A stretch of 36,273 nucleotides of DNA from a virus (taxonomy: Duplodnaviria; Caudoviricetes). Shown piece after piece: positions 1-36,273 of this stretch (within the stretch, counting starts at the first letter, position 1; every line of letters begins with the position of its first letter). The stretch covers positions 1 through 36,273 of the IMG/VR virus record IMGVR_UViG_3300030392_000144; one strand, 5' to 3'. The translations under genes and the position numbers were made by a program. The notes under the pieces were generated by a model. That model had not been told where the DNA came from, ran no database searches, and saw only the letters and a list, made by a program, of their open reading frames with translations.

Positions 1-2
1 AT

Positions 3-569
3 GGAGATGCAAAAACTAGAAGATATGTAAAGGCACAACTGTCCTTAGATATGCTTGATGTATCAGAAATCATTAGTATTAAAAAAAGAATGAAGGTTCT
101 AGTTCGATACTTTAAGGAAAGACCGCTTTGTCGACCTAGAAATGCTAGTGCAGTACAAAACGCTTTTAAAATGTGTGTATTAGCTTCAATATCTACGGCT
201 CAAAGTGAGGTAACTCAAATGGCGAATTGCGAACTAGATGATATATTTCTTAACGCTAGCTGGAGTAAAGATACTGATGAACTAGAAATTCAAACTGGTA
301 TTCATAAAAAGCTTGGTCGTAAAAAAGCTAAAGTAATTAGTGATTTGTTAAATATTGCTTTAACACATCATTTACTTAAATTTAATAAACTTAGTAAAAA
401 ATACGATACACCAATAGCTAATTTTCTAGAAAGAGTAAAAGACAAAAAGCATCCATTAATAGAAAAAATGGAATCTCAATCGCCATCTGATGATGTAGAA
501 TATGATAAAGAGACTGAAGCTATGTTGAGTATGCTAGAATGGGACAAAACAATAAAGGGGCAGGCGTAA
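3..569 (+). CDS. Hypothetical protein, 5'-truncated by window edge
   Basis: The frame of the 51..569 ORF stays open back to position 3 (GDAKTRRYVKAQLSLD-M...). No motif recognised. Confidence 0.7.
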   Translation, partial: GDAKTRRYVKAQLSLDMLDVSEIISIKKRMKVLVRYFKERPLCRPRNASAVQNAFKMCVLASISTAQSEVTQMANCELDDIFLNASWSKDTDELEIQTGIHKKLGRKKAKVISDLLNIALTHHLLKFNKLSKKYDTPIANFLERVKDKKHPLIEKMESQSPSDDVEYDKETEAMLSMLEWDKTIKGQA

Positions 570-584
570 AACACGAGTTGTTAT

Positions 585-634
585 GGATGGGAAAGTAAAT
601 TATTGCGATATTAATCTGCTTTCCCTCCCCTTTT
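585..634 (+). terminator. Putative intrinsic terminator
   Basis: GGGAAAGTA (589-597) pairs with TGCTTTCCC (617-625) with one G-U, extended by GGA/TCC, followed by CCTTTT. Lies just after a stop codon. Confidence 0.5.
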
Positions 635-656
635 ACAATAAAAAAAGGAGTTATAA

Positions 657-944
657 ATGGGATTATTTGATAATGCTAAATTAGTAAAGGTCATAGATGG
701 TGGCGATATGGTATGTTGTGATTATTGCAATGGCCCTTATGGAGATAATGAAAATGGTGGAATTATCATTGGTGGTTCTGCTATTTGTCAAGAATGTTCA
801 GATAAATATGGTTATGAAGCTAAAAATAGTGATGAAATAGAATTTGTTATGGATAAAGAAAAAACTTTTACTGAAAACGTACTAGAATATAGGAAAAAAA
901 TGACAGGTTCTACAAGTGCAATTACAAAAATTTATACTATGTAA
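657..944 (+). CDS. Small putative Zn-binding protein
   Basis: AAGGAG RBS upstream; CDYC...CQEC cysteine pairs. Confidence 0.7.
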   Translation: MGLFDNAKLVKVIDGGDMVCCDYCNGPYGDNENGGIIIGGSAICQECSDKYGYEAKNSDEIEFVMDKEKTFTENVLEYRKKMTGSTSAITKIYTM

Positions 945-1050
945 TAATATATATCTATTATAGCTATGTAATATATATATATATTGTTTTTTATGTTTTT
1001 AAAAATAATATATATCTTCTATAGCTATTATATATATATATATAAATATA
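943..1050. repeat. AT-rich region with two 25-bp direct repeats (candidate origin or operator)
   Basis: AATAATATATATCTATTATAGCTAT (943-967) and AATAATATATATCTTCTATAGCTAT (1004-1028), 61 bp apart. Each ends in the palindrome ATAGCTAT and is followed by a (TA)n run. Confidence 0.75.
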
Positions 1051-1066
1051 ATACAAGTAAAAAAAC

Positions 1067-1094
1067 TTGATTTTTTTAAAATAAGTTTTGTAAT
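1067..1094 (+). promoter_or_regulatory. Possible sigma70-type promoter
   Basis: TTGATT (1067-1072), 16 bp spacer, TGTAAT (1089-1094). The -35 overlaps a CAAGT/ACTTG inverted repeat. Weak evidence in DNA this AT-rich. Confidence 0.3.
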
Positions 1095-1121
1095 TATGAA
1101 TAATTTTGATTAATATCCAAT

Positions 1122-1325
1122 ATGGAAAGGTTAAAAATAATGAAAGAATCAAAACAATGTACTTTTAAATGCTCGAAAGAGACATGGAAGCAGTTTAAAC
1201 TAATTTGCTTAGTAGATAACGTATCATGTCAAAATAAATTAAATGAGTTGATAGAAGATTTCATAGGCAAGAAAAAAAATGGAAAGAAATTTAAAAACAA
1301 TATACAACGAGTATCTGCTTCGTAA
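1122..1325 (+). CDS. Ribbon-helix-helix-like DNA-binding protein
   Basis: KQCTFKCSKETWKQFKLICLVDNVSCQNKLNELIEDFI fits the RHH strand-helix-helix pattern (CopG/ParG-like). Start may be 1140. Confidence 0.6.
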   Translation: MERLKIMKESKQCTFKCSKETWKQFKLICLVDNVSCQNKLNELIEDFIGKKKNGKKFKNNIQRVSAS

Positions 1326-2031
1326 GAACGACCATCACGTTGCTGTAAGGTATCGTGATAAGTCTTGGTATCATAGTAGCAGTGCTGGACTTTGTGCTAG
1401 AAAACATTTCTATTCCTCCGTAAAGCAAGTTGAAGGTACGCCAGTAAATGACACTACTCAGCGTATCTTTAGACTTGGTAACTTAGTTCACGAAGATATA
1501 CAAGATGCTCTAACATGGTATGCCCAAGAAAATGGATTGCCGTTGTTAATAGAAAAAGAAATTTATCTTGAAGATTTAAATGTACGTGGTTACATAGATT
1601 TAGCATTATTAGATGTTGATGGTAATAATCATGTGCTATACGATATAAAAACTTGTAATGAATGGAAATGGAAAAGTTTATTTGGTAAATACGGAGATGG
1701 AGCACCATCAATGAATTATCAATTACAACTAGCGACTTATGGAGTATGGGCTAAAAGACATTACGAATTAGATAGCATTTCTATGAAATTATGTTATTAC
1801 AATAAAAATACAAGCGTTATGAAAGAAATTGATGTATCAGAAGAATATCTAGATGAAGCTGTAATCTATTGGAACAGAGTTAATTCCCTTATACGGGATA
1901 AAAAAGACCCGTATGTGAAACAGGGTCTGCCTCCAGAATTAGAGCTCGGTATTACCCCTGTATATGAATGGGAATGTAATAAAAAATACTGTCAATTTTA
2001 TGAACCATGCGGGGGTGGAATAAATACATGA
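1279..2031 (+). CDS. Cas4-like / RecB-family PD-(D/E)XK exonuclease with putative Fe-S cysteines
   Basis: SSAGLCARK, GNLVHE, GYID...YDIKT, QLATY, and C-terminal WECNKKYCQFYEPC (1+3 Cys arrangement). Confidence 0.85.
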   Translation: MERNLKTIYNEYLLRKNDHHVAVRYRDKSWYHSSSAGLCARKHFYSSVKQVEGTPVNDTTQRIFRLGNLVHEDIQDALTWYAQENGLPLLIEKEIYLEDLNVRGYIDLALLDVDGNNHVLYDIKTCNEWKWKSLFGKYGDGAPSMNYQLQLATYGVWAKRHYELDSISMKLCYYNKNTSVMKEIDVSEEYLDEAVIYWNRVNSLIRDKKDPYVKQGLPPELELGITPVYEWECNKKYCQFYEPCGGGINT

Positions 2032-2207
2032 AGAAAAAAATTAATAAAACAACTCCAGATTGTTTAGAACAGGAGCGTATGGAATATCAAATTTTTGTTC
2101 AGGATTATACTTTGGAATATCTTTTTCAAGATGTAAAAAAATTAATCAAACAGTTTCCTAACGATATGGAATTAGGAGCTGCGATTAGAGAATTATTTAG
2201 GGTGTAA
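2028..2207 (+). CDS. Small hypothetical phage protein (FPNDMELG motif)
   Basis: ATG at 2028 overlaps the exonuclease stop; the ORF track starts at 2007. Confidence 0.6.
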   Translation: MKKKINKTTPDCLEQERMEYQIFVQDYTLEYLFQDVKKLIKQFPNDMELGAAIRELFRV

Positions 2208-2307
2208 AAATAATATAACAATCTTTTTATAAAAGAAGCTGTTAAATGGATTTTGGTTTGGCGACCCGCAGTTATGCAATCACCCTAAATAAAAAAGGAG
2301 AGTCACT

Positions 2308-2472
2308 ATGTTTATACTTACAATATCAGAATGGATAGCAAATTTATTTATACTATCTATATCATTGTTTTTAATGCTTTTATCATGTTTAATTTTAGTT
2401 ATTTTATTAGATGGATTTACAAAATGGGCTGAGAAAAAATATGAACAAATCAAAATAGGGAGTGTAAAATGA
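2308..2472 (+). CDS. 54-aa single-pass membrane protein (not in ORF track)
   Basis: AAGGAG RBS; MFILTISEWIANLFILSISLFLMLLSCLILVILLDGFTKWAEKKYEQIKIGSVK; ATGA overlap with the next ORF. Confidence 0.7.
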   Translation: MFILTISEWIANLFILSISLFLMLLSCLILVILLDGFTKWAEKKYEQIKIGSVK

Positions 2473-2606
2473 GATATTATTGGGAAGCTTTGTTTTCTGT
2501 AGAATATTTTCCATATTGGGAATTTACTATGTTAATGATATTAGCATTAAATCTTAGTGTCCTATGGAGAATAAATAGAATAGAAAACATAATCACAAAT
2601 AAATAG
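2469..2606 (+). CDS. 45-aa membrane protein (not in ORF track)
   Basis: GGGAG RBS; MRYYWEALFSVEYFPYWEFTMLMILALNLSVLWRINRIENIITNK; ends 1 nt before the next ATG. Confidence 0.65.
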   Translation: MRYYWEALFSVEYFPYWEFTMLMILALNLSVLWRINRIENIITNK

Positions 2607-2607
2607 T

Positions 2608-2820
2608 ATGTTAGACTTAGATAAAATAAGCGACATAGTATTTTCTGGAGTAGACAATGGAGATTACCCAGATTATAGTGATGCTTTTGTTGAATCCGCT
2701 ATGTATAAAGATAGAGAAATGAAAGAAGATGAACTTGTAGAATTGCAAGATAAACATCATGAGTATATGTGGAATAAATTAATGGACACAGAGCCATGGA
2801 TGAAAGGTTTTGATTTATGA
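2608..2820 (+). CDS. Small acidic hypothetical phage protein (DYPDYSDAFV motif)
   Basis: ORF track; tightly coupled to neighbouring genes. Confidence 0.7.
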   Translation: MLDLDKISDIVFSGVDNGDYPDYSDAFVESAMYKDREMKEDELVELQDKHHEYMWNKLMDTEPWMKGFDL

Positions 2821-2898
2821 CAATGGAAGACTTGTTAATACTCTGCATACTATTAATGTTTGTCAGAGATGTAGTACAACCAAAAAAAGGAGACAGTA

Positions 2899-3516
2899 AT
2901 GCCAAAAAAGATAAACAAGAACATGGAGTTGTGGGAGTCAGTAGAAACGACAGACCCGCAATACACAACAAAAGTAAATCAAAGAGGGGGATTCACAGCA
3001 ATAGGAGCTCAGTCTCAACTAAGAACAGCGACTAAAATATTTGGCCCAATGGGTTCTGGATGGGGAGTTAAAACAGAGCACATTGATAAATGGGAAGATG
3101 TAGGATTAGTAATTTATATGGCTACTCTATGGTACAAGGTAAATAAGGAACATGGAAAGGATGTTGAGTGCTATATTCCTATTCACTCATCTATAAAATA
3201 CAATAATAATGGTAGAGTTGATGACGATTTTATGAAAAAAGTTGCTACAGATGCTCTTACGAAAGGACTTTCTAAGTTAGGATTTAACGCAGATGTATTT
3301 ATGGGCAAATTTGATGACAATAAATATGTTAATTCTCTCACTTCTCAGAGCTCAGGTCAGGATATAAATCAGGATTTAAAAAAAATGGTAACTAATGCAA
3401 CAAAAGGGCTAAGTGATGAAGATAAAAAGAAAGTTCTTTCAAACTTGAACAAAGTAAATACAATAAATCTTAATTCAATTTTAAAAAGAATTGAGCAAAT
3501 GAAAGATTCTTATTAA
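2899..3516 (+). CDS. Rad52/Sak-like single-strand annealing protein
   Basis: AAGGAG RBS; ATKIFGPMGSGWG and DDFMKKVATDALTKGLSKLGFNADVF motifs; sits between the exonuclease and an SSB. Confidence 0.7.
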   Translation: MPKKINKNMELWESVETTDPQYTTKVNQRGGFTAIGAQSQLRTATKIFGPMGSGWGVKTEHIDKWEDVGLVIYMATLWYKVNKEHGKDVECYIPIHSSIKYNNNGRVDDDFMKKVATDALTKGLSKLGFNADVFMGKFDDNKYVNSLTSQSSGQDINQDLKKMVTNATKGLSDEDKKKVLSNLNKVNTINLNSILKRIEQMKDSY

Positions 3517-4004
3517 TGGCTAATATTGATGACTTGATGGATGATGTTCAATCTGATAGTGAAGTTTACTATGATGAAAAAACACCTATTGAAAATATTG
3601 CATCAGGCACATACGAAGCACGTATTGTAGGTCTTACAAGAAAACTTAATCATCGTACAAAAAAAGGATTTGATTGCGATATGTATTGGGTTAGATATAG
3701 AATTTGTAATGACTCTCCAACATTTGCTAATAGATTAATAAGAGATGATGGTCAATTTAGATACCGCTCAAAAAATTGTAGAAATAGAAATATTTACTAC
3801 AAAAAGTTCTTAGATAAATTAGGAATTAGCTTGTCTAAAATTGAGGTAGATGGTAACTTGAGATACTCGCTTCCATCAATATCAGAGGACATGGTTTTAG
3901 GAAAGAAAACTCTTATTAATGTCTATGTATCAGAATGGAATGATTCGAGAGGTTATCATAACGAACCAGTCGCTAAGTTAATCAAAGTGATAGAAAGTAA
4001 ATAG
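3516..4004 (+). CDS. Putative ssDNA-binding protein (DUF669-like)
   Basis: IASGTYEARIV resembles the DUF669 N-terminal motif; directly follows the annealing protein. Confidence 0.55.
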   Translation: MANIDDLMDDVQSDSEVYYDEKTPIENIASGTYEARIVGLTRKLNHRTKKGFDCDMYWVRYRICNDSPTFANRLIRDDGQFRYRSKNCRNRNIYYKKFLDKLGISLSKIEVDGNLRYSLPSISEDMVLGKKTLINVYVSEWNDSRGYHNEPVAKLIKVIESK

Positions 4005-4216
4005 TGAACTTTCTTGCATATTATTACAATGATGTATATAATTTGTTAAAAAAATCAGATAGGGTTATGAAGTTAAATGATATTAATAAAATAATTGTTA
4101 ATGCTGATATTGATTTTGAACATTTTATGCCAAGAAAGTATAAAGAAAAAATGATAGTATTTAAAATTAATGGTGAAAAATATGTATTTGCACCAAAAGA
4201 AACGGAAAATAAATGA
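4004..4216 (+). CDS. Hypothetical protein
   Basis: GTG start overlapping the upstream stop; ATGA overlap with the helicase. Confidence 0.55.
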   Translation: MNFLAYYYNDVYNLLKKSDRVMKLNDINKIIVNADIDFEHFMPRKYKEKMIVFKINGEKYVFAPKETENK

Positions 4217-5550
4217 ATCAATTAGCACCACATAGTTTAGAAGCTGAGAGATTAATATTAGGTCAAGCCATGGTTGATAACAAAGTTATTGACCAAATAT
4301 CTCAGTACATACCAGAGGAACAAGTATTTTATAATTTAGGGCATCAAGATATATGGAAATGTATTTTGTCTTTGCATAGGGATGGAGCTACTGTTATAGA
4401 CCCTGTCACCATTATGACTCAAATGCCAAAGAAAACAAACTTAGAGTCTCCAAGTTATTATTTAACAGGGTTAATGGATGAAGTACATACTACAGGCAAC
4501 GCAGAACATTATGCTAAACTTGTATATGAAAAATGGTTATTGAGAAAAGTAATACAAAAATCAAAGAAAATTGAAAAGGTAATGGATTTAGATGGAGATG
4601 GAGCCTATCAAGCTTTGCAAAGATTAAACAGGGAAGTTGAGGATATACTAAATTTAAGAATTAGACAAGACTTTGACCTCAATAATTTAGTAGAGGATAC
4701 TGTTAAGCATATGACAGTAACCGATAATATTATTCCTTTTGGTTATAAACCATTAGATGATTTAACTGGCGGTATGACAAAAGGAGAGATAACTGTTGTT
4801 GCTGGTAGACCCGGACACTTTAAATCAACTATGACAATCAATGTAGTTAGCAATCTATTAAATAGAGGATTAAATGTATTAGTTTTTAATCGTGAAATGT
4901 CTAATGTAGAAATGATGAAAAAGCTAATGATTATTGAAAGTCAGACTTTATCATATCATACAATGAGAATGGGTAATTTTAGCAAAAAAGATAAGGAAGA
5001 ATTAGATAAATCTAAAAATAAGATTACTGAAAAATACAAAAGTCTTATTATGTATGATGATGTATTTGATATTGATAGGGCTATGAGAGAAATAAGAAAG
5101 CATAGACCAGATGTAGTAGTAGATGATTACATAGGATTAATTGATGTTATTGGTGTTGATGATAACAGATTAAGAATTGATAATATTATGAAACAATATA
5201 AAAGAGCAGCTAAAACATATGACATGGCAGCTGTACTTGTATCTCAATTAAACAGAGCGTGTGAAGATAGGTCTAACAAGAGACCAATACTTAGAGACCT
5301 TCGTGATTCTGGCTCTATTGAACAAGACGCAGAGATGATATTGTTTATGTATTATGATTGGAGATATAACTATCAAGACTCTCTTATTGGTGAGCATGGT
5401 ATAGAAGTAGTTCTTGGTAAAAACAGATATGGTAAGACAGGCAGTAAGGTACTTGGTGTTGTTGGAGATAGATGTAAGATACTCAATAGTGCTGAAGATG
5501 CTATGATTGAAATGAAACGATTAAAAAAGGATAAAAGTAATGGAAGTTGA
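4213..5550 (+). CDS. dnaB: Replicative DNA helicase, DnaB family
   Basis: N-terminal PHSLEAERLILG; Walker A AGRPGHFKST; VVDDYIGL; SQLNR; DLRDSGSIEQDAE; KNRYG. Confidence 0.95.
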   Translation: MNQLAPHSLEAERLILGQAMVDNKVIDQISQYIPEEQVFYNLGHQDIWKCILSLHRDGATVIDPVTIMTQMPKKTNLESPSYYLTGLMDEVHTTGNAEHYAKLVYEKWLLRKVIQKSKKIEKVMDLDGDGAYQALQRLNREVEDILNLRIRQDFDLNNLVEDTVKHMTVTDNIIPFGYKPLDDLTGGMTKGEITVVAGRPGHFKSTMTINVVSNLLNRGLNVLVFNREMSNVEMMKKLMIIESQTLSYHTMRMGNFSKKDKEELDKSKNKITEKYKSLIMYDDVFDIDRAMREIRKHRPDVVVDDYIGLIDVIGVDDNRLRIDNIMKQYKRAAKTYDMAAVLVSQLNRACEDRSNKRPILRDLRDSGSIEQDAEMILFMYYDWRYNYQDSLIGEHGIEVVLGKNRYGKTGSKVLGVVGDRCKILNSAEDAMIEMKRLKKDKSNGS

Positions 5551-5788
5551 ATCGGGTAAATATGGAGTGTGGCTTTCTGAAGGAGAGATGAACACACTAG
5601 AAAAAGCTTTAGAATGGTTAGAAAATAGCAGTCATGTATTTAATGAAAATTCAAAAATTGGGTCTATTAAAAATTTAAGAAATGACCTTTCGAAAATAAG
5701 AGACGCTGGTGTTCAAATACCAAAAAAGGTTGAGATTCAAGATGAAGAATATATTAATAGTTTAATTGAGTGTAAGGAGTGTGATTAG
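5540..5788 (+). CDS. Hypothetical protein
   Basis: ORF track; C-terminal CKEC. Confidence 0.6.
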   Translation: MEVESGKYGVWLSEGEMNTLEKALEWLENSSHVFNENSKIGSIKNLRNDLSKIRDAGVQIPKKVEIQDEEYINSLIECKECD

Positions 5789-6117
5789 TGACTAAAACAA
5801 AACAAAAAAAACCTACTACCAAGCAATTAAAAAATGATATTACAGTTATAATAAAGGAGATATTAGAATTAAAAGGATACGTTAATGAAGTAGTAACTCC
5901 ATTTATTACCTCTACTAGAAATATTTTTGAGCAATATCTTGTGTACAAGGGAGATGTAGAAAAATTTACAGAACATATACAAAAGGAGTATAGTGATGAA
6001 AAGGGAACTAACAACAAGAGCCCAAAAAAGAGGAAGACGAAACAGGCAAAGGGGAGCAGAGTTACAAAGAATGTCAGTAAAAATGGCAAAGGAAGTAGAC
6101 CTCGAAGCGTACAATAG
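5788..6117 (+). CDS. Hypothetical protein with basic C-terminal tail
   Basis: AAGGAG RBS, GTG start; the last ~41 codons overlap the resolvase gene. Confidence 0.6.
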   Translation: MTKTKQKKPTTKQLKNDITVIIKEILELKGYVNEVVTPFITSTRNIFEQYLVYKGDVEKFTEHIQKEYSDEKGTNNKSPKKRKTKQAKGSRVTKNVSKNGKGSRPRSVQ

Positions 6118-6322
6118 AGATAGAGGTGGAGCTCAACACGAAAAAGGAGATGTAGAAATTGAAGAATTGTATTATGGTTGTAAAAGACGAAAGGTGGTGC
6201 CAAGATGGATATTGCCTGAGAAAGAAGAAACAGGAGTTATTTTTAGAGGAGATAGGATGAAGCCGTATATTTCTATTTCGCTTGAAAGATATTTGTTATT
6301 AATTTCAGCCATTAAAGTATAA
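5993..6322 (+). CDS. Holliday junction resolvase-like nuclease (Hjc-like PD-(D/E)XK)
   Basis: RNRQRGAELQR...KGDVEI...YGCKRRK pattern; AAGGAG RBS. The usual acidic residue before xK appears as Gly. Confidence 0.6.
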   Translation: MMKRELTTRAQKRGRRNRQRGAELQRMSVKMAKEVDLEAYNRDRGGAQHEKGDVEIEELYYGCKRRKVVPRWILPEKEETGVIFRGDRMKPYISISLERYLLLISAIKV

Positions 6323-6339
6323 GATTTTTTTGGTAATGA

Positions 6340-6396
6340 TGAGTCATCGTGTGGGGTTACGCCTCCTTTCCTCCCCGCGTCGCGAACGATGGCTCA
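6340..6396 (+). ncRNA. Putative structured RNA with anti-Shine-Dalgarno loop
   Basis: 11-bp stem 6340-6350/6386-6396 plus 6-bp stem 6351-6356/6373-6378. Each has a G-U pair valid only on the + strand. Loop TTACGCCTCCTTTCCT. Confidence 0.5.
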
Positions 6397-6403
6397 CCTA
6401 ATT

Positions 6404-6781
6404 ATGGGAAATTTTGATATTGATTTAAACTTTGGACTTATCCATGAAGATAAGGTCAGAGAGATATTCGAAGGAAAGGGCTCAATAGAAGTTAAAACAG
6501 AACGTGATACATGGGCTAAAACTGGCAATATGGTTATTGAAGTTGAATATAAAAATAAACCATCAGGTATTACTATTACTGACGCTAAATGGTGGTGTCA
6601 TTTATTTACAATAGATAATGAGATAAAATTTATTACAATGTTTAAAGTAGATGAATTAAAAAAGAGGATTAAGCAATTGAGTAAAACAAATTTAGTAAGG
6701 ATTACTAAGGGTGGAGATGATAATCAATCAAAGATTATTCTTATACCAATAAAGCAATTGGTAGGTTATGAATGGAAATAA
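6404..6781 (+). CDS. Phage protein with restriction-endonuclease-like (EVK) motif
   Basis: FDIDLNFG...IEVKTERDTWAKTGNMVIE...KPSGI. The track start at 6389 is buried in the hairpin, so the in-frame ATG at 6404 is preferred. Confidence 0.65.
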   Translation: MGNFDIDLNFGLIHEDKVREIFEGKGSIEVKTERDTWAKTGNMVIEVEYKNKPSGITITDAKWWCHLFTIDNEIKFITMFKVDELKKRIKQLSKTNLVRITKGGDDNQSKIILIPIKQLVGYEWK

Positions 6782-7758
6782 TTAATAATATATTTGTCGG
6801 TGATAGTAGGAAAGTATTAAAGACATTTCCTGATGATGTTGTTAATACTACAGTTACGTCACCACCATACTACAACCTTCGTGACTATGGTACAGCTACT
6901 TGGATTGATGGTGATGAAAACTGTTCTCATTTATCAGATAGGTCTGAGTATGAAACTAATTATAAAAATAGTAAACAATCATCTAACAAGGGCACTCAAA
7001 ATAGAGATATAATTAAATATGATATTTGTCCTCAATGTGGTGCTAAGAGAGAAGATAATCAAATAGGATTAGAAAGGTCTCTTGAAGAATATATTGAGCA
7101 ATTATGTCTTGTGTTTGATGAGGTCTATCGAGTAACTAAAGATGATGGTACATTTTGGTTAAACATAGGTGATTGTTATGCTAGAGGTGGAGAGATAAAC
7201 TCTGATGGTAGACGAGGATTTTCTGGAGCTAAGGGACTTGGTTATAAAAATAAAAAAGTAGATGGACTTACACCAAAAGATTTAATAGGAGTACCTTGGC
7301 GATTAGCTTTTGAATTACAAAAACGTGGATGGATATTAAGAAGTGATATTATATGGTCTAAACTAAATCCAATGCCTGAATCATGTACAGATAGACCCAC
7401 TATGTCTCATGAATATCTATTTTTATTCGCTAAGAATCAAAAGTATTACTATGACCATGAAAGTATTATGGAAAAAACTGTTGGTACTGAATATACCAAG
7501 AGAAACAAAAGAGATGTATGGAGTGTTAAAGTTGCAAGTTACCCTGAAGCACATTGTGCTACATTTCCAATAGAACTTATCAGCCCATGCATAAAGTCAG
7601 GTAGCCCTGAAGGTGGACTTGTACTAGACCCATTTATGGGTTCTGGAACAGTTGCTCAGACAGCTAAACAATTAAGTCGTAACTATACAGGTTGCGAACT
7701 TAATCCAGACTATCACAAAATCATAAATAACAGACTAAGACAAGGAGAATTATTCTAA
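6772..7758 (+). CDS. DNA methyltransferase, beta-class N4-cytosine/N6-adenine
   Basis: Motif IV TSPPY precedes motif I LDPFMGSG; IIWSKLNPMPES and HCATFP also present. Confidence 0.93.
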   Translation: MEIINNIFVGDSRKVLKTFPDDVVNTTVTSPPYYNLRDYGTATWIDGDENCSHLSDRSEYETNYKNSKQSSNKGTQNRDIIKYDICPQCGAKREDNQIGLERSLEEYIEQLCLVFDEVYRVTKDDGTFWLNIGDCYARGGEINSDGRRGFSGAKGLGYKNKKVDGLTPKDLIGVPWRLAFELQKRGWILRSDIIWSKLNPMPESCTDRPTMSHEYLFLFAKNQKYYYDHESIMEKTVGTEYTKRNKRDVWSVKVASYPEAHCATFPIELISPCIKSGSPEGGLVLDPFMGSGTVAQTAKQLSRNYTGCELNPDYHKIINNRLRQGELF

Positions 7759-8006
7759 TGCCTGATTATGATAACACAAACAGAGGAGTACTTTTTAACA
7801 ATGCTTACAAGGAAGATGGAGATAGTAAACCAGACTTTCTAGGTAATGTAAATGTTGAAGGTAAAGAATGGAGTCTAGCCGCTTGGAATAATACTTCCAA
7901 AGCTGGTAAAGACTATTTAAGTATTAGTGTATCTGAACCAAGAGAAAAAACTAATGGAACAACAGGAAACAATACAGAAAATACAGACGATAGTATCCCG
8001 TTCTAA
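7758..8006 (+). CDS. Small SSB-like protein (DUF736-like) with acidic tail
   Basis: GVLF..KPDFLG..SLAAW..YLSISV; ends DDSIPF, like bacterial SSB C-termini. Confidence 0.7.
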   Translation: MPDYDNTNRGVLFNNAYKEDGDSKPDFLGNVNVEGKEWSLAAWNNTSKAGKDYLSISVSEPREKTNGTTGNNTENTDDSIPF

Positions 8007-8196
8007 CGAAACCTATAGATGGAATCTAATTTCTAAGTACGCTATTGCCCAATCTGAGATTGGTATTGAGTTAACTTGTGAGATTAAAGATAAAATTATA
8101 GGTACAACTCCACTTGATGATGCTCCAGTTGAAAAATTGGAGCGTCTCATCAATAAATTAAGGAAAGAATATGTCAAATTACACCCCAAAAGATGA
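7954..8196 (+). CDS. Hypothetical protein
   Basis: ORF track 7927..8196; in-frame ATG at 7954. Confidence 0.5.
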   Translation: MEQQETIQKIQTIVSRSNETYRWNLISKYAIAQSEIGIELTCEIKDKIIGTTPLDDAPVEKLERLINKLRKEYVKLHPKR

Positions 8197-8476
8197 TGGC
8201 TCTGTTATGGGAGCGATTATGACTAGGTCATATAAAGTTATTGTGCCTAAAAAAAAGGAACAAAGAAACTTCTGTTCAAGTGACAGTAGAGCAACAGATA
8301 AAATGACATTTATATGTCCTAAGTGTAATAGAGGATGGGAGTTTTTAATTACAGCTACAGGAAGTAATAGGCCAAAACATAAAATTACTTTGTACTCAAA
8401 AAATATTACAAAGTTTAGAAAAAAACGTAAAATATGTTTTAATTGTGTTAAGGAGAGTACACAATCGAATAATTAA
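8171..8476 (+). CDS. Hypothetical Zn-finger-like protein, last gene of the + strand arm
   Basis: CPKC...CFNC; basic. Confidence 0.6.
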   Translation: MSNYTPKDDGSVMGAIMTRSYKVIVPKKKEQRNFCSSDSRATDKMTFICPKCNRGWEFLITATGSNRPKHKITLYSKNITKFRKKRKICFNCVKESTQSNN

Positions 8477-8507
8477 TAAAAGCTCCGTATTCAGGAGATT
8501 AGACCCC

Positions 8508-9347
8508 TTATTTTAGATTCCGTTGAATCCATAGAGTAGTTAAGTAATCTTTAGTTGCCTTATCAGAACCACCTTTATCCATTAATTTACCAAGTGGTGT
8601 TTGAGATGTTTGTTGCAATACTTCATGCACTTTTTTCTCATGGGCAGCTACTTTAGATAAGTTTTTTTGAAATGAGGGCCAATGTTTACTACCTTTTAAT
8701 AATTTTAAAGCTCCCCCGACTGGCATCATACCTTCAACAAATTCTCTCGCAGGGTCGTAAGGTTCTGGAGCAACTCTCATACTGTGCTGAGGCTGTTGCT
8801 CTAACTCATTCTCAAACATAAGTCTATCCATTTGGCTATGGGCTGTTTCATCTTGCATTGCTGGGTTCATGTATGCTAATAATGGTGTTCTTTCGATAGA
8901 ACCACCTTCTTGAAAATTACGTCCTTTCATAGATGGTCGTAATTCAATATATAAATCACGAAGTTCTTTCATTCTTCTCTTAGCTTTTGTCATTTCATCG
9001 TGAGTAGAATAACCCATAAATCCCTTACTATCAATAAACTTTTTTATTTCTTTAATTTCTTTTTTATATGAATCTACAAGTTTACTTTCAGCTATTCTTT
9101 TTTTTAAAACTCTATTAGGAATATATTTACCACCAATCATATTTCCTATAATTTTAGCTCCTTTTCCAATTGGCAAAGCATCTTCTGGATGGAGTCTTCT
9201 AGGTACTGACATACTATGTTGAGGTTGTTGAGCTAATCCAGATAAGGGGTCATTATCCATTTCATTTTCTAATAATAATCTATCCATTTGACTATGTGCT
9301 GTATTATCAGATACCGCTGATTGTAAGTAATCTATTATTCTTGGCAT
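8508..9347 (-). CDS. Two-module putative injected protein, last gene of the late operon
   Basis: Internal repeat TAHSQMDRL..ENE..QQPQHSM at aa 16-46 and 168-190, separated by FQEGG; TAATG-coupled to the giant gene. Confidence 0.75.
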   Translation of the reverse strand: MPRIIDYLQSAVSDNTAHSQMDRLLLENEMDNDPLSGLAQQPQHSMSVPRRLHPEDALPIGKGAKIIGNMIGGKYIPNRVLKKRIAESKLVDSYKKEIKEIKKFIDSKGFMGYSTHDEMTKAKRRMKELRDLYIELRPSMKGRNFQEGGSIERTPLLAYMNPAMQDETAHSQMDRLMFENELEQQPQHSMRVAPEPYDPAREFVEGMMPVGGALKLLKGSKHWPSFQKNLSKVAAHEKKVHEVLQQTSQTPLGKLMDKGGSDKATKDYLTTLWIQRNLK

Positions 9348-12300
9348 TAGTAACTCTCCGTATCGTATAAATTTTTATATTGTTGTACTGATTGCATTAA
9401 ATCTTGTCTTCGTTGAACCCATAATGAATCTAATCCATCCTCTTGAGCTTTTTCTTCATCACTTAATCTAGAGTAGTATTCATTATACTTTGAATTTTTT
9501 GTTCTACCCGGAGTTTTTTTCCAGCTAGTAGGTATAGGTCTCATTCTAGTTACAACTCTTTTTAATCTATCTCTTGCTTCTTTTTTTGCTTTTGGTGCAG
9601 AGTATCCTTGTTCAGCCATTATAGTATGAGTTAAGTAATGTAAAGCTGCGTAGTATGTTTTAGCCCTCTGTTGTTTATCTTCAATCCAAAATGAATCTCT
9701 AAGAGCTCTATAGTAAGCTGTCTTACTTGTAGTACCATCATCATAATCTAAATTATGTTTTTCTTTAGGATAAAAAGCATCAAGAAATTGAGTCTGTCTT
9801 CTTCTTGAATCTTTAAATTGTTTTTGAGTATCACCAGTTAAATTTTTCCAAAGTCTTTCATATACATTATAAGCAGCGACTATCTCAGTCATACCATCTT
9901 TTAATTCTTTTCCTGCAAACCCAACCTCTCCTCTTAATCCTTCTGATGTCATATTAACTAGCATATCAATAAATGTTTTAGTATTTCTAAATACTACAGG
10001 TTGATAAGATTCAACAACTGGGCCATATTCATTAAAAGCATTGCTAAATAATCCTAGTCCTTCAGCTTTTAAAAAGTAATCCAACATATGATTAGGTGTT
10101 GTTTTAAATTGATTTGTTCTCTCTTCTCCTAAAACCCAATCATAAAATGTATATAAGGCAAACCCAGTACCCATAACTGATGTCATATATTTCATAGCTG
10201 GTATCATATTACCATCTACTACTATAGGTTTTATAACATTGTTTTGAGTAGTCTCTGTCATTCTATAGGCCACTCGATAGAAAAGAGTTAATGGTTTAGC
10301 TGCAGATTTACCCATCCAATAAGGTACATATGGTATATCACCTGAACCCTGAGTAACTAATTGACTTCTGTATCTAGCTTTCTGTTGTTCTGATGCTGTA
10401 AATTGCATTACTTCACCTTTACTAGCGGCTTCTTTTTGTCGTGTAACCATTCTATTTATTTCTTCTGGACTATACTTAAATACATCCATCAATCTTCTTC
10501 TACTAGCAGATACACTTCCTGTATTAGTTGGGTTTTTAATACCTGCCATATTTTGAATATCATTTTTTAATCCAAACATACCTAAAGATGAAGAAAATAC
10601 CCTATTAAATGCTTCTGTAGTTTGCATACCACCTGCATTTTCTGCTATTTTTCTTAACCATCCAGCTCCTCTAAAAGGTTGTTTAGCTAAAAATAAATCA
10701 TAACTTCCAATGTGTGTAAATCCACTAGCTTGTGCAATGTTCTTTTCACTACGATACATATCCTTACTTAATAAATGTCTCATGTTTTGCATAAGTTCTT
10801 TAGTAGTATATACTGACCAGTTTTGAACTCCAGTACCTAACATAAGATTTTTTATAGAACTAAGAGGAGAAGATAATCCAGTAAGAGCTGATACTCTAGC
10901 TATGGGTCTAAAAATTGTATCAAATCTTGTTCTACTTTCTCCGTATAATTGATTCATTAATACTTTTTCAGCAAATTGTCCATACCTTTTATCACCAGTT
11001 ACTTTAGTTAAATCATTTACTAAACCACTCCATAGTATATTTGGAGTATGTTCAGTTCCATAAGTATGAGCAGTTGCAGTTGAATGAGAAACTCCATCAG
11101 CATATTTTTTTAATACTTTATTATAATCTGTTTCATATACTGGAACTACCTCTTCAATAATTGCTTCTCTATTTCTACTATCAGTTATTTTTTCACCTTT
11201 TTTGTATAACTCTCCATTAGCTTTTGTTACATTTTTATTATTGTTGGGAAGTTGTATAACTTCCATGTTATCTTTATCCCAAGAGAATTTACCTTCTCTC
11301 ATTTTTAAATAATAATGAGTTGGTAGTTCAGCTACTCTACCCCATTGTTTTCCATAAACACCTTGAGGGTCTTTCATGCTCATTATTTCAACAAATTGTT
11401 GACGAGCAATTTCTTCTTTTCTAGATTCTGTTACTGGTAAATCTTTTAATTCTTTTTTTAGATTATTAATAGCTATTTCAATTTTATTATTACCTACCCC
11501 AGCTATTTCCATAAACCTATCTGAAATTTGTCTAGGAGAATAATTAGGTTGATAGAATGAAGAGTGTTTTTTAACCTCAACAGGTATTGGATTTCCCTTA
11601 TTGTCTAACTTATTACTTAATACAGTTTTAATACTCTTATCTTTAATAAACGCAAGGAATGAATCAACTTGATTCATATGTAATTCTGGGTTTACACTTA
11701 TTTTTTCTAACTTTATTCGCTTCCCATTCTTATCTAGTAATTCAATAAATCTTTTGTTGTTAGTTTCGCCAGTTTTTGGATTCATAGTTCTAACCCAAGA
11801 GTTAGAGCTTATTAAAGCTTTTGACATATCATCAAAAAATCTTCGGTATGAGTTTTCAATAAACTGTCTTAGGTTTACTGCTGGTGTCGTAAATGTTTTA
11901 GGAGACACCTCTATTGATTCAAGTTTCTCTATAGTCTCCTTAAATTTTTTACTTTGTCTTTGAGGAGCATATTTTTCATCAAGTAATATTTGAGCATATT
12001 CATTTACTTTAGATAAGTTTAATTCTTTATCATATTTTTTTAAATTTTGATTCATAAATTTTTCAAATCTAACTACATCACCCATTACACCAGTACGCCA
12101 CATAGAAAATCGTTCTAGTTTTCTAGCTATTTTTTGACCAACATAACCAAGTGGTTCAAAATAAGCTGAGGTAGATAAAGCGTATTCCCTTACAACATTT
12201 GGCCATAATTTAACACCTGCTATTTCATTTTGTACTTGTGAGTAATTATCTGGATGAACTGTTAAAACATTAACGTCATGAATAAGTTTTGATTCTTTAC

Positions 12301-15300
12301 CATTAATAAGTCTTTCTACTCTAGACAATTCTTTTGTTGTTAATTTACCTAAATAAGTATCAATGCCAGCTCTTCCAGCAGCGGAAGCTGGATATAAAGA
12401 TTTAATTAATTGAATCTTATCTTGAGCTGTATATCCTTGTTGGTTTAAAGAATTTTTAACTTGTCTTTTTTTATCCTCAAACATTCTAAAATCTTCGCTA
12501 GTTTTGTACTGGTCTCGTTGTCTTTTTAAATTTCCTATTTTATTATCAAATATCTTAGGAGATTCAGTAAGACTTTGCCAATCTCTTTCAACTGCTCTAC
12601 GAGCTTCAAAAGTATCCTCAAATATATATTCATTTTCTCTTAACCCAAACCTAGATGGCTCTACTGGTTTTGGTTGTTTTGTAGAACCACGCTCTCTAGA
12701 TAATAACTCTGGTTTAAAGAAGAATGGAGATGTCTCTCCTTCAGTTAATGACTTGCTATCAGAAAAACGTGAAATATATTCATTAGAACCTGACTTGTTC
12801 AATTCAATTAGTTCTGGATTACTTTCTATTTTACTTAAATTAATTTCTTGAAATTGACCTTCTCTAATTTTTTGCTCTTTAGTTATTAATCTTTCGTAAT
12901 CGCCTGTTAATTTAGTTACATATTCAAAAAAATGTTCTTCAGGTTTTGGTAATGTAGCAGTTCTAGGTTGGGTAAAGTTTTGTTCAATACCTATCGTTCT
13001 AGTATATTTATTATTGGCTACAGCTCTGGTATCCTCTGAAAGTTCTTTTTCTCTAAACCAATTCCATTTTCTTTCAATCCAGCTTACATCTTCTTTTTTC
13101 CAAGCCCTCATAATAAATCTTGATTCTTTAATTCTTGAGTCTGGTGGTAAATCTTTTATTCTTTTCCATGTTATTAATTCGTCTGGAGTTAATGATTCAA
13201 GTATAAACTTAGGAACTAATAAAAGCCTTGCTCCACGAGCTGTTACATTAGGAGCGCTTTTTTTATTAGTTACAGGATTAGTAAATGTTCCATCAGAATT
13301 TCTTTTTAATCCATTTTTAGATAGTATATCTTCAAACATAAGTGCTTCTTGTACTCGTTCCATTTCTCTAGCTTGCAATTCATTTCTTTGTCTTTCTAAA
13401 GATTTTTTATTTACTGCTGGATATTTTCCAAATCTATCATAATACACACTTTCTGGACTTTGGTATGCTAATTTTTTAGATGGTACATTTACAGTTATTT
13501 CTCTTTGACCAGAGTTAGCATATATTTCATACAACTGACCTAAATTTATTTTTTTACCTGCATTTTCAGGACTAATACCTAATGAAGTAAGTAATGCAAT
13601 ATCATTTGGAATTTCTATTAAACTTTCAGGCTTTGAAGACGAAACTTTTTCAATACTTACCTTTCCTTTTCCTTTCTTACTAGGAGTAGCCACGGATACA
13701 TATTTTAAATTACCATAATTTTTACTTACAAATTGACCATGTAAATCTGTGGTTAAACCACCACCTGTAGTAGCTCCTAACATACTTTTACTTCCCGGTA
13801 AAGAAAATAACTCAGCTTGTTTATCATTTTTAACTAAAGTTGATACATAAGATTCCCAATCATTAAATAGATTTAATTTTTTATCTCCAATTTGTTTTAC
13901 TCTACTTGAACCATCCATTCTAATATCAAGCTCTACTACTTTATTAAAATCAACAGAATTTTTATCTAACATTACAGTCTTAACTCTTATAATGTTTCCA
14001 TCTTGATTATCAATACCTACGTACTCAATACCTCTCAATGGATTATTTTTATCTCTTTTACCTATATCTATTATATCAGCGTACTGAACTTTAGAATTAT
14101 CCCAAGATTTTTCATTACCTCTTTTAGCATCAGATAATCTTGGAATTATTATTCTTTCTCCGGGTTGATATACGTCTTGACCAATAGGTTGTCTGTCTTT
14201 ATCTCGTAGAGTTAAACCCCTATGAGCAATATTAAAAGCTTCTGGACTTGCTCCCCCTTCATCTCTACCAGACGCTATTCTTTGTATATGGTATTGTAAA
14301 TCACGTTGATTTTTTATACCTTTAATCATACCTATGTCATTTCTATGCTTTTGCATCTCGGATGGAGTTGGTGGAATATATTCTATTACTTGTTTTCCAA
14401 TTTGAGATGATGAACCGGGTAGACGCTCCATAAATCCTTTTTTACCTAATTGTATATTAAATAATATATCACCTCTTTCCATTGGGCTCATCCAATTAAG
14501 AATTTCTGGCCATTTGGTTAATGATTTAAAATCAGAGGGCTGTAAAGATTCTATTATCTCACCTTCTCTTTTATTTAAAGCTTCTCTATCTTTTGTATAA
14601 TTTAAAATCCTCTTTCTTCCGCTTTGAACAATATCAGATGGTATTTTTTTAATATCAAATGTTCTTTCATGGGTTTTTAAATCTTCCATGTCTTTTATTT
14701 GATTAACTAAAGATTCATACTTACTCTGCATCTCTGGTTCTCTACGTAAAATATCTTCTCCTCTAACCTCATCTATCATTTTGTTTCTGAAGTCTATATC
14801 TTTGACATCTCTTTTATCATTCTTTAATGCTGGGTCGTTGTAATCAAATCTATCATATCTTTTTTGTAGTTTTTCCCTAGCCTCTTTTAATGTCTTCCCT
14901 GAAAATGTTAATGTTGAACCATCACTATGTTTCTGTATAGTAATAGATGGTTTTTGAACATCAGATTTAGGTGTTGTTTCAATAAGACTAGCCCAATCAT
15001 CTTTATCTTTTTTATTTCTATATCTAAATCCTTCATTTTCTCTTGTTTTTTTCAATTGAGCGTCTATATTTTTGTTTTGATATATCATTACATTAGCTTC
15101 TCGTGGAGAAAAGTTCATTTCTAATAAACCATTATACATTTTATCTTTAATATATCTATTACTCATTCCTTGTTGTACATAATGAAAACCAGTAAGAGTT
15201 AATGCGTGTAGTAATCTTTCTTCGGCTGGCATATTTGGGTCGCCATCTCCAGTTAAATAATCACTATATGCCCCTAGTCCCATTAAAGCTAATGGTTCTA

Positions 15301-16231
15301 TTTTACCAGCTTGTTTCATTCCTAACATAGTAGGTAAACCTGCCGCTGTAAAAAGACCACCCATCCATGCATCTTTAGGTATACCCGAAAGTCTATCAGC
15401 CATTTCTAATTCACCTAATGGGCCTTCACCTCTTTTTCTTAATACTCCAGTTAATGCAAATGAAGTTGCACTATTTGCAAATCTATTTAATGCATTAGCA
15501 TATTCAAATCCAAATTTTTCAGCAATAAATTTAACAGATTTTTGATAAGATTTACTTTTACCTAGTTTACCAGAACCCGATGTAAATAAAGGTGTCTTTA
15601 ATACACTTCTTATTTTTTTACCACTAACACCAGATTTAGTTATTTCATCTACGTAATCTTTTTTTATAAATGATAATTCTTTTTCGTATTCCATTTTTTT
15701 TAATTTTATCGCATCATACGATTCAAGTTTTTTTCCCTTAAGTTTCTTAACATCACCAAATTTTTTAAGTGTTTTTGTGTTTTTTCCAATTTTACTTATT
15801 AAAGTATAAGCCCTAGCCATTTGAGCTTTAGCAGCTACGGGAGCACCAAATCCACCAGTAGCAGTACTAGCTAATGTTAAGGGTAAAAGACCACCAGCAA
15901 GTTCACCTATAAGCATACCGCTCATTTCACCCATTGTCATGTCTTCTCGAGGTTCTTCATCAGCAAGATAACCAAGAGAAGCCCCAGACTTTAATCCTTC
16001 CCACAAAGCACCACCAAATCCTACAGGGTCTTTTACACTTAACTCTCCTATTTCTCCCTGATTGGGGGTAACACCTTGTTGTTGTAAGTTTATCTGACGT
16101 AAATAGTCAGCGTAGGGGTCTGATACTATTGGTTCTTGTTTTTTACTTAATTCAATAAATTTAGAATAAGGGTCTTTAGATATATTTTCCTTATTTATTG
16201 CTTTAAGATATTCTGTATACGGGTCGGCCAT
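9347..16231 (-). CDS. Giant internal virion / DNA ejection protein (2294 aa)
   Basis: Size and position after the nozzle and smaller ejection genes; three N-terminal DPY repeats; Gly/Ala hydrophobic segments. No enzyme motif recognised. Confidence 0.7.
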   Translation of the reverse strand: MADPYTEYLKAINKENISKDPYSKFIELSKKQEPIVSDPYADYLRQINLQQQGVTPNQGEIGELSVKDPVGFGGALWEGLKSGASLGYLADEEPREDMTMGEMSGMLIGELAGGLLPLTLASTATGGFGAPVAAKAQMARAYTLISKIGKNTKTLKKFGDVKKLKGKKLESYDAIKLKKMEYEKELSFIKKDYVDEITKSGVSGKKIRSVLKTPLFTSGSGKLGKSKSYQKSVKFIAEKFGFEYANALNRFANSATSFALTGVLRKRGEGPLGELEMADRLSGIPKDAWMGGLFTAAGLPTMLGMKQAGKIEPLALMGLGAYSDYLTGDGDPNMPAEERLLHALTLTGFHYVQQGMSNRYIKDKMYNGLLEMNFSPREANVMIYQNKNIDAQLKKTRENEGFRYRNKKDKDDWASLIETTPKSDVQKPSITIQKHSDGSTLTFSGKTLKEAREKLQKRYDRFDYNDPALKNDKRDVKDIDFRNKMIDEVRGEDILRREPEMQSKYESLVNQIKDMEDLKTHERTFDIKKIPSDIVQSGRKRILNYTKDREALNKREGEIIESLQPSDFKSLTKWPEILNWMSPMERGDILFNIQLGKKGFMERLPGSSSQIGKQVIEYIPPTPSEMQKHRNDIGMIKGIKNQRDLQYHIQRIASGRDEGGASPEAFNIAHRGLTLRDKDRQPIGQDVYQPGERIIIPRLSDAKRGNEKSWDNSKVQYADIIDIGKRDKNNPLRGIEYVGIDNQDGNIIRVKTVMLDKNSVDFNKVVELDIRMDGSSRVKQIGDKKLNLFNDWESYVSTLVKNDKQAELFSLPGSKSMLGATTGGGLTTDLHGQFVSKNYGNLKYVSVATPSKKGKGKVSIEKVSSSKPESLIEIPNDIALLTSLGISPENAGKKINLGQLYEIYANSGQREITVNVPSKKLAYQSPESVYYDRFGKYPAVNKKSLERQRNELQAREMERVQEALMFEDILSKNGLKRNSDGTFTNPVTNKKSAPNVTARGARLLLVPKFILESLTPDELITWKRIKDLPPDSRIKESRFIMRAWKKEDVSWIERKWNWFREKELSEDTRAVANNKYTRTIGIEQNFTQPRTATLPKPEEHFFEYVTKLTGDYERLITKEQKIREGQFQEINLSKIESNPELIELNKSGSNEYISRFSDSKSLTEGETSPFFFKPELLSRERGSTKQPKPVEPSRFGLRENEYIFEDTFEARRAVERDWQSLTESPKIFDNKIGNLKRQRDQYKTSEDFRMFEDKKRQVKNSLNQQGYTAQDKIQLIKSLYPASAAGRAGIDTYLGKLTTKELSRVERLINGKESKLIHDVNVLTVHPDNYSQVQNEIAGVKLWPNVVREYALSTSAYFEPLGYVGQKIARKLERFSMWRTGVMGDVVRFEKFMNQNLKKYDKELNLSKVNEYAQILLDEKYAPQRQSKKFKETIEKLESIEVSPKTFTTPAVNLRQFIENSYRRFFDDMSKALISSNSWVRTMNPKTGETNNKRFIELLDKNGKRIKLEKISVNPELHMNQVDSFLAFIKDKSIKTVLSNKLDNKGNPIPVEVKKHSSFYQPNYSPRQISDRFMEIAGVGNNKIEIAINNLKKELKDLPVTESRKEEIARQQFVEIMSMKDPQGVYGKQWGRVAELPTHYYLKMREGKFSWDKDNMEVIQLPNNNKNVTKANGELYKKGEKITDSRNREAIIEEVVPVYETDYNKVLKKYADGVSHSTATAHTYGTEHTPNILWSGLVNDLTKVTGDKRYGQFAEKVLMNQLYGESRTRFDTIFRPIARVSALTGLSSPLSSIKNLMLGTGVQNWSVYTTKELMQNMRHLLSKDMYRSEKNIAQASGFTHIGSYDLFLAKQPFRGAGWLRKIAENAGGMQTTEAFNRVFSSSLGMFGLKNDIQNMAGIKNPTNTGSVSASRRRLMDVFKYSPEEINRMVTRQKEAASKGEVMQFTASEQQKARYRSQLVTQGSGDIPYVPYWMGKSAAKPLTLFYRVAYRMTETTQNNVIKPIVVDGNMIPAMKYMTSVMGTGFALYTFYDWVLGEERTNQFKTTPNHMLDYFLKAEGLGLFSNAFNEYGPVVESYQPVVFRNTKTFIDMLVNMTSEGLRGEVGFAGKELKDGMTEIVAAYNVYERLWKNLTGDTQKQFKDSRRRQTQFLDAFYPKEKHNLDYDDGTTSKTAYYRALRDSFWIEDKQQRAKTYYAALHYLTHTIMAEQGYSAPKAKKEARDRLKRVVTRMRPIPTSWKKTPGRTKNSKYNEYYSRLSDEEKAQEDGLDSLWVQRRQDLMQSVQQYKNLYDTESY

Positions 16232-16249
16232 TATTAAAAATTAATTATT

Positions 16250-17587
16250 TTAAAATCCTTGTCCACCAAACATAATTTCTTCTTCTAATTTTCTTTGAGC
16301 TTCTTCTTTACTCATTTCTCTTGAAACTTTTTTAGATTTTTTTATAGATTCTCTTCTACGTTCTGATAATAATTGATTTATAGCTTTTTCTCTAATTTCT
16401 TTTTTATCATCTTCCTTCATCATAGCTAATCTTGCTTCAGTAGTAAATCCTCTTTTATTATATAATTTTTGTATTCTATTATTAATTTCTTCTTCTTTAA
16501 GACTTTCAACGCCTTCGTATTCTGGGTCTGATAGACTTCCAGAGTAACCAGCTACTTGAGGAGTTAAGTCGTAATTAGTTTTATTGATTTCATCTATAAT
16601 TTTTTTACCAATAATTATAGGGTCAGATTCATATTCATCTTTATATTTTGAAGCAACAGCATTAAATATTTTTTGTTTTCTTTCTTCAGGTAATTCATCA
16701 AAACTTCCTACTAAATCTTCGTCAAAACCCTTTAATGATAAAGATTTAGTTTCTTTAGTTTCTTCATCTTCAATACCTTTACCACTAATTTTTTCAAGTA
16801 ATAAAGTCCCCATTGTAAAAGCTCTTTGAGTAGCTGGAGTTTGAAGTTCATCACTACCTATTTCAATAAGTTTCTGAGCAAGTTTTCTTTGAGAATCAAT
16901 ATCATCAGATTTTTGAGTAATAGTAACCATAACAGCTTCAAGTTGTCTGTCTGATAAATCACCCATATTACTTAACAATCCTTTTACACCCGGTTCAATA
17001 AGATTGGCAAATTGTCCTGACAATATATCAAATACTTGTTTATTTTCAATTTGACTTCGAGTTTCTTTCAGTTCTGATGTGACTCTAGCGGCTTCGTCAT
17101 TTTTGTTATTAGCTATTAAATTAGATGCAAGAGCAGCTCCTACCCTATGTTTGTATTCAGCGTCTCCAGTATGAAAATCTTGCATTTGTGTATTAAGAGT
17201 TGCGTCTACTGCTTCTGAATTTTGTAAAGCTTCAAGACCTGCTCCTGTAAGTCCCGATATATTGTTATTTAATCCATTTTTATATATAAGAGATTTTTGA
17301 GTAGGCTTTGCTCGTTCAAACATATATTGCCATTCTTCTCTGTCTTTTTCTTGTTTTGCTAATTTTTGTTGTTCGTTATATCTCTTTCTTTCTGTGAAAG
17401 TCTGTTCATTATATCTCTGTTCTTCTTTTATTCTTTCTCGATTAGCTATTGATTGCTGTTGATTATATCTTTCATCTTGTTTATTCATCTCTTCAGCTTG
17501 AATAAGTCTATCATAATTCTCACCAAAACTATTTAAAGCTGATGTCCAGAAATCTGGAGTTTCCTGTATTTTATCAAATCTACCCAT
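16250..17587 (-). CDS. Putative ejection protein, coiled-coil rich
   Basis: Three (E/Q/K)RYN(Q/E)Q repeats; position in the ejection cluster. Confidence 0.55.
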   Translation of the reverse strand: MGRFDKIQETPDFWTSALNSFGENYDRLIQAEEMNKQDERYNQQQSIANRERIKEEQRYNEQTFTERKRYNEQQKLAKQEKDREEWQYMFERAKPTQKSLIYKNGLNNNISGLTGAGLEALQNSEAVDATLNTQMQDFHTGDAEYKHRVGAALASNLIANNKNDEAARVTSELKETRSQIENKQVFDILSGQFANLIEPGVKGLLSNMGDLSDRQLEAVMVTITQKSDDIDSQRKLAQKLIEIGSDELQTPATQRAFTMGTLLLEKISGKGIEDEETKETKSLSLKGFDEDLVGSFDELPEERKQKIFNAVASKYKDEYESDPIIIGKKIIDEINKTNYDLTPQVAGYSGSLSDPEYEGVESLKEEEINNRIQKLYNKRGFTTEARLAMMKEDDKKEIREKAINQLLSERRRESIKKSKKVSREMSKEEAQRKLEEEIMFGGQGF

Positions 17588-17605
17588 TACTTACCTTTAT
17601 TATTT

Positions 17606-18445
17606 TTATTGAATTTCATATTGTCCATTTTCATCAGACCATACATAAAAATCACCATTAAAATATACTGTACCTTGATTAGTTGTTGGTAATGACGCAA
17701 CTGGTGTGAAGTCTGTACCGGGTAAATTCATTCCTTGTGAATAATCTTCACCGAGGTCTACACTTGTGTCTAATGATTCAGGAGTATAACCTCGAGTTCC
17801 TTGTTCACTTTCAAGTCGACCTAACCCTGCGGCTACACTAGCTGCCCAGTCTTCTCTTTCACCTCTAACTCCTTTAAATAAGGATGATTTAGCTGCCCCT
17901 TCTTTTTGTAAAAAGTCATCCATGATACTACCTCTAGATTGTTCCATAGATTTTTGTACTCCACCAGAACCAGCAAATCCTGCTTTTGCTTGATATTCAC
18001 TCGCCGCTTGACCAGCTCCTAATAAATTTTGTCGAGCACCTGTAGTAGCCCCTTGCATACTTCTTGCATAGTCTTCAAAAATTACACCTTCTCTCGCTGG
18101 GTCATATTTAAATTGTCTTTCAAATTTAGCTTTTTGTGGACTAGTTGGTTCTATGCCCAGTTTTTTATATATATCATCAAGAGTTTGAGTATTAGATACA
18201 TCTCCACCATAACTTAATGTACTACCACCAGACTGCATACCCATCATATCCCCAAGCATACCACCCATTTGAAAATTAGAACGCTGAGACATATCAAATC
18301 TTGGAGAGTCTTCAAAGTTTATTTCATCTAATTTTTCTTCACCTATGTCATCAACAGCGTTACGATTTAATACGTACTCTCCGGGTTCTAGTAATGCTAA
18401 TATACTATCTCCGGGCCCTCTACTATATTTAGAATACTCAGCCAT
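17606..18445 (-). CDS. Putative ejection protein with GPG-DS..L..GEYV domain
   Basis: GPGDSILALLEPGEYVLNRNAV resembles a motif of tape-measure and virion proteins; contains FQMGG and MQSGG. Confidence 0.6.
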   Translation of the reverse strand: MAEYSKYSRGPGDSILALLEPGEYVLNRNAVDDIGEEKLDEINFEDSPRFDMSQRSNFQMGGMLGDMMGMQSGGSTLSYGGDVSNTQTLDDIYKKLGIEPTSPQKAKFERQFKYDPAREGVIFEDYARSMQGATTGARQNLLGAGQAASEYQAKAGFAGSGGVQKSMEQSRGSIMDDFLQKEGAAKSSLFKGVRGEREDWAASVAAGLGRLESEQGTRGYTPESLDTSVDLGEDYSQGMNLPGTDFTPVASLPTTNQGTVYFNGDFYVWSDENGQYEIQ

Positions 18446-19791
18446 TATCTTCCCGGGCTCCTATTGTATTTTAAAAGACCACCTAACTGGTAAGCCATTG
18501 GTTGTTGTTGAACTGTACCACCCATATTATATGGTAAAGGTTTAGATACTCCCATCATACCACCCATTTGTCTACCTTGATATTGTTCAGGAAACATAGA
18601 CATAGCACTTTCATTTCCAGCACCCTGAAGATATTGTTGTATACCTTCTTTTGGAATACTTGAAAAAAATTCATCTCCTTGATATGTTCCTTCAGGAATT
18701 AATTTTTGCAATCCTCGTGGTAGTTCAGTTGCACTTAATTCTCCTAATGGTTCTCCTGTAAATGGATTCATCATAGGTTCTAATTGTTGTCCAAATGGAG
18801 TATTAGAAGGGTCTTGTTGTCTAAAAAAATCTTGTCCTTTTGAATAATCTTGCATAGATGATAATATGTCTTTTGATTGTCCAGTTAATCCTAAAAGACC
18901 TTGCATATTTACTTCATCCATTTCTCTAGAGCCTCTTAAATCTGCTCTTTCAGCGGCTTTACCCATAATTCTTTCTTTATTAAAATCAGCAGTACGAAAA
19001 GCCTGCATTAGTTCATTATATTTTGGACTGTCCAACATACCAAGTGGAGCGGCTCCCTGTTTACTTGCCGTTTCAAATACATCATCTCCCATTACTTGAG
19101 ATTGTAATGTATCTTCTAAAGATTGTGGGCCAAAAACTTCACCTCCTGATTGATAAGATGGTACATATCCACCTTTTTGGAAAGCATATCCACCTTTTTG
19201 AAATTGAGTTAATGGATTACCAGTTGATTGAAAATAATCATCAGCTCCTGCTATATCTGCAACTGGCATATCTTCACCAAATAATTTAGTATCAGTTGGA
19301 GGTCTTAAATTAATACCAGTTTTAGACATTAATAATTTACCAGCTTCAGATTTTAATTGGTCTCCAGCAACTCCAGCTAATCCAGCTTTTATTTGAGCTG
19401 CCCCAGCTCCTAAAGCTTGTCCTTGCATTTGTTTATCAAGACCAGATTCAGATTTTATTAAATCTTCATAAGCCCTAGTTCCTAATCCTGTACTACCCAT
19501 CCCTATTTCTGGCCCTGAACCAGATAACATTTTTGAACTACCTAATGCACTACCAAGTGTAGAAGCAATTGCTTTACCAACCATAACTCCTCCGGGCCCA
19601 AGTACAGGAGTAAGTAATGTTCCAGCAGCTAAACCAGCTCCTTTCCCCAAGATGTTACCCAAAAGACTTCTTTTAGATTGATATTTTTTAAGTTCTTTTT
19701 CTTTTCTTGCTAAATCTCTTTGTGCTATTCCCCTGTCTCTTTGTAGACCAGTTCCAAATGCAGCTTGTGAAAATCCCGGTACGTATCCCAT
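18445..19791 (-). CDS. Putative ejection/pilot protein with glycine-zipper membrane segment
   Basis: LLGNILGKGAGLAAGTLLTPVLGPGGVMVGKAIASTLGSALG; six Phi-(Q/N)-x-GG-like motifs. Confidence 0.6.
   Translation of the reverse strand: MGYVPGFSQAAFGTGLQRDRGIAQRDLARKEKELKKYQSKRSLLGNILGKGAGLAAGTLLTPVLGPGGVMVGKAIASTLGSALGSSKMLSGSGPEIGMGSTGLGTRAYEDLIKSESGLDKQMQGQALGAGAAQIKAGLAGVAGDQLKSEAGKLLMSKTGINLRPPTDTKLFGEDMPVADIAGADDYFQSTGNPLTQFQKGGYAFQKGGYVPSYQSGGEVFGPQSLEDTLQSQVMGDDVFETASKQGAAPLGMLDSPKYNELMQAFRTADFNKERIMGKAAERADLRGSREMDEVNMQGLLGLTGQSKDILSSMQDYSKGQDFFRQQDPSNTPFGQQLEPMMNPFTGEPLGELSATELPRGLQKLIPEGTYQGDEFFSSIPKEGIQQYLQGAGNESAMSMFPEQYQGRQMGGMMGVSKPLPYNMGGTVQQQPMAYQLGGLLKYNRSPGR
19164..19205. repeat. 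21-bp tandem duplication encoding FQKGGY twice
   Basis: CATATCCACCTTTTTG at 19164 and 19185. Confidence 0.85.
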
Positions 19792-19872
19792 AATTATAAT
19801 TCCTTGTTGAACGCAACTATACTATATTGCGAGTTTAATATAAAGCTAGCATTATTTAAATACCAGTTATTT

Positions 19873-20628
19873 TTAATCCATTCCATAATAATCTATAAAT
19901 ATTATTAATGTTCCTGATGTAGAGTCAGTTGTTCCATTACTTGATTCAGCATTACATACATATACATACTGGTCAGAAGCTCCATTTCTTATGGTATCTC
20001 TACAAAGCCATACTTCTTTAGGGTCATTTTTTAAATCAATATCAGCAGAAGTTGCACTATCAGTAGAATCTGTATTAGCTACTCCCCTACCTAATAACTC
20101 TGTACCTGATGATATTGATGAATCAGCCGCAGTCCCAGAAGTAGCCGACATTTGAATATTAACAACATGAGTTGATAAGTTACTTGCAGTTTTAACTACA
20201 GCGGCTACATTAGTTATGATAGCATTTGCAGGTATTTTTACATTAGGTAATTCTACAATTACAGAATTATCTGAACTGTGAGCAAACCTTATGTCTTGTT
20301 CGACTGCTATCTTATGGTATCCTTGTGCAATTGATAATGATGCTTCTGGTCTATTAGTTTTAATTCCTAATGAACCATTTACATTTAAAATCTTATTAAT
20401 TTTACCAGAACCTCTTACTTCAAGATTTGTATCTACATATTGACTACCATCTTTTGTTAAATATGTTTTCCACAATCTACCCTTATGTTTTTTAAACATA
20501 GCTAATTGTTTATTATTACTTAAAACAAAATTAGTAGAACCCTCTGGAATACTTCTAGATACAGAACCATCTGTATTTATAGATGGAGCAGTTGAGTTCA
20601 TTATTTTTCTTATATCTCTATCTGACAT
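19873..20628 (-). CDS. Putative virion (tail-associated) protein
   Basis: Coupled to the nozzle gene; NGSLGIKTNRP fibre-like motif; beta-rich C-terminus. Confidence 0.55.
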   Translation of the reverse strand: MSDRDIRKIMNSTAPSINTDGSVSRSIPEGSTNFVLSNNKQLAMFKKHKGRLWKTYLTKDGSQYVDTNLEVRGSGKINKILNVNGSLGIKTNRPEASLSIAQGYHKIAVEQDIRFAHSSDNSVIVELPNVKIPANAIITNVAAVVKTASNLSTHVVNIQMSATSGTAADSSISSGTELLGRGVANTDSTDSATSADIDLKNDPKEVWLCRDTIRNGASDQYVYVCNAESSNGTTDSTSGTLIIFIDYYGMD

Positions 20629-23339
20629 TAGGCTGCTTTCTTATTTAGTATTCTATATTCAACTACAATATCATTAATAGCAAATTTTGAATCTTCAGCG
20701 AGAGCATCAAAATTAAATCTAAAAGCAATACTTTGACACGATACTGGAGTAGCTGATGGTTTTAATTTTATAGTACTGTAATTATAATTTGATGAGTGAG
20801 TCTGTGGAATAGTATCACTTGAATGATTAAACGCTACCCATGTTCCACTATTATTTGTCATGTATTCAACTTCAGAATCATTTATAGCTGTACTTCCACT
20901 ATGTCTATAGTTAATATATATAGAATATACTTTTTTAGTTTTACCCGCTTCATTAAAATCTAAGTCTGGAGTTTGTAATAGATATGATGTATGAGCTTGT
21001 TCTGATGTTTTATGAGATGTCACTACTACTTTATTAGTACCAGCGTCACCTAAGTTTGTACTTTGAGTATCATAAGCAATTAATAATTTTCCACTACTGT
21101 CATTAACCATGTTACTAATATTTGGAGTAAATGAACTTCCATTTGTAACTCCACTATTACTTTTATTTGGAGCTGCGTTTGTACCATAGTACCAAGATTT
21201 ATATCTAAAATCATAATAAAAAGCGTGTGAAGAACTACTTGGTCTATCAATAAATATTGCTTGTTTTAAATCAGGAATATAACCAACTACTATTGAATTA
21301 ACTGATGAAAACGAACTCCAATTCACAGAAGAATAACTTGTAGAACCATCATCAGCTATTTTATTATCTGTAATATTAGTTACAGTAGAACCATCATATA
21401 AATACGCTCCATTTTTATTAGCCCACACTATTCCGTATTCTGTATTACATACTGAATATGGATAAAAAGTACCAGCGTAGGGTACTGTTTTTTCAAGAAA
21501 CCATCCAGAGGCTGATGGAGATGCTATATTTAATATTTGTAATGTCCTTTGTTTAAAAGCTAATAATCTATCTCCATAAAAAGAAAGATTAACATAGTCT
21601 TCACCATCTCCTTTTGCAACATCAATAAAGTTATGAGATGGGAATGTATCAAATTTTCCTATTTCACTATACATTATTCTATCACCAAAATGTGAAAAAT
21701 CATTAGATTGAGATTCTAATCCTATATTGTTTTCATCATACTTAACATTAGCTACAAAAGCCCTACGACCAGCTACTACAGCAGTTTTATAACCAGAGTT
21801 TTGTTGACCAAATGCTATTTGTTTTGTAGATGGGGGAAATCCATTAAGAGTTTCATATGTATCTAAATTAGGTTTTGATGATTTTAAAATAAAATAAGCA
21901 CTTCCTCTATTTCCTACTGTATCTGTATTATTAACCCTATATTCGCCAGTTCCGTCTAATCTCCATTGAAAATATTCATCTTCTAAAGTAGTTCTTGCTC
22001 CATCTTTTATATCTATATCAGCAAATAATACCCATTCATCATTGCTTAAATGTTCACGAATATATATTCTACCACCACTAACTCTTCTTGGATATTCATT
22101 ATTACTATCTCTTTGAGCATACACACTAAAAACTAATTTTTTACCTTCAGTTGCATCAAATGTAGTTGTTGCAATATTATCATCATCAGTAAAAGACATT
22201 AATAAAGATTCTTGATTTCCATCATATATAAATGTACAAGCAAATTCATATGTTTTTTCTTCCCAATCTCCTTTATCTCCACCACTTATAACAGATAGTC
22301 CCCACCCAGCTCCCTTAGTTGGAAATTCTGCTGAACCATCTGGAGTAGCTGCAAAAACTGCACTTGTAGGAGCCGCTAAATCATTATTTTCTTCATATAA
22401 AGAAGATGGTATAGTTCTACCCATTATTGTTGAACTAGTAATAAGAACATCTCTTTCTATATGACCATACCATTTAGGAGTAGCTTCATTTTTATGATTA
22501 CCATCAGCAACTCTTAACGCTCCATCAGAATAATAATAAACAAATTCAGATACCTCACCTGAATCTGCTGCATTTAATAAACTTATTTTATCTGTTGAAA
22601 TAGCATTGTCACTATCTATAAATACATCAACTTTTCCATCATCTGTATTTCCAACTGCTAATAAAAAATCACCAACAAATCCTAATCTTTTAATAGAAAC
22701 TATTCTATCATTAACTACATTTTCAGCAGTTAATGTAGTTTCTTTTAAATTCAAAAATGTTGATACCATAGCTCCGTCCATTGTGTGACTATTAGAACTT
22801 TCAACAGTTATTTGAGCGTCATTAAGAGCTGATGTAACACTTGTAACAGTAAAAACACCATTATTAGATGATTCTTCAGCACCAGATATAATAATTTTTA
22901 CTGGTAAATCACTAGCAGAAACTCCCGGAATAACATTATTAGCAGTCCAAAAATTATCATCATTAACAAATATTTTATTACTATCAAAAAAACATAATGT
23001 ATATTCACTATTACCATCGGGGCCTTGACCAATATCACCAGTACTACCATTTGCTCTAATACTAGCCCCTCTTACACCTATAGGGTCATCAGCTTCAAAA
23101 TAAAATAATCCATAACCGGGATTTAAAGACGCTGTAAAATTATCTACATAATTAGTTCCAATTCGATAAGCGTCATTATCATTTTCAGTATTCCATTCAG
23201 AACGTGGTACTAACTCTCCATTTTTAGATACATTCCAATTTCTACAATCAGCCATTTCTCCAATAGATAAGTCTCTAGGATTCTTAACATTGTTAATTCC
23301 TCTACCGAAATTATTAATACTTAAAAATTGTTTTGGCAT
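20628..23339 (-). CDS. Tail nozzle / tail tubular B-like protein (P22 gp10 / T7 gp12 role)
   Basis: 903 aa; N-terminal NFGRGINNVKNPRDL; beta-propeller-like body; C-terminal QTPDLDF...KKVYSI. Confidence 0.65.
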   Translation of the reverse strand: MPKQFLSINNFGRGINNVKNPRDLSIGEMADCRNWNVSKNGELVPRSEWNTENDNDAYRIGTNYVDNFTASLNPGYGLFYFEADDPIGVRGASIRANGSTGDIGQGPDGNSEYTLCFFDSNKIFVNDDNFWTANNVIPGVSASDLPVKIIISGAEESSNNGVFTVTSVTSALNDAQITVESSNSHTMDGAMVSTFLNLKETTLTAENVVNDRIVSIKRLGFVGDFLLAVGNTDDGKVDVFIDSDNAISTDKISLLNAADSGEVSEFVYYYSDGALRVADGNHKNEATPKWYGHIERDVLITSSTIMGRTIPSSLYEENNDLAAPTSAVFAATPDGSAEFPTKGAGWGLSVISGGDKGDWEEKTYEFACTFIYDGNQESLLMSFTDDDNIATTTFDATEGKKLVFSVYAQRDSNNEYPRRVSGGRIYIREHLSNDEWVLFADIDIKDGARTTLEDEYFQWRLDGTGEYRVNNTDTVGNRGSAYFILKSSKPNLDTYETLNGFPPSTKQIAFGQQNSGYKTAVVAGRRAFVANVKYDENNIGLESQSNDFSHFGDRIMYSEIGKFDTFPSHNFIDVAKGDGEDYVNLSFYGDRLLAFKQRTLQILNIASPSASGWFLEKTVPYAGTFYPYSVCNTEYGIVWANKNGAYLYDGSTVTNITDNKIADDGSTSYSSVNWSSFSSVNSIVVGYIPDLKQAIFIDRPSSSSHAFYYDFRYKSWYYGTNAAPNKSNSGVTNGSSFTPNISNMVNDSSGKLLIAYDTQSTNLGDAGTNKVVVTSHKTSEQAHTSYLLQTPDLDFNEAGKTKKVYSIYINYRHSGSTAINDSEVEYMTNNSGTWVAFNHSSDTIPQTHSSNYNYSTIKLKPSATPVSCQSIAFRFNFDALAEDSKFAINDIVVEYRILNKKAA

Positions 23340-23737
23340 TAGTCTAATAACTCAAAGTGAACTAGGTCATCAAAATTATTATCTTTGGTTGTGCGCTGTC
23401 CTTTAAATAAAGAACTAGCGTTCCAGTCGCCACCCCAACGTATTTTAACACCCATAGAAGTAGCCGTAGCGAGTACAAAACCACCGAGGTAGTGGAAGTC
23501 ATCCCTTGCGTCCCAATCTATCGGATACGGGGAAATATCAACAGCTTTACCTTTTACGTGCTTTCCAAATTTTGTTTTACTTTTACCTTGAGCAACTAAT
23601 TCATTTTGTCTTTTTTGTGAACGTAATCCCTCTATAACAGTAATATCAAAATATTTACATACTTCATTAAGAACATTGACCAGTTTAGGGTCAACTCCTT
23701 TTAATCTACTTTTACTTCTTCTTCCTAATTTTGGCAT
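23339..23737 (-). CDS. Endolysin, peptidase M15 family (T5-like L-Ala-D-Glu peptidase)
   Basis: EGLRSQKRQ, GKH..GKAVD, IRWGGDW, DLVHFEL (H/D/H Zn ligands). Confidence 0.9.
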   Translation of the reverse strand: MPKLGRRSKSRLKGVDPKLVNVLNEVCKYFDITVIEGLRSQKRQNELVAQGKSKTKFGKHVKGKAVDISPYPIDWDARDDFHYLGGFVLATATSMGVKIRWGGDWNASSLFKGQRTTKDNNFDDLVHFELLD

Positions 23738-23738
23738 T

Positions 23739-23894
23739 TTAAAACCTCTTTAGTACTTTTTTTATTTCAACAAGCATTTTATCATCTTCTTTAGATGGAG
23801 TTAACTTTACTATAATGCTTACTACTTTTAATATAAAAGCTTTAACACCCATTTTTTTAACTTGTCGTTTGATATAACTTGATAACATACTCAT
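23739..23894 (-). CDS. 51-aa holin-like protein (not in ORF track)
   Basis: MSMLSSYIKRQVKKMGVKAFILKVVSIIVKLTPSKEDDKMLVEIKKVLKRF; TAATG-coupled; directly before the endolysin. Confidence 0.65.
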   Translation of the reverse strand: MSMLSSYIKRQVKKMGVKAFILKVVSIIVKLTPSKEDDKMLVEIKKVLKRF

Positions 23895-24046
23895 TATTTA
23901 GATTCCTTTTTTAACATTTTTGTTAGACCTTGAAATACAACATCAACTAAGATGTCATCTTTATCTGATGGAGACAACTTGACTATTTTTTCTAAACAGA
24001 AAAAAATTACAAGAACTGTTTCCCAATTTGCACTTAACCATTCCAT
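23894..24046 (-). CDS. 50-aa holin-like protein (not in ORF track)
   Basis: GGAG RBS; MEWLSANWETVLVIFFCLEKIVKLSPSDKDDILVDVVFQGLTKMLKKESK. Confidence 0.7.
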   Translation of the reverse strand: MEWLSANWETVLVIFFCLEKIVKLSPSDKDDILVDVVFQGLTKMLKKESK

Positions 24047-24249
24047 TGCATACTCCATGTTATTATTGTGGTTAAAATAGCCATTCCACCAAGCGTATAA
24101 TTACGCCAGTTTTCTAATGACCTTGTTCTATTATTAGCAAGTTTTAATTGCTCTTTAATATCGGGTAATTCCCTATTAAGAATAGTTTCTATTCTTGTAA
24201 GCCTTTCTTTAATATCACCTCTATAATCGTCTATGTTATCATAATCCAT
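24034..24249 (-). CDS. Coiled-coil protein with C-terminal TM helix (XhlA/holin-like)
   Basis: ERLTRIE...RTRSLENWRNYTLGGMAILTTII; inside the lysis cassette. Confidence 0.6.
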   Translation of the reverse strand: MDYDNIDDYRGDIKERLTRIETILNRELPDIKEQLKLANNRTRSLENWRNYTLGGMAILTTIITWSMQWNG

Positions 24250-24569
24250 TATTTACTATTTCCATTCATACGACTCATTATTCCATCCATTCTTGATAAT
24301 TGTTTTTCTAAATCTGACATAGCTTCTATTTGAGCTTCATAACGTCTATCTCTAACAGAATCTGATTCATTCCATCTAGCGATAAGTTTAATAATCATAC
24401 CTTCCATATTTTCAATAGTCTCACTTTGACCTCTATTTTCTACTTCAAGATTTCTTAGTGACTCTTGTTGCGCTTCTGATTTCTTTGACATAGATATAAC
24501 AAGGTAAACAAACATAACCCCTACTACGCCTATCATTCCAGCTTCCCCGTATATTGCCATAAAGTCCAT
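24249..24569 (-). CDS. N-terminal TM plus coiled-coil protein (holin-like)
   Basis: GMIGVVGVMFVYLVI; ATG at 24569 overlaps the upstream TAA and is preferred over the track start 24593. Confidence 0.6.
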   Translation of the reverse strand: MDFMAIYGEAGMIGVVGVMFVYLVISMSKKSEAQQESLRNLEVENRGQSETIENMEGMIIKLIARWNESDSVRDRRYEAQIEAMSDLEKQLSRMDGIMSRMNGNSK

Positions 24570-24880
24570 TATTTCTTTTTCCGCTTTCCCCAACTTAATG
24601 GGTTAATGTTTTTCTCATACCAAGCTACTTTTTCTGCCAACTCTTCTCGCTCAACCCTTTCTTCCAAGATGTGTTTATCAAGTAAATTCCCAATGTTTTC
24701 ATCAGCAACAATAATTTTATTTTCAAGGTCTCGAATCCTTGATTCAATTTGCCAATAACCATATACCAACGCTCCAACCAATACACAGATTTGTAAAGCC
24801 CACTTAAAGTTAATAGTGATAGCCATGGAATCTCCAATGACTTCTCCTTTATAACTCCTTGCTCCGTTGTTTTCACTCAC
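24569..24880 (-). CDS. Membrane-anchored coiled-coil protein
   Basis: WALQICVLVGALVYGYW TM helix followed by heptads; GTG start. Confidence 0.6.
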   Translation of the reverse strand: MSENNGARSYKGEVIGDSMAITINFKWALQICVLVGALVYGYWQIESRIRDLENKIIVADENIGNLLDKHILEERVEREELAEKVAWYEKNINPLSWGKRKKK

Positions 24881-24966
24881 TTAATTTCCCAACCAACAAC
24901 ACTACTAATCAATATAGGTATAATAAACAGATATATTGTAACTTGTTGTAGTATTTTTATTATTCA

Positions 24967-25173
24967 TTATTTAGAACCAAAGACCTTAGAAAAAAATCCT
25001 TTCTTTTTCTTAGAACCTTTCTTAATAATTTTCTTACCTTTTTTCTTTTTCTTTTTAACATCTTCAGCGTTAGCAAATTGCTCATAAGTTACAACTGGTT
25101 TACTATTATTTGAATCTGTACCAGTTACAGCAATTAAAACTAGAGAGGTTAATAAAGTTAATATACTTTTCAT
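24967..25173 (-). CDS. Small protein with signal peptide and poly-Lys tail
   Basis: MKSILTLLTSLVLIAV; KKKKKKGKKIIKKGSKKKKGFFSKVFG. Confidence 0.6.
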   Translation of the reverse strand: MKSILTLLTSLVLIAVTGTDSNNSKPVVTYEQFANAEDVKKKKKKGKKIIKKGSKKKKGFFSKVFGSK

Positions 25174-25174
25174 T

Positions 25175-25624
25175 TTACACCTTTATATGTTTGGATACTT
25201 CTTTAGTACCACTTAGTTGAGGAACTATTCTTGTTAATAATTCCGATTTAGTTTCACTAGAACCATATGAGATTCCACGTTTATCATAAAAATCTTTTAT
25301 TTCTGCTTTAGTATTTGTATTAGTAGGATAATCTACTTGTGTAGTAGCAACACCATTTATCATATGATGTTTTCCTATTATTATTCTACCATGACCATCA
25401 CTATGTTTCTTTGCACATTCATTAACATAATACTCTTCAGCAACTTTAAAACTATTTGTTTTCTTAGCTACTTCGCCATCTACGTCTACAAAGTATGTAT
25501 ATGCAGAAGGATAAGCCAAGGTTTCCGTTGTTCCATCAGTATATGTTTTTACTCGGGTTGAACCCGGTGAAGTATTTCTATGGACTCTTACTCGATGACC
25601 TTGGCTACACCTTCTTACAATCAT
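25175..25624 (-). CDS. Hypothetical protein with C-terminal HeH/SAP-like motif
   Basis: TKAEIKDFYDKRGISYGSSETKSELLTRI. Confidence 0.6.
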   Translation of the reverse strand: MIVRRCSQGHRVRVHRNTSPGSTRVKTYTDGTTETLAYPSAYTYFVDVDGEVAKKTNSFKVAEEYYVNECAKKHSDGHGRIIIGKHHMINGVATTQVDYPTNTNTKAEIKDFYDKRGISYGSSETKSELLTRIVPQLSGTKEVSKHIKV

Positions 25625-25821
25625 TCTACTACTTCACCTTCTAAGGATTGACGAAGCATATGCACCTGACCTTGCTTCCATCTTTCTAATCGGTTTATTT
25701 GTACTTGATAATTGTTTACATCATCAAGTATTTGTTTTTGATAATCAGTCATATCTTTAATAATATATTCTTTATCGTCAAGATTCAAGACTGGATTTGG
25801 TTCGATGTCCTTCTTAGCCAT
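25621..25821 (-). CDS. Small protein after the tail fibre (possible fibre accessory)
   Basis: AAGGAG RBS; LNLDDKEYIIKDMTD followed by a short coiled coil. Confidence 0.6.
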   Translation of the reverse strand: MAKKDIEPNPVLNLDDKEYIIKDMTDYQKQILDDVNNYQVQINRLERWKQGQVHMLRQSLEGEVVE

Positions 25822-25846
25822 TATTGACTCCTTACTTGTTAGTTAA

Positions 25847-28702
25847 TTATTTTTTTTCTAATGCTTCTACTTTCGCTGTTAGTTCTTGTACTGCTTTAAT
25901 TAATGGTGCTATAAACTGTACATAATCAGCACCTAAATAATCACCTTTATCTGTAATGCCAGCAAAATCTTCATTACTACTTTCCTTTAATACTTCCTGT
26001 ACTTCCTGTGCAATAATACCATATTTTAACTTTTCTGGTTTTTTGTCATTTATAAACTTGTAACTTACTGGTCTAAGTGCATTAACAAATGATAAACCCA
26101 AATCGGTATCATTAATATTTTCTTTTAATCTTTTATCTGAGGTGTTTATTGTACCATTAGCATACATTTCACCATCGCCATCTTGAGACATATACACTTT
26201 AGTTACAGAAGAATTACCAAGTGTTACTGAGTTGTTTACTACTCCTGTTGTACCATTACCTATTACTGTTTGATTTATAGCACCCGAAGCCGAAGGGTCG
26301 GTTTCATTACCAATGCAAGTATTGTTAAGTCCATCCGTAATTGCATCTCCAGCCGCATGACCTACTGCTGTATTTCTATCAGCATCGCCATGAGAAATAG
26401 ATTCTAAAGCTTTGTGTCCTACCGCTGTGTTGTAAATACTCCCAGAGGGTGCTAATTTGAGAGCGTTATAACCGATTGCTGTATTATTAAATCCATCTGT
26501 ATTAGTCATTAATGCTGAAAATCCTACAGCAACATTACCAGCTCCAGATGTGAGGGCTGTAAGTGCAGATTTTCCTATTGCAATAGTACCAGAGGCTTCT
26601 TCTTCTAATGATGCATCTAAAGCAAGACTACCTATAGCAACGCAATCGTTTACAGCTTCTGTACCAATAGCCCCACCCATTGCTGAATATCCAATCGCAA
26701 CATTATCGTCTACTTCAGTTGTAGCATCACCTAATGCGTAAGCTCCAATCATAACATTCTGCAAACCTGTTGTTATGTCTAACCCACATTCAAAGCCCAT
26801 TGCTGTATTGTAAGCATAAGTACCAGAGCCATTTTGGTCTTTTAAAGCTTTATAACCCAAAGCAGTGCTTCCACCCGAGCCATCTTCTGCATTTAATGAT
26901 TCATAACCTATGGCGATATTCCCAGCACCAGTTATAAGACTTCTTGCCGCATCATATCCAATCGCAATTGTTCCGTCAGCATTAGCAGTCGCATTTCCAG
27001 CATACATTGCGTTCTTTCCAATTACTACTGCCCTATCTATGTCTGCTGAATTATATAAAGCCTCTGCCCCGATTACTGTGTTATTTGCCCCAGTCGTTAA
27101 TCCATACGCACTATTGAAACCGAGGGCGATATTCTGATTTGACGATACGACTTGCCCTAAAGAATTTCTACCGATTGCTACGTTAGATTCTGCATCTTGA
27201 ATCGCTATCCCAGCTCCCGACCCCATTACGACATTTCCATGTCCAGAAGTCAAAACATTTAGTGCAGTATATCCGATGCCGACATTATGGTCTGTAGTAG
27301 CAGTAAATGTACCCCTTCCAGCTCTATAGCCTATCATTACGTTCCCATCTGTATCGTGAGAGCCTACGTTTTCGCCAGCCTCTTGTCCAATAAATATATT
27401 CCCAACAGCACCAGCAGCTCCAGGCATCCCAGCTAAATATCCGAATACTGTACTTGATGTTCCTGTGTCATTATTACTTAGAGACATTCGGGAGTTAGCA
27501 TCTAGCTTAAATCTTAACCCATTAGAACCGACCTTAAATTGCATTGTATCTGTGCCAGTAGAAGTGTATATGATACTTCCTTCTGTAGTATCAGCTTCTT
27601 TAAATAAAATCCTTGCTTCATCATTTCCAGCATGGTCAAAAGTCAATACAGCCGCACTATCAGATTCTATTTCTATTCCATGATTCCCGTCAGTTGTTTT
27701 GACGTGAAGGTTTGTTGCTGGGTCACCAGTTCCAATTCCAGTCCACCCATTTTTATTAATGGTCATTCTTTGAGCCATAGCACTTGAACCATCTGCTGTA
27801 GTCCAAAATTCAAGTTGACTAGGTCTATCATTCGTGGTTGCGTTCCAAGTGTCCGTTACAAGACATCTTATCATAGATGATACGCCATCTTCATTTAATG
27901 AAACATCTGTATCGTTACCAGCAAATTTTATCATGCCAAGTTCTGGGTCAGTTGAGGCATCAATCGCAGTAGCTGTGTTTCTTAATACAATAGTTGCTCC
28001 ATCTGAATTGCCACCAGTACCAGCTACTTCTAATAATGTAGAGGCGTTTGTAATGGCTTCTCCAGAATCTATACCAAATCCGGGCGTAGTAGTTCCAATT
28101 CCTACGTTTCCATTAAATGTAGCACTTCCACCACTTCCTATTCCAAAAGTTAAGTTTGTGCCATCTCCAGCTACATTAGAATTACCACCAGCCCAATAAA
28201 CTTGTTTACTACTCTCCAGTTTAATATGATGTTTCGGATTGACTGTACTATCAGATGTAATCCTCATTGCTTCAGCTAATGCACCACTTGTGACTTCAGT
28301 CTTAAATAACAAAGCAGCAGAGTCATTAGCTCCGTCATTTATTGCTTCAATAACCGCAAGCTGACCATCTATAGCTCTATTGCCGAAATTAATCTGACCC
28401 AATGTTCCATTTGTTGCGGATGTATATTGTTCAAAGTACATTGTTGGGTCTGAACCAGCAGGTGCTTTAGCATATAATCTTGAGTTCGTAGTATCAACTA
28501 TAAATATATCACCAGCATCACCATTTTTTCTAATTAATAAGGCTTCTGCATTGGTTACGTCTATTATTGAAGTTCCTTGAATAACTTCATTTGTTGTAAT
28601 TGCGGTACTGCCAGATACAGTTAAATCTGCATCAATAGTTAAATTACCACTTATTGTACCACCTGATGCTATATGTTCGTCAGTTGTTGTTATAAATCCC
28701 AT
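25847..28702 (-). CDS. Tail fibre with YadA-like NxAIG repeats and C-terminal S74 intramolecular chaperone
   Basis: GNVGIGTT motifs; many N(I/V/T)A(I/V)GxxAL repeats; TSDKRLKENI...LRPVSY...GIIAQEV...LIKAVQEL. Confidence 0.9.
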   Translation of the reverse strand: MGFITTTDEHIASGGTISGNLTIDADLTVSGSTAITTNEVIQGTSIIDVTNAEALLIRKNGDAGDIFIVDTTNSRLYAKAPAGSDPTMYFEQYTSATNGTLGQINFGNRAIDGQLAVIEAINDGANDSAALLFKTEVTSGALAEAMRITSDSTVNPKHHIKLESSKQVYWAGGNSNVAGDGTNLTFGIGSGGSATFNGNVGIGTTTPGFGIDSGEAITNASTLLEVAGTGGNSDGATIVLRNTATAIDASTDPELGMIKFAGNDTDVSLNEDGVSSMIRCLVTDTWNATTNDRPSQLEFWTTADGSSAMAQRMTINKNGWTGIGTGDPATNLHVKTTDGNHGIEIESDSAAVLTFDHAGNDEARILFKEADTTEGSIIYTSTGTDTMQFKVGSNGLRFKLDANSRMSLSNNDTGTSSTVFGYLAGMPGAAGAVGNIFIGQEAGENVGSHDTDGNVMIGYRAGRGTFTATTDHNVGIGYTALNVLTSGHGNVVMGSGAGIAIQDAESNVAIGRNSLGQVVSSNQNIALGFNSAYGLTTGANNTVIGAEALYNSADIDRAVVIGKNAMYAGNATANADGTIAIGYDAARSLITGAGNIAIGYESLNAEDGSGGSTALGYKALKDQNGSGTYAYNTAMGFECGLDITTGLQNVMIGAYALGDATTEVDDNVAIGYSAMGGAIGTEAVNDCVAIGSLALDASLEEEASGTIAIGKSALTALTSGAGNVAVGFSALMTNTDGFNNTAIGYNALKLAPSGSIYNTAVGHKALESISHGDADRNTAVGHAAGDAITDGLNNTCIGNETDPSASGAINQTVIGNGTTGVVNNSVTLGNSSVTKVYMSQDGDGEMYANGTINTSDKRLKENINDTDLGLSFVNALRPVSYKFINDKKPEKLKYGIIAQEVQEVLKESSNEDFAGITDKGDYLGADYVQFIAPLIKAVQELTAKVEALEKK

Positions 28703-28711
28703 AATTTACTC

Positions 28712-29056
28712 CTAACCTAATATATATCTAATAGTACAATCTGAGCTACCTTTACGTTCCCATTGAAGATGTATTTCATCTCCATCTTTATCGTATATTC
28801 CGTGAGGTATTTTTAACGAGTATATAGTATCTCCACCTTTTAAATATAAATCGTTAGATGTACTTAAAGCATCTGAACTTGAAGTTTTAAAAGTAAAGTA
28901 AAAATCTTCGTCTGATTGTAGGTGTATTGTATGATAACCATCTACTCTAACTGTAGAGGCGGTTGAACCAACTGTAGCCACAGATTGAACTTGCCAATCT
29001 CCTGCAGTTTCTACGGCTAATGATTCGTGAGCTCTAAATTTTTGTACGTTTGCCAT
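28712..29056 (-). CDS. Putative small virion protein
   Basis: AGGAG RBS; beta-rich; lies between the adaptor-like genes and the fibre. Confidence 0.6.
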   Translation of the reverse strand: MANVQKFRAHESLAVETAGDWQVQSVATVGSTASTVRVDGYHTIHLQSDEDFYFTFKTSSSDALSTSNDLYLKGGDTIYSLKIPHGIYDKDGDEIHLQWERKGSSDCTIRYILG

Positions 29057-29113
29057 TCTATTCTCCTATTAAATTAACTTAGCTTGCGGGGCGAGAATGC
29101 TCCCTATCTAAGA

Positions 29114-29545
29114 TTACATTAAACTAACTGATTTCAGTACTCTACTTCCACCAGTTTTATCACGTTTTCTCATTCCATATCTTTTTATGGATTCATTGAA
29201 TTTTAATTGATGACTATTTGATAATTGCATTGATGTAGATACTATGTTAGGGTCTGAAGCATTTCCAGCCTTATCCATGTATAAACATTTTTTAACATAA
29301 TCAACTATCGCTAAATGCATTGTATTATCTAAATCTAAGTCATCATTAATAGATACTACACTATTTGGTTCAGCATAATAATGAAGTAATAACCCATCGG
29401 TTACAGCTTCAGATATAGCCTTCCATTGTTTTCTTTCTGTAGTTCTTGTATTACCATCGCTATCAACATTTGTAATAAGGCATATCTTATCACCTTCTAT
29501 AAACCATCTAGCTCTATCATCTGGATATTTAATATTACTTGCCAT
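29114..29545 (-). CDS. Adaptor-like protein, C-terminal half
   Basis: LHYYAEP...LDLDNTMHLAIVDYV resembles the C-half of podoviral head-tail adaptors. Confidence 0.5.
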   Translation of the reverse strand: MASNIKYPDDRARWFIEGDKICLITNVDSDGNTRTTERKQWKAISEAVTDGLLLHYYAEPNSVVSINDDLDLDNTMHLAIVDYVKKCLYMDKAGNASDPNIVSTSMQLSNSHQLKFNESIKRYGMRKRDKTGGSRVLKSVSLM

Positions 29546-29904
29546 TATCTATCATCCGGTGTTGTAAGAGCTGACTCACTTGAATCAGCATCCATTAATA
29601 AAATATTTTTATCTATAAGTCTTGGAATCTGTATATAATCTCCATCTTCATCCATCAAATCTACTCTATAAACCTTATTAGCTTCAAGGTTATTTCCGCT
29701 AGAATCTTTAGCATCATCTCCTATTTTGTACCACATTTGGTCTGCAACTGTACTTAATTTAGATTGTACTGGTTTTGTACTATGCATCCCAATTTCTACT
29801 AAAGCATCGTTTACGAGATTTAAAACATAATTCTCAGGAACTGCTGGAAATATTTGATGTATCCTACTTATAAGTTGTTTTACTGATATTTTATGTACTG
29901 ACAT
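29545..29904 (-). CDS. Adaptor-like protein, N-terminal half
   Basis: SVKQLISRI...LNLVNDALVEI...TVADQMWY resembles the N-half of adaptors. Confidence 0.5.
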   Translation of the reverse strand: MSVHKISVKQLISRIHQIFPAVPENYVLNLVNDALVEIGMHSTKPVQSKLSTVADQMWYKIGDDAKDSSGNNLEANKVYRVDLMDEDGDYIQIPRLIDKNILLMDADSSESALTTPDDR

Positions 29905-31088
29905 TAGTCTTTATATCCACTTAAAAATTTTTGAACTCCACTTTCATAATCCGCTTTAAACATTTCTATTCTTCCAGACATCCATTGATATTCTTGTGTC
30001 TTTTCAGCAATTTCTTGTGAATATGTTTGTACTTCCGCACTTACAAGAGCTTGATATTTTGAAGAGTCTGTTGATACTCTATTTAATTCTAATGTATAAT
30101 CTTGTATCGCAGCTTGTAAAGTCATATCAGCTTCTTTTTGAGCATCTTGCATATTTATTTTAGATTGTTCTAAATTTCTTTGAATACCAGCTTGATAAAC
30201 TACATTTGCTTCGTTAAAAGTATTTAAAGAATCTGTAAGAGCTAATTGATAAGAATTAAGATATGTAGAAATTTTTTGTATTTGAGCACTCGCTAATTCA
30301 ACATCTTCTTGGTCTTCTATTAAATCACCAGCAACTGAAAACCATTTAGAAAAATTTAAAAAATCAGCATCTGTTCCAGAACCAGAACTATCAGCATCCA
30401 TTGTAGCTGTTAATGATTCAGTAACTCCACCTACTGTTGGAGGAGTATAAGAAGGAGCTGTTGGTAAAGCGGCAATAGCAATAGCTGATACAGAACCACC
30501 AGATATACTAGGAGCACTAGGAATTGTAGCGGGTGCAGATGCACTTAAACTAAATGTACTAATGTTTATAGCTCCTAATGCATTTTGTAATGATTTTATA
30601 CATCCGTATAAAACAACAAGGTATTCAGCTTCATCTGGAAAAACTGCAATTGCACTATCTCCAAAAGCTACTGCGGGATATTGTACTTCATCATACTTAC
30701 ATGAACCACCTTCAGGAAGAACATTAATTTTATTATTTTGAGTATAGAATACAGGGTCAGTTACAGAAGCGTATCCCATATCATCAGGGTCAGTTACATG
30801 ACCTTTATCATCTGCTCTTATTCTTCGACATACTCTATCAAAATCTCCATCACTTCTATATACTCTAAGTATTTTACCTGTACTCATTGTTTCAGATTCA
30901 CTATTTGGAGCAGTTGATGTAAATGATTGTACAGAAGCACACCAATCAAGAAGATTGGGTGGAAGAATGTTTATTATTTCTTTAGCCCCATCAGTAAGAA
31001 ATTGAGTTAATTCAGTTTGAGTAGGAGCGGTATCTCCAGCTATTGCTAAACTTGTCAAACCTTCTACTTGAACTTCAAATGTAGCCAT
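29904..31088 (-). CDS. Adaptor-like virion protein with long Ser/Ala/Pro and coiled-coil insert
   Basis: ELTQFLTDGAKEII...DPVFY...FPDEAEYLVVLYG, then about 200 aa of low-complexity and helical sequence. Confidence 0.5.
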   Translation of the reverse strand: MATFEVQVEGLTSLAIAGDTAPTQTELTQFLTDGAKEIINILPPNLLDWCASVQSFTSTAPNSESETMSTGKILRVYRSDGDFDRVCRRIRADDKGHVTDPDDMGYASVTDPVFYTQNNKINVLPEGGSCKYDEVQYPAVAFGDSAIAVFPDEAEYLVVLYGCIKSLQNALGAINISTFSLSASAPATIPSAPSISGGSVSAIAIAALPTAPSYTPPTVGGVTESLTATMDADSSGSGTDADFLNFSKWFSVAGDLIEDQEDVELASAQIQKISTYLNSYQLALTDSLNTFNEANVVYQAGIQRNLEQSKINMQDAQKEADMTLQAAIQDYTLELNRVSTDSSKYQALVSAEVQTYSQEIAEKTQEYQWMSGRIEMFKADYESGVQKFLSGYKD

Positions 31089-31534
31089 TAAGCACTCGCT
31101 ACAATCATTTCAATATCAACTGCATTACCACCGGGATTACATGATATTTTTGTTAAATCTGTCATTGTTCCAAAACTAGGAGACGTATCAGCTTCCGCTA
31201 ATAAAAGAGCTGTTCCACTTCCAAGAATATGACTTTGATTAGCAGCTAAAGTAACTTGATAATTAGTAGCTGAACCAACAATTCCAATTTCAACTGCGTT
31301 TGTACTATCTAGGTTTGTTATTCTAATGTATTTACAGTTTTCAACATCTAAAGCCCCACTTGCATCGTAAGTATCAGTAGAAAATACAACAACTGTTGTA
31401 GTGTTACTAGCTGGGCAAGTAACAATTCGTTTATAAATATCAGTTATACTACCTATCTCTAATGTTCTTTTAGAACCATAGTTTTGATTATCTAGTATAA
31501 TGTCTTCTTGTATTTTTACTTTTAATGTAGCCAT
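31088..31534 (-). CDS. Putative virion protein
   Basis: ORF track; KYIRITNLDSTN; beta-rich. Confidence 0.6.
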   Translation of the reverse strand: MATLKVKIQEDIILDNQNYGSKRTLEIGSITDIYKRIVTCPASNTTTVVVFSTDTYDASGALDVENCKYIRITNLDSTNAVEIGIVGSATNYQVTLAANQSHILGSGTALLLAEADTSPSFGTMTDLTKISCNPGGNAVDIEMIVASA

Positions 31535-31536
31535 TG

Positions 31537-31692
31537 TTATTTCTTCTTCTTAGCTGTTCTTTTTGATTTTTTAAATGCTTTTGCAGTTGGAGCACCCTTA
31601 GTACCGGGTTTTCTCATTTTTTCACCACTACCAGCTTTAATACGTTTACGTTTTGCATGGATATTTGCATATAAACCTTTTTTCTTTGGCAT
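31537..31692 (-). CDS. 51-aa very basic protein (not in ORF track)
   Basis: MPKKKGLYANIHAKRKRIKAGSGEKMRKPGTKGAPTAKAFKKSKRTAKKKK; TAATG-coupled. Confidence 0.8.
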   Translation of the reverse strand: MPKKKGLYANIHAKRKRIKAGSGEKMRKPGTKGAPTAKAFKKSKRTAKKKK

Positions 31693-31874
31693 TATTTTTT
31701 TCTCCAACTTTTTTTAGCATTAACTTTAGATTTTTTACTTAACTTTCCAAAGTGATATAGTTTTTTAGATGATTTAGTATGAGTTTTACCACTATGCAAA
31801 TCACCATTTTTCATTTTATGCATACTACCTTTCCAAGTTTTTCCTTCTTTTGTATAATGTCTTACACCTTTCAT
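31692..31874 (-). CDS. 60-aa basic His/Lys-rich protein
   Basis: HKMKNGDLHSGKTHTKSSKKLYH. Confidence 0.75.
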   Translation of the reverse strand: MKGVRHYTKEGKTWKGSMHKMKNGDLHSGKTHTKSSKKLYHFGKLSKKSKVNAKKSWRKK

Positions 31875-31876
31875 AA

Positions 31877-32197
31877 TTACTTTTTTTTCTTCTTAGCTTT
31901 ATTTCGTTTACTTATTCCGGCCGCTTTTCTTTTTGCATCCGCTTTTGAACTAGCTCCCCATGCTCGTAAAGAAAGTAAAAGTCGTGTTGGTTTACCATTT
32001 TTCTTTTCTGGGCCAGCCATTCCTCCCATACGAGCTAAAAAAGAAGCCCTTCTAGGATTATCACCTGATTTAACAGGTGCTTTTAATGTTCCACCTGTTT
32101 GTTTTTTATAACTAGCTCTTCCTTTTGCGTTTAAACTGCCTTTAGGATTTTTACCTGCTTTTCTAGTCCACGCTGGAGATTTCTTTTTAGTAGGCAT
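31877..32197 (-). CDS. Basic protein, DUF6321-like
   Basis: AWTRKAGKNPKGSLNAKGRASY...RRASFLARM...SLRAWG. Confidence 0.75.
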   Translation of the reverse strand: MPTKKKSPAWTRKAGKNPKGSLNAKGRASYKKQTGGTLKAPVKSGDNPRRASFLARMGGMAGPEKKNGKPTRLLLSLRAWGASSKADAKRKAAGISKRNKAKKKKK

Positions 32198-32295
32198 TAT
32201 TTCTTCTTTTTCTTAGCCATTCGTTTTTTTGCTTTTGCCGCTGCTTCTTTTCCCTTCTTAGTATAAGGGTATGTTTTTTTTCCGACCTTTGGCAT
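32197..32295 (-). CDS. 32-aa very basic peptide (not in ORF track)
   Basis: MPKVGKKTYPYTKKGKEAAAKAKKRMAKKKKK; AGGA upstream; TAATG-coupled to the next gene. Confidence 0.7.
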   Translation of the reverse strand: MPKVGKKTYPYTKKGKEAAAKAKKRMAKKKKK

Positions 32296-32485
32296 AATTT
32301 TTCCTATTCATGTTTTTAATATCTTCCTCAACTGTTGTATTAGTTAATTCAATATCGGTTCTTTTTGCTAATTTACTCATCATGAATAAATTAGTCGTAA
32401 ACTTAGATTCAGATGTTTTATTACCGCAATTTCTGCAATTAAACCATCTTTCTGGATTAGGAGATTCACAATGAACACAATTCAT
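32258..32485 (-). CDS. Zn-ribbon protein
   Basis: CVHC...CRNC at the N-terminus. Confidence 0.65.
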   Translation of the reverse strand: MNCVHCESPNPERWFNCRNCGNKTSESKFTTNLFMMSKLAKRTDIELTNTTVEEDIKNMNRKNYAKGRKKNIPLY

Positions 32486-32688
32486 TAAGCTCCACCAACA
32501 ACCATAGTTAGTATCCTATCCCCATTTAATTGAGTATGGGTAATAGATAGAATTTTATTATTTGTAGAATCTAATGTTTCTACGTAATCTTTTATATCCC
32601 TAGCTAAAGTACCAGCATCATTCGCTTCAGTACTTGTATTAGCGTGATGAAGAAAAACTTTTACTTTAACATTATTGTATACTGCCAT
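32485..32688 (-). CDS. Hypothetical protein
   Basis: GGAG RBS; ORF track. Confidence 0.65.
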   Translation of the reverse strand: MAVYNNVKVKVFLHHANTSTEANDAGTLARDIKDYVETLDSTNNKILSITHTQLNGDRILTMVVGGA

Positions 32689-32782
32689 GACATCTCCAAT
32701 TTAATTTTTTTTAGATTTGGGGGTCGCCCTTTATACGACAACCCCCACAGTTCTAAGGACTGTTTAACTTTATGTATTTAGT

Positions 32783-33232
32783 TTATGAAGTAGTAACAGC
32801 TCCATCTTTACCAGATTGACCATTTAAAAACCAATGACCACCATAAGCGTCGAGTTCTATAAAGTCACCTTTTAATGCAGATGTTCCTAAAATAACATTA
32901 GATACACCAGTTGCACCATCGGCACTTGAACCCGGGCCATCATCGCTAGTATCAACTTCGGTTTCATTAATCTTACCGAATACAATTGCACTACCAGCAG
33001 CAAGTGTTATCGCTGCGGTTGGAGTGTTTTCTTGTACCCAGAATTTATAATTTACTCCGTCTTCAATATCAGCACCAGTTGGTAAAGTAATTGAAAAAGC
33101 ACCACCAGAAGATTCTAAGTAAAACTCTTTTCCACTATCAACTTCAGTAAGGGTTCTTGCGACTCCTATAAGTTCTACTTTTTTCTTCCAATCAGTATGT
33201 TGGCTGTTTTGATTTAGCACGTCACTTCTCAT
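32783..33232 (-). CDS. Putative capsid decoration / minor capsid protein
   Basis: Directly after the major capsid gene; TLTEVDSGK...ITLP...GVNYKF; ATG at 33232 with a GGAGG RBS. Confidence 0.6.
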   Translation of the reverse strand: MRSDVLNQNSQHTDWKKKVELIGVARTLTEVDSGKEFYLESSGGAFSITLPTGADIEDGVNYKFWVQENTPTAAITLAAGSAIVFGKINETEVDTSDDGPGSSADGATGVSNVILGTSALKGDFIELDAYGGHWFLNGQSGKDGAVTTS

Positions 33233-33233
33233 T

Positions 33234-34589
33234 TTACACACCCTCCAAATTAATTAAAGCATGAGTTTCAGGAAGAGAAACTTCAAGACCTGCTTCTGTA
33301 AGAATCATGTCTTTTCTCAAATCTTCATCTGCTGCTTGAACATTTGTTTGGATAGAGGTATCACGATTAATACCATTACCAACAAGAGGTCGATAAGATA
33401 CATGGTCTAAATCAACCATACACATAAACCCTGCTGACATACCTCTAAATAAAGGTTCTTTAACTAGAGAAATATCACCATGAACAGTTTCAATCTTCAT
33501 AATACGATGTCCAAATGAACCTGTACTTTTTTCAAAGTTATAAGCGATAGATGCCGCATCAGTTGCAACAGCCATACTATTATCAATAAACCCACTTAAT
33601 TTATTAAAGTGTGAAATTACAGGAAGACTAGCTAATGCTAGTTTTGATGTACTTCCACCCCTTGCTGGGTCAAATATAACTTCAAAATCAGAAAGTAAGT
33701 CATCATAAGTCCATTGTGCGGCTGTATTAGATTTTAAATAAGCCTTATCTTCTGTATAAGATAATTGACTTCCATCTAATACTGCTTGAGATTGAGAGTT
33801 TGCAATTATATGACCTGCGATACCATCAGTATAATTAATACTGTTAGCAGTTCCACGCATACCAAATAACATCGCACGTTCAATGTCAACCTTATGTTCT
33901 CTTAGTTTAAGATTCCAGATACGTTGCCATTCGTCAGCGTATCCACGATAAACTTGTGCTCGAGCTGTATTACTCATTTCACAAGCTGTTTTAAAAATCT
34001 GAGTATATCCATAGTCATGGTCTAATTTTTGAGACCATACGTCTGGAGCCCCAGAACCTTCTTCAAATGCAGTTCCGATAACTGTACACTTCGTATTATT
34101 ATCAACAGCCGTGGTAGAACCATTAGCTGCGGCGATAGTAGTTACGTTTGCTGTAGTTACTGTGGCAGATGATTGAACAACACTATTAACTCGAACAGTT
34201 ACCCATTCAGGTTGAGATGTTGAATCATCGTCTTCACCAATAGAAACAACCATACCGGGAATAAGCCATGCGACATTAGCCCCGCCTTCGGTATCAAATG
34301 TTACTGATGTTGCACTTCCAGCGGCAGCAACTGTAACAGCTGCTTGAGCTAGAAAAGCCCTATCAGTAATAGATACTTTTGTTCTATCTTCTAAAAATCG
34401 AAACTGAGAATCTGTAGTAGGCACTTTTGCTACTTTTGACAGATATACGAAAAATGGAGACTCATCGGGGGATAGTTCTGCTACCCTATCACTAAAGTCG
34501 AATAATCGTCTTGTGTGAAAATCAGTATTAGATGTCCCCGCAGTTCTTGCGCCATTTGCCGATAAACTGCCTGCACTATATGTTGCCAT
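33234..34589 (-). CDS. Major capsid protein (HK97 fold, SU10/DUF5309-like)
   Basis: SPFFVYLSK, FRFLED, YTQIFKT, HKVDIERAMLFG, EAGLEV..PETHA; portal-scaffold-capsid gene order. Confidence 0.85.
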   Translation of the reverse strand: MATYSAGSLSANGARTAGTSNTDFHTRRLFDFSDRVAELSPDESPFFVYLSKVAKVPTTDSQFRFLEDRTKVSITDRAFLAQAAVTVAAAGSATSVTFDTEGGANVAWLIPGMVVSIGEDDDSTSQPEWVTVRVNSVVQSSATVTTANVTTIAAANGSTTAVDNNTKCTVIGTAFEEGSGAPDVWSQKLDHDYGYTQIFKTACEMSNTARAQVYRGYADEWQRIWNLKLREHKVDIERAMLFGMRGTANSINYTDGIAGHIIANSQSQAVLDGSQLSYTEDKAYLKSNTAAQWTYDDLLSDFEVIFDPARGGSTSKLALASLPVISHFNKLSGFIDNSMAVATDAASIAYNFEKSTGSFGHRIMKIETVHGDISLVKEPLFRGMSAGFMCMVDLDHVSYRPLVGNGINRDTSIQTNVQAADEDLRKDMILTEAGLEVSLPETHALINLEGV

Positions 34590-34616
34590 ATTCAGTACTC
34601 CTTAGTTTATTCATTA

Positions 34617-35339
34617 TTATAACACTTTACTTCTGCTTCCCGCTCTTAATATAGAATCCCACATCACATCTTTTTCAGACTTTGGTTGATTGGCCTCTTG
34701 GCCTTGTAGGACTCCTGCTGTACGAGGAGCTTCTTTAGCGGCTTGAACCGCTTCAAATGAACTAGGAACTGGTTCATTAGATGGCAAAACGGCAGATTGT
34801 TGATTCTTTGATTTAAAAACATCAACTAACGTATCCAGAGTCATGCTGCTACCCGGGTCAGTTGACCATTCCATAAATTCACGAACCTCTGATTCTGTCA
34901 TCTTATGACTATTTCTTAGGTCATTCATTGTATTATTGATTAACAGTTGCTCTTGCATTTGAGCATTTTGTTGACCCATAGCCTGATTTACAACTTCTTG
35001 TTCTTTTTGTTCTCTGAACTTGAAACTTGCTGAATCAGGTTTATAATACGCATCCCACGGATTAAATTCATCCTCGGGTAAAGAAGTTTGGTTATTAACA
35101 ATGGATTGCCTCTGATTAATGGCTCCAGCTATTTGTTCCATATCTTGTTTCATCTTAGAATTTTCAGCCTTTTGTTTATCATACATTGACTGAAATTTTC
35201 TAGTTTCATTTTCCCAATCTACTTGAAAGTTTTCACTATTGGATACACCTTTATCAGCTACAGGGACATTTTCATATCCAAGTTCTTCATTATATCCATT
35301 ATTATCTAATACCTGTTCTTCTTGATTGATTTCACTCAT
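34617..35339 (-). CDS. Capsid scaffolding protein
   Basis: Acidic, Gln-rich coiled coil between portal and capsid genes; AAGGAG RBS. Confidence 0.7.
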   Translation of the reverse strand: MSEINQEEQVLDNNGYNEELGYENVPVADKGVSNSENFQVDWENETRKFQSMYDKQKAENSKMKQDMEQIAGAINQRQSIVNNQTSLPEDEFNPWDAYYKPDSASFKFREQKEQEVVNQAMGQQNAQMQEQLLINNTMNDLRNSHKMTESEVREFMEWSTDPGSSMTLDTLVDVFKSKNQQSAVLPSNEPVPSSFEAVQAAKEAPRTAGVLQGQEANQPKSEKDVMWDSILRAGSRSKVL

Positions 35340-35360
35340 TATTATCTCCTTGCAATATCC

Positions 35361-36273
35361 TTAATTTTCGGGAATAGAACCGAGACCTTCACCAAATTCT
35401 TCCATTTGAGGTTTCAATTTTTCCATTTCAAGCTGTACTGCGCTGTTGAGTTTATTCGATTGTACTCGCCTATCGGCCTTAGCATCAGATTGCACCTCTG
35501 AAAGTTTGGATTTAAATTTCTCAACCTCAACCCTCTTTCTGTCAGATACAGATTCTCTTTGTGCCGTCTGCAAGTCTCCTTGCAATTCTTTGTTTTGTTC
35601 AGAAAGTTGCTGTACTTGTGATTGCAACTTTTGAATCTCACCCATTCTTTCAATGAGACCTTCTTTATCAAAAATTTCTGGATTCTTTTTAATTACTTCT
35701 GTTCTATCTATTAATCCCATTTGATATGCTTCTGCATATACTTGGTATTCAGTCCATTTACTTGTAGGTAATGTAGAACCCGGTTCAATACTAACATCAT
35801 GTTGACCAATATTATGTCTATCTTTTTGAATATCCATTATAGTTTCACTATAGTTATCATAGTAATTAGCCATAACTTCGTTAAGATTATTGTTAGCTTG
35901 TGTTAATCTAAAAATCTTTTTAAATGTATAATGTCCTTTTGACATTCCATATATAACTTGACCAAGTTTTCTAATACTTAATTCAATATCACGTAGTTTA
36001 GACTTAGGTCTTTCAGCTCCTTGAGCCAACATTCTTTCAGTTCCACGAACTGTATCTGGAGCTTTTTCAGAAAAACCATGCATTAGTTCTGGAAGTCCAA
36101 ATGTAAAATCTATATAAAATTCACATGACTGAATAAGTTTATAAAACTCTCCTGCTAGTGGTGTAGGAGCTGGAAAGTGTGGTTCTCCTTGAGAACTATC
36201 AACTTCTATAACAGCATTAGGATTAGACCAATCTTGTTCTAATTGACTAATATCATCTACACTACCTATTGGA
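35361..36273 (-). CDS. Portal protein (P22-like), 5'-truncated by window edge
   Basis: Frame open from 36083 to the edge (PIGSVDDISQLEQDWSNPNAVIEV...FGLPELMHG); DVSIEPGSTLPT; C-terminal coiled-coil barrel. Confidence 0.8.
   Translation of the reverse strand, partial: PIGSVDDISQLEQDWSNPNAVIEVDSSQGEPHFPAPTPLAGEFYKLIQSCEFYIDFTFGLPELMHGFSEKAPDTVRGTERMLAQGAERPKSKLRDIELSIRKLGQVIYGMSKGHYTFKKIFRLTQANNNLNEVMANYYDNYSETIMDIQKDRHNIGQHDVSIEPGSTLPTSKWTEYQVYAEAYQMGLIDRTEVIKKNPEIFDKEGLIERMGEIQKLQSQVQQLSEQNKELQGDLQTAQRESVSDRKRVEVEKFKSKLSEVQSDAKADRRVQSNKLNSAVQLEMEKLKPQMEEFGEGLGSIPEN

What the first reader, a model, noticed from the sequence alone, without database searches (positions are those of the whole stretch)
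18410..18471. Terminally redundant gene junction 1: end of one ejection gene is repeated at the start of the next
Seen: ORF 19791-18445 ends YQLGGLL-KYNRSPG-R*. The TAATG-coupled ORF begins MAEYS-KYSRGPG-DSILALLEPGEYV. DNA is AAA TAC AAT AGG AGC CCG GGA versus AAA TAT AGT AGA GGG CCC GGA, 41 nt apart; three of the five differing codons are synonymous. Known: tape-measure and virion proteins carry a contiguous (F/Y)xxGG...GPG..DS..A.L..GE(F/Y)V motif. Joining the ORFs at the repeat rebuilds it. Inference: either translational bypass (matched GGA/GGA or AGA/AGA codons next to a stop, as in T4 gene 60), or a domain split by duplication and completed in trans.
Basis: partly seen in the sequence, partly recalled or inferred. 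Interest (0 to 1): 0.78.

Follow-up and report, generated by a model that had tools for sequence, protein, structure and literature searches.

The report
Split virion module, no ribosome hop
Two neighbouring phage genes each carry an overlapping piece of a small module that also occurs in tape-measure proteins; the repeat is kept as peptide, not as matched codons, so the genes are likely read separately and the two pieces likely meet again as proteins in the particle.

Summary
The repeat is real: gene A (19791-18445) ends KYNRSPGR, gene B (18445-17606) starts MAEYSKYSRGPGD, 41 nt apart; 5 of 7 residues match (shuffle P=0.004; 0 of 152 control junctions reach 5/7). It is not a recoding signal. 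Across 23 distinct junctions from 46 related loci the last codon before the stop is matched in B's head in 9 (11.2 expected by permutation), 8 pair GGA with GGT, spacing varies from 32 to 44 nt in whole codons, B keeps its ATG, and there is no conserved hairpin or slippery site. No A-B fusion was found. The echo is the overlap of two pieces of a widespread module without a Pfam model (xxGG ... D..A.L.PGE[FY]V.N; 5,292 proteins; lambda gpH 731-790). A's tail, its best-conserved part, matches the module's N-flank; B carries the core. A sister lineage has the module contiguous in gene 1, or at the start of gene 2 with no echo, so the echo is dispensable. Best reading: a split module whose pieces likely co-assemble among ejection-type proteins (inferred, not shown). 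Bolder lead: the module marks or makes the unexplained lambda gpH cut.

The parts
18445..19791 (-). Gene A, 448 aa; likely first ejection-type protein; Gly-rich hydrophobic stretch at residues 54-72 and six xQxGG repeats
   Evidence: no Pfam or PHROG hit; 'ejection' is inferred from position after the tail genes
17606..18445 (-). Gene B, 279 aa; starts with the module core, then two xQxGG repeats and a helical domain
   Evidence: (phrog_3547 TMP, residues 8-52, E 2.9e-5)
18448..18531 (-). Conserved tail of A (residues 421-448, YNMGG...YQLGGLLKYNRSPGR): the module's N-flank
   Evidence: 76% identity across 23 A homologues against 12-50% for the rest of A, many synonymous changes; scores above 299 other xxGG repeats against contiguous flanks
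18451..18471 (-). Echo copy 1, KYNRSPG, in A
18410..18430 (-). Echo copy 2, KYSRGPG, in B
18443..18447 (-). TAATG stop/start overlap, the usual coupling in this genome (9 of 27 minus-strand junctions overlap by 1 nt)
18296..18409 (-). Module core in B, residues 13-50 (D.I.A.LEPGEYVLNRNAV...G...L...N...PRF); the only copy in the window
18224..18274 (-). B's own downstream repeats FQMGG (58-62) and MQSGG (70-74); relatives insert cassettes here
19141..19203 (-). Three xQxGG repeats in A (residues 197, 204, 213)
18478..18573 (-). Three further repeats in A (residues 407, 421, 434)
18451..18457 (-). CCCGGGA, a formal XXXYYYZ heptamer in A's frame; not conserved, judged incidental
   Evidence: seen in 1 of 34 distinct junction sequences

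Best explanation
A and B are two overlapping-stop/start genes that carry overlapping pieces of one widespread virion module, A its N-terminal xQxGG-KYxxxP strand and B its core with a second KYxxxP, and they are likely translated separately, with A's tail likely docking on B's core in trans when these predicted ejection proteins are assembled in the particle. Shown: the echo, its homology to the contiguous module, selection on A's tail as peptide, absence of conserved recoding signals, one core per gene cluster, and movement of the core between gene 1 and gene 2 in a sister lineage. Inferred: that A and B are ejection proteins, that the overlap arose by splitting or truncating module copies at the KY linker (the natural boundary), and that tail and core bind.
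For: A's last repeat aligns without gaps to the contiguous flank (YQLGGLLKYNRSPG vs YQTGGMPKYSPYPG) and carries KY at GG+3/+4 in 8 of 8 variants against 2 of 299 other repeats. It is the best-conserved part of A (76% vs 12-50%) while codons vary freely. In 11 loci B lacks the KY head and A ends GGLIQ[YH]RKGY, a split without overlap. In long tape-measure proteins the core has an xxGG repeat upstream in 560 of 608 copies and on both sides in 502 (background 13% per 37-residue window), so a core at a protein's N-terminus lacks a flank that it normally has. xQxGG repeats are confined to genes 1 and 2 of the cluster (1.9-9.5 per 1000 aa against at most 0.14 in neighbours) and each of 95 podophage-type loci holds one core (loci were chosen for holding at least one and span at most 10 kb). 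Homologous cores occur as stand-alone proteins of about 70-90 aa, so the core can exist apart from a long host protein. B's ATG and a stop/start overlap are kept in all 46 echo loci and the spacing changes only in whole codons.
Against: The echo is dispensable: 17 sister-lineage loci and 3 others start the core with KYSxxPGD without an upstream echo, and two of these (L083, L086) nest among echo-bearing genomes in a quick tree. B has its own KY linker and downstream FQMGG, which could fill the site in cis. C-terminal xxGG repeats also end gene-2 proteins that have no core downstream. The comparison with contiguous flanks rests on only 2 in-register references and was made after seeing the match. 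A is not detectably homologous to the sister gene 1 outside the module (hhalign 1.6%), so no fused ancestor of A+B was found. Monomer models resolve only two helices (pLDDT 60 and 66). No virion proteomics exist for this phage in what I could search.
Confidence: 0.5

Rival explanations
1. The module is a processing unit: the core (invariant D, E, N) cuts, or recruits a protease to, neighbouring xxGG repeats, in cis in tape-measure proteins and in trans on A and B here; A's tail is a substrate-like strand.
For: In lambda gpH the module spans 731-790, just after the estimated gpH*/gpHC cut at about 691-730, whose site and catalyst are unknown (PMC12617516 passages). Tape-measure proteins of up to 7,800 aa carry 3-9 copies that divide them into segments. 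35 of 88 B homologues have 25-250 extra residues inserted after the core's repeats, and 13 and 7 of 120 end in S74 or Hint self-cleaving domains. Stand-alone cores exist.
Against: The core is only about 40 residues with no known catalytic fold (no Foldseek or VIA match, on a low-confidence model). The lambda cut is not mapped and may lie tens of residues upstream. Cutting near A's very C-terminus would release only 10-15 residues.
Confidence: 0.22
2. A's tail is an independent tag that binds some other virion part (portal, scaffold, or other xQxGG repeats); the KYxRxP echo is a relic of module duplication and A and B do not complement each other.
For: All four combinations of tail and head occur; the echo was lost within the lineage; xxGG repeats end many cluster proteins regardless of a core. 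The crAss001 cargo protein gp45 has several xxGG repeats, sits after the tail stabilisation gene, and its portal-bound domain 425-552 (PMC10172136 passages) begins at one of them.
Against: A's last repeat is specifically like the module's N-flank, unlike 299 other repeats, and it is held under stronger constraint than A's other repeats. Homology with the crAss domain was tested and not found (hhalign at most 1.1%).
Confidence: 0.22
3. T4 gene 60-type translational bypass from A's last codons (GGA or AGA) to a matched codon in B, giving an A-B fusion.
For: In the window both AGA/AGA (last codon) and GGA/GGA (penultimate) match. 16 of 23 junctions end A in Gly, and in 6 of them GGA-stop is matched by the GGA of B's PGD. 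The conserved tail could act as a nascent-peptide signal.
Against: Last codon matched in 9 of 23 junctions, 11.2 expected by permutation (P=0.97); 8 pair GGA with GGT, outside the G/A or U/C wobble pairs kept in all natural gene 60 cassettes (bioRxiv 2022.08.31.505936 sections 10 and 16). In register, GGA/GGA 2 of 22, K 15, Y 10, R 2, P 4, at or below codon-usage expectation, and 2 junctions have no match. No stable hairpin: z = +0.87, +0.51, -0.10 in the window; 1 of 4 relatives below -2. The gap is coding in both frames and holds B's start codon. Terminal Gly is as common in sister gene 1 (14 of 21) with no echo.
Confidence: 0.03
4. A -1 frameshift on C CCG GGA fuses A to B with both copies retained.
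For: A formal XXXYYYZ heptamer lies inside the 5 open codons of B's frame upstream of its ATG.
Against: Present in 1 of 34 distinct junction sequences; no downstream structure; the fusion would keep the duplication rather than rebuild the motif.
Confidence: 0.02

Closest known systems
Gly-rich xxGG...GE[FY]V...xxGG segment of siphophage tape-measure proteins (lambda gpH 731-790, PDB 8iyk chain H; 8zdo gp16, two copies; PHROGs 3547, 37649, 5448 and others)
   Same: Profile match (E 9e-5 and 1.6e-14; 1.3e-6 and 4.6e-17); B residues 8-52 hit phrog_3547 directly; lambda even has the KY linker (GGKYEPAG).
   Different: Here the module is divided between two genes of a likely short-tailed phage; neither A nor B has a tape-measure domain; no Pfam or NCBIfam model covers the module and the segment is unresolved in the Ur-lambda structure (PMC12617516).
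T4 gene 60 translational bypassing
   Same: Two ORFs in different frames with a stop close to a GGA and a later GGA in the window.
   Different: No conserved matched codons, no take-off stem-loop, gap of variable length that codes in both frames and holds an ATG.
crAss001 cargo protein 1 (gp45, Pfam PF25725 crAss_CARG1)
   Same: Follows the tail stabilisation gene, has a Gly-rich hydrophobic N-terminal segment, scattered xxGG repeats and an E.GE strand in its portal-bound domain; nearest named ESM cluster at a weak 0.77.
   Different: No significant profile similarity to the module, to A or to B (hhalign at most 1.1%); an analogy only.
GPSH..GG..E.EGGE variant of the module in viral contigs
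   Same: Homologous to the module (hhalign 94-96%, reversed control at most 0.2%); includes small stand-alone ORFs.
   Different: Different linker; no Pfam hit of note; found with a motif that I recalled, not one that a tool supplied.

Membership tests
T4 gene 60-type bypassing | Matched or wobble-compatible take-off and landing codons conserved across relatives | tested here: not met
   9 of 23 matched vs 11.2 by permutation; 8 GGA/GGT; in-register matches at or below chance
T4 gene 60-type bypassing | Stop (or hungry codon) directly after the take-off codon | tested here: inconclusive
   True for AGA-TAA in the window but the last codon differs among relatives (GGA 14, AGA 3, AGC 2, GCA, GGC, GGG, ATA 1 each)
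T4 gene 60-type bypassing | Conserved take-off stem-loop | tested here: not met
   6 of 7 folded stretches no better than shuffles, structures differ; synonymous sites vary
T4 gene 60-type bypassing | Non-coding gap; contiguous orthologue without the gap | tested here: not met
   gap holds A's last codons and B's ATG in all 46 loci; no A-B fusion among 14 longer homologues (weak search)
T4 gene 60-type bypassing | Fusion product made in vivo | not testable with these tools
   needs reporter or proteomics
Tape-measure xxGG/GE[FY]V module | Core D..A.L.PGE[FY]V.N..A...G...L..N | tested here: met
   B 13-50; (window hit E 2.5e-24 with a profile that includes B)
Tape-measure xxGG/GE[FY]V module | xxGG repeat upstream of the core in the same chain (560 of 608 copies) | tested here: not met
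   the upstream repeat lies in gene A
Tape-measure xxGG/GE[FY]V module | xxGG repeat downstream of the core (545 of 608 copies) | tested here: met
   FQMGG at B 58-62
Tape-measure protein | Long helical protein with TMP domain (PF10145, PF06791, PF20155) | tested here: not met
   A and B are 448 and 279 aa with no Pfam hit
crAss cargo protein 1 (PF25725) | Profile match to the portal-binding domain | tested here: not met
Podovirus ejection proteins | Cluster after the tail genes ending in a very large protein; hydrophobic segment in the first | tested here: met
   order 903 aa, 251, A, B, 445, 2294 aa; A 54-72 hydropathy 1.41; SU10 capsid protein
Podovirus ejection proteins | Present inside the virion and ejected | not testable with these tools
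   no isolate or proteome at hand

The most novel reading that the evidence does not exclude
The xxGG/GE[FY]V module is an unrecognised, mobile processing-and-assembly unit of ejected phage proteins: a 40-residue core that acts on xxGG peptide tags, in cis in tape-measure proteins (up to nine copies dividing 7,800-residue chains, and at the unmapped lambda gpH*/gpHC cut) and in trans in these marine phages, where one core on B serves the tags on A. This junction would be the natural split form that lets the trans activity be tested.
Probability: 0.2. Interest if true: 0.8.

Novelty: new variant of a known kind. Interest (0 to 1): 0.4.

Why it matters
As a recoding site it does not matter: that reading fails. 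What remains is a natural split of a module found in over 5,000 protein clusters, with no Pfam or NCBIfam model, linking siphophage tape-measure proteins to likely ejection proteins of short-tailed marine phages. If tail and core bind in trans it shows how these proteins recognise each other; if the module directs cleavage it would answer how lambda gpH is cut, which a 2025 paper (PMC12617516) still lists as unknown, and that is testable at once in lambda.

Tried and rejected
Co-fold of B(1-80) with A's last 50 residues: no answer, score 0.00, partner fold uncertain; counted neither for nor against. Monomer folds of the module: low confidence, two helices only; Foldseek and VIA searches on one model gave no match, which says little. 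Direct locus searches in viral contigs with B and A found 0 and 1 weak relatives; a motif pattern and an alignment were needed. Shine-Dalgarno by-product: AGGAG under A's Arg-Ser lies 12 nt before B's ATG here, but Arg is CGT/CGA in 21 of 30 junction sequences, so it cannot explain the echo. Chance: rejected. RNA signal in the tail: rejected by synonymous variation and folding. crAss gp45 as the fused A+B homologue, directly or through the GPSH variant: not supported. Sister gene 1 (F3) as fused homologue of A: no profile similarity outside the module. Literature searches for the motif found nothing relevant (one library only, most subscription papers absent). Earlier findings of this scan: none returned. 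The careful tree did not finish; the quick tree was used. Read mapping was not run.

Full report
Setting. The window is a whole 36,273-base virus record, 76% complete, with an SU10-type major capsid protein, an S74 tail fibre and an M15 endolysin. After the 903-aa and 251-aa genes come A (19791-18445, 448 aa), B (18445-17606, 279 aa), a 445-aa, a 2,294-aa and a 279-aa gene. None has a Pfam hit. That these are ejection proteins of a short-tailed phage is my inference from gene order and a Gly-rich hydrophobic stretch in A (54-72).

Observation. The 5/7 match is beyond chance (P=0.0043 by shuffling; 0 of 152 control junctions at 5/7; only one of 27 in the window). One-base stop/start overlaps are routine here (9 of 27).

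Relatives. A protein search with B gave 121 hits, 120 listed; a motif scan gave 47 viral loci and an alignment search 80 of 197 metagenome loci. Of 115 motif occurrences, 46 have both the A tail and the KY head, 11 have an A tail GGLIQ[YH]RKGY with B starting MADT (no overlap), 3 have the KY head after a gene with no such tail, 2 have neither, 17 have the KY head after a non-ATG start (probably TTG, inferred) in a sister lineage with no echo, 2 are cut by contig ends, and 34 have the core inside a protein (19 at the C-terminus of sister gene 1, 9 inside sister gene 2, 6 in other long proteins). The conserved echo is KYxRxP; after it A ends GR, MMG, MVG, MAG, IVG, MG, FG, FA, VS, MAR or SI.

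Recoding tested. Gene 60 bypassing needs matched take-off and landing codons, a following stop and a take-off stem-loop (PMC7026636, passages), and natural cassettes keep identical or G/A, U/C wobble pairs (bioRxiv 2022.08.31.505936, abstract and sections 10 and 16). Among the echo loci (chosen by pattern for having both halves) in-register matches were K 15, Y 10, R 2, P 4 and G 2 of 22 distinct junctions, against per-site expectations of 0.78, 0.66, 0.55, 0.39 and 0.38; two junctions have none. Spacing is 32, 35, 38, 41 or 44 nt, always keeping the stop/start phase. Folding shows nothing conserved. A CCCGGGA heptamer is seen in 1 of 34 junction sequences. The junctions are related, so these counts are not independent, but no signal is shared by them. 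A search for longer B homologues gave 14 proteins, none with A-like sequence (the tool calls this weak evidence).

What the echo is. A profile of the region finds 5,292 cluster representatives among 1.84 billion. In 141 of the top hits there are 608 copies, mostly 3-9 per protein; 6 of 10 scanned carry PF10145. 560 copies have an xxGG repeat upstream, 545 downstream, 502 both; KY in the linker is rare overall (22). The broadened profile hits lambda gpH 731-790 and two sites in the 8zdo tape-measure protein, many TMP PHROGs and, by tblastn at E up to 1, 1,052 cultured phage records, but no Pfam or NCBIfam model. A's last repeat aligns without gaps with the contiguous flank of sister gene 1 and outscores essentially all 299 other repeats (KY in 8 of 8 against 2 of 299; only two in-register references). 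It is the most conserved part of A, with free synonymous change: selection acts on the peptide. B's head is equally conserved. KYSxxPGD is also where the core begins whenever it sits at an N-terminus in the sister lineage, so the overlap falls at the module's natural seam.

Natural experiment. In the sister lineage, which shares the upstream tail gene, the core lies at the end of gene 1, at the start of gene 2 or inside gene 2, and these states are intermixed on a quick tree of 43 tail-protein sequences (careful search unfinished, window's row on a long branch). There the split form has no echo. In the A-B lineage two echo-less genomes nest among echo-bearing ones. Each of 95 such loci has one core, and xQxGG repeats are concentrated in genes 1 and 2. 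Sister gene 1 is not detectably homologous to A outside the module, so I found contiguous modules but no fused A+B.

Mechanism. I commit to separate translation by stop/start coupling (about 95%) and, within that, to A's tail acting as a strand that docks on B's core during assembly of the ejection proteins (0.5 overall). The docking step is inferred from the flank rule in tape-measure proteins, the specific homology and conservation of A's tail, the overlap-free split in 11 loci and stand-alone cores. It is weakened by the dispensability of the echo and by B's own repeats. Two rivals stand at 0.22 each. First, processing: lambda gpH loses about 14 kDa from a glycine-rich region, the cut is estimated at 691-730, its site and catalyst are unknown and 690-817 is unresolved (PMC12617516, passages), while the module starts at 731; B homologues insert cassettes after the core (35 of 88) and often end in S74 (13 of 120) or Hint (7 of 120) domains. 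Second, an independent tag: crAss001 gp45 has scattered xxGG repeats and a portal-bound domain 425-552 (PMC10172136, passages), but every homology test with it failed. PMC10713586 (passages) reports processing of the DT57C tape-measure protein and no shared motif among the resolved C-terminal fragments, which lie beyond the module in lambda. I saw no supplements; they may hold cleavage or proteomics data.

Novelty. I found no paper naming the motif (one open-access library). The finding is a new, split arrangement of a known but uncharacterised segment, not a new recoding system. Interest 0.4; the bolder processing reading has probability 0.2 and would deserve 0.8.

Noticed in passing
window 8508-9347 (-): 279-aa gene after the 2,294-aa gene has an internal duplication (residues about 4-100 vs 155-242, shared TAHSQMDRL...QQPQHSM) with one FQEGG repeat at 145 between the copies.
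   Followed up: partly
B homologues P0001-P0129: Modular protein: 35 of 88 carry 25-250 extra residues between the core and the helical domain, bounded by xQxGG repeats; C-termini swap among S74 (13 of 120), Hint (7) and AXH (2) domains.
   Followed up: partly
P0135-P0275: Giant tape-measure-like proteins of 2,000-7,900 aa with 3-9 copies of the module; no other Pfam domain than PF10145 in the 10 scanned.
   Followed up: partly
PDB 8iyk chain H, 731-790: The module begins just after the estimated, unmapped cleavage site of lambda gpH.
   Followed up: partly
P0112 (190 aa, 916-base contig): B's head joined to A's tail in reverse order; recombination between repeats or an assembly chimera.
   Followed up: no
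L188, L249 and ESM clusters of 67-80 aa: Stand-alone small proteins made of little more than the module.
   Followed up: partly
L130:16988-19516 (crAss001 gp45): Several xxGG repeats, one at the start of the portal-bound domain; resemblance to A/B architecture without detectable homology.
   Followed up: yes
L013, L014, L039, L044, L047, L048 and 11 more: Sister-lineage gene 2 has no ATG before the core and appears to start at a Leu codon overlapping gene 1's end.
   Followed up: no
window 29545 junction: Weaker tail/head echo, TTPDDR* then MASNIKYPDDR, 4 residues; probably chance, not checked in relatives.
   Followed up: no
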